NCBI GenBank assembly: GCA_036677365.1 | Contig: JAVBWN010000012.1 | Span: 128,001 to 192,000, forward strand | Direction: 5' to 3' | Length of the DNA stretch: 64,000 bases | Source of the DNA: Acholeplasma sp. | GTDB taxonomy: Bacteria; Bacillota_I; Bacilli_A; Acholeplasmatales; UBA5453 | In this document: positions 1-64,000 of the stretch, one piece after another | How the letters are laid out: every line of letters starts with the position of its first letter | Position numbering within the stretch: position 1 is the stretch's first letter | Made by a program: the position numbers and the translations under genes | The notes under the pieces: generated by a model | The model's database searches: none | Seen by the model: the letters and a program-made list of their open reading frames with translations, nothing else | What the model was told of the DNA's origin: nothing

Positions 1-83
1 TCAGATTTTATCATCTAATGTGTAATTTTGCTGATAAAAACTTTGATTTTTTTATTAATTCATATAGAAGTTTCGGAGTCAAA

Positions 84-1238
84 ATGAATTATTATTTTGA
101 ATTATTGTTACTCAAAAAACTGATTCAGAATAAAATGTCTACTAAGAATGAAGATAAGCAGTTCAAAGAGTATTATAATAAATTAAAAGCTAGGTTTGAC
201 TGGATTAAATACGACATTATTAATGATTCTGTTAATGAAATTCTAGAATATATTTCTGATACTTTCATAAATTCGAATGAGATTACTTTAACTGATAATG
301 ATTTAAATGACATTAAAAAAATTGTACTTGTACTTGGTCTAATAATTGACAACTTAAACTTATTAGATAGTGATAATATGGAGATTTATAGTAGACTACA
401 AGATTACGGGTATCAATTAGATTTATTACTTAAAAATATACCTAATGGTGATAATTATTTTGGAATATTCGATTATTCAAGTATACTACAAGATTATTTA
501 AATAACATTTATGTAAGCAATTTTAGTTTTGAATATTCAAATGCCTTAATTCAACTTTATAATCAAGTTGAAGAAGAAGACAGAGCCGAACAGGCAAAAC
601 AGGATATAAATGAGTTTAGAAGATCATTTACTGAAAGAGACTATGCTACCTTAGTAAGAACAAAAATCCTAGGTGTGTTCAACCTGACATTCAACGGAAG
701 AGTAGATAACAAAATAATGTTGAAATACTTAACAGCACTAGAGGGAACATCGGAATTTATTAAATTATATAGCACTTCTGAATTTAATTATAATTTACTC
801 ATGAATGGTGAATTTGATTTGAAAGATTTTGAGCTGACACCAATTATAACTGGGTTACTTAAAGGAACAGAGCAAATGTTGAGTTCTTTCGTAGAGTGGT
901 ACTATAATACATTAGAAAAAGACACAACAACAAGTATTCGTAGTTTCAATATTGAACTTTCAATAAGGGATAGTGAATGGAAGCAAAACATTACATTCGG
1001 TAGCTTAGTAAAACACATTGATGCACATATAATGGACAAAATTTTTAAGAATTGTTTTGAACCTAATAAACGATATCAAGTCATAAATGAGTTAAATGTT
1101 TGGAATACAAAAATACGAAACTCGAAATTCCACTCTTCAAACATTTATAATAAATCATTAATTGACCCGATAATTAATGATTGCTATCATGTTGCGAATA
1201 CAATAATACAATTGATGAGAATTGCAGATAGTAATTGA
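84..1238 (+). CDS. Hypothetical protein with C-terminal HEPN-like domain (putative RNase/defence protein)
   Basis: The ORF opens at 18, but GGAG at 75-78 supports ATG 84. The C-terminus has 'LLKGTEQML', 'ITFGSL' and 'IRNSKFH' (RxxxxH), as in HEPN domains. Very AT-rich. Confidence 0.55.
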   Translation: MNYYFELLLLKKLIQNKMSTKNEDKQFKEYYNKLKARFDWIKYDIINDSVNEILEYISDTFINSNEITLTDNDLNDIKKIVLVLGLIIDNLNLLDSDNMEIYSRLQDYGYQLDLLLKNIPNGDNYFGIFDYSSILQDYLNNIYVSNFSFEYSNALIQLYNQVEEEDRAEQAKQDINEFRRSFTERDYATLVRTKILGVFNLTFNGRVDNKIMLKYLTALEGTSEFIKLYSTSEFNYNLLMNGEFDLKDFELTPIITGLLKGTEQMLSSFVEWYYNTLEKDTTTSIRSFNIELSIRDSEWKQNITFGSLVKHIDAHIMDKIFKNCFEPNKRYQVINELNVWNTKIRNSKFHSSNIYNKSLIDPIINDCYHVANTIIQLMRIADSN

Positions 1239-1577
1239 TTTATTCTCTAATTAATTGTCAAATTCGTTCATATTATACTAAACGGATAGTTGTACATGTT
1301 TTTAATAATTGATACGAATATATTTCTTTCAATTACTATTATATTAAAGTCTTTCTACAGAAATAGTCACAAATAAGATAATTAGAATTAAATCAATATT
1401 TGTACGTCATTTAATCTTGTTATATAATGTGTAGGTTTAAGTTTTTGCTCCATTTATAATGGCATTTCAGTAGCTTATATGTTCAATTTTAAAATTTACT
1501 TTTTAAATATTTAAGGCTCAATGTTTTATTGTAGAGTATAGTAACTAAACAGGTTTAATTGATGAAGGAGGAAAACA

Positions 1578-2558
1578 ATGAAAAAAAATTATGTACTCAG
1601 CATTTTTCTGGTTTTACTAATCCTAGCTGGTTGTGTAGATAAAACATACGACGAACAAATATCGATAATCGGTCAAGTGAAATCGGAAATCATTGTCGGT
1701 TCACCTTATATTGAACTAGGTTTGATTATTCCAGATAATCATGTTTATGTCGTTGAAGGAGAAGTAAACACTTCCGTCGTAGGAAGTTATGTTTTGACCT
1801 ATACAGTCTTATCAACTAAGGGTGAACTTGTCAAAAAATTATATCGTTATGTGGATGTTATTGACAATATAAATCCATCTTTAACGCTATTCGAAGATAT
1901 AACATTTTATGTTGGATTCTCCTATAGTATTAATGATGTTATATATGATTATTCAGATAACTATGATTCTCAGAATAATTTGGTTATCGACTATAACCCT
2001 TCTATTTTTACAAAGAATACCCCAGGTGTTTATGCTCTGGAAATATCAATTACCGATTCATCAGGTAATAAAGTCACAGTTAACTCGACTTTTCAAGTGA
2101 TTTTAGATATGTTTAAACTCATTGAGCATGTTTACGAGTATCAGACTTATAAGATTAGCAAAGGTACAACCGGCATTGGAAGCTCTTATATTAGAGTCCA
2201 AATCGACAATAACACATCTTTCACTTATTATGATTCGGGGTCTATACATTATATAAAGAGCTTTACAACTTCATTAGGGACCAGGGCTTCAATCCAAATT
2301 TCTGGTAATTATGGAAACATGTATAATGCGAGGATCAATTATCATATAACAGGTATTGGTACTTACTCGGTTGGTTTTATTGATTTTGATGCAACCCAAG
2401 ACTATGAATCGTTGACATTTATTCAATTTGACCACATGATTAATAATTTGTATCTAAGGGAACAAGACATGATCAATGAATTTAACCCTAGAGCACTTCC
2501 TACCCTAAAAGAATTAAAGAATTATATGGAAAACACTCTGAATTTAATCCTAGAATAG
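1578..2558 (+). CDS. Lipoprotein with DUF5011/bacterial Ig-like domains
   Basis: AAGGAGG RBS, signal peptide with lipobox LAGC, and Ig-like motifs 'GEVNTSVVGSYVLTY' and 'PGVYALEISITDSSGN'. Confidence 0.75.
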   Translation: MKKNYVLSIFLVLLILAGCVDKTYDEQISIIGQVKSEIIVGSPYIELGLIIPDNHVYVVEGEVNTSVVGSYVLTYTVLSTKGELVKKLYRYVDVIDNINPSLTLFEDITFYVGFSYSINDVIYDYSDNYDSQNNLVIDYNPSIFTKNTPGVYALEISITDSSGNKVTVNSTFQVILDMFKLIEHVYEYQTYKISKGTTGIGSSYIRVQIDNNTSFTYYDSGSIHYIKSFTTSLGTRASIQISGNYGNMYNARINYHITGIGTYSVGFIDFDATQDYESLTFIQFDHMINNLYLREQDMINEFNPRALPTLKELKNYMENTLNLILE

Positions 2559-2665
2559 TTTTATTAAGTATTGATTAATAGAAATTGGACTGTTACTAGT
2601 GTCGTTAAAAGAATATTATTGTAACTAATAATGACTTACACTTTCATAAAGGAGAAAATGTAACA

Positions 2666-4114
2666 ATGAACATATATGACTATTACGCACAACTTCGTGG
2701 ATTTGGAGATAGAAGAATACTACACGAATTATTTCTCTTTATGATGAAATTTGATAAGCAGGAAAAAAATGAAGATTATTATATCGCTTTGTATACAGCG
2801 AGCAGTATAGTTATTAATTTCCCATTTAAGACTGATGTAGATATTTTTGTACTTAAAAAAACCCTAAATGAGAGAGGTGATTTTTTTAAGAATAGAAACC
2901 GTATTAACAATAAACTTAAAGAGCAAAATCTTCCCACAATTAGATTAGACTCTAATTATTATTTTTTATATACAACAAATGGAAATAGCAAATATGATCA
3001 TTTTAAAATAATCACAGATGAGGTATTAAAATATTACTTTTACAACAGAAGATATTCAGATGCATACACTATTTTGATGGAAGCGTCGCTGTATCATCAC
3101 ATCAATGTATATAATGAAATCTCTTCAGAAACTACTTACGGAAGTAACCCAAACTTATTCAATCATTTATGTGCCAATTTAGCTAGCGATTTGGATTTAA
3201 TATTGGGGGATGGTGGCTATTGGGAACTAGAATACGATCAATTAATCAAAATGATAGAATCAATAAAAAATTATGAGTACTCACCATATGATGAATACTA
3301 TTTGCCATTTAAACATTTTATGGTAATGGCACTTGAGATTCTTTATGAAAATAATGACGATAATTTATTTGACTTAACCGGTTCGTTATTTGAGAAATGG
3401 TTTAATAACGATGACGAATACTCACGAAGTGCCAAGAGCTTAATTAGAAAGAAAAATAACGATCGTATTATAAAAAACATATCACAAAAGTTAAAAATTA
3501 GTCCTAGTGTATTTATGTCAAGTGATGATTTCCTTGTTATCGAAAAGAAATTCGATGAATATTTGGGGCAATTGTATTTTGATAAGACAAAATACCAATT
3601 AAGATTAACTAACAGTTATAATATTGATATTTCCAAACTAGATGAAAAAACAATATTATTTCTAACCACAGGTGATTATATATTCGAAATACTATCAAAA
3701 CAGGATGATGTAGATTTTGCAGGTGCCGCAATTTCATGGTGTAGAGCGGTAGAAAATGAGCTAAAAGTTATTGTGTATGACGCATTCATTAAGAGTATGA
3801 GCAAAAATGAGATTAAAGAAAAGTTTAAACTCACTTCAGTACAGGGATATTTTTCGCTAAACTACTTTCCATATATTATAGATAATGATAATTCTGTTAA
3901 ATTGCATAATCATCTAAAAGGATTAAATCTATTTAAATCATTTTCAACTAAAGCTTTTGAAGAATTTTTTACTAATATAAGAAATCTGGCTAATACTTAT
4001 AGAAACGCAGTTTCTCATACTGATAGCATTTCTGTTGTAGATGCTAAAATTTGTCATGATATTATTCTGATTACAAATAAAATAATGCAAAAATGTATAA
4101 TGATTTCAAATTGA
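2666..4114 (+). CDS. Hypothetical protein with C-terminal HEPN-like domain
   Basis: AAGGAG RBS. C-terminal 'DFAGAAISWCRAVENELK ... YRNAVSH' matches the HEPN E...RxxxxH pattern. Confidence 0.6.
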   Translation: MNIYDYYAQLRGFGDRRILHELFLFMMKFDKQEKNEDYYIALYTASSIVINFPFKTDVDIFVLKKTLNERGDFFKNRNRINNKLKEQNLPTIRLDSNYYFLYTTNGNSKYDHFKIITDEVLKYYFYNRRYSDAYTILMEASLYHHINVYNEISSETTYGSNPNLFNHLCANLASDLDLILGDGGYWELEYDQLIKMIESIKNYEYSPYDEYYLPFKHFMVMALEILYENNDDNLFDLTGSLFEKWFNNDDEYSRSAKSLIRKKNNDRIIKNISQKLKISPSVFMSSDDFLVIEKKFDEYLGQLYFDKTKYQLRLTNSYNIDISKLDEKTILFLTTGDYIFEILSKQDDVDFAGAAISWCRAVENELKVIVYDAFIKSMSKNEIKEKFKLTSVQGYFSLNYFPYIIDNDNSVKLHNHLKGLNLFKSFSTKAFEEFFTNIRNLANTYRNAVSHTDSISVVDAKICHDIILITNKIMQKCIMISN

Positions 4115-4163
4115 TGTATGGAAAGTAATGATTTAATATAGACGATGAGGTTTACCAAGAAAT

Positions 4164-5141
4164 ATGAACATTAAAGACATTGATTTCAAAAAATATCGAA
4201 TGTGGTTTATACCTATAGTGGGTTTTTTATTGTTTTGGACAATCTTTGGAGCAATCACCATCGATTATCGTTGGTGGTGGTTATCATTTCTATCCATTAC
4301 ACTCTCTAGCTTTACATTAGAATTATATAAGGATCAAATCATTAAAAGCCCACTATTTCATCAACGTGTTCGATATATATTGGGTTGGATTAGTTTTATC
4401 TCTGTCATTTTTATTATATTGGCTTGCTTCATATCGTTGTGGTGGTTGTTTGGTGGATTAATCATCACTTTTATCATTATTGGGACTTGGGGTAGTTTCA
4501 TTAATGAAAGTGATGAGAATCTACTACCGACAAGAGAAAAGAAAATCATATCTTATTCAGGTTTAGGATTTCTATTATTACTGATTGGATTGTTCTTTAT
4601 ACCATCCTATGTTGCTAATAATCACAAAAATCCAAAAGATCGATTTGGTACTGATCCAAGTGCCGTGTTGTCATATGTCCTATATGAAGAGGGGCTTCCG
4701 ACTAATAAAGAACATGTCGTTCCTAAAAGCTGGTTTAGTAATGGAGACAACACGAATTACTTTAATGACTATGTCAATATGATGAATGCGAACGAAGCAG
4801 CAAACTCAGCGAGAGCGAATTTACGATTAGGTAATGTCAGAAAAACAGAAGCAAATAAGGTTTGGGATGGCAATGTACTCGTTGGGTATAAAAATGATAA
4901 ATACTTTATGCCATTAGATAAATACAAAGGTGATGTAGCTAGGATTGTCATTTATATGTATGTAACCTATAAGAATGATGGACTGGATGTAAGATACATC
5001 AATCTCAGTTTGATGAAAAAATGGTCAAGACAAGACCCGGTAGATCAAAAAGAAAAAAAACGTAACAACGATATACTAAATCAAAAAGGTCATAACAATA
5101 AGTTTGTCTCAAATCCATGGCTTATTGGATTTGTAGTATAA
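4164..5141 (+). CDS. Membrane-anchored endonuclease I family (His-Me finger) nuclease
   Basis: About five N-terminal hydrophobic helices, then 'NKEHVVPKSW', 'NSARAN', 'KGDVARIVIYMY', 'WSRQDPVDQKEKKRN' and 'NKFV', typical of EndA/Bsn-type nucleases. Confidence 0.8.
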   Translation: MNIKDIDFKKYRMWFIPIVGFLLFWTIFGAITIDYRWWWLSFLSITLSSFTLELYKDQIIKSPLFHQRVRYILGWISFISVIFIILACFISLWWLFGGLIITFIIIGTWGSFINESDENLLPTREKKIISYSGLGFLLLLIGLFFIPSYVANNHKNPKDRFGTDPSAVLSYVLYEEGLPTNKEHVVPKSWFSNGDNTNYFNDYVNMMNANEAANSARANLRLGNVRKTEANKVWDGNVLVGYKNDKYFMPLDKYKGDVARIVIYMYVTYKNDGLDVRYINLSLMKKWSRQDPVDQKEKKRNNDILNQKGHNNKFVSNPWLIGFVV

Positions 5142-5152
5142 AGGAGAAAAAT

Positions 5153-5434
5153 ATGAAATGGCAACCGAATGAAGATAGAATTTGTTCTGCAATTTTCATC
5201 ATAAATCATGTACTTCGAGAGTTTAGCGTAGACACATCTGTCAAAGAAGCCATTAAGAATGGCGTCAACAAAACCGAAGGAAGTATAAAAATGAAGTTCA
5301 GCAATATCGCTTCAATTTGTGATGATTTAGGAATAAAGGTACTAACGAAAATGGGTCGATTGGCAAATTATTCTAAACAAAATAGAGATGAGTTTGAAAA
5401 TGTTTTAAGAAATTCACCATTTTTAAAGAAATAA
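5153..5434 (+). CDS. Small hypothetical protein (possible helical DNA-binding domain)
   Basis: AAGGAG RBS before ATG 5153. 'KWQPNED...KTEGSIKMKFSNI' resembles the N-terminal helical modules of some HNH nucleases. Confidence 0.5.
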   Translation: MKWQPNEDRICSAIFIINHVLREFSVDTSVKEAIKNGVNKTEGSIKMKFSNIASICDDLGIKVLTKMGRLANYSKQNRDEFENVLRNSPFLKK

Positions 5435-5476
5435 TACATTCTCTAGCAATCATTATTTAAAAAGGAGATTTCATAA

Positions 5477-6619
5477 ATGTTAGGTGCGATTATTGGCGAC
5501 ATCATTGGTTCAATATATGAATTTGATCCAATCAAGACAAAAGACTTTCCACTCTTTGGGAAAAACAATGAAATCACAGATGACAGCTATTTAACCATGG
5601 CTGTCTTTTCAGCACTTGAAAAATGTCATGGAGATTACACCCATTTAAGTGAAGTCGTAACCAAAAAACTGATTGAATGGTATGCGAATTATCCTACACC
5701 TATGGGTGGATACGGACATAGATTTGAACATTGGGCAATATCCTCTTTACAAAACTATAAAGTTTTACCACCATACAATAGTTTCGGCAACGGTGCTGCC
5801 ATGAGAATTAGCCCCGTGGCATATTTTGCGAACAGCATAGATGAATGTATTGAACTCTCAAAAAAAGTCACTCAAGTCACACACAATCATCCGGAAGGCA
5901 TCAAAGGGGCAGAAGCCGTCGCTGTAACCATCTATATGGCTTTACATGGTAGTAATCGTAAAGAAATTACAGACTTTATCAAAGCACATTATTACCCTCT
6001 CAAAGCAAACTGTAATGAGATTAGAAAGCATTATGGTTTTGAACCATCTTGTCAAGAAACCGTCCCTCAAAGCATCCAAGCTTTCTTGGATTCTACGTGT
6101 TATGAGGATGCGGTTAGGATGACCATTTCATTGGGTGGCGATGCAGATACCATGGGTGCGATTACTGGGGCGATTGCTGAGGCGTATTATGGCATTCCAA
6201 AAGACATTGAATCTAAAATGAATGATTATTTAGATGATAGATGTAAAAAGCTAGCCAAACGAATGATTGATAAACGTCAACAAGTTGTCAGAAGGTATTT
6301 GGAAAAAGATACAAAACAACAGGGGTTTACACACTCAAGAGTCAATGGCAGTGATATGGACGGACTTCCTGATAATCATCAAACCAATGCAGCTTTTAAG
6401 CATAATGGTGTATTATATCAGTCCAAACAAGCCAAACAGTTTGTGATAATCGATGAATCCAATGTTGAAACACCCATGAATGCCGATGATTTTCAGTTTT
6501 TTATCGATGAACTCAGGTTATTTCTACACCATAAATTTAAAGATAATATTTCTAGTGTTGAAGATTTTTACAGTGAGTTATTCATTAAAATGTCTACAAA
6601 CTTTTGGAGTGAGGATTAA
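5477..6619 (+). CDS. ADP-ribosylglycohydrolase (DraG/ARH family) with ~110-aa C-terminal extension
   Basis: 'MLGAIIGDIIGS', 'TDDS', 'SFGNGAAMR', 'THNHPEG', 'GGDADT'. Confidence 0.92.
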   Translation: MLGAIIGDIIGSIYEFDPIKTKDFPLFGKNNEITDDSYLTMAVFSALEKCHGDYTHLSEVVTKKLIEWYANYPTPMGGYGHRFEHWAISSLQNYKVLPPYNSFGNGAAMRISPVAYFANSIDECIELSKKVTQVTHNHPEGIKGAEAVAVTIYMALHGSNRKEITDFIKAHYYPLKANCNEIRKHYGFEPSCQETVPQSIQAFLDSTCYEDAVRMTISLGGDADTMGAITGAIAEAYYGIPKDIESKMNDYLDDRCKKLAKRMIDKRQQVVRRYLEKDTKQQGFTHSRVNGSDMDGLPDNHQTNAAFKHNGVLYQSKQAKQFVIIDESNVETPMNADDFQFFIDELRLFLHHKFKDNISSVEDFYSELFIKMSTNFWSED

Positions 6620-7704
6620 TGATGAAAAAGAAAAAACCTATAATCAACAAGTATATCATGTTTTTTATAATCCTAATTGCTATAGTCACCGCTATCTTTA
6701 CAGATTTTGGACCCATCGACTTGGTGTATGTTTTATTACTAGTCCCAATGATGATACTTACACTTCAAGTCGTAATCATCATCCATGAACTCGGTCACTT
6801 GGTTTTAGGGTTAATGACGGGTTATCGATTCTTGAGCTATCGATACTTTTCTTGGATTATTGTTAAGGATAAAGTCGGCAAATTCCACTTAAAGCGTTAC
6901 TCTATTTTGGGTACAGGTGGCCAATGCTTAATGATACCACCAGATCAAGAAGAAATACCCATCTTTTGGTACAACATAGGTGGTGTACTCTTTAATGCCT
7001 TATCCATTATTCCTGCGATATTCATCATTTATAGGCAGCCTAATGAATGGATAGTCTATGGCGTTATAGTCTTTATATTCATGAGTATATTTTTGATTGC
7101 TACCAACTGGTTACCCATCAAAGGGATTACCAATGATGGTAATAGCTACCGTGAAGCTAAAAAATACCCAGAAACCAGACAGGCTTTTAACGATATCATA
7201 AGGATGAGCATGTATTACACTTACGGCTATCGTTCTAATGAAATCTTGCTTAAATCCAATCTTGAAAGTCTATCTTATGAACATACCTTGCAGGCAATCA
7301 TTTTGTTGTTCATGCATACAAGAAAGCTATACGCACTCGATATCGAAGGTTTTAAACAAGGCATATTCGATATGGAAAATGCGTTTGAATCCAAACAAAT
7401 CAAAATGCTTCCAGCAATGAAATTATATATATACTTCATTCGATTATTAGAAAGAAAACTGGATGACCCAATACTCACCGATAAAACACTACAGACGATA
7501 TTGAAAAGATCCAAATACGAACCATTCTTCTATATCATTCGTTATGTAGAATCCACCTTACGTGGTCAAGAAGACTCAAATAAAATCAAAGAAGCCTTTT
7601 TTCAATTAGCACAAAAAAGCCACCTTAAAGGGGAAGTATTGGATTGTATCGACTTGATGGATTATTTAGATCAACACGTGTTATTTCCATCCTTCATGGA
7701 CTAA
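6619..7704 (+). CDS. M50-like (site-2) membrane metallopeptidase
   Basis: Transmembrane helices with HELGH and a downstream 'NWLP...NDG' motif. The start overlaps the previous stop. Confidence 0.75.
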   Translation: MMKKKKPIINKYIMFFIILIAIVTAIFTDFGPIDLVYVLLLVPMMILTLQVVIIIHELGHLVLGLMTGYRFLSYRYFSWIIVKDKVGKFHLKRYSILGTGGQCLMIPPDQEEIPIFWYNIGGVLFNALSIIPAIFIIYRQPNEWIVYGVIVFIFMSIFLIATNWLPIKGITNDGNSYREAKKYPETRQAFNDIIRMSMYYTYGYRSNEILLKSNLESLSYEHTLQAIILLFMHTRKLYALDIEGFKQGIFDMENAFESKQIKMLPAMKLYIYFIRLLERKLDDPILTDKTLQTILKRSKYEPFFYIIRYVESTLRGQEDSNKIKEAFFQLAQKSHLKGEVLDCIDLMDYLDQHVLFPSFMD

Positions 7705-7720
7705 TAACCTCAATGAATAT

Positions 7721-7750
7721 CACCTCAAATTGTTGAGGTGTTTATTTTTT
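7721..7750 (+). terminator. Intrinsic terminator
   Basis: CACCTCAA-attg-TTGAGGTG followed by a T tract, between convergent genes. Confidence 0.7.
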
Positions 7751-8095
7751 AATTATGGCTACTGTAATGATATTTTCTAAGATTCGTATCAAATCGTATC
7801 TTATGACATGGACATACATTGATATTCGAAAAGGGAATCTTTTAATACGAACAGATCTTAAATCAAAATACAAATCAGTTAAATCTACGGTTTTAACAAT
7901 ATTCTCCGTTAATTGCCACGTTGTTTTCAACGATTTTGGTAAGTAACTAAAAACAAGGACAACGTGGCCATCTTTAAGTATGTTGTAATCATTGCTTTTT
8001 GAGGGAATCTTATGGATGACACACCCTTGTTTTTCGATTACTTCTGTTATAATGGTTAGAAAATCTCTTTCGAATCCATACTTCATCAAAATCAC
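7742..8095 (-). CDS. Hypothetical protein
   Basis: 117-aa ORF filling an intergenic gap, with a plausible AAGGGTG RBS and TG-a-TAAAAT upstream on the minus strand. Confidence 0.55.
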   Translation of the reverse strand: MILMKYGFERDFLTIITEVIEKQGCVIHKIPSKSNDYNILKDGHVVLVFSYLPKSLKTTWQLTENIVKTVDLTDLYFDLRSVRIKRFPFRISMYVHVIRYDLIRILENIITVAIIKK

Positions 8096-8250
8096 CCTTT
8101 CATCATCTTTATTTTATCACTTTGAACTTAAACATAAATGATTAATTTTGAGTTTTTATTACATGTTTATCTAAAAAACATTCTTTTACAATATGAAATC
8201 ATATATAATGAAATTGATAAATCATTATAAAAAGAGAATAGGTTTCGTAT

Positions 8251-10467
8251 ATGATTGAACTACGCAATATTTCTAAAGTCTTCCATGACTCAAAGAAAAG
8301 AAAAGTGAATGCACTGAATAACATCAACCTTACATTTTCAAATCAAGGTTTTTACTCCATTGTCGGTAAGTCAGGCAGCGGAAAATCTACTTTACTAAAT
8401 ATTCTATCTGGGTTAATAAAACCCAGTGAAGGTGATTATTCGATTTTTGGTGTGAATACCAATACATTTAATGAACAGAATTGGGCTGATATTAGAAGAA
8501 CAACCCTATCCTATGTATTCCAAGAGCATAACCTTATTGATCATTTAACCGTTGTGGAAAACTTATCGATTCCATTAATGAATAAAAAAGCGAATCATGA
8601 TGAAATCCAACATAAGATTATTGAAACCCTAACTCAATTTGATCTCGACTCATTAAAAGATCAAATGTGTATGAATTTATCTGGTGGCGAGAAACAACGT
8701 ATCGCAATTATACGCTCATTATTATCCGAAAGCCTCATATTGATAGCTGATGAACCCACAAGTGCTTTGGATGAAATCAATACAACACTTGTTTATGACT
8801 TGTTAAAAGAAGTTTCTAAAACGCGTTTGGTTATTGTCGTGACACATGATATGGAAATGACGAATCGCTATTCAGATGTCATCATTCAATTAAATTATGG
8901 CAATGTCGTATCTAATAACCCACCTATTACAATACCATTACAAAATCAAAGAAGTGTATCCAATCCAAAACTTCACTTTAACAAAATTTATGTGCTATCT
9001 CGCTTTTTTAATCGAGGACAATGGGTTATGAATGTATTTATGATTCTATTTATAAGCATTGGAATGACTTTACTCTCATCTACTTTCGCAATTACTCAAT
9101 TTAATGAGAATAATTTTGATTATCATATTATCAAGGATAAAGTGGACCTGAATTTCATTTCAACTTCAAACATTCATTTTTATACGAATGACTTAACTTC
9201 GGATATGAATTTAAATGACATTTTACCCGATTTGATGACGTATAAAGCCTATAACAAAGTTTCTGCGTTTCATTCTGGCTTGTTTCATGATAACCTATCC
9301 AACACTCGTCTGTTTACTACCATTGTTATAAAACCTTTAGAGGACGATTATATCGAAATAACAGACTATCAAGCAAACATACTAAAAGAAGCAGGCATTG
9401 TTACTTATAATCGTGTTGATGAGTTGAATGGAACGACACTCTCTATATATGGGATTACTTTGACCATTTTGGATGTGATACATACTCAATATGATTTAAA
9501 TAATATTATTCCCTATGATATTGAAGTGAAGTACGATGTTCTAAGTATCAATGAAAACACATTGAACAAACTCATTTACTACACTTATCCCAAACTTATT
9601 AATGACGCTGAGGATACTATACAAGCACTACATCCATACACACTAGAAAGGATGACATATGGTGCATATATTGGATCCAATCAACTCAGTAACTTAGATA
9701 TCGTTGTTGACATAACCACATTACAGCGATGGTTGAATATCACATTTGATAGTCCAGAAGATGCGATACCTTATTTCGATTCGTATATTACGATTGATTT
9801 GATGATTGATAACCAAGTAATCAGTCAAACTTATCAATTGAAAGGTGTAGTTTTCACGGATATGCCAAGCGTCTACTTTAGCGAAACAACCTATCATGAT
9901 TATTTTTATGAGTCATCCAATTTTGATCAAATGACGTCGACACAAGCGTTTAAAGTCAATAATTATGATGATTTTATTAATATCAAATCTCATTTAGAAA
10001 ACAATCAAATGTATATTCTTAATGCCTATTCAAGGGATGCTTATTATGCAAAATCATTCATCATGTCTATCATCCAAATATTTACAGCACTAGTCATTTT
10101 TTCATTTGTGATGGTTTCACTATTAATCTATTTTTTCACCTATGTATACTTTAAACAAAATCGATTTAATTATGGCATCCTTTTATCTATGGGATATGAA
10201 AGGAAGACGACACTGTACATTGGAATTGTCCAAATAATCCGAAACATTGTTATTTCATTCATAATCAGTACGCTAAGTGCATCTATAATTATTTATATTT
10301 TTAATCAAGGTTATCAATCGGATTTAAATATCCAAATGAACATTATCACATTTAGTTTATACCCATATCTAGTGACTATTCTTTTTTCTATCATTGTTTC
10401 TGTATTTGGAATTCTAACGGTATATCAATTCATTAGAAAAATAGACATTATCCAACTTTTAAAATAG
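8251..10467 (+). CDS. ABC transporter ATP-binding/FtsX-permease fusion (MacB-like)
   Basis: Walker A GKSGSGKS, signature LSGGE, ADEPT, VTHD, and C-terminal FtsX-type transmembrane helices. Confidence 0.88.
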   Translation: MIELRNISKVFHDSKKRKVNALNNINLTFSNQGFYSIVGKSGSGKSTLLNILSGLIKPSEGDYSIFGVNTNTFNEQNWADIRRTTLSYVFQEHNLIDHLTVVENLSIPLMNKKANHDEIQHKIIETLTQFDLDSLKDQMCMNLSGGEKQRIAIIRSLLSESLILIADEPTSALDEINTTLVYDLLKEVSKTRLVIVVTHDMEMTNRYSDVIIQLNYGNVVSNNPPITIPLQNQRSVSNPKLHFNKIYVLSRFFNRGQWVMNVFMILFISIGMTLLSSTFAITQFNENNFDYHIIKDKVDLNFISTSNIHFYTNDLTSDMNLNDILPDLMTYKAYNKVSAFHSGLFHDNLSNTRLFTTIVIKPLEDDYIEITDYQANILKEAGIVTYNRVDELNGTTLSIYGITLTILDVIHTQYDLNNIIPYDIEVKYDVLSINENTLNKLIYYTYPKLINDAEDTIQALHPYTLERMTYGAYIGSNQLSNLDIVVDITTLQRWLNITFDSPEDAIPYFDSYITIDLMIDNQVISQTYQLKGVVFTDMPSVYFSETTYHDYFYESSNFDQMTSTQAFKVNNYDDFINIKSHLENNQMYILNAYSRDAYYAKSFIMSIIQIFTALVIFSFVMVSLLIYFFTYVYFKQNRFNYGILLSMGYERKTTLYIGIVQIIRNIVISFIISTLSASIIIYIFNQGYQSDLNIQMNIITFSLYPYLVTILFSIIVSVFGILTVYQFIRKIDIIQLLK

Positions 10468-10592
10468 ATAGATGGGATTTAAATCAACATATACCCTTTA
10501 AATAATATTCGAATGTTTTTCGTAATAAAGAGTTTTAGATAGATGCTAAATCTATCTTTTTCTTTTATACTAATAGTAGGAGATGATGCATC

Positions 10593-11540
10593 ATGCCATT
10601 TGAAATTCTAAGAAATGATCTATTAACCATGAACGTAGACGCGATTGTCAATTCTACCAGTTCAGAACCCTTCATATTTGGCGGATTGGATGCGAAAATC
10701 CACCAAATGGCTGGACCTGAACTTTTAAAAGAACGTACCAAATACGGTTCTTTGAAACTGTCTTACCCCATCATTACCCTAGGCTACAAGCTTTTAGCTA
10801 AACACGTCATCCATGTGGTGGGTCCGATTTATAAGAATGGTAAATTGGGTGAAAAACAACAACTCAAAGATACTTACCAACATGTATTAGAACTCGCAGC
10901 AGAACACAAACTCGAAAGCATCGCCTTTCCCTTAATATCCTCAAGGATATTCAAATACCCAAGGAAAGAAGCCTTAGAAGTGGCTTTAAGTGTGATTAAG
11001 CAGTTCTCAGAAGCTTCGGATATGATGATTTATTTGGTCGTCTACGATGAAGCGTCTTTTGAAGCATCCAAACCTTATATCGATGAATTGAGATACTCCA
11101 AATCCAATGAAATCGAATTCTTTGAAAATCGAATGGTTTCGCCTAAAATGCTTCGAAGAAAACCAAGGACCATCGATGAACTCATTGATGAAATTGACTT
11201 TACCTTTCAAGAGATGCTCTTTAAGTTCATCGATCAAAAAGGGTTGAATGATGTCGATGTATATAAAAAAGCGAATGTGGACAGAAAACTATTCTCAAAA
11301 ATAAAATCCAATCGGTTCTATCAACCAAGCAAATCCACGGCTTTAGCTTTCGCAATCGCTTTAGAACTCAATCTGGATGAAACCTTGGATTTATTAAAGA
11401 AAGCTGGATACACCTTATCCGATGCGATACCACTCGATATCATCGTAGCTTATCATATTGAAAAAGCGATCTATGATATCTATGAAATCAATATGGTGTT
11501 ATTTGAAAATAGAGAAAACTCAATTGGTTCAATGAACTAA
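10593..11540 (+). CDS. Macro domain (ADP-ribose binding/hydrolase) fused to a C-terminal HTH-like domain
   Basis: Macro motifs 'VDAIVN', 'GGLDAKIH', 'VIHVVGP', 'SIAFPLISS'. The C-terminal 'DVYKKANVDRKLFSKIKS...ALELNLDET..LL.KAGY.LS' is XRE-like. Confidence 0.88.
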   Translation: MPFEILRNDLLTMNVDAIVNSTSSEPFIFGGLDAKIHQMAGPELLKERTKYGSLKLSYPIITLGYKLLAKHVIHVVGPIYKNGKLGEKQQLKDTYQHVLELAAEHKLESIAFPLISSRIFKYPRKEALEVALSVIKQFSEASDMMIYLVVYDEASFEASKPYIDELRYSKSNEIEFFENRMVSPKMLRRKPRTIDELIDEIDFTFQEMLFKFIDQKGLNDVDVYKKANVDRKLFSKIKSNRFYQPSKSTALAFAIALELNLDETLDLLKKAGYTLSDAIPLDIIVAYHIEKAIYDIYEINMVLFENRENSIGSMN

Positions 11541-11568
11541 TCAAGTTTGAGTGAATAGTCTTTTCAAA

Positions 11569-11613
11569 TGTCGCTTTAGAAACGACCAATTCCATCTTAC
11601 AGATGTGTAAAAT
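11569..11613 (+). promoter_or_regulatory. Inverted repeat GTCG-N9-CGAC upstream of the vWA promoter -10
   Basis: TGTCGCTTTAGAAACGACC, with TAAAAT at 11608-11613. Conserved with the same spacing at 16206-16250. Confidence 0.6.
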
Positions 11614-11638
11614 GAACTCAGAAAGGGTGAAAATACAC

Positions 11639-12283
11639 ATGAAAAAAGATTTAGTGGAATTGGTTTTTATTTTAGATAGAAGTGGTTCAATGGCAGGACT
11701 TGAGAAAGAGACCATTACGGGATTCAATCGTTTGATTCAACAACAAAAAGAAGTTGTTGGTGAAGCGATTGTTTCAACGGTATTGTTTGATAACGGGTTT
11801 GAGGTATTACATAATAGAGTTAACCTGAAACAAATTGAACCAATGAAAGAAAAACAGTATTATGTCAGAGGTTCAACTGCCTTATTGGATGCGATAGGTC
11901 GCAGTATTATCAAAATAAGACAAGTTCATAAGCAGTTAAATGAATCAGAAATCCCTGAAAAGACAGTATTCTTTATAACAACGGATGGGATGGAAAATGC
12001 TTCTAAAGAATATGATTACACACGCATCAAAGACTATATTGAACTGCAAAAAGAAAAGTATGGTTGGGAGTTCATCTTTATGGGAGCGAATATCGATGCG
12101 ATTAAAACTGCAAGCCGATTTGGTATTCATGAGGATCGTGCAGTTCAATATCATTCTGATGAACAAGGCACAAACCTAAACTACCGAGTCATGAGTGAAA
12201 CCATCCGTGACCTACGTGTCAATAAAACGATTAAAGAGGATTGGAAATCCGATATAGACAAAGACTATTTAAAAAGAAATTAA
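11639..12283 (+). CDS. vWA domain protein (copy 1)
   Basis: MIDAS DRSGS, 'GSTALLDAIG', 'ITTDGMENAS', 'WEFIFMGANIDA'. Confidence 0.9.
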   Translation: MKKDLVELVFILDRSGSMAGLEKETITGFNRLIQQQKEVVGEAIVSTVLFDNGFEVLHNRVNLKQIEPMKEKQYYVRGSTALLDAIGRSIIKIRQVHKQLNESEIPEKTVFFITTDGMENASKEYDYTRIKDYIELQKEKYGWEFIFMGANIDAIKTASRFGIHEDRAVQYHSDEQGTNLNYRVMSETIRDLRVNKTIKEDWKSDIDKDYLKRN

Positions 12284-12295
12284 GAGGAATATAAC

Positions 12296-13126
12296 ATGTT
12301 AGGTGCGATTATTGGTGATCTAGTTGGATCACGATTTGAATTCAACAACCATAAAACTAAAGACTTTGATTTTCTCACCAGAGATTGTTTCTTCACCGAC
12401 GATTCATTGATGACCATTGCGATTGGAGAAGCCTTAATGACCTCTCAAAAAGATTACAGTGATTTAAAACAACAAACCATCAAACTCATGCAAAAACATG
12501 GTCGTAACTATGATGATTGTGGGTTTGGAGGACGCTTTTATAACTGGATATTCGTAGATAATCCAAAACCTTATCAAAGCTATGGTAATGGCGCACCGAT
12601 GCGAGTGTCTTGTTGTGGGATTGTGGGATCTACCATCGATGAAGTCAAACAATTATCGAAAATGGTGACTGAAATTTCTCATGACCACCCTGAATCACTA
12701 AAAGCCGCAGAAGCGGTCGCGGTTTGCGTGTTTATGGCTCGAAAACAAACCCCTAAACAAGACATATATCAGTATGTTAAAGATCATTACTACCCACTAG
12801 ACTTTGCACTAGATGACATCCGTCCAACCTATAGATTTAATGAATCCTCACAGGGCACAACCCCCTATGCCTTAAAAGCTTTCTTTGAAGCCAAAGGATT
12901 TACAGACGCGATTCGTCTAGCAGTCTCCATAGGCGGCGATACCGATACCATCGCCGCCATTACTGGAAGTATTGCCGGAGAGTATTATGGAATTACCAAT
13001 AAACTCAAAAACTATGCATTAACCTTCTTGCCCTATGAGATTAAAGAGATTGTTGAAACTTTTGATCATAAGTATCCCATAAAAAAAGTACCCTTCAATA
13101 AAAATATCGACAACCCCATTCTCTAG
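12296..13126 (+). CDS. ADP-ribosylglycohydrolase (DraG/ARH family)
   Basis: 'MLGAIIGDLVGS', 'FTDDS', 'SYGNGAPMR', 'GGDTDT'. Confidence 0.92.
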   Translation: MLGAIIGDLVGSRFEFNNHKTKDFDFLTRDCFFTDDSLMTIAIGEALMTSQKDYSDLKQQTIKLMQKHGRNYDDCGFGGRFYNWIFVDNPKPYQSYGNGAPMRVSCCGIVGSTIDEVKQLSKMVTEISHDHPESLKAAEAVAVCVFMARKQTPKQDIYQYVKDHYYPLDFALDDIRPTYRFNESSQGTTPYALKAFFEAKGFTDAIRLAVSIGGDTDTIAAITGSIAGEYYGITNKLKNYALTFLPYEIKEIVETFDHKYPIKKVPFNKNIDNPIL

Positions 13127-13165
13127 AGGAAGATCATCTCGATTTTCCTTTTTTCTTACAAAAAC

Positions 13166-13179
13166 TTGATTTAGGTCAA
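13166..13179 (+). promoter_or_regulatory. Fnr-type binding site upstream of copZ
   Basis: TTGAT-ttag-GTCAA against the consensus TTGAT-N4-ATCAA. -10 TATACT at 13202-13207. A Crp/Fnr gene lies in the same operon. Confidence 0.75.
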
Positions 13180-13233
13180 GGTTTTTAATTGAAATACTCT
13201 CTATACTGGAATCATCCAGAGGAGGAATGAAAC

Positions 13234-13446
13234 ATGGAAAAGACCGTATTACAATTAGAAACACTCACTTGTCCGTCTTGTGTAAGACGCATTGAAGGTA
13301 GTTTATCGAAAGCCAAAGGTGTAGAATCAGCCGTTGTGAAATTCAACGCATCCAAAGTGGAAGTAGAACATGACGTTACCCTATCCAAAGAAGCCATTCA
13401 AACGATTGTCTCTAATTTAGGATACAAAGTGTTATCTACCAAATGA
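13234..13446 (+). CDS. copZ: Heavy-metal-associated (HMA) chaperone, CopZ-like
   Basis: 70 aa, 'LTCPSC' CxxC motif, C-terminal LGY. Confidence 0.85.
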   Translation: MEKTVLQLETLTCPSCVRRIEGSLSKAKGVESAVVKFNASKVEVEHDVTLSKEAIQTIVSNLGYKVLSTK

Positions 13447-15302
13447 CACATATCAAGAAACACGTATATACCTATGGCATAAGTATTCTATTCTTAGGAT
13501 CGCTCATATTGAATGAAGTGGCTAAAACCCACTTCATTTCAATCCTAGTGATGTCACTACTCACTCTACTTGCAGGGTTCCATATATTTAAACAAGCTTT
13601 CATGGACTTAAGATACCGCATTATCGGGATAGATTTATTGGTATCCATCGCGGTGATTTCTGCCGTCATCATTGGGGATTACTTTGAAGCCGCTGCGGTG
13701 ACTTATCTATTTACAATTGGGCACATTCTAGAAAAACAATCGTTAGAAAAAACCAGAAGTGCTTTAAAAGCTTTGATGGATTTAAAACCATTAACGGGTC
13801 GGAAAATCGTTAACGATCAAGAAACCATCATCCCTTTAGAAGACATTCAAGTGGGCGATATTCTCCTAGTAAAACCAGGGGAAAAAATCCCTACCGATGG
13901 GATCATCATCGAAGGTCAAGTTTATATTGATGAACAAATGATGACAGGGGAATCGATGCCTGTAGAAAAAACACTTGATGATTTGGTATTTGGCTCTACC
14001 ATCCTAAAATCAGGTTATATCAAAATGAGAACTACCCATGTTGGTGAGGATACTACGCTATCAAGAATCATCCATATGGTGGAAGAAGCTCAAGACCAAA
14101 AAGCTTCTACTGAAAAGTTTATGGAAAAGTTCTCTAAATACTATACCCCACTCATTGTTTTAATCGCAATTACCATCTTCATAATTACGAGAGATATTCG
14201 ATTAGCAGTGACGATGCTTGTAATCGCATGTCCGGGTGCGTTGGTCATCGCGACACCGGTCTCATTTGTCGCTGGGATTGGAAACGCTGCGAAGAAAGGC
14301 ATTTTATTTAAGGGTGGCGATTCAATCGAAAGACTCAGTCAATCGACTGTTGTGTTCTTTGATAAAACAGGGACTCTAACTTTAGGAAAACCCTCATTAA
14401 CCCATATTAAAACATATGGTATTACTGAAGACGAAGTTCTTAAAATAGCTGCGATTGGAGAATCTTATAGTGAACACCCACTCGCATTAGCCATCATCGA
14501 AAGAGCGAAATCCATGAAGATTGAGTATTCAGATAAACCAGAAGAAACAACCCTCGTCATTGGAAAAGGGGTCACTTTTAGGTATAATAAAGTTAAGTAT
14601 TCGATTGGTAATGAAAAGTTAGAGAATGGTATTTCTAGTGAAGTACAAACCGATTTAAATGCCTTCATGGATTTAGGTTTAACCACTTTAATCCTTTCTG
14701 ATGAATCTAGCGTATTAGCCCTATTTGGCATCCAAGATACGATTAGACCGAATACACCGAAGATGATTCAAGAATTAAAAGCGCTTGGTATCAAACAAAC
14801 CATTATGCTTACAGGGGATCAAGATAGAGTCGGAAGAAGTGTCAAAGAAACCTTAGGGTTAGATGCTTATTATGCTAGTCTACTCCCTGAAGATAAAGCG
14901 AATATATTAAAAACACATCAACATCAAAAGACCCTTTTTGTTGGGGATGGTATCAATGATGCCTTAGCCCTTACTTACGCGGATGCGTCAGTCGCGGTGG
15001 GTGGTTTAGGTAAAGACTTAGCCATGGAAACCGCGGATGTGGTTTTGATGTCAGAAGATATTTCTAAACTCACACAAGCGATTAAGATAAGTCGTAAAGT
15101 TAAAGCCAATATGATTCAAAATATTGTATTTGCTTTAGTGGTAGTATTCATACTCATGTTAGGCGTTATATTTAACCAAGTCACGATGTCAATTGGGATG
15201 CTTGTCCATGAAGCATCCGTACTACTCGTCTTAATCAACACCATGAGATTACTCAGATATGACTTAGGAGGTCACCATGCACAAGGATCCAAAAGCATCT
15301 AG
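13443..15302 (+). CDS. Heavy-metal translocating P1B-type ATPase
   Basis: TGES, CPG (in place of CPC), DKTGT, SEHPL, GDGIND, C-terminal HEAS. No N-terminal metal-binding domain. Confidence 0.93.
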   Translation: MTHIKKHVYTYGISILFLGSLILNEVAKTHFISILVMSLLTLLAGFHIFKQAFMDLRYRIIGIDLLVSIAVISAVIIGDYFEAAAVTYLFTIGHILEKQSLEKTRSALKALMDLKPLTGRKIVNDQETIIPLEDIQVGDILLVKPGEKIPTDGIIIEGQVYIDEQMMTGESMPVEKTLDDLVFGSTILKSGYIKMRTTHVGEDTTLSRIIHMVEEAQDQKASTEKFMEKFSKYYTPLIVLIAITIFIITRDIRLAVTMLVIACPGALVIATPVSFVAGIGNAAKKGILFKGGDSIERLSQSTVVFFDKTGTLTLGKPSLTHIKTYGITEDEVLKIAAIGESYSEHPLALAIIERAKSMKIEYSDKPEETTLVIGKGVTFRYNKVKYSIGNEKLENGISSEVQTDLNAFMDLGLTTLILSDESSVLALFGIQDTIRPNTPKMIQELKALGIKQTIMLTGDQDRVGRSVKETLGLDAYYASLLPEDKANILKTHQHQKTLFVGDGINDALALTYADASVAVGGLGKDLAMETADVVLMSEDISKLTQAIKISRKVKANMIQNIVFALVVVFILMLGVIFNQVTMSIGMLVHEASVLLVLINTMRLLRYDLGGHHAQGSKSI

Positions 15303-15957
15303 CTGTATCGAAACGGTACCGATTTTTAAAAACTTAAGTCCTGAAGAACTCGATCAAGTCATTATGATATCTAAACACAAACGACTTGATAAGGGAGAAT
15401 TCATCTTTACCGCAGGTGACCATATCAGTAGTTTGTATGTTGTCCATCGCGGTAAAATCAAAATCACCCGCTATTCAGAAGATGGTAAAGAACAAGTCAT
15501 TCGTATTTTATCCCATGGGGACTTCTTAGGTGAATTAGCATTATTCATGAACTCAACCGTGAATACTTACGCCGAAGCGATTGAACCCTCTGTCATCTGT
15601 TTAGTTGAACATGATGGATTAAAAGACTTGATGTCTAAAAGCCCAGTGCTATCTTTTAAGATGATGAGTGAACTATCTAATCGGTTAGAAAAAGCAGAAG
15701 CTCTGATTGAGCATAGCAATCTCTATAGCGCTATCGCGAAAGTAGCCCGTTTATTACTGGATTTAGAAAAAGAATCCTTTGTGCGGTTTCAAACCACTAA
15801 AGTCAATTTAGCCTCGAGTATTGGGATATCACCAGAAACATTCAGCCGTAAGCTTTCAGAATTAGTAGAACATAAACTCATTGATATTATTAATAACAAA
15901 ACCATTCGAATCATCGATAAAAAAGGCTTACTAGCCCTCATCAGTCCTGACTTATAA
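15277..15957 (+). CDS. Crp/Fnr family transcriptional regulator (Flp-like)
   Basis: cNMP-binding fold 'GDFLGELALF', HTH 'LASSIGISPETFSRKL', N-terminal Cys. Confidence 0.9.
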   Translation: MHKDPKASSCIETVPIFKNLSPEELDQVIMISKHKRLDKGEFIFTAGDHISSLYVVHRGKIKITRYSEDGKEQVIRILSHGDFLGELALFMNSTVNTYAEAIEPSVICLVEHDGLKDLMSKSPVLSFKMMSELSNRLEKAEALIEHSNLYSAIAKVARLLLDLEKESFVRFQTTKVNLASSIGISPETFSRKLSELVEHKLIDIINNKTIRIIDKKGLLALISPDL

Positions 15958-15982
15958 ACCGACAATTGTCGGTTTATTTTTT
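15954..15982 (+). terminator. Intrinsic terminator
   Basis: ATAAACCGAC-aatt-GTCGGTTTAT followed by a T tract. Confidence 0.8.
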
Positions 15983-16046
15983 CTCGTGTGTTGTTTTTCG
16001 TATACTAATCTTTTTACAATAAAAATGTTTCAATTTTTTGCATATT

Positions 16047-16156
16047 CACTCGATATCATCGTAGCTTATCATATTGAAAAAGCCATCTATGATATCTATG
16101 AAATCAATATGGTACTCTTTGATAAAGGCGAACATTCCATTGGTTCTATGAATTAA
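16047..16156 (+). pseudogene. 3' remnant of a second macro-HTH gene
   Basis: Near-identical to 11431-11540 and ends in the same ...IGSMN* frame, but has no start or 5' part. Confidence 0.85.
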
Positions 16157-16272
16157 GGAATTAGTTCAATGACGATTGACTAAATCATAAATAAGTAAAA
16201 ATAATTGTCGCTTTTGAAACGACCAATCCTACCTTCAATTTTTGTAAACTAAGCTCAGAAGAGGTGAAACAC

Positions 16273-16917
16273 ATGAAAAAAGATTTGGTGGAATTGGTTT
16301 TTATTTTAGATAGAAGTGGTTCAATGGCAGGACTTGAGAAAGAGACCATTGCGGGATTCAATCGTTTGATTCAACAACAAAAAGAAGTCCATGGAGAAGC
16401 TTTGGTATCGACTGTATTGTTTGATGATCGATTTGAAGTGTTACACAACAGGGTCTCTATTCAAAAGATTGAACACATGACGTCCAAAGATTATTATGTC
16501 AGAGGTTCAACAGCCTTGTTAGATGCTATTGGTCGTAGTATCTTAAAGATCAGAAATGTCCATAAAGCACTAGAAGAAGAAAACAAACCTGAAAAGACCC
16601 TATTTTTCATCACCACCGATGGGATGGAAAATGCATCGGTGGAATTCAATTATGAACGTGTGAATGAATACATTCAACTTCAAAAAGAAAAGTATGGTTG
16701 GGAATTCATTTTCATTGGTGCGAATATCGACGCGATTGGTACGGCTAAGAAATTTGGTATTGATGCTGACAGGGCTGTGAATTATCGCGCCGATAAACGA
16801 GGTACGAACCTTAATTATAAAGTGATGAATGAAACAATCACAGAACTCAGGGTTAATAAAGCCATTAGAGCGGACTGGAAAGAAGACATTGACACTGATT
16901 TCAAAGAACGTAAGTAA
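16273..16917 (+). CDS. vWA domain protein (copy 2)
   Basis: Paralogue of 11639-12283 with an intact MIDAS and a GAGGTG RBS. Confidence 0.9.
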   Translation: MKKDLVELVFILDRSGSMAGLEKETIAGFNRLIQQQKEVHGEALVSTVLFDDRFEVLHNRVSIQKIEHMTSKDYYVRGSTALLDAIGRSILKIRNVHKALEEENKPEKTLFFITTDGMENASVEFNYERVNEYIQLQKEKYGWEFIFIGANIDAIGTAKKFGIDADRAVNYRADKRGTNLNYKVMNETITELRVNKAIRADWKEDIDTDFKERK

Positions 16918-17000
16918 ATCATAAAAGGGTAAATCCATTTGATTATTGTACAAAAATAATCATTTTGTAGTACAATGAAATCAAAAGAGGAGGATTTACC

Positions 17001-17246
17001 ATGTACAAAACAATTGTGATCGATCGTATTAAAAAGGCACATGAACGTGCAGTTAAATTAGAAGAAGTCATCAACCAACAGGAAGCAGACGGTTGGGATT
17101 ATATCAATGCCATTGGTACAGCGAAACAAGAAACCATCCTTGTATTCCAACAAAATCCAACCGCTAAACTCAACAAAGATATCAATAAAGGTATCCAAGA
17201 AGTGAAGGGCAAACTCAATCAAATCGTGGATGTTATTAAAAAATAA
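17001..17246 (+). CDS. Small hypothetical protein (DUF4177-like)
   Basis: Strong AGGAGG RBS and 'LEEVINQQEADGWDY'. Confidence 0.6.
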   Translation: MYKTIVIDRIKKAHERAVKLEEVINQQEADGWDYINAIGTAKQETILVFQQNPTAKLNKDINKGIQEVKGKLNQIVDVIKK

Positions 17247-17258
17247 CACATCAAACCC

Positions 17259-17289
17259 AAATGAAAAGCACCAGCAATTTTGCCGGTGC
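17259..17289. repeat. 31-bp direct repeat / bidirectional terminator (copy 1)
   Basis: AAATGAAAAGCACCAGCAATTTTGCCGGTGC, identical at 20114-20144. Confidence 0.9.
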
Positions 17290-17331
17290 ATTTTTTTTGA
17301 ACTGATACAATTTTGAATAAACTGGTGTTTG

Positions 17332-19917
17332 TTATTTTAAAAGGGAAACAATCGATTTACGCATAAACCGTTGAATTGGAAGGATTGTGTAGATAACAAC
17401 AATGATGAATAAGCTAATGATTTGAAGAAATATGCTTACGATAGAAGGTTGTAGATAATCAAAGTAGATGCCAAAGGCGTTTCTCATGAATAGGTTAAAG
17501 CCATGGGTGGAAAGCTGAATAAGTATTATGGATAATACTGAAACCATCCCAGTAATAACGAGGTTTTCTGCCATAAAAATATGGATGATATTTTGAGTAG
17601 AGAAACCGAGGGATCTAAAAATACCTATATGACGACGGTTCTTATCGATGTGGCTTTGAACAAATAAGTAAATCAAAACAATTGAAGTAATCGTAAAAGT
17701 AATCGAGAATACAAATGAGATAAGCGCGGTTAACTGCGTTGTGAGTTTCATTTGACTAACCAAATAAATGGCTGGTGAAGTATATTCATACGTAGGATTC
17801 TCATCCATAAAATCGATGAGCTTAGAAACGTCATCACAAACGATATAAACTTGCTCAATATAATTGAAGTGCTTCAAGATCAAATCTTCATATAGTGTAT
17901 TTGAAATAATGGTATCATGTGTTGTGAAACCGACAATCTCTATCTGATCTAAATAAGTATCACCATCAGTCGATGGCACAATTTTTAAGTTTGAAAAAAC
18001 ATCAACATCGAGTGTATTCAAATAGTTCTTTTTTGTGGATAAATCGAAATAAGCAAAATTATGTTCCAAATCATATAGATTTGTTTCATGGTTCAAAATA
18101 TAACTGACATAATCCATAACCGTAGAAGATGGACCATAATCCAATTTAAACTGTGTTTCTATGGATGGAAAATACGATTGTGCATACGCTTGAATCATTT
18201 CATTTAAAAGATTTGCTGTGGTGAAATAAAACTCGTCTATCGTAATGTTATTAGCAATCAAATAGGTATTTAATCTAATGACCATTTGACGATCAGATAA
18301 TGTATCTAAAGGTTCATTCAACCAAATCACATCATCATTGATTGAATCTAATATTTTGACACTTGGCATCCAATTGCTCAAGTTTTGTGTGACATGGTTT
18401 GATTGTATATCATATTCGATATAATAGTAGTCATTTAAGTTCGCACTATAGCGTTGTGTTATACGGGAAAAACTAAAACTAGTTTCGATGGAATCGACAC
18501 CAGAAAAAGCATCCTTAACAAACACAAAACGCTCAAGTCCACTCGCTTTAAAATCACCAAATTCTGGATTCATTTTTGTGGAATCATCTAACCAATAACG
18601 TTCATTATAGTTTGTATCAAGTACACCTGTGATTACATAGTCTGTATCATCTATAGTGAAGTACTTGCCAATCATGTCATCATAGTTTTGTGGGAAAAAA
18701 GAAGTGTTTTGATGTTGATAACCCAAGGTATGAAAGAATTGAAAGGTATATGAAGTGATCATAACCTCGTTCGAGTTCAAAGGTAAGTTGCCGGTGATCG
18801 AATAACCACTTAATTCAAGAAAAGATGGGTCAATCGACATAAAACCTTCAATGGTTGCATTATTATATATGTCGGTATCAATGAGTGATTCATGAAATCG
18901 AAAAACATGTGGGAAATAAGTATAAAAACCAATCTCTGGATAGTTCATTTTTAGTGTATTCATTTCAGAAACAGTGACATATTGTTTTTGATGGCGATTG
19001 TAACCGACAGATTGATGGTTTATACCCATACTTCTTAGGTTTAATGATTCAAGTGTTTCATGAATCGCTTTGGATTCATTAAACCGAATCCCGGAAAGAC
19101 TGAGTGAGAGGCTCACCATCGATAAAGTCAATGTTAATACGAGAATGATTGATCTCACCCAAAACTGTCTAAATGACTTTAGACCAATCACTACTGAATC
19201 TTTTATGGATAATAAAGAGGATTGAATGTGTGTATCCTCTTGCCCATGAATAAGGTCTGTAGAAACAGGGATGGCACCCTCTTGAAGTCTTAACACATAG
19301 TCACCAAATTGATATGCACTGTCTTCGTTGTGTGTAGCGACAATAACCAAAGTATCCTTTGACAACTTTTGAAGCAGTGTGAAAATTTGTAAGCTTGTGG
19401 CTTCATCCACAGAACCTGTAGGTTCATCAGCAATAATCACTTTAGGTTTTTTAATCAACGCTCTAGCGATGGCTAGACGTTGTTTTTGTCCACCGGACAA
19501 CTGATGAGGTAATTTGGATAAGTCTTCATCAAGTTCTATGTTAGAAAGAATGGTATCTATATCTTGTTGATGATATGTACCATGACTTGCGATACTGGTA
19601 TATTTCATGATATCTAAGATTGTCATCGTTTCAATCATATGATACTCTTGAAAAACAAAGCCAATATGGGTATTTCTAAAAGCATCCATTTCTTTTTGAT
19701 TAAATGTATGAATGGGTAGGTTATCAAAATAGTATTCACCCTGATCTACCACATCCAATCCACCCATGATGTTTAACAAAGTGGATTTACCACTCCCCGA
19801 TTTACCAAGAATACAATATAACCCGGTGTTAGGAAATGATATGTTGACGTCTACAATAACATCTTGTTTATGTCCATTTAGAAAGTAGGATTTATGGATG
19901 TGTTTTAAAGTAATCAT
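17332..19917 (-). CDS. ABC transporter ATP-binding/FtsX-permease fusion (MacB-like)
   Basis: GKSGSGKS, LSGGQ, ADEPT, C-terminal 'IGIFRSLG' FtsX motif. Confidence 0.88.
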   Translation of the reverse strand: MITLKHIHKSYFLNGHKQDVIVDVNISFPNTGLYCILGKSGSGKSTLLNIMGGLDVVDQGEYYFDNLPIHTFNQKEMDAFRNTHIGFVFQEYHMIETMTILDIMKYTSIASHGTYHQQDIDTILSNIELDEDLSKLPHQLSGGQKQRLAIARALIKKPKVIIADEPTGSVDEATSLQIFTLLQKLSKDTLVIVATHNEDSAYQFGDYVLRLQEGAIPVSTDLIHGQEDTHIQSSLLSIKDSVVIGLKSFRQFWVRSIILVLTLTLSMVSLSLSLSGIRFNESKAIHETLESLNLRSMGINHQSVGYNRHQKQYVTVSEMNTLKMNYPEIGFYTYFPHVFRFHESLIDTDIYNNATIEGFMSIDPSFLELSGYSITGNLPLNSNEVMITSYTFQFFHTLGYQHQNTSFFPQNYDDMIGKYFTIDDTDYVITGVLDTNYNERYWLDDSTKMNPEFGDFKASGLERFVFVKDAFSGVDSIETSFSFSRITQRYSANLNDYYYIEYDIQSNHVTQNLSNWMPSVKILDSINDDVIWLNEPLDTLSDRQMVIRLNTYLIANNITIDEFYFTTANLLNEMIQAYAQSYFPSIETQFKLDYGPSSTVMDYVSYILNHETNLYDLEHNFAYFDLSTKKNYLNTLDVDVFSNLKIVPSTDGDTYLDQIEIVGFTTHDTIISNTLYEDLILKHFNYIEQVYIVCDDVSKLIDFMDENPTYEYTSPAIYLVSQMKLTTQLTALISFVFSITFTITSIVLIYLFVQSHIDKNRRHIGIFRSLGFSTQNIIHIFMAENLVITGMVSVLSIILIQLSTHGFNLFMRNAFGIYFDYLQPSIVSIFLQIISLFIIVVIYTILPIQRFMRKSIVSLLK

Positions 19918-20113
19918 AATTTAAAGTCCTTTGCAGTAGGTATCATAGATTTGTAAAATATTAGAATTGGTTCATTTATAACCATTATACCATTACTTGA
20001 TTAAGAGTAAACAAACAACATGAAATCATTCATGAATCCTAAATAGTTCATCAAAAAATCCTGTCAAAATGATTGAATTATTATTCTAGAAGCATAATTA
20101 CACAGTACAGTCT

Positions 20114-20144
20114 AAATGAAAAGCACCAGCAATTTTGCCGGTGC
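20114..20144. repeat. 31-bp direct repeat / guaA terminator (copy 2)
   Basis: Identical to 17259-17289 and lies 6 bp beyond the guaA stop. Confidence 0.9.
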
Positions 20145-20150
20145 TTGTTT

Positions 20151-21680
20151 TTATTCCCACTCAATCGTGCCAGGTGGCTTAGAGGTGATGTCATAAACCA
20201 CACGTCCAACGCCTTTGACCTCATTGGTAATTCTTGAGGATACTTTGGATAATACATCGTAAGGGATGTGGGCGAAATCCGCGGTCATCCCGTCTATGGA
20301 TGTCACTGCACGAATTGCCAACACATATTCATAACTGCGGTTATCGCCTTTGACACCCACCGTTTTAATGGGTGTTAATACCGTGAAGTATTGCCACACG
20401 GATTGGTTCAAACCGTGGGCTAAGAACTCATCTCTTAAGATTTGATCGCTGTCAGCGACGATCTTCAATTTTTCTTCTGTGACGTCCCCTATGATTCTAA
20501 TGGATAACCCAGGACCCGGGAATGGTTGTCTTTGAACCAAAGCTTCTGGTAATCCTAGCGCTTGACCAAGCTTTCTAACTTCATCTTTAAACAAGGTATT
20601 TAAAGGTTCAATCAGCTTTAGATTCATCTCTTTGGGTAACCCACCCACATTGTGGTGAGACTTAATCGTTTTCGCATGCTTGGTCCCAGATTCAATCAAA
20701 TCGGTATATAATGTGCCTTGTGCAAGAAAAGTTGCGTTCTTTAATTTCTTGGTTTCAGCTTCAAAGACTTCAATGAAAGTCTTACCAATGATTTTTCGCT
20801 TATCTTCGGGATTTTCTACCCCTTTGAGTTTTTCTAAGAATAGTCCTTTCGCATCCACAACCACCAAATTCAAATCGAAGTTGTGGGTAAAATAGTCAGA
20901 CACTTCACGGCCTTCGTTTTTTCTGAGTAAACCATGGTCTACAAAGATACAAGTGAGTTGTTTACCGATGGCTTTATCGAGTAAGGCAGCAGCCACACTC
21001 GAGTCCACGCCACCGGATAAACCAAGGATGACTTGTTGGTCTAAAACAGTATTTCTAATCTTTTGAACTTGTTCATCGATGAAGGTATCCATTGTCGAGT
21101 TACGATGGGCTTTTGTCAATTTTACAAAGTTTTCTAACATCCACATCCCGTGTTCGGTATGGGTCACTTCCGGGTGAAATTGAATCCCAAACAACGGTTT
21201 GAACATGTGTTTCATCATGACATGAGGTGTCGATGTGCTTTGTGCGGTGGATTCAAAAAATGCGGGTAATACTTTGACTTGATCCCCATGGCTCATCCAT
21301 ACCGATGTGGTTTGTCCTAACCCTTCGATTAAAGGGTTTTTAGCGGTGAGTTCAATCGTGGTTTTACCAAATTCATGATGCTTACTACCTTCGACATACC
21401 CACCCAAACGGTGTGCCATCAGTTGCATCCCATAACAAATCCCTAAGATAGGGATATTTAAATCAAACAGCCCTTTTGGTACTGAAAAACTATCAGCGTC
21501 ATACACCGAGTGTGGACCACCCGATAAGATGATGCCTTTAAGATGAGTATCTTGTTTGAGTATTTCTAAATCGATGTCGTGTGGGACGAGTTCGCTGTAT
21601 ACGCCAAGTTCGCGAATGCGTCTGACAATCAGTTGATTGTATTGACTACCAAAGTCTAAAACAATGATTTTATCAGTCAT
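20151..21680 (-). CDS. guaA: GMP synthase (glutamine-hydrolysing)
   Basis: 'DFGSQY', 'GICYGMQ', 'QFHPEV', 'SGGVDS', '[11 protein letters not shown]', '[10 protein letters not shown]'. Confidence 0.98.
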
Positions 21681-22800
21681 GGTAGTTTGGGGATGCTTTC
21701 ATGTGTTTTACATCGTGGGGATGGGATTCTTTCAATCCAGCATGGGTAATTTTCATAAATCTGGCGTATAGTTTCATGTCTTCAATGGTTTTACACCCAC
21801 AATAACCCATCCCTGAACGTAAGCCACCCATCATTTGATAAATCACATCATGGATAGGACCTTTATAAGGGACACAAGCTTCAATGCCTTCAGGCACCAA
21901 CTTGTTGAGTTCTTTGACCCCACCTTGGAAGTAGCGGTCAGAAGACCCTCGTTGCATGGCGGTTAAAGACCCCATGCCAATGTAGGTTTTGTATTTTAAA
22001 CCATCTTTTTCAAATACCTCACCAGGGGATTCACTACAGCCAGCGAGTAAACTGCCCATCATCACACAGTCAGCACCTGCAGCGAGTGCTTTCGGGATGT
22101 CACCAGAAAGCTTAATCCCACCATCAGCGATGATCCCAACTTTATATTGTTTCGCAACCGAATACACATCGTTGATAGCGGATAGTTGTGGGACACCTAC
22201 TCCGGCAACCACACGGGTGGTACAAATCGACCCTGGACCAACCCCCACTTTTAAACAGGTTGCGCCAGCATAGATGAGGTCGATGGCTGCTTGTGCAGTG
22301 ACTATGTTCCCACCAATGATGTCTAAATCTGGGTATTTGTGACGTATCGATTTGATGGTTTCAATCACGCCTTTAGAATGACCGTGGGCTGAATCTACCG
22401 CGATGATATCGACCCCTGCAGATACCAACGCATCGATGCGTTCTAAGGTATTCTTAGATACACCCACCGCTGCCCCAACACGTAAACGACCCAATTCATC
22501 TTTGGTTGCGTCGGTTTCATTAAATGTGGCTGATTTAACCAGTTGTATTTCTTTGACTTGGTCTTCAATCGACATATTTTTATGTATGATGCCTAAGCCA
22601 CCCAGTTTCGCTAAAGCGATGGCCATCGTAGACTCTGTCACGGTGTCCATCGCTGCCGATAACACTGGGATGGCTAACGAGATCTTTTTAGTCAATTTCG
22701 TATCGAGTTTGACTTGAATCGGTACGACCTCAGAATATGATGGAACCAACAATAAATCATCAAATGTATAACCCTCAGCGGTTATTTTTTCTTTTAACAT
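21673..22800 (-). CDS. guaB: IMP dehydrogenase, short form lacking the CBS subdomain
   Basis: 'TFDDLLLVP', 'SAAMDTVTE', 'GPGSICTTR', 'ADGGI'. 375 aa, adjacent to guaA. Confidence 0.95.
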
Positions 22801-22971
22801 GAACCCTATCCCCCTTATTTATCAGCCATTTTATCATAGATAAGGGTAAAATAACCCAGTAAAATTGTAAAATAAGGGCTTAAGCGGTTTCACTGGGATT
22901 GATGATTTCATGATTCGGTGTTACAATCAAAAAAGAAGTTCATCGATACTAAATAAAGAAGGTAATGAAAA

Positions 22972-23751
22972 ATGAATAGAAAAAATGTGTTATGGTTTTT
23001 GGGTTTACTATTGGCTTGGCTTTCTTACATCCCACTGGGGTTTCTGATTGTAGAAACCAACGCCTTTGGACAATTGTATGAAAGTTTAAATTTATCACAA
23101 TCCAGTTTACGTTATTACATCACAGAGAATGCGTTTGATATGGCATTTATGGGCATCTTAACGATTGGTTTATTCATCCTATTGATCAATCGTTTTAAAT
23201 ACACCCAGGCAGTTCACTTTAAAATAACAACCATCACTAAAGTGGTTGTTTTGAGTGCTGTGATGATTTCAATCTTAGGTATGGTCATTCAAGTGTTATT
23301 CGCAGGGTCTAACCATCCCTTACATGCCTATATTGGCGAATACATCAAACAATTGTTGTGGGTTGGGATGGTTGAAGAATTGATCTTTAGAGGGTATATA
23401 TTCATTGAACTATTGAAATTGAAATCCTCTAAGTTTAAGTTAATATATATCGTTTTAATATCGGCTTTTATGTTTTCTATCATTCATTTACCAGCCTATT
23501 TCTTATACAACAGCCAATATGATTTATTATCCATTGTTTGGAATTTGATTTTCCCATTTTCCATTGGGGTCTTATATGCGTATCTTTTATATATGAATAA
23601 TGACATCATTTCGCTCATCTTCATTCACACAACCTCAAACATGATTTCATATTACACTGGTATCATGGGTACGGTGTGGCTAGTATTATTTTGGGTGGGA
23701 TTGGGTTATTACACCTATCATTCATATAAAACATATCTTCAAAACAAATAA
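22972..23751 (+). CDS. CPBP (CAAX-type) intramembrane glutamic endopeptidase
   Basis: 'EELIFRG', 'FSIIH', 'IHTTSN' within a multi-transmembrane protein. Confidence 0.85.
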   Translation: MNRKNVLWFLGLLLAWLSYIPLGFLIVETNAFGQLYESLNLSQSSLRYYITENAFDMAFMGILTIGLFILLINRFKYTQAVHFKITTITKVVVLSAVMISILGMVIQVLFAGSNHPLHAYIGEYIKQLLWVGMVEELIFRGYIFIELLKLKSSKFKLIYIVLISAFMFSIIHLPAYFLYNSQYDLLSIVWNLIFPFSIGVLYAYLLYMNNDIISLIFIHTTSNMISYYTGIMGTVWLVLFWVGLGYYTYHSYKTYLQNK

Positions 23752-23800
23752 AGAAGTGCTACTACAGAACAGCATAAGTCAACGATTAGGATATAAAAAT

Positions 23801-23862
23801 AAAAAAACAGAAGCAGTAATCTGGCCTTCTGTTTTTTGAAACTCGATATGAGTTTTCAGGAC
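23801..23862 (-). ncRNA. Putative small RNA (antitoxin-like), copy downstream of the Abi/HEPN gene
   Basis: Own promoter TTGCAT-17-TATAAT (23897-23869). Predicted RNA GUCCUGAAAACUCAUAUCGAGUUUCAAAAAACAGAAGGCCAGAUUACUGCUUCUGUUUUUUU has two hairpins, the second terminator-like. Second copy at 24893-24954. Confidence 0.65.
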
Positions 23863-23868
23863 ATGATT

Positions 23869-23897
23869 ATTATATCACGAGGAATTTTTGTATGCAA
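23869..23897 (-). promoter_or_regulatory. Sigma-70 promoter of the downstream sRNA copy
   Basis: TTGCAT-N17-TATAAT with extended TG, beginning just after the abi stop codon. Confidence 0.75.
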
Positions 23898-23903
23898 AAC
23901 AAA

Positions 23904-24845
23904 TTACTTGAAAGTTGACTGAACAGTTTTACAATCAGATGATAAACCTAAGCTTAGCAACAGTGAGTTAACATTCACTGATCCTTTCTTATTGTAATGA
24001 GCAATCTCTAGTATATTTCGCATTATCGACTTAAAAAAAGTTATATTATCTTGCAACAAGTACGAACAATGGGCAATAGTAGCGAATAATGAAACTTTAT
24101 TTTTATTGAGAATAAAGTGCGGATTGTAAATGTATGGATGAAATTTTGAATTGGAGATTTTTTTCCCCTTTAAAGTATCAAAATCAAGAATAAACTCACC
24201 ATGTGCACAGGCATTTCTCAAGTAGTTTAGCTTCTCTACCACATTATTGAATTCAGAGATTTTTAAATCAAAACTGTTTACAATGCGCTCTTTAATGTCT
24301 TTATTTAGTAACTTGAAAAAGGTCCTAATTTGTCCGAATGTTAAATAGTGAGCAATTACGAATGGTGGCACAGATTCAATGGTAGAAAAATGATATTTAG
24401 CATCTAAATTTTTTTTCTTTTTCGCATAGACTGTCCAGCATTCATCAATAAAAGCAGTTTTTACCGCATTACGATCTTCATCAGTGCCTGTATTAGGGTA
24501 GTCAAAGACATCTACAATAAATGAGTTTATTGTAAAATATGCATAACCATTATCTTTACAATAATATGAATACTCATCTGCAATTTTGTTTCTGATAATT
24601 CTCTCACATCTAAGCACTAACAATAAGACTTCTTTAGAAATTTTTTCATTGGTTTCCTCTAGCCACTTGTAATCTTGAACGGTAAAGAAGGCTAATTTAC
24701 CATCGTGAAAAAGATATTTCTCATAGTTATGGTTAATTAGGTAATAGCTGGTTGTTTTCAAATAAGCTTCAATTTCTTTCTTAGTTGAAATACAACCTTT
24801 TTCAATTTGTCGATTTACTTGTCCTTCTAAAGTTAATGGCTCCAT
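23904..24845 (-). CDS. Abi-like protein (Abi_2/AbiD/AbiF family, HEPN RNase)
   Basis: N-terminal 'LTLEGQV..QIEKG...LKTTSYY', 'PPFVIAHYLTFGQ', and HEPN motif 'LRNACAH'. GAGGTG RBS. AT-rich. Confidence 0.85.
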   Translation of the reverse strand: MEPLTLEGQVNRQIEKGCISTKKEIEAYLKTTSYYLINHNYEKYLFHDGKLAFFTVQDYKWLEETNEKISKEVLLLVLRCERIIRNKIADEYSYYCKDNGYAYFTINSFIVDVFDYPNTGTDEDRNAVKTAFIDECWTVYAKKKKNLDAKYHFSTIESVPPFVIAHYLTFGQIRTFFKLLNKDIKERIVNSFDLKISEFNNVVEKLNYLRNACAHGEFILDFDTLKGKKISNSKFHPYIYNPHFILNKNKVSLFATIAHCSYLLQDNITFFKSIMRNILEIAHYNKKGSVNVNSLLLSLGLSSDCKTVQSTFK

Positions 24846-24892
24846 ATGTTCACACCTCTAAAGTTTATATATTAGGTATATTATAACATAAT

Positions 24893-24954
24893 AAAAAAAA
24901 CAGAAGCAGTAATCTGGCCTTCTGTTTTTTGAAACCATCAATCGGTTTCAGGAC
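24893..24954 (-). ncRNA. Putative small RNA (antitoxin-like), copy upstream of the Abi/HEPN gene
   Basis: Own promoter TTGACT-17-TATTAT (24990-24962). Predicted RNA GUCCUGAAACCGAUUGAUGGUUUCAAAAAACAGAAGGCCAGAUUACUGCUUCUGUUUUUUUU shares a 42-nt identical core with 23801-23842. Confidence 0.7.
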
Positions 24955-24961
24955 ATAATCA

Positions 24962-24990
24962 ATAATACCATAACGTGATTTTGTAGTCAA
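24962..24990 (-). promoter_or_regulatory. Sigma-70 promoter of the upstream sRNA / abi operon
   Basis: TTGACT-N17-TATTAT with extended TG. Confidence 0.7.
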
Positions 24991-25129
24991 TCCATTTTAG
25001 AACAAACTAAAAAAAATGCAAAATTGTAGAATAAGTATAATCTATATTCTATGAAAAGCGTATAAGATAGAATAATACAATGATTATTCGTTTATTTTCT
25101 AGTATAATGATATAGTGAAGGTGAAAGAA

Positions 25130-26278
25130 ATGGATAAATTTGTAAGTTACGAAAAACGATTCTATAACCCTGAATTTACGGATACAAAGTTAGCGAAAAG
25201 AAAAAGAATGATGACAGATAAGCCTTATCTAAGTGCTACTATTAAGGATTTATCCCAAATAAAGATAGAAATCAGTCAAGAAACACAAGATTTGTTACTA
25301 GACTCGGTAGAAGGTTTAGCAAGACTTGATGGATATGTTCATCATTATCGAGATTTAATTTCTATGGTCATGCTAAGAGCTGAAGCTTTATCTAGTTCAC
25401 AAATAGAACATTATAGTGCCTCTAATCGAAGCGTGGCATTGGCACAAATTCACAAAAAGCAATCCACAGAAGCCATGATCATCAAATCCAACTTAGAGTC
25501 TTTGATTTTAGGTATTTCATCAAAAGAACCACTAGATACAAGTAAAATCATCCAATTGAATCAAACACTTTTAAAAAATCCAACCATGGACGTGCGTACC
25601 CGAATCAATTGGATTGGGACACCCAATTCTATACCCCATGAAGCAACCTATGTGCCACCACACCCTGAGCATCTTAATTTGTTTATGAGTCAGTTCATAG
25701 CTTTTTGTAATAGAAATGACATGCACCCATTGATTCAGTCAGCTATAGCTCATGCCTATTTTGAACTCATTCATCCATTCGAAGATGGAAATGGTCGTGT
25801 TGGCAGAATACTCATTCAGTGTTTATTAAGAGAAAAGCAGTTTTTAGAATTTCTTTCAATGCCATTTTCTGTAGGGATTGTTCATGATCAAGTCAGGTAC
25901 ATTCAAGCACTAAATGATTTTAAAGAAGGCAATTATGAGACCATCATTATTGTGCTATTAGAAAACACATTATACCTCGTACCCAAAGTGTATGATACAC
26001 TAGAAAAACTCATAAAACTCAAACAAAACTGGAAAGCCAAATTGAACATTCGACAAGATGCCCTAGCATGGAAAATACTGGATGATTTGATTGCACAACC
26101 CGTCATTGATGTAAAATATATTAGAGAAAAACACCAAGCCAATGATCAAGCTGTCAGAAATAACATACAAACGCTTGTGAATGTAGGTATCTTAAACATC
26201 ATAGGTAACGATAGTCGTGATGTTGCTTATGAATCCATTGAGGTATTGGATTTATTAGACCAATTCTCTAAAAAATAA
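25130..26278 (+). CDS. Fic family protein (probable AMP-transferase) with C-terminal HTH-like region
   Basis: Canonical HPFEDGNGRVGR. N-terminal 'SSQIEH' resembles the (S/T)xxxE(G/N) autoinhibitory helix. Confidence 0.9.
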   Translation: MDKFVSYEKRFYNPEFTDTKLAKRKRMMTDKPYLSATIKDLSQIKIEISQETQDLLLDSVEGLARLDGYVHHYRDLISMVMLRAEALSSSQIEHYSASNRSVALAQIHKKQSTEAMIIKSNLESLILGISSKEPLDTSKIIQLNQTLLKNPTMDVRTRINWIGTPNSIPHEATYVPPHPEHLNLFMSQFIAFCNRNDMHPLIQSAIAHAYFELIHPFEDGNGRVGRILIQCLLREKQFLEFLSMPFSVGIVHDQVRYIQALNDFKEGNYETIIIVLLENTLYLVPKVYDTLEKLIKLKQNWKAKLNIRQDALAWKILDDLIAQPVIDVKYIREKHQANDQAVRNNIQTLVNVGILNIIGNDSRDVAYESIEVLDLLDQFSKK

Positions 26279-26362
26279 ATCAGAACCTGTCATTTAGCGA
26301 AGTATTCTCACCAATAAATAAAAGCATTTTATCGTATATTATATGTAAGAAAGGATGACATC

Positions 26363-28621
26363 ATGAAAAGAGTATGGATTTTCTTTATCCTAATGATGAG
26401 CATAGTGAGCATGTATGGTCACTTTTTTAGTCATGAAGCTCATGATGTGAACACCTTCACCTTGTTATATGAGACCACGGATTTATCAGAACTCGATGGG
26501 TATATTCAAACCCATGATATGGTTATCCAAGATTATGATGGTAGAATCGCTGAAATTATGTATACAGGGACTGCTATAGATAAACTCATTGAAGATGGTT
26601 TCGTGTATGAGGGAATTTATTCAACTCAAAACCCACCATGGGTTAAACCCATCGTCAATGACCCTTATTTTCCAAATCAATATGCTTTAAAACTAACCAA
26701 TACCGACGATGCTTGGGGTATTACTACGGGTTCAAGTGCGGTTACTGTCGCCATCATCGATACAGGCATTGATGTCGATCACCCGGAATTTACAGGTAGA
26801 GTATCTGAATTATCGTATAACGCTGTTACCCAAATGGTTGGCTTAGAAGCGGTAGAAGATGATCAAGGCCACGGAACCATGGTGGCAGGTGTCATCGGTG
26901 CGAATTCAAACAACAGCACAGGGGTTGCTGGGGTAACCAATGCTGTACAGTTGATGGTTATCAAAGCCAATGAAGCGGGTGAGGATACGTTTAAAGATTC
27001 TGACATCATTCGAGGGATCTATTATGCCGTGGACAATGGTGCAGACATCATCAACTTATCCATAGGTAGCACTTATGCGAACCCACTCACCAAAAAAGCA
27101 TTAGATTACGCACTAGAAAAGAATGTCCTAGTTGTCGCTTCATCCGGTAATGATGGTGAAAACATCAAGATATACCCAGCCTCCTTTGACACAGTCATTT
27201 CAGTGGGGTCTGTCGATCAATATTCAAATCTATCCTCATTTTCCAATTATAACGATAAAGTCGATGTGGTCGCCCCAGGTAGCGGGATTGTAACGACCAA
27301 CCGTGCGAATACATATTCAACCGTTAACGGAACATCCTTTTCAAGTCCTTATGTGGCGGGGATCGCTGCTTTATACAAGAGTTTACACCCAGAAGCAACC
27401 GTAGCTCATTTAACCGATGTCATCACATCCACGGCCAAAGATTTGGGTACCACCGGGTATGATATCCAATATGGTCATGGCTTAATTGATGCTTTAGCGA
27501 TGGTCTCACTTTCTTATATCCAAGTGACTGTGGATTACCCACTCGATATTCCTAGCAGTTATTATTACGTGACCTCAGGTGGTACCATCAGTATTGAAAG
27601 ACCACCGGTCATCGATTACTATGAGTTTGTTGGTTGGTACTTAGATGAAGCTTATCAAATCCCATATGAATCTACCTATGCTTTTACAACGAATACCACG
27701 ATCTATGCGTATTATCGTAAAACCCATGGGGTCATCACTTGGGTGATTGATGAACAAATCGTATCCACAGAAACCCTTTCGTTAGGGTCACTACCAACAC
27801 CACCCGATACCAATTTACCAGGTGTCACATTCTATGGCTGGTATTTGGATGAAGCCTATACCCAGCCCGTCACAGACTTCATGGTAACGGATGATCAAAC
27901 CTATTATGGGTATTATCAAGTTCAATATTTTGAACTACAATACCTCGCAGAAGACCATACCACCCTATTGTCCATCATTCAGTATTCTAGTATTGAACCC
28001 ATCGAATGGATGGCGGGTCCTGAAAAACCTTCGGATTTATATTATAATTACACATTCATCGGTTGGACAGAAGCGGTTCTATATGAATCCGAAATTGTGT
28101 ATGTCTATCCTATCTATAAAAAAGTCTTGAAGCCCGATTTGTCAGGGTTAAACCCTGGGGTAGATACCATCATTGAAGGACAAACTTATATCGATACAGG
28201 GATCTTTGTTTTAGTTGAGGGTTTAACCGTTCAAACGGTGGGTTCGATTGATTCGACTGAAGTTGGGGTTCAAACCTTGACTTATGAGATATACGACGGT
28301 GAAACCCTGGTGTATACCTTAATCCGAAAGATTCGAGTATTGACCGATAATCGATTGGTGGTTACCCTCAATAAAGCGATCACGACTTTATATGTCGGTG
28401 ATGATTATGTGGACCGAGGGGTCACCTATAATAAAGGTATCTTGGTCAAAACAGGTGAAGTCGACATCTCTAAAACAGGCATATATAAAATCACCTACAC
28501 CGTCACGTATCGTGACCAAGTGGTGGTAAAATCAAGGTATGTCATCGTGCTCGCTAGAGAAATCGAAACCCCTGTAGGCTATATACCGAGTAGAAAAGAG
28601 GATGACATCAATGAAAGCTAA
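26363..28621 (+). CDS. Secreted S8 subtilisin-like serine protease with InlB-B and DUF5011 repeats
   Basis: Catalytic motifs IIDTG, HGTMVAG, GTSFSSP. 'F.GWYLD' repeats. Signal peptide. Confidence 0.92.
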   Translation: MKRVWIFFILMMSIVSMYGHFFSHEAHDVNTFTLLYETTDLSELDGYIQTHDMVIQDYDGRIAEIMYTGTAIDKLIEDGFVYEGIYSTQNPPWVKPIVNDPYFPNQYALKLTNTDDAWGITTGSSAVTVAIIDTGIDVDHPEFTGRVSELSYNAVTQMVGLEAVEDDQGHGTMVAGVIGANSNNSTGVAGVTNAVQLMVIKANEAGEDTFKDSDIIRGIYYAVDNGADIINLSIGSTYANPLTKKALDYALEKNVLVVASSGNDGENIKIYPASFDTVISVGSVDQYSNLSSFSNYNDKVDVVAPGSGIVTTNRANTYSTVNGTSFSSPYVAGIAALYKSLHPEATVAHLTDVITSTAKDLGTTGYDIQYGHGLIDALAMVSLSYIQVTVDYPLDIPSSYYYVTSGGTISIERPPVIDYYEFVGWYLDEAYQIPYESTYAFTTNTTIYAYYRKTHGVITWVIDEQIVSTETLSLGSLPTPPDTNLPGVTFYGWYLDEAYTQPVTDFMVTDDQTYYGYYQVQYFELQYLAEDHTTLLSIIQYSSIEPIEWMAGPEKPSDLYYNYTFIGWTEAVLYESEIVYVYPIYKKVLKPDLSGLNPGVDTIIEGQTYIDTGIFVLVEGLTVQTVGSIDSTEVGVQTLTYEIYDGETLVYTLIRKIRVLTDNRLVVTLNKAITTLYVGDDYVDRGVTYNKGILVKTGEVDISKTGIYKITYTVTYRDQVVVKSRYVIVLAREIETPVGYIPSRKEDDINES

Positions 28622-29144
28622 ACTTCTGTTAATCCTCCTTGCTTTATTGTTTGTTTTGACTGCCTGTGGGGAAGTAGACCCAGATCAAATCCGGTTTGAA
28701 CTCACTCCAGGGGTAGACACGGTTGAAATCAATTCAACTTTTGAAGATGCTGGTGTGAGGGCTTCTTACTTTGGGTTACCAATCCAAGTGGAAATCATCG
28801 AAAACACCGTGGATATGAGTGCCATCGGTCAATATCAAATTACGTATCAAATCGATTATCGTGGAATCATTAAAACTTTAACCAGAGTCGTGTTTGTGGT
28901 CGATGAAACCGCACCAATAGGGATACTCAACCCAGGCATCGATACCGTGGTTGTTGGTAATACTTGGACAGACGCCTTTATATCTGCCAGCGACAATTCA
29001 AACGAGGTAGTTTTAATCACAGTAACGGGTTTTGTCAACACAAACTTCGTGGGGAGTTACATGATCACATACACCTTAGAAGATACCTCGGGTAACCAGT
29101 CCATTTATTATCGCTGGGTCTATGTGATGGAAAATATCAACTAA
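28611..29144 (+). CDS. Lipoprotein with two DUF5011/Ig-like domains
   Basis: Lipobox LTAC and 'PGVDTV...G.Y.ITY...D.SGN' repeats. Confidence 0.8.
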   Translation: MKAKLLLILLALLFVLTACGEVDPDQIRFELTPGVDTVEINSTFEDAGVRASYFGLPIQVEIIENTVDMSAIGQYQITYQIDYRGIIKTLTRVVFVVDETAPIGILNPGIDTVVVGNTWTDAFISASDNSNEVVLITVTGFVNTNFVGSYMITYTLEDTSGNQSIYYRWVYVMENIN

Positions 29145-29201
29145 AGGCACTGAAAAGTGCTTTTTTCTTGATTAATAGCACTATGGGTGTTATTATATGA
29201 A

Positions 29202-29223
29202 TATATGAACAGACATTCATATA
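29202..29223 (+). promoter_or_regulatory. ArsR/SmtB operator
   Basis: TATATGAA-cagaca-TTCATATA inverted repeat between the promoter and RBS of the ArsR gene, matching SmtB/CzrA boxes. Confidence 0.85.
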
Positions 29224-29237
29224 ATAGGAGGTAACCC

Positions 29238-29582
29238 ATGGAACATCAAAATTGTGGACACGATGTCATCATCAAAGACATCCAACAAAACATCATTCAA
29301 GATACCGACCTCTATTTAATGGTCGATTTATTCAAAGTATTATCCGACCCCACCAGAATCAAGATATTATACGCCATATCGAAACATGAGATTTGTGTGA
29401 ATGACATCGCACAAATTTTAAACATGACTCAAAGCGCAGTATCACACCAACTCAAAAACCTCAAACAAGCCGCGTTGATCAAAAGCAGAAGAGAAGGTCA
29501 AACCATTTATTACCGGTTGAGTGATGACCATGTGCATTTGATCTTCAATCAAGCTTTAGATCACATCCAGGAGTTCAAATGA
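29238..29582 (+). CDS. ArsR/SmtB family metal-sensing repressor (alpha5 site, CzrA/ZiaR-like)
   Basis: 'FKVLSDPTRIKIL', 'SAVSHQL', and alpha5 'DDH-x10-H-x2-E'. Confidence 0.92.
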   Translation: MEHQNCGHDVIIKDIQQNIIQDTDLYLMVDLFKVLSDPTRIKILYAISKHEICVNDIAQILNMTQSAVSHQLKNLKQAALIKSRREGQTIYYRLSDDHVHLIFNQALDHIQEFK

Positions 29583-31480
29583 GTACATGTACACATGAAC
29601 ATGACCATCACGATTCTTGTCATGAACATGAACACCATGGGTACTTAAATCTGATTTTGTTTGGGGTAGGTTTATTGTTTTATACCATCGCCTGGTTCAT
29701 TCCATTGGATTGGCTTAAAACCAGTCTATTTTTACTCACCGTTTTACTTTCAGGATACCACGTGATTTTTGAAGGTTTCATCGATACATTTAAGCGTTCA
29801 ATCCATCAAAAACGCTTCATACCCAACATCCACTTACTCATGAGTTTAGGTGCTTTGGGTGCCATCCTCATTGGTGAATACAGTGAAGCGGCACTGCTGA
29901 TATTGATTTTCGCAGGGGCACATTTTTTAGAAGATTTCGCTGAATCTAAAAGCAAAAAAGAAATCACAAGCTTACTGAAGTTAAAACCCAAACAAGCGCG
30001 TAAAATCGATACGAACGGTGAAGTGATTTTGGTCGATGTGGATACACTTAAGTTGGGGGATTCCTTACAGGTTTTACATGGGGATTTAATTCCAGTCGAT
30101 GGCAAAATCACCCAAGGGTATACAACCGTTGATCAATCCGCCATCACTGGGGAGAGTATCCCTGTGGATAAAGGTCCTGAGGATGTCGTTTATGGCAGTA
30201 CACTCAATGTCACACAATCCTTCACGATGGTCGTGACTAAGAATATCGAAGAAACATTGTTTTCTGGTATTTTAAAGATGGTCAGTCAAGCTCAAAAAGA
30301 TTTATCCAAAACCGCCAAATGGATTCAAAAGATAGAACCGATATACGTCACGATTGTACTCATCTTCGCCCCGATATTTTATGTACTTGGGTTATATCTA
30401 TTAGGGTATACAAATGAAGTCGCTTTTTATAAGACCATGGTGTTTTTGATTGGGGCTTCCCCTTGTGCCTTAGCAGCAACAGATATCCCTGCCACTTTAT
30501 CCGCTTTGTCACACTTAGCGAAACGTGGGGTTTTATTTAAGGGTGGGTCTTACTTATCAAACTTCAATGATATTAAAGCCATCGCTTTTGATAAAACAGG
30601 TACGTTAACCCTGGGTAAACCTGAAGTGACCGATGTCATTTGGTTATTTAACGAAGATAAAAAAGAAATCTTGGTATCGATGGAAAAGACATCAAATCAC
30701 CCATTGGCTTTAGCCATTCAAAACCATTTTAAAGGAATTTCAACCATCACACTGGATGTATTACATAAGATCGGTTCAGGGGTAGAAACCACCATCGATG
30801 GTATGACTTATTTTGTAGGCAACAAAACCCACTTCATCGATCCCTCTATGGTGGCCGATGAGATTCAAACCCGACTCGAATTTGAAGGTAAAACCGTTGT
30901 TTTCTTTGGACAGCAAGATCAAATATACTGTGTGATTGGTTTGAAAGACCAACCCAAACCATCCGCAAACCCGACGATTGCATATTTTAGGAAAGCAAAC
31001 ATCAAAACAATCCTCTTGTCTGGGGATACCACAAATACAGCAGTAGCCATTGGACAATCCTTGGGAATGGATGTTATGATTGGTGAGGTGCTCCCGGAAG
31101 ATAAGGCGAATGAAATCATCTCCCTGAAAAAAACCTATGGTAGCGTCGCGATGGTGGGGGATGGGGTCAACGACGCCATCGCTTTGGTCAAAGCTGATAT
31201 TGGTTTTTCTATGAAACAAGGCACCGATGTCGCGATGGCAGTGAGTGACGCGGTATTGATGGATGATGACTTATCCAAATTGGTTTTGACACACAAGATT
31301 AGTCGAAAATTGAGACGTATTGTCATTCAAAACATGATGTTCGCTTTACTCGTGGTTCTGTTTTTAATCACAACCAATCTGGTTTTTTCGATCCAATTAT
31401 CCCTAACCGTATTCATCCATGAAGGCAGTACATTGTTGGTCATCCTCAATGGGCTCAGAATGCTCAAAAATTTGAAATGA
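29579..31480 (+). CDS. P1B-4-type heavy-metal ATPase (Zn/Co/Cd/Fe) with His-rich N-terminus
   Basis: SPC and HEGST motifs, DKTGT, GDGVND, N-terminal His/Cys-rich tail. Confidence 0.92.
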   Translation: MSTCTHEHDHHDSCHEHEHHGYLNLILFGVGLLFYTIAWFIPLDWLKTSLFLLTVLLSGYHVIFEGFIDTFKRSIHQKRFIPNIHLLMSLGALGAILIGEYSEAALLILIFAGAHFLEDFAESKSKKEITSLLKLKPKQARKIDTNGEVILVDVDTLKLGDSLQVLHGDLIPVDGKITQGYTTVDQSAITGESIPVDKGPEDVVYGSTLNVTQSFTMVVTKNIEETLFSGILKMVSQAQKDLSKTAKWIQKIEPIYVTIVLIFAPIFYVLGLYLLGYTNEVAFYKTMVFLIGASPCALAATDIPATLSALSHLAKRGVLFKGGSYLSNFNDIKAIAFDKTGTLTLGKPEVTDVIWLFNEDKKEILVSMEKTSNHPLALAIQNHFKGISTITLDVLHKIGSGVETTIDGMTYFVGNKTHFIDPSMVADEIQTRLEFEGKTVVFFGQQDQIYCVIGLKDQPKPSANPTIAYFRKANIKTILLSGDTTNTAVAIGQSLGMDVMIGEVLPEDKANEIISLKKTYGSVAMVGDGVNDAIALVKADIGFSMKQGTDVAMAVSDAVLMDDDLSKLVLTHKISRKLRRIVIQNMMFALLVVLFLITTNLVFSIQLSLTVFIHEGSTLLVILNGLRMLKNLK

Positions 31481-31488
31481 AATTGAAT

Positions 31489-31528
31489 ACGAGTTCATCT
31501 CTAAAAAAGGTGAACTCGTTTTCTTTTT
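31489..31528 (+). terminator. Intrinsic terminator
   Basis: ACGAGTTCA(T)C...GGTGAACTCGT followed by a T tract. Confidence 0.75.
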
Positions 31529-31604
31529 ACACTATGTGTAGTCAAAAATTGAAACAATTCAAAAATTACCGTGAAGTTTCAATTTTTTCAATAATCATTT
31601 AAAT

Positions 31605-31655
31605 AGAAATCGCTTACATAATTATTTTGACAAACCCCTTTTTATCGACTATACT
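31605..31655 (+). promoter_or_regulatory. Sigma-70 promoter with upstream cre-like site
   Basis: TTGACA(31627)-17-TATACT(31650), with AGAAATCGCTTACA at 31605-31618. Confidence 0.7.
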
Positions 31656-31698
31656 TTAAATTAGATAGTACTTTTCACGCTATCACTTTAATTTTTAA

Positions 31699-31718
31699 TA
31701 ATCGAAACGTTTCGATTA
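31699..31718 (+). promoter_or_regulatory. LacI-family operator
   Basis: Perfect 20-bp palindrome TAATCGAAACGTTTCGATTA with a central CG. A LacI gene ends the operon. Confidence 0.85.
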
Positions 31719-31748
31719 CTTGAAATCAATCATGAGGGAGGAAAAGAA

Positions 31749-34700
31749 ATGAAAAAATTGATGTACATTTTGGTTGGCTTACTTCTAGTAACAAGCTTGG
31801 CAGCTTGTGTTCCGGCCGAAGAAACTGTGAAGTACACAGTCACCTTTATGTCTGAGGGTGGGTCTGTCGTATCACCAGTCGAAGTCAACGAAAATGGTTT
31901 AGTTACCAAACCTGCCGACCCAACCAAATCGGGTTATACCTTTGGTGGTTGGTACAAAGAAGAAGCACTTACAAACCCATGGGTTTTCGCAACCGATAAA
32001 GTTACAGGTCACGTATCTCTATACGCTAAATGGACCCCAGTTCAAGGACCTTATACCGTAACATTCATCACCAATGGGGGATCCATCATCCCACCAGCAA
32101 CCGTGAATGCCGGTAGTGCGGTTTCAAAACCAACCGACCCAACCAAACCACATTTTACATTTGATGGTTGGTATACCGACGTCGCATTTAACAACGCTTA
32201 TGTATTTACAAGCGCCGTCAACGCGAACATCACATTGTATGCGAAATGGAATCCAATCGTATTCGTGGTTACATTTGAATCAAATGGTGGATCAGCGGTT
32301 GTTGCAGCCAATGTGAACTCAGGGACTGCTTTAACTGAACCTACAGCACCTACCAAATCGGGTTATACCTTTGGTGGTTGGTATGTTGAAGCGGGATTAG
32401 TTACCCCATATGTGTTTACAGATGTGGTTAACAACAGCTTTACACTCTATGCTAAATGGATTGAAAGCACCCCGATGGTATCCTTCAATACCGATGGTGG
32501 TTCAGCCGTCACTTCAGTTACAGTTAATAATAATGTCGTGATTGCACGCCCAGCCGACCCAGTCAAATCAGGATTCTTATTTGCAGGTTGGTACCGTGAC
32601 CAAGCATACACCGATTTATGGAACTTTGAAGTAGATGCCCCAACAGAAAGCATCACTTTATATGCGAAATGGAAAGCAGAAACCAACTTCAATCAAACTT
32701 TTAAAGTGTTGTCGATTGGTAACAGTTTTTCAGAAGATGCGCACCGTTTCTTATGGAGCATTGCACAATCTTACGGCATTCCAGCAGAAAACATCGTGGT
32801 TGCGAACATGTATATTGGCGGGTCAGAACTCGCACAACATGTGACCAACATTCAAAATGACGCGGCTGCGTATACGTATCAATTATTTGAAGACGCTACT
32901 GTGGAATCGATCAATGGCGTTAAACTATCTGCAGCGATTCGTGCAGAACGTTGGGACGTTGTTACTTTCCAACAAGCGAGCCATTACAGTGGATTGCCTG
33001 CAAACTATGCAAACCACATCGAAACCTTAACCCGTTTCGTTGAACAAAACGCAACCAATCCAAACGTTCAAATCATGTGGCACATGACTTGGGCATACCA
33101 ACAAACCAGCACACACAGTGGTTTCAATAACTATAACAAAGATCAAATGACGATGTACAACGCGATTTTGAATGCGGTTGCTCAAAAAGTCGATCCGATT
33201 TCTCAAGTGATGAACGTCATCCCTGTAGGTACCGCGATTCAAAATGCGCGTACATCCTACATTGGTGATTTATTCACCAGAGATGGCTACCATCTATCTG
33301 ACCCACTTGGCCGTTACATCGCAGGCTTATCGTTCTTCAAGACCATCACTGGTTTTAACTTAAGTGCGTCAATTTTCCGTCCTACGGGCATCACTGAACA
33401 TTTACAAGCCTTGGCGATTGAAGCCGTAAACAGCGCGCATCAAAATCCATATCAAGTGACCAATTCTACATTTACAACCGAACCAGAACCAGAAGTCATC
33501 GAAGTCAATGGTGTATTATACCCATTCACTTATGTCCAAGGCTTCTGGGCCGATAACGCAACTGCGGTATCACCAACCACAGATGCGTTACATAATAGCT
33601 TCGCAGCGGTCATGCCGATTCCGAAGTATATGTTACCTGTCGGTTCCGAAATTGTCTTACAACCTGGGTATCAATACCGTGTGATTTATCTAGAAAAGAC
33701 GGGCGAAAATGCGTATCGTGTCTTATCCAGATCGGTATTATACACAGCCCCTTATATTGAAATTGATGCTGCATTCTGGGGCTCTTATACCCATGTCGCA
33801 TTCAACATTACCACCAACCCAACTTCTAACATATCCGCTCGTCTAGATGAAGTGGCTGGCAAACTCAAACTTTACCATCCAGAAGGCACCGGTTTAGGTC
33901 ATGTCGATTCTGACCTCACGTGGTCCTCTGGTATTTGGCAACAAGATGGTCATCTTTTGGCAGAATCGGTTTACCACCGTTCTTCTAACCCGCTCACTGC
34001 CGCTTATTACAACAACGATACTGTGGTTGAAGTAGAAGCTGGTTATAAGTTTGCTTATGTTGTCTTAAATTTCTTTGAAGGACAATACAATGTATTATCA
34101 GTCAGTGATTATCAAACTTCACCGTTATACATCGATGAAGCTTTCGCAACCGGTAAGGAACTCATCGCGTTCATCGTGACAACCACCAATGCAGATGTCG
34201 ATATGACAGCACTCGATATGGCAACTGTGGTCGATTTACATCCAGCAGTGATTCCACACGTCGATAGAGAATTCAGTTTCATCTCTGGTTATTGGGAATT
34301 GAACAAAAACGCGATTACAACCACCAATGCGAACATGACGTTCTTGAATGGATTCGCAGCCTCTCAACCACAATCCAAAGCGTATTATTCAAGCATCAAC
34401 TCGATTACCATCGCAGCAGGATATCAAGTAAGAGTCATTTATTTAGGTTATGACAACTACGGAAAATACACCGTATTACTGCGTACCAACAATTTAACTG
34501 GTACAATAGTATTAGATGAGACATTCTGGGGTGCTTATGAATACATCGCATTCAACATTTCTTCAGTACCGTCTTCTGACCTTTCAGGTGTATTAAATAC
34601 ACTACCCAACAAATTCAGTTATGATATGGACCCAATCGTCTTTACTTCTGGTTACTGGAATACCAATGGTACAGCCTTAACTGCAGGTGTGAATTTTGGT

Positions 34701-35369
34701 GGATCCAACATCATTCCAAGACAATTTATCCAAGCAGGTACGACCGTTCAAATCGAAGCGGGTTACCAAGTTCGTGTGATTTTCTTTAATTACATTGAAG
34801 GTACTGGATTCAAAGTCGCTAGCCGTACGGAAAACTTTGTCGGTTCAGCCCCACTTACCAATGGATTCTATCAAGATTTCCAATACATTGGTTTCAATAT
34901 TTCAACAGCCCCTACAGCAACCAACATCTCCGCGGTATTGGATACCCTGCCTGCTAAATTATCTTTCGTAGCATTTGTTGGTCCTGCAGTGGCACACGTA
35001 GATCAACCATTATCATTTGTTAGTGGTTATTGGAACAACTTCGCCATCGCGGTTACCCCAGGTACCGATGCCTTCTCTAAGGGCTTCGCTGCTTCAAATG
35101 TATTATCTAAAGAATCGATGGCTGACGTGACTGAAATCCAAATCGCAGCCGGTTATCAAGTGAGAGTCATCTACATGGATTACTCATTCAATACCTATTC
35201 TGTCATGCTTAGAACCAACAACTTGACAGGTACCATCGTGACTGACGCCGCTTTCTGGGGCAATTACCAATATGTCGCGTTCAATATTTCATCTGTACCA
35301 TCCTCTGATCTATCTGGATCATTGGAAACTTTACCAGCACTCATCACCATCGTGAGAATGCCGTCTTAA
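31749..35369 (+). CDS. Large lipoprotein: four InlB-B repeats, SGNH/DUF4886 hydrolase domain, about five unassigned ~120-aa repeats
   Basis: Lipobox LAAC, 'F.GWY...LYAKW' x4, 'IGNSFS...QQAS...RDGYH', and repeats 'SGYW...AGYQVRVIY...AFNISS'. Confidence 0.8.
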   Translation: MKKLMYILVGLLLVTSLAACVPAEETVKYTVTFMSEGGSVVSPVEVNENGLVTKPADPTKSGYTFGGWYKEEALTNPWVFATDKVTGHVSLYAKWTPVQGPYTVTFITNGGSIIPPATVNAGSAVSKPTDPTKPHFTFDGWYTDVAFNNAYVFTSAVNANITLYAKWNPIVFVVTFESNGGSAVVAANVNSGTALTEPTAPTKSGYTFGGWYVEAGLVTPYVFTDVVNNSFTLYAKWIESTPMVSFNTDGGSAVTSVTVNNNVVIARPADPVKSGFLFAGWYRDQAYTDLWNFEVDAPTESITLYAKWKAETNFNQTFKVLSIGNSFSEDAHRFLWSIAQSYGIPAENIVVANMYIGGSELAQHVTNIQNDAAAYTYQLFEDATVESINGVKLSAAIRAERWDVVTFQQASHYSGLPANYANHIETLTRFVEQNATNPNVQIMWHMTWAYQQTSTHSGFNNYNKDQMTMYNAILNAVAQKVDPISQVMNVIPVGTAIQNARTSYIGDLFTRDGYHLSDPLGRYIAGLSFFKTITGFNLSASIFRPTGITEHLQALAIEAVNSAHQNPYQVTNSTFTTEPEPEVIEVNGVLYPFTYVQGFWADNATAVSPTTDALHNSFAAVMPIPKYMLPVGSEIVLQPGYQYRVIYLEKTGENAYRVLSRSVLYTAPYIEIDAAFWGSYTHVAFNITTNPTSNISARLDEVAGKLKLYHPEGTGLGHVDSDLTWSSGIWQQDGHLLAESVYHRSSNPLTAAYYNNDTVVEVEAGYKFAYVVLNFFEGQYNVLSVSDYQTSPLYIDEAFATGKELIAFIVTTTNADVDMTALDMATVVDLHPAVIPHVDREFSFISGYWELNKNAITTTNANMTFLNGFAASQPQSKAYYSSINSITIAAGYQVRVIYLGYDNYGKYTVLLRTNNLTGTIVLDETFWGAYEYIAFNISSVPSSDLSGVLNTLPNKFSYDMDPIVFTSGYWNTNGTALTAGVNFGGSNIIPRQFIQAGTTVQIEAGYQVRVIFFNYIEGTGFKVASRTENFVGSAPLTNGFYQDFQYIGFNISTAPTATNISAVLDTLPAKLSFVAFVGPAVAHVDQPLSFVSGYWNNFAIAVTPGTDAFSKGFAASNVLSKESMADVTEIQIAAGYQVRVIYMDYSFNTYSVMLRTNNLTGTIVTDAAFWGNYQYVAFNISSVPSSDLSGSLETLPALITIVRMPS

Positions 35370-35437
35370 TTTAAGTTTTGGTTATAACACGAGGGATTTA
35401 GCACCCCTAAATCCCTCCCTATAAATAGGAGGAAAAC

Positions 35438-38029
35438 ATGAGAAAGGCAACAAAACTATTTTTAATGTTTTTAGTGGCTGGTTTGGTGTTTGGCATCGCT
35501 GGATGTCAACCTAAGACGCCCGAAGAAGAAGAAATCGTTGACTTCAGCGCACTTGGCGGCTGGACCGACGGTGGTGATGGCGTTTATACCATAAACACCA
35601 ACACTGCAGCAGAATTGAATGTATCTTACAACAAAGGCACATTCCCGAACGCTTTCATGCAAAGCGCAGTCATTACCAAAGACTTATCTGTCTATAAAAA
35701 ACTAGTCATTACAGTCGAAGGTATGGGTTCTATGTTGTTAAGATTAGAAACCAAAGATGATACCCCAGTAAAAGAAGTTGGCTTAAATGTCACTGCAATC
35801 AAGGGGACTTATGAATGGAACTTAATCCAATCTTCAGAATTCTTGAAGAAAGTAGACCGTATTGTCATCATTGGTTCACCTGAAAGAGAAGCTTCTACAG
35901 GTGTATTAAAGATCACAGCACTCACATTCTCAGATGAAATCGCCGATGGATTCATCATCAATGATGGATTCAATAACATTCAATCCAATGTGAATGAATA
36001 CAATGGTACCGATGAAGTGTTCCACTTCAACCAAAAGTATGAATCCAACGATGAAGGTATTTATGTCATTACTTACTCAGGCACCGATGCACAAGTGGCA
36101 TACAGTAAACCTTCTGGTTATGAATGGGCATTCATGAAGACACGTGTTCAAGGTAACTTTACAAACTTCAATTACGCTGTATTCGTTGTCCAAGGTACCG
36201 CGGGTCATAAATTACTCATCAAACCAAACGAATACAACGCTGTTGAATCGTTCATTTGGTTGGATGGTACTGAACAAGAACTCGTCATCGATTTAACTAA
36301 ACTATCCTTGACTGAAAAGAACGCAATCACTGACTTTAAGATTTTCATCGCAGCTGGTTCAGCTGGTACATCATCACAACCAATTCAAGGTCAAGTTGTA
36401 TTCAAAGACGCATTCATGATCGATGAGTATGAATTTGAAGAACCTGTATTCATCGTCAACGAATACAATGGTACCGATGCAACCTTCGCATTAGGCAACT
36501 GGTATGATGGTGGCGATTTGGTTTATACCATCACACCAAATGCTGGCGCATTCGAAGTCGATTATGTCAAGAAGGGCGAATGGAACTTCATGTACGCTTT
36601 AGTCGATGGCGACTTCAGCGGATTCGCGAAACTTGAATTTGAACTTACAGGTCAAGTCAACAAGACCATTTTATTAAAAGTAGAATCACCTGTTGGGAAC
36701 AAAGAACAACAATTCACATTTGATGGTACTAAACAAGTATTCACCATCGATTTAACCGCGATGACTCAAGCACAACTCGAACAATTGAACAAAATTGTCA
36801 TGTTCGCTGTCCCTGGTGGCTTAGGTTCAGGTGAATTCACCATCCATAGCGTCACATTTAAGAATTCAGATTACGTTGTTTCAACCCCTTGGACCAGCCT
36901 AGATGCCGGTGTATACACCTTCACAGGCACCAGCCCAGTGGTTGTCAACTATACTAAAGTGGCTGGTCAAGACTGGTCAGCAATGATCAATAACTTCAAC
37001 GCAGCTGAAGTCGCTGGTTTAAATAAGATGACTTTAGTCTTAAAAGGTACTGCAGGTAAATCTGTATTGGTTAAGCCAAATGATATGGGTGCACTTGAAC
37101 AAGTGGTAAACTTTACCGATAGTAACCCTGTAACCATCGTAGTCGAAGCAGCAAGCTTCTCGAAACTTGTTTTATTTGGTGAAGGTGGTACTGCCCCTGC
37201 GACCGGTTCATTTGAAATCGTATCACTCACATTATCGTATGTACCAGTTGAAGTCGATTTAACGGCTAAATATCAATTCAACGACAAATGGGTACCAAAC
37301 CTAGCGACCGTATACACCTATGATTTCCAAGCGAATAAGACTGTGGTTAACTATACGAAGACTGCAGGTCAAGATTGGGAATGGTTCAGAGTCGTATTTG
37401 ATGCGAAAGACGTTGCGGGTCTAAACACCTTAACCATTACCTTAAAAGGTACTGCAGGCAATCAAGTCTTGATCAAACCAAATGACCAAGGCTCACTTGA
37501 AAAATTTGTGACATTTACCGACGATCAACCGATCACAGTGACCATTTCTGCTGACCAATTCATGTCTGTATTTATGTTTGGTGCACCAGGTACAGCCCCT
37601 GCAACCGGTTCATTTGAAATCTTAGAAGCGTATCTATCTTATTCTAAAGATTTGATCAACACATGGGTTCAAAATGACCCAGGTACTTACGATGTGGTTG
37701 TTTTAGGTACATTGACTAAGGTCAACTATACCAAAGCTGCAGGTCAAGAATGGGTATTCTTGAAGTCAACTGTGGCTGCTAAAGACATCGAAGGCTTGAA
37801 CACCGTATCCGTTACCCTTAAAGGTACCGCAGGTAAACAAGTATTGGTTAAAGTCAATAACGCAGTTGAACAATGGGTAACCTTTGTCGATGATCAACCA
37901 ATCACTGTTGTAATCACCATTCCTGAAGGCATCACAGGTGTGATTCTATTCGCAGAAGGTGGCACAGCGCCAATCACGGGTTCATTTGACATCGTTTCTG
38001 CAAAAGTATATTTCAAAGCTTTAACATAA
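35438..38029 (+). CDS. Lipoprotein with tandem carbohydrate-binding-like beta-sandwich repeats
   Basis: Lipobox IAGC and about six repeats of 'W..D.GVY...V.YTK..GQ.W...LKGTAG..VL.K...G.F.I'. Confidence 0.7.
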   Translation: MRKATKLFLMFLVAGLVFGIAGCQPKTPEEEEIVDFSALGGWTDGGDGVYTINTNTAAELNVSYNKGTFPNAFMQSAVITKDLSVYKKLVITVEGMGSMLLRLETKDDTPVKEVGLNVTAIKGTYEWNLIQSSEFLKKVDRIVIIGSPEREASTGVLKITALTFSDEIADGFIINDGFNNIQSNVNEYNGTDEVFHFNQKYESNDEGIYVITYSGTDAQVAYSKPSGYEWAFMKTRVQGNFTNFNYAVFVVQGTAGHKLLIKPNEYNAVESFIWLDGTEQELVIDLTKLSLTEKNAITDFKIFIAAGSAGTSSQPIQGQVVFKDAFMIDEYEFEEPVFIVNEYNGTDATFALGNWYDGGDLVYTITPNAGAFEVDYVKKGEWNFMYALVDGDFSGFAKLEFELTGQVNKTILLKVESPVGNKEQQFTFDGTKQVFTIDLTAMTQAQLEQLNKIVMFAVPGGLGSGEFTIHSVTFKNSDYVVSTPWTSLDAGVYTFTGTSPVVVNYTKVAGQDWSAMINNFNAAEVAGLNKMTLVLKGTAGKSVLVKPNDMGALEQVVNFTDSNPVTIVVEAASFSKLVLFGEGGTAPATGSFEIVSLTLSYVPVEVDLTAKYQFNDKWVPNLATVYTYDFQANKTVVNYTKTAGQDWEWFRVVFDAKDVAGLNTLTITLKGTAGNQVLIKPNDQGSLEKFVTFTDDQPITVTISADQFMSVFMFGAPGTAPATGSFEILEAYLSYSKDLINTWVQNDPGTYDVVVLGTLTKVNYTKAAGQEWVFLKSTVAAKDIEGLNTVSVTLKGTAGKQVLVKVNNAVEQWVTFVDDQPITVVITIPEGITGVILFAEGGTAPITGSFDIVSAKVYFKALT

Positions 38030-38137
38030 AAAACCATTGGCAATACTCACGACACAGTATGCCCTCCCAATGTGGGAAAATGCTTTTAGGGGTTACCACC
38101 TTTAAAAGCATTTTTTCCATGCGGGAAAGGAGGTCAC

Positions 38138-39094
38138 ATGCCTACAATCAAAGATGTTGCGAGAAAAGCGGGGGTGTCGATCTCTACCGCTTCCTACGCT
38201 TTAAACAACCAATCGAATGTCCACCCAGATACGAAAAAGAAAATACTCGCGATTGCGAAAGAACTCAATTATTACCCCAATGGCAGTGCGAGAAATTTAA
38301 AAACCAAACGCACCGGTAATGTGGGTGTCTTTGTGTATGGGTTTGCAGGGCCAATCTTCTCAGATGTCCTAGAAGGCATTCGACAAACCCTACAAGCCAA
38401 CAATTTAAACATCATTGTCAGTTCCGGTAAAGCGTCTTCGAACTTGCTCAAAGAACGACAAGTCGATGGGGCGATTGTGTTTGATGGGCAGTTGTCTGAC
38501 GATGTCTTATTACACTATGCTTCTCAAGGCCACCCACTGTTTGTTTTGGATCGAAACTTGGTTGGACCGAACATTTACTCATCGGTTATTGACAATGAGG
38601 GTTTGGTGTATACATTCATCCAAGCGATGATTCAAAAAGGCTATGATGATTTCGCGTTTTTATCTGGACCGACCATCGCTTTTAACAACAACCATAGATA
38701 CGATGGTTTTAAACAAGCGTTACATGAAAAAGGGTTATCACATACCTACCTTCAAGGGGACTTTACGATTCAAAGTGGCTATCAAGCTGGGTTACTATTA
38801 TTAAAACAAGAAAAACGTCCAAGATTTGTATTTTGTGCAAACGATGAATCGGCGATTGGGCTCATTGAAGCTTTGAAACAAGGCGGGGTTAGGATCCCTG
38901 AAGACATCGCAGTCGCGGGGTTTGATAACATCGTTTTGGATGAATTCATTACCCCAAAACTCACCACCATTGGCATCGACCATATGGAGTGGGGTAAACG
39001 GGTAGCGACCGCTTTGATGGATATCATCAATGACCGAATCCCTGAGGACATCCAAGTCCCGATTGGCAAAATCATTTACCGTGAATCTTGTTAA
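38138..39094 (+). CDS. LacI family transcriptional regulator
   Basis: 'TIKDVARKAGVSISTAS', 'FCAND', 'GFDN', 'LTTI'. Confidence 0.95.
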   Translation: MPTIKDVARKAGVSISTASYALNNQSNVHPDTKKKILAIAKELNYYPNGSARNLKTKRTGNVGVFVYGFAGPIFSDVLEGIRQTLQANNLNIIVSSGKASSNLLKERQVDGAIVFDGQLSDDVLLHYASQGHPLFVLDRNLVGPNIYSSVIDNEGLVYTFIQAMIQKGYDDFAFLSGPTIAFNNNHRYDGFKQALHEKGLSHTYLQGDFTIQSGYQAGLLLLKQEKRPRFVFCANDESAIGLIEALKQGGVRIPEDIAVAGFDNIVLDEFITPKLTTIGIDHMEWGKRVATALMDIINDRIPEDIQVPIGKIIYRESC

Positions 39095-39113
39095 TGACAA
39101 ATGAATTGCTTCT

Positions 39114-39146
39114 AAAAAGGCACAGATGGCTGTGCCTTTATTTTTC
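39114..39146 (+). terminator. Intrinsic terminator
   Basis: AAAGGCACAG-atgg-CTGTGCCTTT followed by a T tract. Confidence 0.8.
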
Positions 39147-39249
39147 TATGTAAAACACATGTAAGATTTCCTTATTATTTCAAAATCACCATATACAACA
39201 GTATATGCTTATGCTATACTGAGGTAAAATGACGATTTTGGAGGTATAT

Positions 39250-40155
39250 ATGGACGCTATTTTAGAGATCAAGCATTTGAAAAAGTATTACGGCGAAATC
39301 AAAGCGGTCGACGACATTTCCTTTAATGTTAGACGTGGCTCACTATTCGCTTTTTTAGGACCGAACGGGGCAGGTAAATCCACCACCATCAAAGTGATTT
39401 CCACCTTACTCGATTTGGATTCGGGGGCAGTATTATTGAACGGTCAATCCGAAGACAATTACTTCAGAAACAAAATTGGGGTAGTCTTCCAAGAAAACAT
39501 CTTAGATGATTTACTCACCGTGAAAGAAAACTTACTGTACCGCGGGTCTTTATACATCAACGATAAAGCCGGTGTCCTCAAACGCTATGAAGAATTGAGA
39601 AGTTACTTACACTTAGACGAATTTGAAAACCAACGTTTCAAAACGCTCTCAGGGGGTCAAAAACGAAGAACAGAGATTGCGAGAGCTTTATTCTCAAACC
39701 CTGAAATCTTATTGTTAGATGAACCGACCACAGGCTTAGACCCAGAAACCAGACAAGTTGTTTGGAAAGTCATCGATGATTTAAGAACCTCTTCAGGGAT
39801 GACGATTTTCTTAACCACCCACTACATGGAAGAAGCGGCCGTCGCCGATCACGTAGTCATCATCAATAAAGGGAAGATTTGTGCTGAAGGCACCCCGGCC
39901 GCACTCAAAGACCAATACTCGTATGACCGTTTAAAACTGGTCCCATTCAACAAAAAGGCCTTGGTCGATTACTTAGAATCAATCCAAAGACCACACAAGA
40001 AAGTATCCGATGAATACATCATTCAAGTAGAGGATGCGAAAGACGCGATTACATTGTTAGAAGCACTCAAAGACAACATCAAACAATTTGAAGTCATCAA
40101 AGGTTCCATGGATGATGTCTTCATTCAAGTGATTGGAAGTGAACACCATGTTTAA
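39250..40155 (+). CDS. ABC-2 type exporter ATP-binding protein
   Basis: GPNGAGKS, LSGGQ, LDEPT, TTHY. GGAGG RBS. Confidence 0.92.
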   Translation: MDAILEIKHLKKYYGEIKAVDDISFNVRRGSLFAFLGPNGAGKSTTIKVISTLLDLDSGAVLLNGQSEDNYFRNKIGVVFQENILDDLLTVKENLLYRGSLYINDKAGVLKRYEELRSYLHLDEFENQRFKTLSGGQKRRTEIARALFSNPEILLLDEPTTGLDPETRQVVWKVIDDLRTSSGMTIFLTTHYMEEAAVADHVVIINKGKICAEGTPAALKDQYSYDRLKLVPFNKKALVDYLESIQRPHKKVSDEYIIQVEDAKDAITLLEALKDNIKQFEVIKGSMDDVFIQVIGSEHHV

Positions 40156-41017
40156 TTTAACTACATTGATCAAACGAAATGTCAAAGTCTTTTTAAGAGA
40201 TAAGGCAGCGGTATTCTTTTCATTCCTATCGGTCATCATCTTACTGGGTTTATATTTCTTATTCTTAGGTAGACAGTATACCACAGGGGGTTCATTTGAT
40301 ACCATTGAAGACAACCTCAAAACCTTCTTAGGTGTGGGTGTCATCATGGGTGGGGTCTTGGTCATCAATACCGTATCTTTATCTTTAGGGGTCATGGGTA
40401 CGATTGTCTCAGACATCGAAACCAGACGTTTAGAAGGCTTTATGGTTACACCGATTGAACGCTATAAAGTCATCTTATCCTATTTCATTTCATCCACACT
40501 AGTCACGGTGGTTTTATCTTGGATGATGTGGGGATTAACCATTTTATATGTGGGTATTTCTTCTGGTTATTGGTACAATCTAGAAACCATTTTAGTATCT
40601 TCATTATTGATTTTATTCTATACGTTCATCTCATCCGCTTTGATGTTATTCTTAGTCACTTTGATCAAGAGCCAAAATGCTTTTGGTGCTTTAGCTGGTG
40701 TGTTAGGGACAGTCATTGGTTTCATGAGCGGGATTTATATGCCACTATTTGTCTTAGGTAAGGGGATGTCGAATATTGCTTCTGTGGTACCATTTACCCA
40801 TATGACAATCTTACTCAAACAAGTGATACTAAAACAAGCCTACGCTGAACTACCAGCCCCATTCGCAGAAGCCCTCGCTGAATCGTATGGTACACAAGAA
40901 ATTGGTGTGTTTGGTATCGATATCCCCATGTTTTGGTTGATGGTAGGGTCCTTCGGGGTAGCACTCATCTTACTGGCTTTAGCTTATCGAAACATGAATA
41001 AAAAGATGATCAAATAA
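40148..41017 (+). CDS. ABC-2 type exporter permease
   Basis: About six transmembrane helices and 'FMSGIYMP'. Overlaps the ATPase stop. Confidence 0.88.
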   Translation: MFNLTTLIKRNVKVFLRDKAAVFFSFLSVIILLGLYFLFLGRQYTTGGSFDTIEDNLKTFLGVGVIMGGVLVINTVSLSLGVMGTIVSDIETRRLEGFMVTPIERYKVILSYFISSTLVTVVLSWMMWGLTILYVGISSGYWYNLETILVSSLLILFYTFISSALMLFLVTLIKSQNAFGALAGVLGTVIGFMSGIYMPLFVLGKGMSNIASVVPFTHMTILLKQVILKQAYAELPAPFAEALAESYGTQEIGVFGIDIPMFWLMVGSFGVALILLALAYRNMNKKMIK

Positions 41018-41067
41018 AAAAACAAGATGTCTAATCGCTTTTTTGCGAAATAGACATCTTTTTTTTA
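41016..41067. terminator. Bidirectional terminator
   Basis: AAGATGTCTA...TAGACATCTT flanked by A and T tracts, between convergent genes. Confidence 0.8.
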
Positions 41068-42102
41068 TGGTTGTATGCGCTGATCGTAAACGATGGATGC
41101 GAAAATAAGACTCGCTAACCCATAACTCCAATTGTCTTTATAACCAATCCATTTGTATCCCAGTTTTGGAAATAAAGGTAGTGGAATGGTTGGATTGGAG
41201 ACTTTGGTCAAATAAGGATGATTCACTTTGGTTTGGATGAAAGCTTTCATCGATGCTTCATAACCCTTTTGTGCAGTCATACCAAAAGCATCATCCATAA
41301 TTCCAAGTCTGACTGTTTTGAGAATACCCCCATGAATCAAGAAATTGGCAGAAGACTCTAAACCAGACTTGTGATTTAAGATGGTTCTAAACAGATGGTC
41401 TTGTTGTAAAGGTGTAATCGCTTGGATGGTTTCAATCAACATCGTTTTAATCGATAGATGATACACTGGATCTAAATGTTCTAACATCATAGGTAAGGCC
41501 ATCACGACCCAACCGTTGCCTCTACCCCAGTAGATGTCTTTTGGATAAGCCAGTTTAAATTTGACCCAATACGCATGTCGCCATAAGCCATCTTTAGAAA
41601 GGTATTCCTTGAATTTAACGGCGGTATTGAAGGCCATCATTTGGTATTTTTGATTGTTTTTGTAATGCCCATACACACTCAAGAACACCCCATACATCAT
41701 GATGGAATCGACCCAAATGGATTTAGGATAGAGTTTACCAATCCCACTGTGTCCTAAATGATTGGGTAAAAAGTCGATGACTGGTTTGACATGTTCAATG
41801 TAATCGATGCCCAATTGGGTGAGGCTATCATAGTGGTCGGTTTGATAAATTCGACCATACGTAAAACTGATGAGGATTGGTGCGAATTTATCCGATTGAT
41901 CGACCACAGGTGGGTGTTCAAGGTAGTAATCTAAATAGCTTTCAATGAACGATTTGTATTTGGTTTCACCCAAATATTCATCTAATAATAACAAAGCATA
42001 ACCAAATAAAGCTTCCCCCCACATCCACTTCATCTTGGGTTCGATTTGAGTGATGTGATGATCAATCACTGAGATACAATCTTTAAGATAAGGATTCATC
42101 AC
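41065..42102 (-). CDS. GH105/GH88 unsaturated uronyl hydrolase (YteR-like)
   Basis: 'W.WGE', 'IWVDSIMM', 'WGRGNGW', 'ESSA'. Confidence 0.85.
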   Translation of the reverse strand: MMNPYLKDCISVIDHHITQIEPKMKWMWGEALFGYALLLLDEYLGETKYKSFIESYLDYYLEHPPVVDQSDKFAPILISFTYGRIYQTDHYDSLTQLGIDYIEHVKPVIDFLPNHLGHSGIGKLYPKSIWVDSIMMYGVFLSVYGHYKNNQKYQMMAFNTAVKFKEYLSKDGLWRHAYWVKFKLAYPKDIYWGRGNGWVVMALPMMLEHLDPVYHLSIKTMLIETIQAITPLQQDHLFRTILNHKSGLESSANFLIHGGILKTVRLGIMDDAFGMTAQKGYEASMKAFIQTKVNHPYLTKVSNPTIPLPLFPKLGYKWIGYKDNWSYGLASLIFASIVYDQRIQP

Positions 42103-43921
42103 GAATCAACTCCTTTAGGTTTAAGATGAGTTTATGCGAACCATGGGTAATTTCAATTTGACTGGGTTGTCGTGGTATCTTTCCAAAAGGTGAATCCAGC
42201 CGGTCATATTCTGTGAATACCTGTTGGTTATTATGGAAGACTTGATGGTTTTTTGTATCAATTTCGATGTCATCCAATGTGTAAAGATGACCTGCTTTGG
42301 TAATCATTAAACGTGCTAGTTTTTTCTTGAAATCTTCTAAGGATACATCATCTGTAGAAGCGACCAAAAACCCCCAAGCGGTGTATTTGCCTAATTGTCG
42401 GAGTTCTACATCATCATATCGGGTGATTTCATTTAATCCAAGGATCCCTATCATGGCCTTGTTTTTAATACCAATGACACTGAATTTATCATACATCATC
42501 TCATCAAAATCAGATACGTTCATATGACAGTGGGTGAATAACGCCCGTTTCTTTTCGAATAACCCTGTTCTTGGGGATAAATCAAACACGTATAATGCCT
42601 TGTTTTCATGTTGGAAAGCGTAAGGCATGATGCCATTACCGACCCAATAAGATGGACTAAAGTTTCTAGAATTGTCTTTAAAAAAGGCGCTCGCTGGGTG
42701 TGTGACAAACACGGAAGTCTTTATATCTAACAATGCACCACCCACATGTTGTTGGTCACCAAAGGATTTGGGGACATACATTTGGGCAGTCGATAATAGA
42801 AAGTCTTTGTGTTTATAGGTATACACATTCGCCCGTTCAATCGCGACCCCTTGGGTGGTTGGATTGAGCAGGGTGATGAGTGGTTTTAATAGATGGAGTT
42901 TCTTAAAGAAGATGTTATCAAAGGCACTCAGGTTCTTTAAAAAAGTGTTATGTTTCAAATGCCATGCATGAAACATGTCGATCGTGAGTTCAATCGATTC
43001 ATGGTTGGTGAAAGCCTCCATCGACCACAAATATAACCCAGTCGTATAAAAATCTTTTTTCTGTTTAAAGTAGTTGGTTACTTCACTTAGGTATAAGCCA
43101 TTCGAATCTTTGATGATTTTGGTGCTTTGGTCTTTTGAAATCTCTTGGATCACTTGAGGGACATCATACTTGGTATTTAAGACAAACTCAGCGGATAGCC
43201 GAGTGTAGTCATAGGTTTCGACAGGACCTAGATTAAAGGCCTTTTTCATGATGTCTAGGATATCTTGTTCTTTGGGGTCCATCTTTTGCTTGTCATAACA
43301 ACGACCTGAAGCCACACTAAAATAACCATGATGGTGGAGTAATGCGAAATCCAGCATCAACAAATCCATTAAAAGGGTCGCTTGTTTAGTGATGGTTTCA
43401 TCGCTTGAAAATTCAATCAATAAGGATAAAGGCGCGACATCTTCCTCATAATAAGTGTTCGAATGGAACTCAACAAAACCCAATTCAAATCGGGTTTTAA
43501 ACCAATACATCAAGTGTTGATACCCACGGTCTTTATGAAAAGAACCGAAGGCTTTTGTATTGGTAAATACCTCATTGGGGTATAAACACCCCGCCAAGTA
43601 TTCACACGTTGAAAAGATCAATTGGTGGTTTTCACTCCAATAACACATCCCGTCTTCACCAGGGTCAGCCATATGGTACTTAAACCCCAAGACGGTTTTT
43701 TTCATTTGATTTAAAGTACCTTCAGTGATCAAATGCGCGTATTTATATAAACTTCTTAAAATACAAATCATTCGAAAGTCCGCACAATCATACCGTTTGT
43801 CGATGTAGTTTAAGAGGCTTAAAATACCCGATTCATCGATCGTTTTACCCTGGGCTAAAAGATCTATTTCAGGAAACGTCTTGTGGGTCATTTTAACAGA
43901 CATTGGGAGGTCTTCAAACAT
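42083..43921 (-). CDS. Conserved hypothetical protein, possibly heparinase II/III-like polysaccharide lyase fold
   Basis: 612 aa with 'WSENH', 'GFVEFHSNTYY', 'GDQQH'. Lies between the GPH symporter and GH105. Confidence 0.55.
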   Translation of the reverse strand: MFEDLPMSVKMTHKTFPEIDLLAQGKTIDESGILSLLNYIDKRYDCADFRMICILRSLYKYAHLITEGTLNQMKKTVLGFKYHMADPGEDGMCYWSENHQLIFSTCEYLAGCLYPNEVFTNTKAFGSFHKDRGYQHLMYWFKTRFELGFVEFHSNTYYEEDVAPLSLLIEFSSDETITKQATLLMDLLMLDFALLHHHGYFSVASGRCYDKQKMDPKEQDILDIMKKAFNLGPVETYDYTRLSAEFVLNTKYDVPQVIQEISKDQSTKIIKDSNGLYLSEVTNYFKQKKDFYTTGLYLWSMEAFTNHESIELTIDMFHAWHLKHNTFLKNLSAFDNIFFKKLHLLKPLITLLNPTTQGVAIERANVYTYKHKDFLLSTAQMYVPKSFGDQQHVGGALLDIKTSVFVTHPASAFFKDNSRNFSPSYWVGNGIMPYAFQHENKALYVFDLSPRTGLFEKKRALFTHCHMNVSDFDEMMYDKFSVIGIKNKAMIGILGLNEITRYDDVELRQLGKYTAWGFLVASTDDVSLEDFKKKLARLMITKAGHLYTLDDIEIDTKNHQVFHNNQQVFTEYDRLDSPFGKIPRQPSQIEITHGSHKLILNLKELIRDESLS

Positions 43922-43922
43922 A

Positions 43923-45344
43923 TTAACAGAACTCCTTTTGATAGCCTTCAGCTCTAATTTCTTCTTCAGGTGTCCAAGGGATATTTAACGCCATTTTCTC
44001 ATTCAAGGCTTTGATGTCTTTAGAAATTACAGGGGTGAGTTTGAATGTTCTTGATACCATAAAAGCAAGTAACATGAGCATACCTAACCCTAAGATAAAG
44101 ATGAAACGAATGCCTAAAATCGCTGAATCTGGTTGGATGGGTTCTGGTAATAATTCAGTCGGGGTGATGAACCCGGTGAGTTCCAATACCCAACCAATGA
44201 CAAATACCGCGATTGCAGCACTACCGGTGCGAATGAACGTCATGACACCGCTACAAACCCCAGTATTTCTTTCCTTAAGTTTTAGTTCAACCAAATCGAC
44301 CACATCTGGGAATAAAATCCAGCTCATCAGTTGTGCCCCACTGAAGCCTAAGGCCGCTAAACCAACCAAAACATATAATATGATTGGTGCGCCACCCGCA
44401 GGGAAGAAAGCAATCCCTAAACTCATCAAAATGGTAAGTGGTAATCCAAAGTAATAAATCTTGGTTTTGGATACCGATGAAACCAGTTTATATAAAAGCG
44501 GGAACATCAATAGCTGCATCCCCAAGAAAGTCCCTAGGAAGATGGTAGAAGAAATGTTGACCACGTATAACCCATAATAAATAACGACCGCAGACGCCAT
44601 GTCTAAGGCTAAAGCTTGACAAATGTATAAAACGACCAATTTACGGAAACCCTTAACGGATAGTGGTTCGAAGAATGCTTTTACACTAAACCGTTCCACC
44701 GCTTCATATGGGGTACGTTCTTTGGTGTATAAACCAATCAGTATGAGTGGCACGGTAAATATAACACCAAAGACAAACACCAATATGAAGTAAAATCCCA
44801 TGATGGATAAGTTACCAGCGGTATAGGATTCAAACAACATCGTAGGCACGAGTGTACAAATCGCTGTGGATGTCATAGAAAAAATCAAACGGGTGAGGTT
44901 GACTTTATTCCGTTCATTAAAATCGTTGGTGATTTCTGTTGATAACGCTGAATAAGGCACAGCAATGATGGTGTTGATGGTGTAGTAGAACAAGTAAGTG
45001 ACGAGCATATACACGACTTTAAGTGCAGTATTACCTAACCCATGAGGTAACCATAACAACGCTAAAGCAGGTATCAACAAAATACCCCCAATCAAGATGA
45101 ACGGACGACGTCTGCCCAGTTTGGTTTTGGTTCTATCGGTAATCATCCCCATCAACGGGTCATTGATGGCGTCCCACGCTTTAGAGATTAAAATCATCGT
45201 CCCTGCGATGCCAGGGCTGATGCCGATGACGTTGGTGATGAATACTAAATAGAGGACACCGATGATGGTTTGTCCACCCCCACCGTATAAATCGCCTAAA
45301 GCGAAAATGAAGCGTTCTTTGGGTTTGATTTCGTTTATTTGCAT
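43923..45344 (-). CDS. MFS glycoside-pentoside-hexuronide (GPH) cation symporter
   Basis: 'WDAINDPLMGMITDRTKTKLGRRRPF', 'VPYSAL', 12 transmembrane helices. Confidence 0.92.
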   Translation of the reverse strand: MQINEIKPKERFIFALGDLYGGGGQTIIGVLYLVFITNVIGISPGIAGTMILISKAWDAINDPLMGMITDRTKTKLGRRRPFILIGGILLIPALALLWLPHGLGNTALKVVYMLVTYLFYYTINTIIAVPYSALSTEITNDFNERNKVNLTRLIFSMTSTAICTLVPTMLFESYTAGNLSIMGFYFILVFVFGVIFTVPLILIGLYTKERTPYEAVERFSVKAFFEPLSVKGFRKLVVLYICQALALDMASAVVIYYGLYVVNISSTIFLGTFLGMQLLMFPLLYKLVSSVSKTKIYYFGLPLTILMSLGIAFFPAGGAPIILYVLVGLAALGFSGAQLMSWILFPDVVDLVELKLKERNTGVCSGVMTFIRTGSAAIAVFVIGWVLELTGFITPTELLPEPIQPDSAILGIRFIFILGLGMLMLLAFMVSRTFKLTPVISKDIKALNEKMALNIPWTPEEEIRAEGYQKEFC

Positions 45345-45503
45345 AGTAACCTCCAGCGGTCTTTAAGATTATCATAACACAACTATTTAGACTTAAAACC
45401 AACTATTTTGAGGTTAAAACTAATAATTCATCCAAAATATAGAAAACGTTCACATTTCACAAAAAATATCAAAACTCACGCAAACGATGTGTCTGCGCAC
45501 GTA

Positions 45504-45541
45504 TGTAAGCGTTGACACAATGGAAAACAATATGATATAAT
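45504..45541 (+). promoter_or_regulatory. Pectin operon promoter with cre-like site overlapping the -35
   Basis: TGTAAGCGTTGACA (45504-45517) includes TTGACA. TG-a-TATAAT at 45533-45541. Confidence 0.75.
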
Positions 45542-45587
45542 GATAATGAAATAAACAGTGTCTATCATAATAGACGCAGGAGAATAC

Positions 45588-47033
45588 ATGAAAAAAATTT
45601 GGATGATGCTCGTATTTGGTTTGTTCTTCACGTTGGCAGCGTGTACGAATGAACGCATACCTACAACCGATCCAATCACACCTTTGCCAAATGACGAGTT
45701 GCCAGTAGACTACTCCAGGTTTCATAACCCATTTGGCTTTTCTTCGCTTATCATCACAGATCGTAAAATTTATAAAGATCATGTAACGGTGGTTCAAAAT
45801 GAGATTGAATTTTTGGATGCTTTGATGGATACCTCAGTTAAAGTCATTCAAATTGAATCGGATTTATCATTGGGGTCAAAAGAGATCACGAATCAATTAA
45901 GTGAAGCAGGCAAATCACTATCAAGCTATAGCAATGTCTACCGCGCTCACAGCAGACAACCCCTCACCCACCCTACTTTATTAGAAACTGGGGTAGGTCA
46001 AGTAAGACTCAACGACAGAAGTGATTTGATGATTTATTCGAAAACAGGCGTTAAGATCAAACACGCTGCCTTCCAAATCGAACGATCAACCAATGTAGTG
46101 ATTAGAAACTTGCATCTGTCTGAACTTTGGGAGTGGGATGAATATTCCGAAGGACAGTATAAACGGAATGACTGGGATTATTTCAGTTTAAAGGATGTGA
46201 ATGGCATTTGGTTTGACCACCTCACGTTTGATCAAGTCTATGATGGCATCATCGATTTAAGAGAACACAGTCAAAACGTGACGCTATCTTGGTCCAAACT
46301 GAATTTTAATCCAAATGCTTTTATCGACACTCAAATCGATCATTTAGAAGGTAACCGTTCTAGTCATCCTTATTATGACAGTCTACGCACCGAAGGTATT
46401 TCTGTGGAAGACTTGAAGCTATTTTCGAGCTTTCAAAAGAAGGGCTTTAACTTAGGTAATACCACCGATGGCGATGGTTTTGAAGACATCACCATGACTT
46501 TTCATCATCTAGAAGTATTTAATTTAATGGACCGTATGCCGAGATTAAGAAAAGGCGATGTCCATTTGTATCACATGATTCTAGACAACACCTTGCTGTA
46601 TCAAACCAGACTCGTACTCAATAGTCCAAACCTATCTTTTGTCAATCAAGGGTTGGTATCCACAGAAGGGGGTTCCATTTTACTCGAACATTCGATTTAT
46701 AAATACGTCACTACCCCGATTAAAAACCACCAAGACAGTGACCCCGATGTCAAATACACCGGGTCATACGAAGTCAAAAACAGTGAACTGATTACAGGAA
46801 ACCGAACTTACTTTGGGTCATCGACAGACAAAAATTCGCTTTGGTTACATACAGGGGCGAATATAGCATTACCTTATCAAATGCGTAACCATGAGGTGAT
46901 CCCTTACGCCTACGCATTAGAAGATGTTTATTATTTAACTGAAACATTCACTAATTTCAAAACAGGTGCGACCTCCATCGAAGATTTCGATTGGCTATGG
47001 ATCGATACCACACTTTCAAATATAGGAGATTAA
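45588..47033 (+). CDS. Pectate lyase family PL1, lipoprotein
   Basis: Lipobox LAAC, 'NVVIRNL', 'IWFDH', 'DGIID', 'VTLSW', 'RMPRLRKG.VH'. Confidence 0.88.
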   Translation: MKKIWMMLVFGLFFTLAACTNERIPTTDPITPLPNDELPVDYSRFHNPFGFSSLIITDRKIYKDHVTVVQNEIEFLDALMDTSVKVIQIESDLSLGSKEITNQLSEAGKSLSSYSNVYRAHSRQPLTHPTLLETGVGQVRLNDRSDLMIYSKTGVKIKHAAFQIERSTNVVIRNLHLSELWEWDEYSEGQYKRNDWDYFSLKDVNGIWFDHLTFDQVYDGIIDLREHSQNVTLSWSKLNFNPNAFIDTQIDHLEGNRSSHPYYDSLRTEGISVEDLKLFSSFQKKGFNLGNTTDGDGFEDITMTFHHLEVFNLMDRMPRLRKGDVHLYHMILDNTLLYQTRLVLNSPNLSFVNQGLVSTEGGSILLEHSIYKYVTTPIKNHQDSDPDVKYTGSYEVKNSELITGNRTYFGSSTDKNSLWLHTGANIALPYQMRNHEVIPYAYALEDVYYLTETFTNFKTGATSIEDFDWLWIDTTLSNIGD

Positions 47034-47038
47034 AACAC

Positions 47039-48370
47039 ATGAAAAAAATCTACACCCTGGCTTTACTGATGGTTGTTTCCCTGTTCTTAGCAGCGTGTGG
47101 GCAAACCGCCGACGACAACGAAATTTCATTTGCGTGGTGGGGCACCTCAGACCGTAATATCGCCACCTATCAAGCGATTGAACGCTTTGAAGAAAAATAC
47201 CCGCAATATAAAGTAAAAGGGGAACAATCCACCTGGAATGGGTACCAACAATCTTTAAACAATAAGCTCAACCGTGGCACCGAAGCCGATGTCTTTCAAG
47301 TGAACTACAACTGGATTTATTCGATGTATGGGAAAGACTATTTCATGGATTTAAATGACTTGGGTCTGGATTTATCCAAATACCCAGCCGATGAACATAC
47401 CCCACTCACCGTGGATGGTAAAGTCTTGGGTTTATCGGTCTCTGAAACAGGCTATATTTTCTATTTAAATCAAAAACTTTATGAGGATGCGAATGTATCC
47501 TTTGATGGGGGTACCAGAGTGCTCCCTCAAACCTGGGAAGAACTGATGACTGCGGGTGAACTCATCAATGGCAAAGACGCGTCTAAATACGCGATTGGTC
47601 GTTTAGATGCCCAACAAGTAGCCATTTTGATGTTTTCATACCTCGCCCAAGTCCATGGGAAGAATGTCATCAATGATCAAAACCAACTCAATTTCACCCA
47701 AGCCCAATTGGTCGAAGGGTTCAATTTCATCACCGATTTAAGAAGCACAGGCGTACTCATTCCATCGAACGCCATCGATACCCATTTGGATGGCCCAACC
47801 AATCCGAATTGGACTTCTCAAAAATATGGCGGCGTCTTACAATGGAATACCGCGATTTCTGAATATCAAAATACACTCCCAGCATCTGCGAACTTAGTGA
47901 TGGCAGGCATGTTCCAACAACAAGCAGGTCAAAACGTGGGTATGTACAAAAAAGTTTCTATGGCTTACGCAGTTTCTAAACGCGTAGAAAAGAGCTCAGC
48001 AAAACAAGAAGCTGTGAAGACATTCATCGAATTCATGACCACAGACCCAGAAGCGGTCGCCATCTTAGGGGTTGACCGTGGGGTATCCTCAAATTCAACC
48101 ACACAAGACTTGTTAAAGGCTGTGGTGGGCAAAGACTATGAAAACTCCCTTGAGTGGCAAGGCCATACGGTGGTTCAAGCGATGTATAATCATCAACTTA
48201 CACAAAACATGGCACTTTATATTCACCCATATTACGAACACAACACCTTTAGAGCCATCTATGAAGGCCCAATCGAATCGTTCTTACTCAATAACATCAA
48301 CGCGAATGAAGCGGCATCCCGTATCATTCAACGTTTCAATACCGAATTAGCACGGATCATGGCGGACTAG
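47039..48370 (+). CDS. Carbohydrate ABC transporter substrate-binding lipoprotein (TogB-like)
   Basis: Lipobox LAAC, 'SFAWWG...R...T', 'ADVFQVNYNW', 'LGVDRGV'. Confidence 0.88.
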   Translation: MKKIYTLALLMVVSLFLAACGQTADDNEISFAWWGTSDRNIATYQAIERFEEKYPQYKVKGEQSTWNGYQQSLNNKLNRGTEADVFQVNYNWIYSMYGKDYFMDLNDLGLDLSKYPADEHTPLTVDGKVLGLSVSETGYIFYLNQKLYEDANVSFDGGTRVLPQTWEELMTAGELINGKDASKYAIGRLDAQQVAILMFSYLAQVHGKNVINDQNQLNFTQAQLVEGFNFITDLRSTGVLIPSNAIDTHLDGPTNPNWTSQKYGGVLQWNTAISEYQNTLPASANLVMAGMFQQQAGQNVGMYKKVSMAYAVSKRVEKSSAKQEAVKTFIEFMTTDPEAVAILGVDRGVSSNSTTQDLLKAVVGKDYENSLEWQGHTVVQAMYNHQLTQNMALYIHPYYEHNTFRAIYEGPIESFLLNNINANEAASRIIQRFNTELARIMAD

Positions 48371-48372
48371 GT

Positions 48373-49254
48373 ATGGTAGGAGAGAAGAAATGGGTACCCT
48401 ACGCACTCTTAGTGCCGTGGTTAATTGGTTTCATCTTATTTAAACTTTACCCATTCATCAGTTCATTCATCATGAGTCTGTATGAAAAAAGGGGTCGAGT
48501 ATCGACATTTGTCGGACTTAAAAACTTCGAATTGATTTTCGATTCCTCAAGTTATTTGGGTTCTGAATTCATGAATGCACTCAAGGTCACGTTCATGTAC
48601 GTATTCATTACAGTACCTTTGATTTTGATTGTTTCTTTGTTAGTAGCCTATATTTTAGCGTTAAAGATGAAGGGCATTGGCTTCTTTAGAACTGCCTTTT
48701 ATATGCCAACAGTGCTTGGTGCGAACGTCGCAATCATCATCTTATGGCGTTATATTTTCGAATACAACGGCTTAATCAATGCAGGTTTAAAATTGATTGG
48801 GGTACAACCGATCAGTTTCTTAGGCACCGCCGCTGGGGCGATGGCCTCGATTGTCTTACTGAGGGTTTGGCAATTCGGGTCGACGATGTTGATATTTTTG
48901 AATGCTTTGAAAAATGTCCCAGAAACTTTATACGAAGCAGCTACCATCGATGGGGCTGGCAAAGTAAGACAATTCTTCAGTGTGACCATACCAATGATTA
49001 CCCCAATCATTTTATTCAACGGGGTTATGAGGTTGGTAGAAACGTTCCAAGTCTTCAATGGGCCAATGCTCATCACCAATGGTGGACCTGAAAATTCCAC
49101 CAATGTATTAAATAAACTCATTTATGACATCGCGTTTAAAGGCGGCGATTTAAACGTCGGTAGTGCGATGTCTTGGATATTATTCGTGATCATTATGGTA
49201 TTTACAGTGATGATTTTCAGATCCAGTAAATACTGGGTTCACTATCAGGATTAG
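48373..49254 (+). CDS. Carbohydrate ABC transporter permease (TogM-like)
   Basis: EAA loop 'LYEAATIDGA'. Confidence 0.92.
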   Translation: MVGEKKWVPYALLVPWLIGFILFKLYPFISSFIMSLYEKRGRVSTFVGLKNFELIFDSSSYLGSEFMNALKVTFMYVFITVPLILIVSLLVAYILALKMKGIGFFRTAFYMPTVLGANVAIIILWRYIFEYNGLINAGLKLIGVQPISFLGTAAGAMASIVLLRVWQFGSTMLIFLNALKNVPETLYEAATIDGAGKVRQFFSVTIPMITPIILFNGVMRLVETFQVFNGPMLITNGGPENSTNVLNKLIYDIAFKGGDLNVGSAMSWILFVIIMVFTVMIFRSSKYWVHYQD

Positions 49255-49266
49255 GGGTGAACATTG

Positions 49267-50151
49267 ATGAATAAAACCATTCAAAAAAGAATCATTTCAG
49301 TCATTAAGTATGGCATCATCTTAGGATTCGCTTTCGTGATGTTATACCCACTCTTATGGATCATTGGTGCCTCATTCAATGAAGTCGCGAATGAATCGTT
49401 CTTCTTTTGGCCAAAAGCATTCACATTAGTCGGGTGGCAAGAAGCGTTAACCGCCCCGGGTTGGGGCAGTGCTCAAGGGTATTCGTTGTTACGTGCGGTA
49501 TGGAATACGATGCAGTATGTCATTCCTCATGTGGTCTTCGGTACAGTATCGACTTTACTCACTGCGTATGTATTAACACGCATGCATTTTAAAGGTAAAA
49601 AGTTTGTATTCGCCCTCGTCATCGGTACATTGTTGATGCCCAATACCATCTTTAGAATCCCGATGTATGCCTTTTGGACGAGTCCAGGTGTCGCATCCAT
49701 TTGGGAAAACAATACCTTACCGTTTATGGCATTCTTACCGCTATGGGCAGGTTCCGTATTCGCGGTCAACTCATTTTCAATTTTCATGTTCATTCAATTT
49801 TTTAGAACCATCCCCCGTGACTTAGATGAAGCGGCGTATATGGATGGAGCGAATAAGATGCAAGTCCTATGGTATGTGTTGATGCCGGTATTAAAACCGA
49901 TCGTCATCACAGTAGCACTGTTGTTGTTCATCGCTGAATTCAACGATTACCAAGGACCACTCATTTACATTACGAACGCGGAGTTTTTCCCGTTAGCTAA
50001 GGTGTTACCACTCTTAGGATTGGATTCCATCAATACCTACGCCCATGTGTATGCGCGTTCGATTGTGTCGGTATCGATCCTCATCATCGTATTCTTTGTG
50101 GCTCAAAAATACTTTGTCGGTAACAACGCAGATTCAGCCATTAAGGGTTAG
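49267..50151 (+). CDS. Carbohydrate ABC transporter permease (TogN-like)
   Basis: EAA loop 'LDEAAYMDGA'. Confidence 0.92.
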   Translation: MNKTIQKRIISVIKYGIILGFAFVMLYPLLWIIGASFNEVANESFFFWPKAFTLVGWQEALTAPGWGSAQGYSLLRAVWNTMQYVIPHVVFGTVSTLLTAYVLTRMHFKGKKFVFALVIGTLLMPNTIFRIPMYAFWTSPGVASIWENNTLPFMAFLPLWAGSVFAVNSFSIFMFIQFFRTIPRDLDEAAYMDGANKMQVLWYVLMPVLKPIVITVALLLFIAEFNDYQGPLIYITNAEFFPLAKVLPLLGLDSINTYAHVYARSIVSVSILIIVFFVAQKYFVGNNADSAIKG

Positions 50152-50160
50152 GAGGTTCAC

Positions 50161-51024
50161 ATGAAAAAAAGCATTTTAGGGGTCCTCATCGGTTTGGTTT
50201 TGGTGTTATCGGCGTGTGCTGAAAAAACACCAGGACCTGAAGTGATTGAAGATTATGTATGTAAAGATACCCCACTTTCCACCGGGTGTTATGTCCCATC
50301 GGATGATTTGAACTTCATATCACCAATCGCGGATGAATACACCATCAACGAAACATTTGAAACCGACCGTGTCAATCAAATGCCGCGCAATTGGTTATTG
50401 TATCGCAACGAAGAATATAAAGCCGATGGTGTCAAAGCAACCATCATTGAAAATAGTGGTAACCGCTATGTAGAGCTATTTTCGGATGGTTTAAAAGCCC
50501 CGATGTACCCACAATCGGCACCGAACCCTACCTTTATTTTCTCTACCAAATTCAATTTGGACTTAGACCGTAAAGGGGTCGCTTACGCCACGGTCATGTT
50601 ACCATCCAACAAGCCTACCGATTCGATTGCTTTTGGGGTATCGACCGGCGCGGTCAATACCATCCAAGCGGTGATTGGTTCCGATTTAAAAGTCCAAATC
50701 AAAGTGGGTGGGCCATTCTTTTATTACTCCGGTACCGCCGATGGTGGGGATACCTATGCCACATCAGTCACCATTTTAAAAGACACTTGGTACACCTTCA
50801 AGTTTGAATGGGACGCATCCACCAATGTCGTTTCCGCGCACATCAAACAAGGGGATGCATTCGTATCTTTATATTCCGGGGCATTCCACGTTTCCAACCG
50901 CGTTAATGCGCTTTTGAGTGGTGCGATCTTAGTACCGAATGTATTTAGAGTCACGATGCCTCGAAACTATACACACAGTTATGCGTATATCGATGATGTC
51001 ATCGTGAATCGAAAGGGGGTTTAG
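50161..51024 (+). CDS. Lipoprotein, probable ConA-like beta-sandwich
   Basis: Lipobox LSAC, 'INETFE', 'DTWYTFKFEWD', 'AYIDDV'. Confidence 0.6.
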   Translation: MKKSILGVLIGLVLVLSACAEKTPGPEVIEDYVCKDTPLSTGCYVPSDDLNFISPIADEYTINETFETDRVNQMPRNWLLYRNEEYKADGVKATIIENSGNRYVELFSDGLKAPMYPQSAPNPTFIFSTKFNLDLDRKGVAYATVMLPSNKPTDSIAFGVSTGAVNTIQAVIGSDLKVQIKVGGPFFYYSGTADGGDTYATSVTILKDTWYTFKFEWDASTNVVSAHIKQGDAFVSLYSGAFHVSNRVNALLSGAILVPNVFRVTMPRNYTHSYAYIDDVIVNRKGV

Positions 51025-51027
51025 TCG

Positions 51028-52794
51028 ATGAAAAAAGCTTGGATTGTAGTTTTAGTCTTATTATCCAGTTTGATGATTACAAGCAAAGTCTTCGCACAAA
51101 CCCATAAAATCCCTTATACCGAAGCCGATTATGCCCGCTTACACGCGGTCATTCAATACGTTGAAAACGTCTTAAAATATGGTCATGAATACAATGAAGA
51201 GACCAAACTATTGCCAGACGCCATCAACACCTTAACCGGTGAACCTGCCAGATGGACCTTTCCAAACCGCGCAGAAGTGCCTTACGCCAACTTAGCCAAC
51301 CAACAAAACTTCTTCAGAACCTTGGTGGCTTTAAGTAACGTGACAGGCAGTCCAAAATATAAAAATGAAGCGGTAGCGATGTTGGATGAATTCATGGATA
51401 ATTACCAATCACCCAATGGTTTATTCCAATGGGGCGGACATAGAGCCATCAACTTAGATACCCTCGAAGTTCAAAGTTTCGAAGGTCCGAATGGGCCGCA
51501 TGAACTTAAAAACATGATGCCTTATTATGAACTCATGTTGGAAGTCAATGAAGAAGCGACTTTGAAATTCATGAGACAATTATGGACAGCGCATTTCTAT
51601 TGGAGTTCGACCGACATGAACCGTCATGGCAGTTACTCTACCGCTTATGACGTCAATGTCTTTGGTCAAACGATTCCTGAGGATGTCATTCAGTTTGACA
51701 GCTTGGGTAATCCCATCATTCCAGCCGATTCCCCAGGGCTATTACCATTTGTCAACTCAGCGACCGATTTAGCCTACGCTGCGTTCACTTTATCCAATCA
51801 TACAGGCGACCCGATCCCAGCCGATTGGGCGAAGTATTTGATGAGACAATACAATTTAGCCAGCAACCCGATTACAGGGATGACGGTGTATCAATACAAG
51901 TCTACTTTGGTCACCAAATCCGCGATTGAATGTGCGGACCCAGCCTATACCAATTCTGGCTGTGGCGACCGTGTTGCCCGTCAGTTCAGGGATTTTGGAC
52001 CTGTCGCAAGAGAAGCCAATGTCGCTTGGAAAAATACCCAAGCGGTGTATGTGGATAATATTTTAATGTTATTAGAAGCCGCCGACAAATACGGTGTTAC
52101 TGAATTTGTCGATTGGGCAAGACAGTATATTGAAGGTTATTTAAAGTATGCGTACATTCGTGTTGATGGTAAGAATATGATCATTCCAATGTTCATTGAT
52201 GGCACCGTCACTTATGGGTATGTCGTTCCTGAGGTGGGTTATTTTGGACCATCACGTATGAGACTCGACTATGTTAGTATGCCAACGACTTATTTATTAC
52301 CCATCTTAAGAACCATCTTACAAACCAAAGAAAGTGCTGACCAAGCCGTGTTATGGTCCTATTTTAGAGACATCGTGTACACCTTTGGTTTAGGTGACAT
52401 CGGTGAACTCGGTGGCGCGAAGCCAAATCTCAACATCGATACATCGATCGATGACCCATACGCATTGATGGCGATGGTTGAATTGTATGATTACACCAAA
52501 AACCCAGCGTATTTAGAAGTAGCAAGAACGATTGGCAACAACATCGTCACCGAAAAATTCCATCGAGGATTCTTCGTCGAATCTGACATCATGTTATATA
52601 GCCGTTTAGACCAACCAGATACCTTAGCACTACTCACGCTAGACGCTGTAATCCGCGGAATTTCACTGTCCGATATGCCATTCTATTTGGCTGACAGTGG
52701 CTATATCCATGGGTACTTGTTATCCAACGATGGTGTCGTTGAAGACAGAAGTTATACACAAAATATGGTCTATACGAAGACCATATACGATTGA
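51028..52794 (+). CDS. Secreted pectate lyase family PL2
   Basis: Signal peptide, 'NLANQQNFFRTL', 'GLFQWGGH', 'HELKN.MPYYELM', 'MNRHG', 'GDRVARQF'. Confidence 0.88.
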   Translation: MKKAWIVVLVLLSSLMITSKVFAQTHKIPYTEADYARLHAVIQYVENVLKYGHEYNEETKLLPDAINTLTGEPARWTFPNRAEVPYANLANQQNFFRTLVALSNVTGSPKYKNEAVAMLDEFMDNYQSPNGLFQWGGHRAINLDTLEVQSFEGPNGPHELKNMMPYYELMLEVNEEATLKFMRQLWTAHFYWSSTDMNRHGSYSTAYDVNVFGQTIPEDVIQFDSLGNPIIPADSPGLLPFVNSATDLAYAAFTLSNHTGDPIPADWAKYLMRQYNLASNPITGMTVYQYKSTLVTKSAIECADPAYTNSGCGDRVARQFRDFGPVAREANVAWKNTQAVYVDNILMLLEAADKYGVTEFVDWARQYIEGYLKYAYIRVDGKNMIIPMFIDGTVTYGYVVPEVGYFGPSRMRLDYVSMPTTYLLPILRTILQTKESADQAVLWSYFRDIVYTFGLGDIGELGGAKPNLNIDTSIDDPYALMAMVELYDYTKNPAYLEVARTIGNNIVTEKFHRGFFVESDIMLYSRLDQPDTLALLTLDAVIRGISLSDMPFYLADSGYIHGYLLSNDGVVEDRSYTQNMVYTKTIYD

Positions 52795-52807
52795 GAGGTA
52801 ACCCCAC

Positions 52808-53269
52808 ATGAAAAAACTATTTTTAATGATCATGGTCATGGTATTTGGGTTGTCTTTGATCGGTTGTCAAGACCAAAAACCCACCAATGAAGATGTGGTT
52901 GTGGATGATACTTATATTCTATTGATGGAAGCTGAAGACTTATCTGGCATGGCATCGAAGACCAAAGTGGTCATCACTGTTGATGGCAGTTTGAATTTAC
53001 CAACCACGTATAAAGGTGTGAGTATCACCTATACATCGCGTTTACCTGAAATCATCAGCAACGAAGGTGTGGTCAGTAGACCCAACACCTGTTGGATTGA
53101 ATCGAGAGATCAACAAGGCATCCCAAGACAAGATTTGGTCGGCTTGAATGACAACTGGCCAGTGGTACTCGATGTCACACTCACATTGAATGGTCAAACC
53201 AGAACAGCGAAATTGCTGTTTGTTGTGGCCCCAAGAGAAGGTTTCACCTGCAACAATTACAAAGGTTAA
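52808..53269 (+). CDS. Small lipoprotein with atrophied bacterial Ig-like domain
   Basis: Lipobox LIGC and 'LNLPTTYKGVSITY.S...ISNEGVVSRP'. Confidence 0.7.
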   Translation: MKKLFLMIMVMVFGLSLIGCQDQKPTNEDVVVDDTYILLMEAEDLSGMASKTKVVITVDGSLNLPTTYKGVSITYTSRLPEIISNEGVVSRPNTCWIESRDQQGIPRQDLVGLNDNWPVVLDVTLTLNGQTRTAKLLFVVAPREGFTCNNYKG

Positions 53270-53285
53270 TTAAAAGGGAGGAAAT

Positions 53286-56200
53286 ATGAAAAAAATCATC
53301 AGTCTAATCGCAATCATGACCTTGGGTTTCATTTTGATGGCATGTACGACAACCAAGTACACCGTCACATTTGAATCCAATGGTGGGAGTGCTGTTACCG
53401 CAATCGAAGTTGAAAGTGGTAAAACATTCACCGCACCCGCCGTACCCACACGCAGTGGTTACGCGTTTGATGGGTGGTTCAAGGAGGCAGCCTTAACCAA
53501 CCCATGGGTATTTGAAACAGATGTCGTTACTGGCAACATCACATTGTATGCCAAATGGTCAGTCACCGATCAAGCTTATGTCGATCAAGTATTTGAATGG
53601 TTGACTTTAGGCAACATCACCGGACTCACCAACTTGTCTCCAAGATTGATTTTCCCTACCAATAGAGATGGTGTTTCCATCACGTGGTCGATTGATAAAC
53701 CAACCTACATTCAAGCCAACGGTTTAATCAATCAACCGACATTTGAAGAAGGGGATCAAACCGTTACCTTGACGGCTACTTTAACCAGAGGTAGCGTCAC
53801 CAGAACCAAAACATTTACCGCAACCGTACTCAAGTTAGCGAGCATCGAAGATACCCCTCCAATCATTGAAGAAGACTTTAAGTCCTATACCAATGGGAAT
53901 ATCCTAGGTCAAACAGGATTGTGGGCACCGGTATCAGGTAAAGCAGGAAACTCACTATTTACCGTCATTTCATCGTTAACCCCAGCGATTCCAAACGGAT
54001 CGAATGCATTAAAGATTGAAGCGTTGACAGAACTTCAAATTGAAGGGTCCATCGCGCACAGTTACGATGTCTTGGTATTTGAAGTAGACCTATTACAATC
54101 TTCTACTTCAAACGCTTCTGCCATCAACATTCAATCCTCATCATCGAGCCCAGTGGTAGCGTTTGGGTTAGACGGCGCGTCTTTATTCTATCGTACCGAT
54201 AACGGCACATTGATGAAGACCGCAATCAACATCAACCAGTGGTACACCATGCGTGTGGAAGTGGATCTTGTCAATAAGACCATAGAAGCCTTCTATTATG
54301 AAGCTGGACAACTCGTATCCTTAACCCCAGGTAAAGTATCGTATACAGGCACAACGCCATTCCAAAGCGTGTTCATCCGTAGTGGTAGTTCAACCACACT
54401 CACACTCAGAGAACCTGCCTACATCACGAACTTAGTTGTCAACCGTATTGAAGCGTTACCACGTCCGGTTGAAGTGATCAAATTAGGTCAAGTGACCGAC
54501 ATCCGTTCTACGGTCTCAATCGAAGAAGGTTCTACATTTACGCTAGATATCCCTAAAGTATATAACTACTTTGGTACACAACAACTCTTGGTTAAAGATA
54601 CCGATTATACGTTAGTGATCGATAACCCAGTGAATACAACTGTACCAGGTGATTATGTCGTCACATACACATTTACCAACAGTGCGAATGCCTCTGACAT
54701 TAAAGTGGTCACACAAAATGTCAATGTGTATTCCGCCGCTGAACCGAATGAAATCAGCAGTGTCGTTTCAACGCAAGCGGGTTACCTTGAAAAGCAATCG
54801 GATATTACCATTACCGTGGTTCAACCATCTGGTACACTTTATTATTTACTCAGCAACAATGAAACCGAAACCAAAGCTTCCATCATGGCTGGTGTATCGC
54901 AAGTGATCACCGCACAAAGCATTCTATTGGATGATTTGAATGTAGCATCGTTTGCTTACATCCATGTCTTTGTCGATTTGAATGGCGATTCGAATATCGT
55001 AAGCCATATGATTTTAAGAGAAGCCGTCACTGAAATCACATCGGTGTCTCAATTCGTTTCGATTTTCTCAACCACAGCCGCCGATATTACAACCAGTTAC
55101 GCACTTAGGACAGATATCGATTTAACTGGCATTGTATGGGCTGATGGCAATACATCCTTTAAAGCTAAATTTTATGGTAATGGACATGTCATTTCTAATT
55201 TATCCATGACCAAGACAGGCACCAACTATGGTGGTTTATTTGCGAGAATCAATGGTGGTATGGTCAGAGACCTCGTCTTAGACAACATCCACGTGACCTC
55301 AGCAGACCGTGGTGGTATTTTGGTCGGTCGTGTTGAAAATGGGAACTCATCCATTACAAACGTCGTCATCATGAATTCATCCATCACCGCAGCAAATTCA
55401 AACGGTGTGGGTGGACTCATCGGTTTAGTTTCCAGAGAAACGATTTTAAGCAATATTACCTTATTAGACTCTGATGTCATCGCAACCGGTGTTAAAAACG
55501 TCGGTGGCGTGGTTGGTAGAGTTGATGGTGCCGCGTTGATTGCTTCTGATATTTATGTTCGCGGTGTCATGGTGAAATCCAATGTCATCGATGCCTTAGA
55601 CATCGCAGCCGGTGCCTTTGTCGGTTATGTCAGAGACTCCGTCGCTTCTGTAGTTACAGCAAACCGTATCGTCATCATCGATACTGTGGTGGACGCTCAA
55701 ATCGCTGGTGGGTTCATCGGTTATTTACGTAACCCTGGTTCCGCAACCGCTCAAAACGTGTACTTGGATGTCGATTTCATCCATCCAACTAAAGTCGCTG
55801 CTGGTTTAGTCGGTAGAGTCAACAACGAAACCGATAAACTCAATACCACCAGTATCTTTGGTGTACTCACCGGTTCAGTCGAACACGTTCAAGCACAAGC
55901 ATTCGTGAACACCACAGTGCCAACAAACTTGGCATGGTGGACTACCAATTTACCAGTATTTACCACCAATGAATTATGGACACTCGATAGCAATCAAATC
56001 TTCGCACTCGATAACTATATTGAAAACAGTGCACCGATGTTGGCTGTTGACTTGGTCTATAACATCACGCTAGATAACGAACAAATTCAAATTCGTCAAG
56101 GTGGAGCCTTTGAACATATTGCCCCTCACGTCGGTGGTTATCAGTTTGTGGGCTGGTTCCTAGATCAAGCGTTGACCCAAGCATTACCAGAAGGGTATGT

Positions 56201-57644
56201 GGTTTCTGCTGCAGTTACCCTATATGGAAAATACGAAACCGTACCTGCTTCACAAGTCACCTTCGTGACGAATGTCGAAGGATTAACTGTCCCGATGCAA
56301 GAAGTGAACTATGGTCAACTCGCCACCTTACCTGTGGTTGCCAATCAAATGATTGAGGGTGTGTTAAAAGAAGTGGTTGGTTGGACATTGAATGGTCAAC
56401 CATTTGACTTCTCAACCCCAATTTTAGGTAACACGGAATTGGTTGCAGTATGGTCTACGGTTGAAATGACTGTCACATTCAATGGTGGAAACGCCGTGAC
56501 TGTTTTATACGGTGAACTTGTCGCAGCACCATCTGAAAACCCAACACACTATTTCGAAGAAGTTACCTTCAAAGAATGGCAACTTTCAGGGGTAGCCTTT
56601 GATTTCAATACCCCAATTACTGCAAACATCAACCTGGTAGGTACATTCAATACACCTGCATCGATTTCAATAGATACGGTAGAAGAGTTCCATTATATGG
56701 CAACCGTTGAATCCACCTACAATTATGTTTTATCCACGAATTTGGATTTCGCAGCATTCACTTGGACATACGTCAATACATCCTTTAAAGGTACATTCGA
56801 TGGCCAAGGACATACCATCTCGAATATTTCAATGACCGGTTTAACTGGTTATGCAGGCGTATTCCCTAGAGCCAATGGCGCAACCATTTCAAACTTAGTA
56901 CTAGACAACATCACCATCGCGACCACCGCACGTGCCGGTGTCTTGGTGGGTAGAATTGAAAACAACGGTTCCACCATTGAAAACATCGTTGTTAAAAATT
57001 CAAGTGTATCTGGTGCAGACTCCAATGGTGTCGGTGGTTTGGTCGGTCAAATTTCCAAATCATCCAATATTTTCAATGTCGCAGTCATCAACACCAACGT
57101 CACCAATAATGTGGTGAACGTGGGTGGTTTGGTGGGTAGAATCGATGGTGGCGCACTCGTCATCGCTGATGATATCTTCATTTCAAATGTCACGGTTAAA
57201 TCCAACAGTGCCAACACCTCAGACGTCGCCGCTTCCGCACTTGTTGGCTATATCGCCAACGTCGCTGATTCCGTATTCTCTGGTGTACGTATTGTCGTTT
57301 TAGATACCACAGTGGATGGCAATGTCGCGGCTGCATTCGTCGGTTATAACCGCTATCCAGGTACCGCTAACTTGATGGATGCTTACTTTGAAGTGACATT
57401 TGTCAACAACGAACGTTCCGGTTTAATCGGATACAACCGTGATCAAGTGACACCACTCGATCAATCCAGTATTTTTGGTAGCTTCACCAACGATACCCCG
57501 CATTCAAACGCACTCGCATTAACCAACAGTGCAGTACCTGCGGACGCCGCTTGGTGGACAACCAATCTCAACAATATCGCGACCTCATCCTTATGGGTCA
57601 TCAACCCAGATGGTTCAGCAACCCTCGCATTATTGGTAGATTAA
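53286..57644 (+). CDS. Giant surface lipoprotein (InlB-B repeats, Ig, ConA-like domain, two GLUG/beta-helix regions)
   Basis: Lipobox LMAC. Duplicated 'F.G.F.GNGH.ISN.SM...GGL.G' regions and InlB-B 'F.GW...LY.KW'. Confidence 0.78.
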   Translation: MKKIISLIAIMTLGFILMACTTTKYTVTFESNGGSAVTAIEVESGKTFTAPAVPTRSGYAFDGWFKEAALTNPWVFETDVVTGNITLYAKWSVTDQAYVDQVFEWLTLGNITGLTNLSPRLIFPTNRDGVSITWSIDKPTYIQANGLINQPTFEEGDQTVTLTATLTRGSVTRTKTFTATVLKLASIEDTPPIIEEDFKSYTNGNILGQTGLWAPVSGKAGNSLFTVISSLTPAIPNGSNALKIEALTELQIEGSIAHSYDVLVFEVDLLQSSTSNASAINIQSSSSSPVVAFGLDGASLFYRTDNGTLMKTAININQWYTMRVEVDLVNKTIEAFYYEAGQLVSLTPGKVSYTGTTPFQSVFIRSGSSTTLTLREPAYITNLVVNRIEALPRPVEVIKLGQVTDIRSTVSIEEGSTFTLDIPKVYNYFGTQQLLVKDTDYTLVIDNPVNTTVPGDYVVTYTFTNSANASDIKVVTQNVNVYSAAEPNEISSVVSTQAGYLEKQSDITITVVQPSGTLYYLLSNNETETKASIMAGVSQVITAQSILLDDLNVASFAYIHVFVDLNGDSNIVSHMILREAVTEITSVSQFVSIFSTTAADITTSYALRTDIDLTGIVWADGNTSFKAKFYGNGHVISNLSMTKTGTNYGGLFARINGGMVRDLVLDNIHVTSADRGGILVGRVENGNSSITNVVIMNSSITAANSNGVGGLIGLVSRETILSNITLLDSDVIATGVKNVGGVVGRVDGAALIASDIYVRGVMVKSNVIDALDIAAGAFVGYVRDSVASVVTANRIVIIDTVVDAQIAGGFIGYLRNPGSATAQNVYLDVDFIHPTKVAAGLVGRVNNETDKLNTTSIFGVLTGSVEHVQAQAFVNTTVPTNLAWWTTNLPVFTTNELWTLDSNQIFALDNYIENSAPMLAVDLVYNITLDNEQIQIRQGGAFEHIAPHVGGYQFVGWFLDQALTQALPEGYVVSAAVTLYGKYETVPASQVTFVTNVEGLTVPMQEVNYGQLATLPVVANQMIEGVLKEVVGWTLNGQPFDFSTPILGNTELVAVWSTVEMTVTFNGGNAVTVLYGELVAAPSENPTHYFEEVTFKEWQLSGVAFDFNTPITANINLVGTFNTPASISIDTVEEFHYMATVESTYNYVLSTNLDFAAFTWTYVNTSFKGTFDGQGHTISNISMTGLTGYAGVFPRANGATISNLVLDNITIATTARAGVLVGRIENNGSTIENIVVKNSSVSGADSNGVGGLVGQISKSSNIFNVAVINTNVTNNVVNVGGLVGRIDGGALVIADDIFISNVTVKSNSANTSDVAASALVGYIANVADSVFSGVRIVVLDTTVDGNVAAAFVGYNRYPGTANLMDAYFEVTFVNNERSGLIGYNRDQVTPLDQSSIFGSFTNDTPHSNALALTNSAVPADAAWWTTNLNNIATSSLWVINPDGSATLALLVD

Positions 57645-57662
57645 TCAAATATTAATAGTCAT

Positions 57663-57706
57663 AAAACCCTTGAAATGGATCATCCAAATCAAGGGTTTTC
57701 TTTTTT
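57663..57706 (+). terminator. Intrinsic terminator
   Basis: AAAACCCTTGA...TCAAGGGTTTT followed by a T tract. Confidence 0.8.
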
Positions 57707-57758
57707 ATATTTAATTAAAAAATTACTTGATGTATAATGTTAATGATGGAGGTACGCT

Positions 57759-58112
57759 ATGAAAAAATATGATTACCTATTTGGCTATTACGGCAGTGTA
57801 GGATTGTTGATTGCTTTGAATAATAACTTTTGGTACACGATTGGTAAAATAGGTCATTGGATGGACAATGGGGTATCGTTATTATTCATCTACCTTTTGA
57901 TTTCAATTTGGATCACCAGATCACAATATAAAAATGGCTATTTTGAACGAAAAAACGCCTTCAAAACGGCTTTATGGTTTGGTATACCTGCCATAGCATT
58001 ATTGATTATGACGATCATCAGTGGTTTTGATATCCTCAGTTTTGGATTTTATTTCATGGGGGCTTTGTTTTTACTTGCGATTAATTATCTAATTGCTGGA
58101 TTACTTAAGTAG
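57759..58112 (+). CDS. Small 4-TM membrane protein (paralogue 1)
   Basis: GGAGG RBS. Similar to the next two ORFs. Confidence 0.75.
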   Translation: MKKYDYLFGYYGSVGLLIALNNNFWYTIGKIGHWMDNGVSLLFIYLLISIWITRSQYKNGYFERKNAFKTALWFGIPAIALLIMTIISGFDILSFGFYFMGALFLLAINYLIAGLLK

Positions 58113-58122
58113 AGGTGCATCT

Positions 58123-58476
58123 ATGAAAAAAATACTGTTTCAAACCGGCTATTATATATCGCTTGTCATGACGATGGTTTTGTATACCCAATATTGGTTT
58201 TATGTAGGTAAATTTGGTCAATGGTTGTTTGACGCTTCATTGTTTCTCATCGCCTATATGATGGTTTCGGTGTTGCTTACAAGAAAAAATCATCTAGAAA
58301 AGAAATACGATAAACAAACTGCCACAAATTTATCTTTATTGTTTGGGATACCCATGGTATTTTTCGTATTCATTTGGTTACAAACCGGCACATTATTGGC
58401 AAGTTATACATTCCTCTACATCTTGGGGTTAGGCATCCTGAATATCATTTATTTGGTTGCGAGTGCTATAAAATAA
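58123..58476 (+). CDS. Small 4-TM membrane protein (paralogue 2)
   Basis: GAGGTG RBS. 'GYY...WFYVGKFGQW...LFGIP' aligns with paralogue 1. Confidence 0.75.
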   Translation: MKKILFQTGYYISLVMTMVLYTQYWFYVGKFGQWLFDASLFLIAYMMVSVLLTRKNHLEKKYDKQTATNLSLLFGIPMVFFVFIWLQTGTLLASYTFLYILGLGILNIIYLVASAIK

Positions 58477-58487
58477 AAAGGTATAAC

Positions 58488-58877
58488 ATGAGAAAAAAAT
58501 TATTCAAGTTAGGCTTTATACTATCATTATCACTATCCATCGCTATATTCGTACATCATTAGATCATTTATTTCATCACAGAACGACACAACCATTTCAT
58601 CGGTAGTATTTTATTACTTGTCGTTACTGGAATCAACGCCTTGATGGGTCATTATGAGATTAAGGAAAACAGCTATGATACAGCTGTCGCCATTAAAATC
58701 GCTTTATTATACATTCCGCCCATCGGTGTACTCATATTTATATGGTATTGGTTGGCGCAAACAGGCACAATCTTCTATTACACCTATACGTTTGTGATGT
58801 TTATTACAATCTTGATCTATACGATTGCTGCAGTATTACCACAAGCCAATCCAAAGAAAAAATCCCTACATCGATAG
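58488..58877 (+). pseudogene. Third membrane paralogue interrupted by an in-frame TAG (58560-58562)
   Basis: The frame from ATG 58488 continues open after the TAG into the 58641-58877 ORF. The TAG falls where paralogues 1 and 2 have Trp. Confidence 0.75.
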
Positions 58878-58903
58878 GGATTTTCTCTTATTCAAGGGTG
58901 ATA

Positions 58904-60958
58904 TTATCTAAATTGGATGAGGTATACAGCGGTATTCGCTAAAGCAACCAAGGTGAAGAATGCGGTTGTGAAGAATACGGATGCCCAAACGTTACCAGTC
59001 TTTTCATTGAAACGACGGATGACAATACCAGCCACGGTTAATGTAGGCACGATACCAACCAATAGGATAGAAGACAATGAGAAGGTTGGGAATGCGGCTA
59101 CGCCAGTGTTGTATAACACGAAGTATTGATAAACCAAGAAGAATAATACCGGACCAACCAATAAGAATGCAGCGAGTACATCGGCTTTCCAAGCTTTCAT
59201 ACCCTTGGTATTGACGAAGATTGTGATAGCAGATGCCAAGTAATAAATGAAGAATAATGGCATATATCTGAGTGCTGCAACAAATTGTTGGCTATTGAAA
59301 ATCTTAATCGCGTAAGCGTATAGTCTAAAGTCTGTTAAGAAAATCCATTCCATCAATCCAACGACTAAGAATAAACCTAATGCCAATACGATGGCTGTTA
59401 ATAAGGAAGCGCCGACTTGAATCCAAGAAGCTTTCAAACCATAAGGGTTTTCCACATTAAGACCTGCATTGAATACTGGGGTTGTACCAAATACGATTAA
59501 GAAAGTTAAACCAGCCGCAGCCACTGCCCAATACGCGATGGTATTGATCGAAGGCGCACTCCAATAGGTTGCTTTGGTAATGATGGTTGGGTTTAATAAG
59601 AACCAACGGAATGCTAAAGCAACGAAAATCACGATTGCTGCACCTAAAGTCACCTTTTGTGCCACTTTAACGGATTCTGGTTTAGCCATAGACATCAACC
59701 AAGCACCGATGATCACAACGAATGTACCACCAACGATGTAATGCATGGTCTTCGCCAATAAGCCAAGACCTGCCACTTGACGGTCCATGAAAATATTAAG
59801 ATAGAAAGCACCGAGTAATGCTGCCAACAAGACCACGATGAACTTCAAAGCCTTCAAGTTATGGTTCAATTCAACTTGAGGTTGAGCTTTGATTTCTGCA
59901 TAGACTTTATTGAATACTTTCACTTGAGTGAGTAATAGGAACGCTGGGCAAATCATTAAGAATAAAGCGACTAAGGAAATCGATGTGAAGACTTCTTTTA
60001 ACCACCATACTTGACCCGTCTTGATTTCAATGCCGTAAGAGGTTAATGAACCCAAATCAGCATGTTGTCCAAGTTGGAATGCGAAGGCATCGTTGAAGAA
60101 ATCAACCATGTTTTCACCAGTCTTCAATGACCAGTGGTTTTGAGGGTGGGTTTCATCTGGTGTATAAATGATTCTTTGTCCGCCGTCTCTGTCATACCAA
60201 ACAGACGCTTCAGCATTGCCTTCATCGTCTCTACCTAAGAATTTCAAACCGACAGGGTCTTTCACGAAATCTTTGTAACGAACAGAACCGTTAGCGGATG
60301 CTGTAACGTTATCAAAGAAGAATTGGTCCCAATGCGCAGCGATGACACCGGCAGAACGTGGGCCAAAATAAGTTTCAGGGTTAGCGACACCAATGTATCT
60401 AAAGTCTGCACCGACAGGTAGTGCAGCAGCAATCTTACGATAACCATTGGTTGCGAAATCTATTTCATCAAATACGACGGCGTAAGTGGATGAGAAACCA
60501 CCCATGGAGTGACCGCTAACGCCGATCATACCATCCCCGTTAGCTGCCTTTAAAACATAATCTTGATCATACATGTATTGAACTGCATCGTATACGGATC
60601 TTGGGAAGAAGCTGAATGCAGCAGGGGTTTCCCAAGTCGAATCACCATGGTCATACATATCAAAAGCAAGGACAACAAAACCTCTTCTGGATAATTCAAT
60701 CGCACCGATCATTTGCATTTCGGCGTTATTGAGGTACCCGTGTGTGAGAACAACCGCAGGTGCTGGGTTATTTGCATCTACACCTCTAGGTATGTATAGA
60801 TAACCCGATAACGTACCGCGTTCGGTTTCAAAACTGATCTTGTCAACTTTGACTGAGAAGAATGAGTTTTGAACCGTTGAAGCGAAAAAGCTTGATACCA
60901 ATACGACGAGTAAAAGTATCACCAACCATTTGGTCGGCTTAGACATTTTTTGTAACAT
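58904..60958 (-). CDS. Membrane-bound alpha/beta hydrolase (esterase/lipase-like) with multi-TM C-terminus
   Basis: 'LTHGY', nucleophile elbow GHSMGG, N-terminal anchor and about nine C-terminal transmembrane helices. Confidence 0.85.
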   Translation of the reverse strand: MLQKMSKPTKWLVILLLVVLVSSFFASTVQNSFFSVKVDKISFETERGTLSGYLYIPRGVDANNPAPAVVLTHGYLNNAEMQMIGAIELSRRGFVVLAFDMYDHGDSTWETPAAFSFFPRSVYDAVQYMYDQDYVLKAANGDGMIGVSGHSMGGFSSTYAVVFDEIDFATNGYRKIAAALPVGADFRYIGVANPETYFGPRSAGVIAAHWDQFFFDNVTASANGSVRYKDFVKDPVGLKFLGRDDEGNAEASVWYDRDGGQRIIYTPDETHPQNHWSLKTGENMVDFFNDAFAFQLGQHADLGSLTSYGIEIKTGQVWWLKEVFTSISLVALFLMICPAFLLLTQVKVFNKVYAEIKAQPQVELNHNLKALKFIVVLLAALLGAFYLNIFMDRQVAGLGLLAKTMHYIVGGTFVVIIGAWLMSMAKPESVKVAQKVTLGAAIVIFVALAFRWFLLNPTIITKATYWSAPSINTIAYWAVAAAGLTFLIVFGTTPVFNAGLNVENPYGLKASWIQVGASLLTAIVLALGLFLVVGLMEWIFLTDFRLYAYAIKIFNSQQFVAALRYMPLFFIYYLASAITIFVNTKGMKAWKADVLAAFLLVGPVLFFLVYQYFVLYNTGVAAFPTFSLSSILLVGIVPTLTVAGIVIRRFNEKTGNVWASVFFTTAFFTLVALANTAVYLIQFR

Positions 60959-61002
60959 CTTTTCTCTCCCTTTTCTGTTTGATTTTTGTAATTTCAGCCC
61001 CT

Positions 61003-61128
61003 ATAAAAATATAAAAAGAACGACACCTATAAAATCACTTTCGTGAAATATGGCCTCCGCTCTTGGTCTCTAAGCGCTTACATTACGTTGTCAAAGAAAT
61101 TATAACACCGAGCCATGAACACTGTCAA
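61003..61128 (-). promoter_or_regulatory. Promoter, cre-like site and GlpP-type leader terminator of the hydrolase gene
   Basis: TTGACA-18-TATAAT (61128-61099), TGTAAGCGCTTA, then AGAGACCAAGAG entering an imperfect hairpin with a U tract. Confidence 0.6.
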
Positions 61129-61235
61129 TACGTGAAATGCGGATTGTGTTTGAATATAAAAGGAATAAAGGAAATCCCCTAATAAGGGGAAAAAGTGTGT
61201 ATTTTCCGATTGTATCAAAAGTCTTGTGATAAGCC

Positions 61236-61350
61236 TTGACAGTCATGCCTTCAAACATTATAATTAAAGTAGAATTTAAGAGCGCAAGAGTTGAGAGCAA
61301 AGTCATATAAAATGCATATTTTAGAGCGTTTTGATTTTGCTATTTATTTT
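61236..61350 (+). promoter_or_regulatory. glpP promoter and leader terminator
   Basis: TTGACA-17-TATAAT (61236-61264), AGAGCGCAAGAG, then AGCAAAGTCA...TGATTTTGCT and a T-rich tail. Confidence 0.65.
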
Positions 61351-61371
61351 CTATAAGGGTGTGATTTTCAT

Positions 61372-61914
61372 ATGTTAGGCAACCAAAGGATCATTCCAGC
61401 CATCAGTAATCACCAAGAACTGAGGCTGTTCTTACAAACCAGTTTAACCTATGGCATATTGATGAATTTTCAATTGGCACAGTTACCTGATTTGGTTTTA
61501 GAAATGAAAAGCAAACAGAAAAAAGTCCTCATCCACTCTGAATTGATCAAAGGGTTGAGTTCCGATGAGTTTGGGGCGATATACCTCATTCAATCCCTCA
61601 AAGTCGATGGCATCATTTCATCGAAACCCAAAGTGATTGAAGTGTGTAAAAAGCGAAAAGTGGTAGGCATTTTAAGATTCTTCTTGAAAGACTCCATTTC
61701 ACTCGAACAAAGCTTAGAAGTAGCGAGTAAAACCAACCCAGACTACCTAGAAGTTTTACCAGCACTTTGTATCGATGTCATTCCAGAAATCAAACAACAC
61801 ATCCATTGTGACATCATGATGGGTGGCTTGATTCGAACCAAAGACCAAATAGCCGCTTGCCTACTTGCAGGTGCGGTCGCGGTCACTACATCCAATCCGA
61901 AGTTTTGGATCTAA
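61372..61914 (+). CDS. glpP: Glycerol-3-phosphate-responsive antiterminator
   Basis: 'IIPAI', 'H.ELIKGL', 'DGIISSK', 'R.FL.DS', 'EVLPA', 'GGLI', 'GAVAVTTS'. Confidence 0.92.
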   Translation: MLGNQRIIPAISNHQELRLFLQTSLTYGILMNFQLAQLPDLVLEMKSKQKKVLIHSELIKGLSSDEFGAIYLIQSLKVDGIISSKPKVIEVCKKRKVVGILRFFLKDSISLEQSLEVASKTNPDYLEVLPALCIDVIPEIKQHIHCDIMMGGLIRTKDQIAACLLAGAVAVTTSNPKFWI

Positions 61915-61933
61915 ACACAAATTAATATTTTAA

Positions 61934-61991
61934 AGAGAGATAAGAGAGAAAATGCATGTATTCATACATCCTTTTTCTCTTTTTAAATTTT
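61934..61991 (+). promoter_or_regulatory. GlpP-type leader terminator ahead of the G3P dehydrogenase
   Basis: AGAGAGATAAGAGAGAAAA...TTTTCTCTTTTT. Confidence 0.6.
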
Positions 61992-62004
61992 ATAGGAGGC
62001 CTTC

Positions 62005-63441
62005 ATGAAAGACTATATCATCATCGGGTCCGGTATCATCGGATCCCTCATTACCCGTGAATTATCGAAATACCCTGTATCTGTGTTGGTAATCGATAAA
62101 GAAAACGACATCGCGAGTCACCAAACCATCGCCAACAGTGCGATCATCCATTCCGGACATGACCCCAAACCTGGGACACTGAAAGCCCGTTTGTGCGTAG
62201 AAGGGAATCAAATGTACGATGTTTTAGAAAAAGAACTCGACATTCCGTTACTCCGAACCGGGGCCTACGTGGTTGCCCATAATCACTTTGAAGAACAAAT
62301 GCTTCAAGACTTACAACAACGCGCCAAACAAAATCATGTGATGGGGACTTATTTTTTAAGCGGTGATGAAGCACGAAAAGTTGAACCTAGGTTGTCTGAA
62401 ACCATCACCAAAGTATTGTCCTTACCTACAACAAAAGTGACTTTCCCTTGGGAAGTCGCGATTCACGCGATAGCCAACGCCATCAAAAATGGGGCTGAAT
62501 TTAAAAGGAATGCCCACGTTATATCCATCGATAAGAAAGCAGATCATTACCTCTTGAACCTAAAAGATGGTACGCAATTAGAGGCTAAACATGTCATCAA
62601 CGCGGCCGGCGTCATGAGTGATATCATTGCTGCGATGATCGAAGAACAGCCTGAATTTGAAATCAAACCTCGAAAAGGGGAATATTTTGTTTTAGACCGT
62701 AAAGCCGTAGGGTTATTCAACCATGTGATTTACCCACTGCCAACCAAAGCAGGTAAAGGGGTCCTCATCGTTCCCCAAACCCATGGGAATATCTTACTTG
62801 GACCTACCTCATATGAGGTGACAGACCGTGAAGATGAATCCACCACGAGAGACGGTATGAAGTATATTAAAGAACAACTCAAATCGTTATCGAATCAAAT
62901 TCCGTTTGATATTATCATTAGAAACTTTGCAGGTGTTAGAGCCACATCAACGTATGAAGATTTCTACATTCAAGAATCCAAAGTCCACAAAGGTTTTTAT
63001 CACGTAGCAGGCATCGATTCACCAGGGTTAACGGCAGCCCCAGCGATTGCGAAATATGTGGTTGAAGAAGTCATTAAGATGGATTTAAAACCCAAACCAG
63101 ATTTCAACCCCGATCATAAAGCCATCCCATTATTCCATACATTACCTGATGAAGACAAAAAGATGGCCATCCAACAATACCCAAAGCATGGACACCTGGT
63201 CTGTAAGTGTGAAAAGATAACCGAACAAGACATCATCGATGCCATCCATAGCCTAACCGGCAACGACACCATCAAAGGCATTAAAAAGCGTGCCCGTGCT
63301 GGGGCAGGTTTATGTCAAGGGGGCTATTGTGAATCAGAAGTATTGAAGATCATTGCGAGAGAAACCAAGAAAAAACCAAATGAAGTGAATTACTACGCAG
63401 AAAACACACCGATACTTGTAAAGGAGACGAAAACCAAATGA
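62005..63441 (+). CDS. FAD-dependent glycerol-3-phosphate dehydrogenase/oxidase-like protein with C-terminal BFD-like [2Fe-2S] domain
   Basis: GSGIIG, 'ANSAIIHSG', 'GIDSPGLTAAPA', 'CKCE...G.G.CQGGYC'. Follows glpP. Confidence 0.88.
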   Translation: MKDYIIIGSGIIGSLITRELSKYPVSVLVIDKENDIASHQTIANSAIIHSGHDPKPGTLKARLCVEGNQMYDVLEKELDIPLLRTGAYVVAHNHFEEQMLQDLQQRAKQNHVMGTYFLSGDEARKVEPRLSETITKVLSLPTTKVTFPWEVAIHAIANAIKNGAEFKRNAHVISIDKKADHYLLNLKDGTQLEAKHVINAAGVMSDIIAAMIEEQPEFEIKPRKGEYFVLDRKAVGLFNHVIYPLPTKAGKGVLIVPQTHGNILLGPTSYEVTDREDESTTRDGMKYIKEQLKSLSNQIPFDIIIRNFAGVRATSTYEDFYIQESKVHKGFYHVAGIDSPGLTAAPAIAKYVVEEVIKMDLKPKPDFNPDHKAIPLFHTLPDEDKKMAIQQYPKHGHLVCKCEKITEQDIIDAIHSLTGNDTIKGIKKRARAGAGLCQGGYCESEVLKIIARETKKKPNEVNYYAENTPILVKETKTK

Positions 63442-64000
63442 TGACCACCGACCTAACCATCATTGGGGGTGGGGCAGCCGGACTTGCTGCCGCACTGTCA
63501 GCCTATGATGACCATTTAAACATATTAATCATCGAACGTGAACCCCGTTTGGGGGGTATCCTAAACCAATGTATCCACAATGGGTTTGGCTTACACATGT
63601 TTCAAGAAGAGCTCACCGGTCCAGAATACGCGACCCGTTTCATTGAATCTCTGAAAAATAAGAACATTGAAGTATTGTTGGGAACCACCGTCATCGACAT
63701 TCAAAAGAAAACCAACTTTGACATCACACTCACCAGCGAAAAAGATGGGTATCAGCACTTAAGATCGAAAGCCGTCATCATCGCTTCTGGGTGTTATGAA
63801 CGTACCCGTGGGGCCGTTCAAATCCCTGGCGAAAGACCCAAAGGCATCATGCCTGCAGGCAGTGCACAGCGCTATTTGAACATGGAAGGGTATTTGGTGG
63901 GTAAACGTGTTTTTATCTTAGGCAGTGGCGACATTGGACTTATCATGGCCAGACGCATGACTTTAGAAGGGGCACAAGTCTTAGGTGTGGCTGAACTCAT
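63438..64000 (+). CDS. NAD(P)/FAD-dependent oxidoreductase (partial, runs off the window)
   Basis: ATGA overlap with the previous stop. Translates MMTTDLTIIGGGAAGLAAA...GGILNQCIHNGFG...ILGSGDIGLIMARR. Confidence 0.88.
   Translation, partial: MMTTDLTIIGGGAAGLAAALSAYDDHLNILIIEREPRLGGILNQCIHNGFGLHMFQEELTGPEYATRFIESLKNKNIEVLLGTTVIDIQKKTNFDITLTSEKDGYQHLRSKAVIIASGCYERTRGAVQIPGERPKGIMPAGSAQRYLNMEGYLVGKRVFILGSGDIGLIMARRMTLEGAQVLGVAEL

What the first reader, a model, noticed from the sequence alone, without database searches (positions are those of the whole stretch)
23801..24990. Abi_2/AbiF-type HEPN gene sandwiched between two separately promoted copies of a structured ~62-nt RNA: candidate type III toxin-antitoxin / anti-phage ribonucleoprotein
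Seen: a 42-nt identical core (23801-23842 = 24894-24935) plus a shared TTTCAGGACAT flanks the 313-aa RNACAH protein. Each copy has its own sigma-70 promoter on the gene's strand with 17-nt spacing (TTGACT/TATTAT and TTGCAT/TATAAT), although the spacers differ. Both predicted RNAs start near GUCCUG and contain hairpin 1, then a 12-bp hairpin 2 with an invariant 12-nt loop (GCCAGAUUACUG) and a U tail. Known: promoter-RNA-terminator-toxin is the type III TA layout, and AbiF-family HEPN nucleases are associated with a cis-encoded ncRNA. Inference: an RNA-inhibited HEPN RNase with an unusual second antitoxin gene downstream.
Basis: partly seen in the sequence, partly recalled or inferred. Interest (0 to 1): 0.9.

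Follow-up and report, generated by a model that had tools for sequence, protein, structure and literature searches.

The report
AbiF-like toxin flanked by small RNAs
A phage-defence RNase gene of the AbiF/AbiD family sits between two separately transcribed copies of a conserved 62-base folded RNA that is most likely its antidote, and relatives show that the copy behind the gene, not the one in front, is the constant partner.

Summary
A 42-nt exact repeat (23801-23842 = 24894-24935) flanks a 313-aa Abi_2 gene and has just these two copies in the 1.97-Mb genome.

Each copy is a ~62-nt two-hairpin RNA on the gene's strand, with its own promoter and U-tailed terminator. In five diverged lineages (proteins 58-69% identical) the RNA recurs. 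All 152 base-pair cells pair, 5 pairs show compensatory changes, and the RNA is more conserved than the ORF.

The protein's only significant structural match is PbAbiF bound to its ncRNA (8VZ6), a proven type III toxin. The best reading is therefore an RNA-neutralised HEPN RNase.

- The RNA is not the Rfam abiF motif.
- abi has its own promoter after the upstream terminator.
- The downstream copy is the constant one (4 of 4 visible flanks), while the upstream copy is optional (3 of 5).

A second Abi_2 clade on plasmids (6 of 6 loci) and a paralog in this genome also carry a downstream RNA with its own promoter. Binding, toxicity and expression are untested.

Verdict: a new variant of a known kind.

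The parts
24962..24990 (-). Promoter of the upstream sRNA copy: -35 TTGACT, 17-nt spacer, extended -10 TGGTATTAT
   Evidence: 10 of 12 matches, TG present. The -35 TT and the TGnTAnnnT box align without gaps across 6 copies.
24893..24954 (-). Upstream sRNA copy, 62 nt. It has a 5' GUCCU tail and hairpin 1 (GAAACC/GGUUUC). Hairpin 2 is a 12-bp stem, a GC bulge, a CAG/CUG stem and an AUUA loop, followed by a U8 tail.
   Evidence: Fold; covariance model R1 scores 85.8 bits, E 3.4e-15; pair counts.
24880..24888 (-). Extended -10 box TGTTATAAT: abi's own promoter, between the upstream terminator and the ribosome-binding site
   Evidence: The same box lies 28-45 nt before the ATG in 5 of 5 diverged lineages. 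The background rate is 189 hits over the window's two strands.
23904..24845 (-). abi gene, 313 aa: Abi_2/AbiD-F family HEPN protein with motif R210-N-A-C-A-H215. The ribosome-binding site AGAGGUG lies at 24853-24859.
   Evidence: Pfam; PADLOC AbiD at E 7.3e-23; motif residues R210, N211, C213, A214, H215 and G216 invariant in all 14 aligned sequences, A212 not; fold match to 8vz6_A.
23869..23898 (-). Promoter of the downstream sRNA copy: TTTGCA-18 (or TTGCAT-17), extended -10 TGATATAAT. It starts 6 nt after the abi stop codon.
23801..23862 (-). Downstream sRNA copy, 62 nt, with the same architecture. Hairpin 1 differs from the upstream copy through compensatory changes (CUC/GAG against CC/GG). 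It also lies in the 3' untranslated region of any abi transcript, and its terminator faces the convergent CAAX-protease gene.
   Evidence: R1 scores 89.2 bits, E 7e-16; fold. No terminator-like site lies between the abi stop and this RNA on the minus strand.

Best explanation
This is a type III toxin-antitoxin-like abortive-infection module of the AbiF/AbiD (Abi_2) family.

The toxin. The 313-aa protein is a HEPN RNase that probably works as a homodimer, with the RNxxxH motifs meeting at the interface.

The RNA. Its partner is a 62-nt small RNA with three parts: a single-stranded 5' GUCCU tail, hairpin 1, and hairpin 2 with a conserved GC bulge. Hairpin 2 doubles as an intrinsic terminator. 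The RNA is made from its own strong promoters (a -35 box plus an extended -10). The toxin gene has only an extended -10 box, so the RNA should be in excess. By analogy with PbAbiF-AbiFr and AbiF(Cd)-RCd22, one RNA binds each protein subunit and blocks the RNase. Phage infection, or loss of the RNA supply, would free the RNase and stop growth.

The layout. Here it is [P-RNA-T][P-abi][P-RNA-T]. The constant element in relatives is the downstream RNA gene. No terminator separates abi from it, so every abi mRNA should also carry one antidote in its 3' UTR, and the toxin or a host RNase could release it. The upstream copy adds dosage and shields abi from upstream transcription.

Shown by computation: the repeat, the promoters, the conserved covarying structure, the link to abi, the protein's family and fold, and the variable position of the RNA.

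Inferred: transcription of the small RNAs, RNA-protein binding, toxicity, neutralisation, release from the 3' UTR, and anti-phage function.
For: RNA gene is real and linked to abi:
- Only 2 copies exist in the genome.
- The core pattern was found in 1 of 401 genomes of the class, the window's own.
- The RNA is present in all 5 diverged lineages that encode the protein, and the neighbouring genes differ in each.
- A same-genus genome has the neighbouring CAAX gene at 76% identity without the RNA, though only 227 nt remain there before the contig ends.

Structure:
- There are 22 pairs, and 152 of 152 cells pair.
- 5 pairs change on both sides, and 0 of 500 shuffles reach this.
- Slid controls pair in only 49-57% of cells. 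RNAalifold agrees.

Strand: R1 scores 72-89 bits on the gene strand and at most 24.4 on the other.

Selection on the RNA: it is 80-93% identical between lineages against 69-73% for the ORF DNA, and higher in 10 of 10 pairs.

Promoters: every full-length copy has TGnTAnnnT 7-8 nt before GUCCUG.

Protein:
- Pfam Abi_2 and PADLOC AbiD.
- HEPN motif residues R210, N211, C213, A214, H215 and G216 invariant in all 14 aligned sequences; A212 is not.
- AlphaFold model with pLDDT 90.1.
- The only PDB match at E<=0.001 is 8vz6_A, 'PbAbiF dimer bound to ncRNA': E 7.5e-6, TM 0.67/0.70. The profile match to the same chain has E 1.6e-4.

Homodimer model:
- It scores 0.73 against 0.00 for the best control. 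That mark was reached by 20 of 30 proteins solved as pairs of one chain and by 1 of 23 solved as single chains.
- The runs agree in at least 80% of contacts, the partner's pLDDT is at least 87, and residues 214-216 lie at the interface.
- A like complex is solved, so this pass may be from memory.

Literature:
- AbiF(Cd) is toxic and is neutralised by the ncRNA RCd22 in cis and in trans (bioRxiv 10.1101/2025.04.15.648962; abstract and sections 5, 6 and 12 read).
- A PbAbiF dimer binds two ncRNAs (reviews PMC12737573 and PMC13064643; passages read).
Against: - No experiment or read data shows the 62-nt RNAs. The two RNA-library contigs laid on the locus cover part of the abi ORF and the CAAX/terminator end only, and they cannot show strand or ends.
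- The RNA does not match RF03085 and lacks that motif's 3' internal loop. So the way it would block the active site cannot be carried over from 8VZ6.
- The protein is only 16% identical to PbAbiF.
- abi's own promoter rests on a short motif.
- Only five lineages are available, all but the window's own from metagenome contigs. One has no visible downstream flank, and one upstream copy is cut by a contig end.
- The primary paper on PbAbiF (Cell 2025) is not held, so I cannot exclude that it already describes downstream ncRNAs.
Confidence: 0.7

Rival explanations
1. The RNA is a required cofactor, sensor or guide-like partner of the nuclease rather than, or as well as, an antidote. The protein would be inactive or mis-targeted without it, as a Cas13 needs its crRNA. 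The variable hairpin-1 loop would then set specificity.
For: Cloning lactococcal abiF without its upstream promoter-terminator element gave no phage resistance (PMC11381338, passages read). AbiF is reported as the ancestor of Cas13 (PMC12737573, passages). Within the window the two copies are identical except in hairpin 1 and its loop.
Against: In the two AbiF systems with experiments, the RNA neutralises toxicity (bioRxiv 10.1101/2025.04.15.648962; PMC13064643). The variable part is only 4-7 nt. L008 and L010 have a single RNA gene.
Confidence: 0.14
2. The elements act only in cis as transcription punctuation, that is promoter-terminator insulators or an attenuating leader around an acquired gene. 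The short transcript would have no function of its own.
For: Hairpin 2 with its A-tract and U-tract can terminate in both directions, and single-sequence folds are equally good on both strands. RCd22 also acts in cis by premature termination (bioRxiv 10.1101/2025.04.15.648962, section 12).
Against: - Unpaired bases (GUCCU, the GC bulge, GGCCAG) are invariant across lineages whose ORFs are only about 70% identical in DNA. A terminator does not need that.
- A promoter sits at a fixed distance in every copy.
- Downstream copies have no gene to regulate, and abi has its own -10 box after the upstream terminator.
- The model scores far higher on the gene strand.
Confidence: 0.08
3. The small RNA represses abi by base-pairing with its ribosome-binding site, acting as a trans antisense antitoxin.
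For: The 5' tail UCCU could pair with AGGA-like Shine-Dalgarno sequences. One of six duplexes (W_up) beats 97% of shuffles.
Against: Five of six RNA/5'-UTR duplexes are no better than shuffled UTRs (fractions 0.35-0.555), and tail-only duplexes reach just -2.6 to -5.6 kcal/mol. L009 has GACCUG.
Confidence: 0.04
4. The two copies are a duplication or recombination scar of a mobile cassette and have no present function.
For: They are direct repeats flanking an accessory gene that is absent from 21 genomes of the same family and from 306 other genomes of the order. An IS-like ORF lies beside the gene in L008, with Pfam matches below their cut-offs.
Against: Single-copy lineages keep the RNA intact with its promoter. 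Compensatory changes keep both stems. The copies differ in promoter spacers and hairpin 1 yet keep the core, which points to selection and not a recent scar.
Confidence: 0.03

Closest known systems
PbAbiF-AbiFr (PDB 8VZ6; Zilberzwige-Tal et al., Cell 2025, known to me only through reviews PMC12737573 and PMC13064643)
   Same: Same protein family and full-length fold, a HEPN RNxxxH motif, a predicted symmetric dimer, and a short structured ncRNA encoded next to the gene.
   Different: The proteins are 16% identical. The RNA here is a two-hairpin terminator-bearing sRNA with its own promoter, lying downstream or on both sides. The reviews place the known ncRNA upstream (PMC13064643). Binding is not shown here.
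AbiF(Cd)-RCd22 of Clostridioides difficile prophage phi027 and phage phiC2 (bioRxiv 10.1101/2025.04.15.648962)
   Same: A SigA-type promoter, a ~100-nt ncRNA, a terminator and then abiF, as with the upstream copy here. The RNA acts in trans as well.
   Different: RCd22 carries two RF03085 motifs in one molecule and is co-transcribed with abiF by read-through, with no promoter predicted in between. Here there is one motif per RNA, two RNA genes, a separate abi promoter and no RF03085 match.
Rfam abiF motif RF03085
   Same: Both are small hairpins beside Abi_2 genes. The topology is loosely alike: a lower stem, a 5' bulge, a 3-bp upper stem and a loop.
   Different: There is no hit at E<=10. The 6-nt 3' internal loop (CAAAUC) is missing, and an extra 5' hairpin and tail are present. 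My model R1 finds nothing in phiC2.
Lactococcal AbiD / AbiD1 / AbiF / AbiD-like (AbiD/F group)
   Same: PADLOC assigns the protein to AbiD. A short flanking element with a strong promoter and terminator is needed for activity or cloning, and it is more conserved than the gene (PMC11381338 and PMC13064643, passages). The RNA here is likewise more conserved than its ORF.
   Different: Those elements are described upstream only. tblastn identity to Abi genes in the plasmid and phage collections is 23-37%.
ToxIN / CptIN / TenpIN type III systems
   Same: A protein RNase toxin, an RNA antitoxin, a terminator that sets the RNA-to-toxin ratio, and abortive infection.
   Different: Those have tandem repeat arrays upstream, processed into pseudoknots, and unrelated toxin folds (PMC3401426, passages). 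Here there is no tandem array and the toxin is a HEPN protein.

Membership tests
Abi_2 / AbiD-F HEPN proteins (Pfam PF07751) | Match to PF07751 above its gathering score | tested here: met
   67 bits against a cut-off of 25.6, E 3.4e-18, covering residues 28-218. PADLOC AbiD at E 7.3e-23.
Abi_2 / AbiD-F HEPN proteins (Pfam PF07751) | HEPN catalytic motif R-(N/H/D)-x-x-x-H | tested here: met
   R210-N211-A-C-A-H215. Residues R210, N211, C213, A214, H215 and G216 are invariant in all 14 aligned sequences; A212 is not. The motif aligns with RNSCCH of 8vz6_A.
Abi_2 / AbiD-F HEPN proteins (Pfam PF07751) | AbiF fold over the whole protein | tested here: met
   The model has pLDDT 90.1. 8vz6_A matches at TM 0.67/0.70, probability 1.00, and is the only hit at E<=0.001.
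Abi_2 / AbiD-F HEPN proteins (Pfam PF07751) | Homodimer with HEPN motifs at the interface | tested here: inconclusive
   Prediction only. The score is 0.73 against 0.00 for the best control, a mark reached by 20 of 30 solved homo-pairs and 1 of 23 single chains. The runs agree in at least 80% of contacts, the partner's pLDDT is at least 87, and residues 214-216 lie at the interface. A like complex (8VZ6) is solved, so the pass may be from memory.
Type III toxin-antitoxin system (AbiF type) | A conserved structured ncRNA encoded beside the toxin gene | tested here: met
   Present in 5 of 5 lineages. The RNA is more conserved than the ORF.
Type III toxin-antitoxin system (AbiF type) | The RNA binds the toxin and neutralises it, and the toxin alone arrests growth | not testable with these tools
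   No RNA-protein modelling or experiment is available here. This is inferred from homology to 8VZ6 and RCd22.
Type III toxin-antitoxin system (AbiF type) | Layout of promoter, RNA, terminator and toxin, with the toxin expressed by read-through | tested here: inconclusive
   The upstream copy has this order in the window, L009 and L011. It is absent in L008 and L010, and an extended -10 box follows the terminator in 5 of 5 lineages. Read-through may therefore add to toxin expression, but it is not required.
ToxIN-type type III systems | A tandem array of short repeats upstream of the toxin | tested here: not met
   There are only two copies, 1093 nt apart, and no tandem family in 23000-25800. 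Tandem Repeats Finder was not run.
Rfam abiF RNA (RF03085) | Covariance-model score at or above 37 bits | tested here: not met
   No hit at E<=10 in 22800-26300, none in the whole genome, and none in L008-L011 at E<=1. The positive control in phiC2 scores 37.6 bits.

The most novel reading that the evidence does not exclude
A separately promoted small RNA encoded just behind the gene may be the general partner of Abi_2/AbiD-F nucleases, not a peculiarity of this clade. The published 'upstream ncRNA' layout would then be one variant among several.

In this 'toxin-first' design each toxin mRNA ends in its own antidote, which is then cut out. The RNA gene's own promoter supplies the excess.

Three unrelated RNA families sit in this position in what I sampled:
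- this one, in 4 of 4 visible downstream flanks;
- a three-hairpin RNA behind a second Abi_2 clade on plasmids of Lactococcus, Streptococcus, Pediococcus, Fusobacterium and Leptotrichia, in 6 of 6 loci;
- a two-hairpin RNA behind the 19%-identical paralog in this genome.

Many 'single-gene' Abi_2 systems would then have an overlooked RNA component on their 3' side.
Probability: 0.35. Interest if true: 0.75.

Novelty: new variant of a known kind. Interest (0 to 1): 0.6.

Why it matters
AbiF-type nucleases are the proposed ancestors of Cas13, and their RNA partners are the proposed forerunners of crRNAs. The cases studied so far place the RNA in front of the gene, co-transcribed with it.

This locus shows a different RNA family. 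It has its own promoter and terminator, it is constant behind the gene and optional in front of it. The same 3' position recurs in two other Abi_2 lineages that I sampled.

If confirmed, this would:
- widen the search space for RNA partners of 'orphan' Abi_2 defence genes, because the 3' flank is usually cut off when such genes are cloned;
- give a compact toxin/RNA pair for testing how RNA dosage from independent promoters keeps a HEPN RNase silent;
- add a layout with an effector followed by its RNA gene, which resembles the effector-then-array order of many CRISPR loci.

Tried and rejected
Rfam and the abiF motif
- An Rfam scan of the region at E<=10 gave only chance-level hits to terminator-like sRNAs: sraA and STnc40 at 20-23 bits against cut-offs of 45-56.
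- RF03085 had no hit in the whole genome.

Searches for more loci
- Genome-contig scans with the protein and with the alignment found no relatives.
- Viral-contig scans with the core pattern and with the alignment found none.
- The protein was found in 0 of 21 other genomes of the family and 0 of 306 other genomes of the order.
- The pattern was found in 0 of 400 other genomes of the class.
- blastn of the RNA against plasmids found nothing. blastn with the L016 RNA recovered only itself, so the method is too insensitive for RNAs this short.

Expression
- One RNA-library contig of 455 nt lies inside the abi ORF (24208-24662, 5 differences).
- One contig of 151 nt covers 23700-23844 and ends just past hairpin 2.
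- Contigs show neither strand nor ends, and DNA carry-over is possible. This is no evidence for or against the small RNAs.

Other ideas tested
- Antisense pairing of the sRNA to the abi RBS is not better than shuffled controls in 5 of 6 pairs.
- A decayed upstream RNA in L008 or L010 is not credible. There is no convincing alignment, and the folds have z -1.1 and +0.36. A short stretch in L008 (CCTCAG followed by a T-run) may be a remnant of the 3' end, which I leave open.
- The 41-aa ORF at 24865-24990 starts in the -35 box and overlaps the upstream RNA. An AUG inside hairpin 1 exists only in the upstream copy. I reject both as coding.
- Direct repeats flanking abi in the distant loci L003 and L016-L019: none of 14 nt or more that correspond to an RNA.
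- Notes of earlier scans: nothing near the locus or alike in sequence. One word hit from another genome has no bearing here.

Literature
- The primary Cell 2025 paper is not held.
- A search for type III systems with the antitoxin downstream found nothing relevant.
Full report

Window 23801-23842 and 24894-24935 are identical over 42 nt, and both copies continue into a shared TTTCAGGACAT. A 30-nt core allowing 3 mismatches occurs twice in the window against 0.00 expected from shuffles. The window's own genome (1,967,679 bases, 37 contigs, 99.86% complete) holds these two copies and no others, by BLAST and by the covariance model built later.

Between the copies lies ORF 23904-24845(-), 313 aa. 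It matches Pfam Abi_2 at 67 bits against a cut-off of 25.6 and PADLOC AbiD at E 7.3e-23. It carries the HEPN motif RNACAH at residues 210-215.

The promoter scan finds TTGACT-17-TATTAT (24990-24962) and TTTGCA-18-TATAAT (23898-23869) on the minus strand, each 10 of 12 with a TG extension. Each 63-nt stretch folds into two hairpins, at -20.3 and -18.0 kcal/mol and z about -4.

2. THE RNA IS A CONSERVED, COVARYING, STRAND-SPECIFIC GENE TIED TO abi

Relatives. The word-indexed protein search returned 16 proteins, 13 of them full-length relatives at 54-78% identity. In the exhaustive search only one 50%-identity cluster scores below E 1e-10, and the next relative is 24% identical. This is therefore a small, isolated Abi_2 clade.

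Loci with DNA. A metagenome scan gave six loci:
- L006 and L007 are 100% and 99% identical, so they are the same lineage as the window.
- L008 is 64% identical, L009 66% and L010 58%.
- L011 is 69% identical, and its gene is cut by the contig end.

The RNA is in all of them.

Structure. I aligned seven copies (A2).
- An explicit two-hairpin structure of 22 pairs is fully kept: 152 of 152 cells pair.
- 5 pairs change on both sides. One position reads A-U, C-G or U-A.
- 0 of 500 column shuffles reach any of the five measures.
- Sliding the 3' partners drops pairing to 49-57%.
- RNAalifold predicts essentially the same structure on its own.

Unpaired letters are invariant too: the 5' G-CCUG, the GAAAC/GUUUC stem ends and GGCCAG...CUGC. 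The apical loop varies in sequence and length (4-7 nt).

Strand. Covariance model R1 scores 72-89 bits on the gene strand and at most 24.4 bits on the opposite strand. G-U pairs and the 5' tail therefore fix the strand, which single-sequence folding could not do.

Conservation. The RNA is 80-93% identical between lineages against 69-73% for the ORF DNA, and higher in 10 of 10 pairs.

Linkage. The neighbouring genes differ in every lineage:
- CAAX protease and Fic in the window.
- An IS-like ORF and a VWA protein in L008.
- An AdoMet-decarboxylase-like gene and an O-antigen ligase in L010.

A same-genus genome has the CAAX gene at 76% identity but not the RNA behind it, though only 227 nt remain there before the contig end. 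The element belongs to abi.

Every full-length RNA copy has an extended -10 box (TGnTAnnnT) ending 7-8 nt before GUCCUG, and most have a TTG -35 box. These align without gaps.

A further extended -10 box lies between the upstream terminator and the abi start codon, at 24880-24888 (TGTTATAAT). A box of this kind lies 28-45 nt before the ATG in 5 of 5 lineages. The motif occurs 189 times on the window's two strands, about 0.0015 per position. abi therefore most likely has its own, weaker promoter and need not rely on terminator read-through.

The position of the RNA also varies:
- Both sides in the window lineage and in L009. The L009 upstream copy is cut by the contig end, but R1 finds it at 33.4 bits.
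- Upstream in L011, where the downstream flank is not held.
- Downstream only in L008 and L010, with 1318 and 1500 nt of upstream sequence searched.

No convincing relic is left upstream in L008 or L010.

The downstream copy is thus present in 4 of 4 visible flanks, and the upstream copy in 3 of 5. The downstream RNA starts 23-41 nt after the stop codon, so its promoter overlaps the end of abi. No terminator-like site lies between them on the minus strand. An abi transcript should therefore run into the RNA and end at its terminator.

4. THE PROTEIN

The AlphaFold model built on 14 sequences is confident, with pLDDT 90.1 and pTM 0.84. Its only PDB match at E<=0.001 is 8vz6_A, 'PbAbiF dimer bound to ncRNA': E 7.5e-6, probability 1.00, TM 0.67/0.70 over 320 columns, 16% identity. 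A sequence profile finds the same chain at E 1.6e-4 across the HEPN motif.

A two-copy complex prediction scores 0.73 against 0.00 for the best of three controls. That mark was reached by 20 of 30 proteins solved as pairs of one chain and by 1 of 23 solved as single chains. The runs agree in at least 80% of contacts, and the partner's pLDDT is at least 87. Residues 214-216 of the motif sit at the symmetric interface. Because a like complex is solved, this shows likeness and may be from memory.

5. WHAT IS KNOWN

- AbiF(Cd) of C. difficile phage phi027 is toxic and is neutralised in cis and in trans by RCd22. RCd22 is a ~100-nt ncRNA with a SigA promoter and a terminator upstream of abiF, it is co-transcribed by read-through, and it carries two RF03085 motifs (bioRxiv 10.1101/2025.04.15.648962; abstract and sections 5, 6 and 12 read).
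- A PbAbiF dimer binds two ncRNAs that block the HEPN site, and AbiF is proposed as the ancestor of Cas13. I know this only through passages of the reviews PMC12737573 and PMC13064643, because the primary paper is not held.
- Lactococcal AbiD1, AbiF and AbiD-like need a short upstream promoter-terminator element (PMC11381338, passages).
- Everything I could read places the RNA upstream. Two searches for a downstream arrangement found nothing relevant.

The Rfam abiF model does not match this RNA at E<=10. The same tool finds the motif in phiC2 at 37.6 bits, and R1 finds nothing there. The two hairpins share only a loose topology, and this RNA lacks the 3' internal loop of RF03085.

6. MECHANISM

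The best-supported reading (0.7) is a type III toxin-antitoxin-like Abi module. A dimeric HEPN RNase is held inactive by a 62-nt sRNA made in excess from strong promoters of its own. The constant downstream gene also places one antidote in the 3' UTR of each toxin mRNA. The optional upstream gene adds dosage and insulation.

Computation shows the anatomy, conservation, linkage, family and fold. Transcription of the sRNAs, binding, toxicity, processing and defence are inferred.

Rivals, and what counts against each:
- A required cofactor or guide-like RNA (0.14). In the studied AbiF systems the RNA neutralises toxicity.
- Cis-only transcription punctuation (0.08). Unpaired letters are invariant, and downstream copies regulate nothing.
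- Antisense pairing to the RBS (0.04). Duplexes are no better than shuffles in 5 of 6 pairs.
- A mobility scar (0.03).

The read evidence is uninformative.

7. A WIDER PATTERN, ONLY PARTLY FOLLOWED UP

The genome's second Abi_2 gene (contig 16, locus L003) is 19% identical to this one. It has TTGACT-17-TATAAT overlapping its stop codon. After that comes a 68-nt two-hairpin RNA at -21.3 kcal/mol and z -4.75, against -13.9 on the other strand, lying between convergent genes.

A second Abi_2 clade sits on plasmids of Lactococcus (2), Streptococcus salivarius, Pediococcus, Fusobacterium and Leptotrichia. Its proteins are 37-46% identical to the L016 query. The window protein matches these plasmid Abi genes at 24-37% identity over 27-80% of its length.
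- In 6 of 6 loci, a promoter stands shortly after the stop codon (TTGACA/TTGACG-17-TAnAnT in 5, by my reading TTGAAG-17-TATAAT in L030). An RNA follows it. The RNA has a conserved GCUCUUAAGAGC-type hairpin, a second hairpin of unrelated sequence but kept pairing, a UCGAnA-like linker and a variable terminator.
- Five of the six were folded, and all five give the same three-hairpin shape. L030 was not folded.
- No same-strand gene is annotated right behind any of them. The plasmid gene tables are incomplete.
- Neither RNA is in Rfam (for L003, L016 and L019).

No formal covariation count was made for this second family.

8. VERDICT

Novelty: a new variant of a known kind. The RNA family is new, and its 3' position with an independent promoter is not described in the papers I could read.

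Limits:
- Only five lineages are available.
- There is no expression or binding data.
- One key paper and its supplements were not seen.

Noticed in passing
G000 contig 16, locus L003:1103-1205(-), behind ORF L003:1189-2085(-): A second Abi_2 gene in the same genome (298 aa, 19% identical) has a TTGACT-17-TATAAT promoter overlapping its stop codon. A 68-nt two-hairpin RNA with a U-tail follows (-21.3 kcal/mol, z -4.75). Its first stem, AAACUC/GAGUUU, equals hairpin 1 of the window's downstream copy. No relatives with DNA were found (0 of 306 other genomes of the order), so conservation is untested.
   Followed up: partly
L016:1790-1900, L019:1865-1968, L029:1640-1760, L030:1660-1785, L031:1270-1390, L032:1450-1585 (all + strand): A second Abi_2 clade on plasmids from two phyla carries, in 6 of 6 loci, a downstream three-hairpin sRNA with its own promoter. 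It has an invariant-looking GCUCUUAAGAGC hairpin and stems that keep pairing with unrelated sequences. It is not in Rfam (for L016 and L019). No covariance model or pair count was made.
   Followed up: partly
window 25115-26278 (+): The divergent neighbour is a Fic/DOC protein that matches the PADLOC defence family SoFic (E 6e-60). Same-genus genomes hold only 24-28% identical relatives. abi and Fic therefore form a small accessory defence islet between guaBA/CAAX and an S8 peptidase.
   Followed up: partly
L017:600-800 and 1800-1980 (Streptococcus phage IPP38): This distant Abi_2 gene has an upstream promoter-RNA-terminator element. Downstream there is a TTGACA-17-TACACT promoter followed by hairpins, but an integrase gene follows on the same strand, so the downstream element may be its leader. 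A sub-threshold Rfam hit (Spy779816, 41.8 bits against a cut-off of 67) lies there on the opposite strand.
   Followed up: no
L016:690-735 and 1835-1850: The Lactococcus plasmid locus has AGCTTGTAAG both in the element upstream of abi and in the first hairpin of the downstream RNA. GGTATAATT...AAAATA also occurs both before abi and after the downstream RNA (family D2). This hints at related elements on both sides there too.
   Followed up: no
L008:99-1025 (-): An ORF with weak, below-cut-off matches to IS-type transposase domains lies just upstream of the abi gene that lacks the upstream RNA copy. An insertion may have removed that copy.
   Followed up: no
L023:100-210 (same-genus genome G008, behind its CAAX-protease gene): Two successive imperfect palindromes of the form GTAGAATAA...TTATTCTA follow the CAAX gene where the window has the abi module. 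Their nature is unknown.
   Followed up: no
window 24865-24990 (-): A 41-aa TTG-started ORF covers the upstream promoter and RNA. It is listed mechanically and is almost certainly not a gene.
   Followed up: partly

Follow-up and report, generated by a model that had tools for sequence, protein, structure and literature searches.

What are two near-identical RNA elements doing on either side of a single gene of the AbiD/F family? Proteins of this family rank with the most common single-gene defences against phage and are proposed Cas13 ancestors; recognition of their RNA partner dates only from 2025. The stretch of DNA analysed here (64,000 nt of Acholeplasma sp., referred to as the window) contains such an arrangement. 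The two elements are probably genes for one RNA of about 55-62 nt, the cognate partner of the AbiD/F HEPN protein encoded between them.

The abi gene and its flanking RNA copies

The abi gene (23904-24845, minus strand) encodes a 313-aa HEPN protein of the Abi_2 / AbiD-F family, a putative RNase toxin. Over residues 28-218 the product matches PF07751 at 67 bits, where the gathering score is 25.6, and its best PADLOC model is AbiD (7.3e-23). The HEPN Rx4-6H motif is present as R210-N-A-C-A-H215, of which R210, N211, C213, A214 and H215 are invariant in 14 homologues. As modelled by AF2 (pLDDT 90.1), the protein is predicted to adopt the AbiF fold: the sole PDB match returned by Foldseek at E <= 0.001 is 8vz6_A, from the PbAbiF dimer bound to ncRNA (E 7.5e-6, TM 0.67/0.70), and the stretch around the HEPN motif aligns to the matching stretch of that chain.

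Both RNA copies are read from the minus strand and are 62 nt long. The upstream copy (24893-24954; MFE -20.3 kcal/mol) and the downstream copy (23801-23862; MFE -18.0 kcal/mol) have the same two-hairpin fold, with z-scores against shuffles of -4.04 and -4.06, and score 84 and 86.1 bits, respectively, with a model of the element (R1). Their parts follow in the same order: 5' GUCCUG, a short leader that is conserved and single-stranded; hairpin 1; an A-rich linker; hairpin 2; and a U run. Hairpin 1 of the upstream copy (24930-24950) reads UGAAACC-GAUUGAU-GGUUUCA, a 7-bp stem closed by the loop GAUUGAU; that of the downstream copy (23837-23858) reads UGAAAACUC-AUAUC-GAGUUUCA, with eight pairs, a bulged A and the loop AUAUC. 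Hairpin 2 forms the core of an intrinsic terminator (24901-24924 in the upstream and 23808-23831 in the downstream copy), consisting in the upstream copy of a lower stem, a GC bulge, a CAG/CUG helix and the loop AUUA, and is followed by the U run (24893-24900 and 23801-23807, respectively). In all six sequences tested, hairpin 2 gives a stable fold followed by 7-8 U, as in a rho-independent terminator; the bulge caused a simple terminator scanner to overlook it.

The two copies are identical over 9 nt at the 5' end and 42 nt at the 3' end, except that the upstream copy has an additional U in its tail, and the repeat search returned an exact 42-nt repeat between them. The copies differ solely in the central 10 versus 11 nt, at the top of hairpin 1, where pairing is retained in both. 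This agrees with the initial annotation, which had described copies differing almost only in hairpin 1 with the pairing preserved and had quoted hairpin-1 sequences that match the minus-strand reading exactly. Within the window, the 'compensation' consists of a U-A pair gained, an A bulged out and a changed loop; it is the homologues, not the window's own pair of copies, that lend the structure strong support. The element is present twice in the 1.97-Mb genome, both by a pattern search allowing <=3 mismatches and by the covariance model, which rules out a genome-wide repeat. The two dispersed copies are spaced 1093 nt apart, and no tandem repeats were found.

Judged by its signals, each copy is a separate promoter-driven gene. 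The predicted promoter of the upstream copy (24962-24990, minus strand) comprises TTGACT, a 17-nt spacer and TATTAT with a TG before the -10, and that of the downstream copy (23869-23898, minus strand) TTGCAT/TTTGCA, a spacer of 17-18 nt and TATAAT; each has 10/12 matches, and the two are the joint best minus-strand promoter-like sites in 23600-25200. GUCCUG starts 7 nt past the -10 in both window copies, and each of the seven full copies has its -35 and -10 at a constant distance, GUCCUG following 6-7 nt past the -10. The downstream promoter begins about 6 nt past the abi stop codon. The site scan found no other terminator-like site between this stop codon and the downstream copy, and the downstream copy is the sole predicted terminator of the abi mRNA. 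The same element can also act, on the plus strand, as the terminator of a convergent CAAX-protease gene (22972-23751).

The abi gene has a candidate promoter in an extended -10 (TGTTATAAT; 24880-24888, minus strand), which starts 4 nt past the U run of the upstream RNA and is followed by the RBS AGAGGTG (24853-24859, minus strand). This extended -10 may be the gene's own promoter; a TGn-extended -10 stands at the equivalent position ahead of the abi start in the homologous loci L018, L019, L020 and L021. The only two metatranscriptome runs containing small shares of the stretch yielded a 455-nt contig inside the coding sequence and a 151-nt contig over 23700-23844, neither of which is evidence of transcription or of RNA ends.

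Conservation of the RNA with its gene

Four other metagenome lineages have this RNA together with this gene, at a protein identity of 58-69%. Model R1 gives eight matches of 72.8-86.1 bits, representing six distinct sequences, in the window and five homologous loci (L017-L021); the next best match, at 22 bits, comes from these terminators read on the opposite strand. L017 has the window's upstream copy and a downstream copy with a single nucleotide change. In all four lineages in which the downstream side is visible (window/L016/L017, L018, L019 and L020), the downstream copy lies 23-41 nt past the stop codon. The upstream copy is found in three of the five lineages (window, L021 and, in part, L019), and is absent within 1318 and 2500 nt in L018 and L020, respectively; the bracketing pair is therefore not essential. 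The gene neighbours differ in each of the five lineages, so that, as in type III systems, a small RNA gene is kept beside the toxin gene in different contexts. Between lineages the RNA itself is 75-89% identical; the coding DNA reaches 66-69% and the flank farther out about 50%.

The structure is conserved along with the sequence. Pairing is found in 98.6% of 138 cells, as compared with just 40-52% in slid controls, and none of 500 shuffles matched the observed pairing values. Four of 20 pairs change on both sides, three of them in hairpin 2 and one among the eight pairs of hairpin 1; pair 37:55 is seen as A-U, C-G and U-A. This covariation is real but thin, because the counts come from seven distinct sequences of five lineages in an alignment that was fitted to the model.

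Both hairpins are kept across lineages, in line with the pairing of hairpin 1 that the initial annotation had expected of homologues. In particular, the AAAC/GUUU stem of hairpin 1 is conserved and its loop is free, being of 4-7 nt and reading AUAUC, ACAUC, AAUA, AAAUCA, UUAU, GAUUGAU or AACA. In hairpin 2, GG-CC-AG...CUGC is invariant, corresponding to the GC bulge and the 3-bp CAG/CUG helix. The apical loop of this hairpin had been singled out as invariant and as a possible protein contact; it is indeed the same in the two copies of this genome, but across lineages it reads AUUA, UUUAA, AUAU or UAUUUUA. With its A and U flanks, hairpin 2 is a competent bidirectional terminator by itself, and part of its conservation is due to that function.

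The difference at the top of hairpin 1 can be followed across the loci. An 'upstream-type' hairpin 1 (AAACC/GGUUUC) occurs in the window and L021, and a 'downstream-type' (AAACUC/GAGUUUC) in the window, L018, L019 and, with GGG, L020. Two upstream examples are suggestive of an old paralogy between these types; promoter identities of 24/43 to 26/41 favour neither side. Origin of the difference by a single inversion is unconvincing, the reverse complement of the upstream loop aligning with 5 versus 4 matches by eye. From the lineage comparison, drift of the loop plus one added pair appears the simpler account.

The abi gene was absent from the nine congeners searched. In one of these (G004), another terminator and another gene come after the CAAX gene, and abi is missing. 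A degenerate orphan copy of the element occurs in a different context in a genome of another genus (G169), and no Abi remnant was found beside it. Protein-pattern scans detected no close relatives in the genome_contigs or viral_contigs reference collections; the matches of the DNA-pattern scan (5 and 2) were chance hits in high-GC coding DNA, lacking the leader or U run. The distant Abi_2 loci (L013-L015, L031-L034 and L067-L076) contain no R1 member, the best score being 15.5 bits. The genome of the window also encodes a very distant Abi_2 paralogue, and the RNA downstream of it shares hairpin 1 and not hairpin 2.

Role of the RNA and its relation to known systems

We think it fairly likely that the RNA is a type III-like RNA antitoxin of the AbiD/F toxin, a reading drawn from its association with the gene, its position, the changing neighbourhoods, the promoters, the structure, the conservation, the protein fold, precedent and a common shape. 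We infer that the RNA is transcribed and processed, binds the protein and, in the manner of type III toxin-antitoxin systems, keeps the RNase silent, neutralising it, with release upon phage infection. Hairpin 2 would double as the intrinsic terminator. The downstream copy is best read as the core copy and the upstream copy as optional. The downstream copy would also be carried in the 3' UTR of the toxin mRNA: since there is no intervening terminator, every abi mRNA would end in the downstream RNA, and toxin message and antitoxin would be made together, with the separate downstream promoter supplying extra antitoxin. The upstream copy would add dosage in some lineages only, and its terminator would shield abi from read-through.

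The precedent is provided by AbiF/AbiFr and RCd22, which have been described as RNA antitoxins of the Abi_2 family (bioRxiv 10.1101/2025.04.15.648962; PMC13064643; PMC12737573). PbAbiF-AbiFr (Prevotellaceae, 8VZ6) resembles the window system in the protein fold over its whole length, in the sequence around the HEPN motif and in having a conserved small RNA encoded next to the gene; its RNA is reported to act as an antitoxin, with one RNA bound per monomer of the dimer (PMC12737573; bioRxiv 10.1101/2025.04.15.648962). The two proteins are however only 16% identical in sequence and their RNAs belong to different families. In addition, the toxin gene of the window lies between two separate RNA genes, with the core copy 3' of it; a review describes the Pb RNA as 'upstream' of its gene (PMC13064643). 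RCd22/AbiF_Cd of C. difficile phi027 is an Abi_2 toxin with a promoter-driven short RNA and terminator just before the gene, as is the upstream copy here. In contrast to the window, with its predicted abi promoter past the terminator and its downstream copy, RCd22 is a single RNA with two RF03085 motifs, located upstream only and co-transcribed with abiF.

The lactococcal AbiD/AbiD1/AbiF proteins, represented by a plasmid homologue about 24% identical to the window protein, also have a neighbouring element that outconserves its gene: their genes are reported to require an upstream promoter-terminator element, which is more conserved than they are (PMC11381338; PMC13064643). Upstream elements are what these sources describe for the AbiD/F group, whereas the window also has a downstream copy. 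ToxIN, CptIN and TenpIN of type III share with the window system an RNase toxin, a small structured RNA beside it and a link to abortive infection; they differ in that the window RNA has no tandem repeats and separate genes on both sides, and the toxin folds are unrelated.

The RNA belongs to none of the families searched. Rfam abiF (RF03085) gave no match at E <= 10 in 22500-26500 or 23790-23875, where membership requires >= 37 bits and the positive control, phage phiC2, reaches 37.6 bits. A search of 151 genomes of the class with RF03085 also left the controls without a match and is uninformative. Other Rfam hits were sub-threshold chance matches of 17-23 bits (e.g. STnc40, sraA and lactis-plasmid). 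The shapes are nevertheless similar, with no sequence in common: RF03085 combines a 6-bp stem with a 1-nt 5' bulge, a 3-bp helix (AGC/GCU) and, on the 3' side, a 6-nt internal loop (CAAAUC), whereas in hairpin 2 of the window the stem is 6-7 bp, the 5' bulge is 2 nt (GC), the 3-bp helix is CAG/CUG and the 3' internal loop is lacking. The same layout of stem, 5' bulge, 3-bp stem and loop is found in another, unrelated Abi_2-linked hairpin.

It has to be considered that the two elements are cis-acting punctuation only, terminator-plus-promoter cassettes that insulate a toxic gene, with no RNA-protein partnership. Hairpin 2 and its U run constitute an intrinsic terminator on both strands; lactococcal AbiD1 is reported to require an upstream 'strong promoter and terminator' (PMC11381338), and termination alone contributes to control in C. 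difficile (bioRxiv 10.1101/2025.04.15.648962). However, a terminator does not need a conserved 5' leader, hairpin 1, a GC bulge, a CAG/CUG helix or a promoter at a fixed distance, all of which are kept at 58-69% protein identity; the RNA outconserves the coding DNA; and a promoter right past the stop codon, firing into a terminator, is sensible solely with a short RNA as its product. Punctuation only is for these reasons unlikely. A short RNA could instead be a required cofactor, an activating scaffold or a sensor released or altered by phage, rather than an inhibitor. The anatomy would be identical, and lactococcal AbiF needed the upstream sequence for its antiphage activity (PMC11381338; PMC13064643). 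Yet toxicity is neutralised by the RNA in both of the relatives studied, and the active site of PbAbiF is blocked by its RNA (bioRxiv 10.1101/2025.04.15.648962; PMC13064643; PMC12737573). We rate an activating or sensing role slightly lower still.

A very improbable alternative is that the copies are the duplication footprint of a mobile cassette, that is, att-like direct repeats from insertion or recombination of abi into a terminator. They are direct repeats flanking a gene that the nine congeners lack, the locus adjoins another accessory gene, Fic, and the orphan copy in G169 hints weakly at an empty site, though in another genus and another context. Against this, L018 and L020 have the gene with a single copy, there is no recombinase beside it, and both window copies retain promoters. 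The divergence between them is strongly uneven, with 51/51 positions identical in the RNA body outside the hairpin-1 top and 25/42 in the promoters (41-42 nt just upstream; Fisher p = 1.5e-7), unlike the outcome of a recent plain duplication. As the CAAX terminator of the congener is unrelated, the repeat is not a duplicated target. The initial annotation had argued for selection on the RNA over an insertion-site duplication; the copies' own promoters, their retention beside the gene in other lineages and varied neighbourhoods, the covarying pairs and the single-copy lineages uphold that view. It had further suggested that the variable loop either is neutral or diversifies specificity in a constant-variable-constant arrangement. 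A guide-like RNA of this kind, a proto-crRNA in which the hairpin-1 top sets the target, would have that layout and would suit the proposed descent of Cas13 from AbiF (PMC12737573). However, the variable part is closed in a loop so short that a meaningful target search is not possible, there are no repeat-spacer arrays, and the loop, which varies freely between lineages, differs even between the 99%-identical loci L017 and the window, as neutral drift predicts. There is thus no evidence for a specificity-diversifying design, and a guide is the least probable of the alternatives.

A possible wider AbiD/F layout

The locus adds a putative RNA family absent from Rfam and a layout that places the RNA gene after the toxin gene, sometimes with a duplicate ahead of it; surveys limited to the upstream side or to RF03085 would miss this layout. 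It also offers a test case of 1.2 kb, a natural variant pair with the same body and different hairpin-1 tops, for learning what in the RNA is read by the toxin. An asymmetric complex could form if the non-identical copies each load one half of the HEPN dimer.

Bracketing by cognate small RNA genes might, tentatively, be a general and undescribed layout of AbiD/F (Abi_2) genes, with a clade-specific RNA directly 3' that is often duplicated 5'; as part of the same suggestion, the toxin mRNA may carry its own antitoxin in the 3' UTR. Were the 3'-linked arrangement general, it would change the cloning and annotation of Abi_2 genes, and constructs truncated of the 100 nt downstream would prove toxic or inactive. 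At least three unrelated RNA families show bracketing or a 3' position, the first being the window RNA. The second, a hairpin with a 7-bp stem, an AAA bulge and CUU-AAG, flanks the gene in three genomes, and the third is an A-rich hairpin-plus-terminator RNA that follows a paralogue of 19% identity and its relatives. The lactococcal and Fusobacterium plasmid loci examined also have a promoter-driven hairpin RNA downstream; it goes unmentioned in the available text of PMC11381338 and PMC13064643.

The RNA copies and layout of the abi unit

The 313-codon abi ORF (23904–24845, minus strand) is bracketed by two copies of a 62-nt RNA, one lying 5' of the gene (24893–24954, minus) and one 3' of it (23801–23862, minus). 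On the minus strand, the hairpin sequences quoted in the initial annotation proved exact, and the copies do differ only in the top of hairpin 1: the central 10 versus 11 nt are distinct, the first 9 and last 42 nt are common, and the U tail of the upstream copy is longer by one U. Both copies fold into a 5' GUCC, hairpin 1, an A-rich linker, hairpin 2 and a U run, with folding z-scores of about −4 against shuffles. The proposal that pairing in hairpin 1 is preserved holds insofar as both copies fold; the compensation within the window consists of a single added U-A pair, a bulged A and a changed loop, which taken alone is modest evidence for structure. The uneven identity between the copies is more telling, with 51/51 positions matching in the RNA body once the hairpin-1 top is set aside and 25/42 in the adjacent 41–42 nt (Fisher p = 1.5e-7). 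No further copies were found elsewhere in the 1.97-Mb genome, and no tandem repeats at the RNA/abi locus.

A sigma-70-type promoter precedes each copy at a fixed distance on the minus strand; the upstream copy has TTGACT-17-TATTAT and the downstream one TTGCAT-17-TATAAT, with GUCCUG starting 7 nt past the −10 in both; these are the best two minus-strand promoter matches within 23600–25200. The downstream-copy promoter begins about 6 nt past the abi stop codon. Because no other terminator-like site was found between the stop codon and the downstream RNA element, the abi mRNA should also read into the downstream RNA and end at hairpin 2. On the other side of the gene, 4 nt separate the upstream copy's U run from an extended −10 (TGTTATAAT), which precedes an RBS and the abi start.

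Homologous loci and conservation of the RNA

A metagenome scan for Abi homologues returned six loci, two of which (L016, L017) belong to the same or a near-identical organism. The other four represent separate lineages, with Abi protein identities of 64% (L018), 66% (L019), 58% (L020) and 69% (L021, a cut gene). The RNA family lies 23–41 nt past the stop codon in L018, L019 and L020; in L021 it is upstream of the gene, and the contig ends before the downstream side. L019 also carries an upstream copy, of which hairpin 2 alone is on the contig, while none is present in L018 (within 1318 nt) or L020 (within 2500 nt); counting the window, the upstream copy is seen in three of the five lineages. 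A covariance model trained on these copies gave 8 matches at 72.8–86.1 bits; the next-best match, at 22 bits, came from these terminators read on the opposite strand.

The genes neighbouring the unit are different in every lineage: CAAX protease and Fic in the window; transposase-like, VWA and AbiEii genes in L018; spermidine synthase, AdoMet decarboxylase and Wzy genes in L020; a methyltransferase-like gene in L021. The congener G004 has an unrelated terminator and an ArsR-like gene after its CAAX gene. These varied neighbourhoods, together with the congener's arrangement, indicate that the RNA travels with abi and with no other gene. Since the ArsR-like gene follows the CAAX gene in the congener, the stretch holding abi, a Fic/DOC protein gene (25115–26278, plus) and a large S8 subtilase with Listeria-Bacteroides repeats (26363–28621, plus) looks like an accessory islet.

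Pairing was analysed in a model-fitted alignment of 7 distinct sequences, few and partly related. In this alignment, fitted as it is to the structure, standard pairs occupy 98.6% of 138 cells and both-sided changes occur in 4/20 pairs; 0/500 shuffles reached the observed value of any measure, and pairing in slid registers is only 40–52%. Pair 37:55 of hairpin 2 is seen as A-U, C-G and U-A, and the partial upstream copy of L019 has U-A where its downstream copy has C-G. The AAAC/GUUU base of hairpin 1 is kept in all copies, capped by seven different loops of 4–7 nt. The apical loop of hairpin 2, initially described as invariant, is shared by the copies within one locus and varies between lineages (AUUA, UUUAA, AUAU, UAUUUUA). 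The invariant portion of hairpin 2 is GGCCAG...CUGC, in which a two-base GC bulge sits below a helix of 3 bp; the leader G(U/A)CCUG is invariant as well. Identity between lineages is 75–89% in the RNA, 66–69% in the coding DNA and about 50% in the flank beyond the terminator.

An orphan, degenerate look-alike (38.7 bits) occurs in another genome of the same order (L036 1501–1562), with GGCCAG decayed to AGUUAG and a correctly spaced −10-like element. Neither an Abi gene nor a remnant of one was found within 1.5 kb, and the orphan may be a relic.

The Abi protein and the putative role of the RNA

The ORF encodes an Abi_2 protein (PF07751, 67 bits; PADLOC AbiD 7.3e-23), in which a HEPN Rx4-6H motif, R210-N-x-C-A-H215, is kept in the 13 closest homologues (54–78% identity). 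The sole significant PDB match of its AlphaFold2 model (pLDDT 90.1) is 8vz6_A, 'PbAbiF dimer bound to ncRNA' (E 7.5e-6, TM 0.67/0.70), which a profile search also returns (E 1.6e-4). The clade is rare, with 16 clusters in a large protein database; close relatives were found in 0/399 scored genomes of the class and in none of the reference genome and viral contig collections.

The RNA has no match in Rfam 15. As a positive control, the abiF motif RF03085 was recovered from phage phiC2 where it is known to lie (37.6 bits). The consensus of that motif combines a 6-bp stem with a 1-nt 5' bulge, a 3-bp helix and a loop, plus an internal loop of 6 nt on the 3' side. Hairpin 2 shares the stem, 5' bulge and 3-bp helix in other letters but lacks the 3' internal loop; it is abiF-hairpin-like in layout, yet outside RF03085. 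In the portions of the literature consulted, RCd22 is described as binding AbiF_Cd and neutralising it in cis and in trans (bioRxiv 10.1101/2025.04.15.648962), PbAbiF as a dimer with one ncRNA per monomer, which blocks the active site (PMC12737573, PMC13064643), and lactococcal AbiD1/AbiF as requiring a conserved upstream promoter-terminator element (PMC11381338).

Going beyond the sequence anatomy, we infer that the RNA is probably the cognate partner of the Abi HEPN protein and most likely acts as its antitoxin. The downstream gene, present wherever the downstream side is visible, would be the core copy and would make the RNA in two ways, from its own promoter and as the 3' end of each toxin mRNA. 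The upstream copy would add dosage and stop incoming transcription 4 nt ahead of the abi promoter, and may occlude that promoter as well. The protein likely contacts hairpin 2 at its invariant bulge and helix, and the leader with the hairpin-1 stem; the loops look neutral. That the elements are punctuation acting in cis only is unlikely, and a role of the RNA as cofactor or sensor slightly more so; an insertion footprint is improbable, and a guide-like RNA is the most doubtful of these readings. As an antitoxin, the RNA would belong to a known kind of system, an AbiD/F toxin with an RNA partner; the RNA family and the gene layout are new. The initial observation is confirmed, and its interpretation is supported in part.

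RNA elements at other Abi_2 genes

Elements in more distant clades were picked out visually among 46 distant Abi_2 loci, with no control set for comparison. The window's own genome holds a second Abi_2 gene, 19% identical to abi (L067 659–1555, contig C16, minus), which is followed immediately by an element (577–658, minus) with a −10 TATAAT, the leader GAAGAUC, a hairpin and a terminator. The hairpin, AAAACUC-AUAG-GAGUUU, has a stem identical to that of hairpin 1 and precedes a plain 12-bp terminator; the model built from the window RNA copies scores this RNA at 15 bits only. A relative at 47% identity (L069) keeps the leader and has a covarying stem, AAAACCC...GGGUUU, and two others (L072, L076) have similar elements in the same layout.

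In a clade of Abi_2 proteins of about 290 aa, a different hairpin was seen in the 5' UTR and again after the stop codon, where it has its own −10 (L045 1343–1398 and 2317–2372; L046 362–417 and 1318–1373; L049 2144–2199 and 1190–1245, minus); L044 has the downstream copy only (1125–1180, minus). This hairpin comprises a 7-bp stem, a 3-nt 5' bulge (AAA), a 3-bp helix (CUU/AAG) and a 1-nt 3' bulge, covaries in 4/10 pairs and has no match in Rfam. In L045 the repeat extends into a mock start of the Abi_2 gene, and a tmRNA gene (180–548, 105.8 bits; genome G060) sits some 860 nt ahead of the bracketed unit. tmRNA genes are a common insertion site for islands.

Lactococcus/Fusobacterium plasmid Abi genes carry a near-consensus promoter, a hairpin GCUCUUAAGAGC(A/G)UU and a second hairpin, all 3' of the gene (by eye: L031 1690–1800; L032 1790–1860; L034 1850–1930), and L031 has a related hairpin upstream as well. 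The parts of the AbiD/F literature consulted describe upstream elements only, with no mention found of a downstream RNA at Abi_2 genes. In a family of small, ~1-Mb genomes (f11), a class-wide search found an Abi_2 gene in 49/49 genomes. At its loci L050, L052–L056, L059 and L061–L066, the gene abuts the following ORF, leaving no room for a downstream RNA; such universal retention within an operon would be unusual if the gene served in defence.
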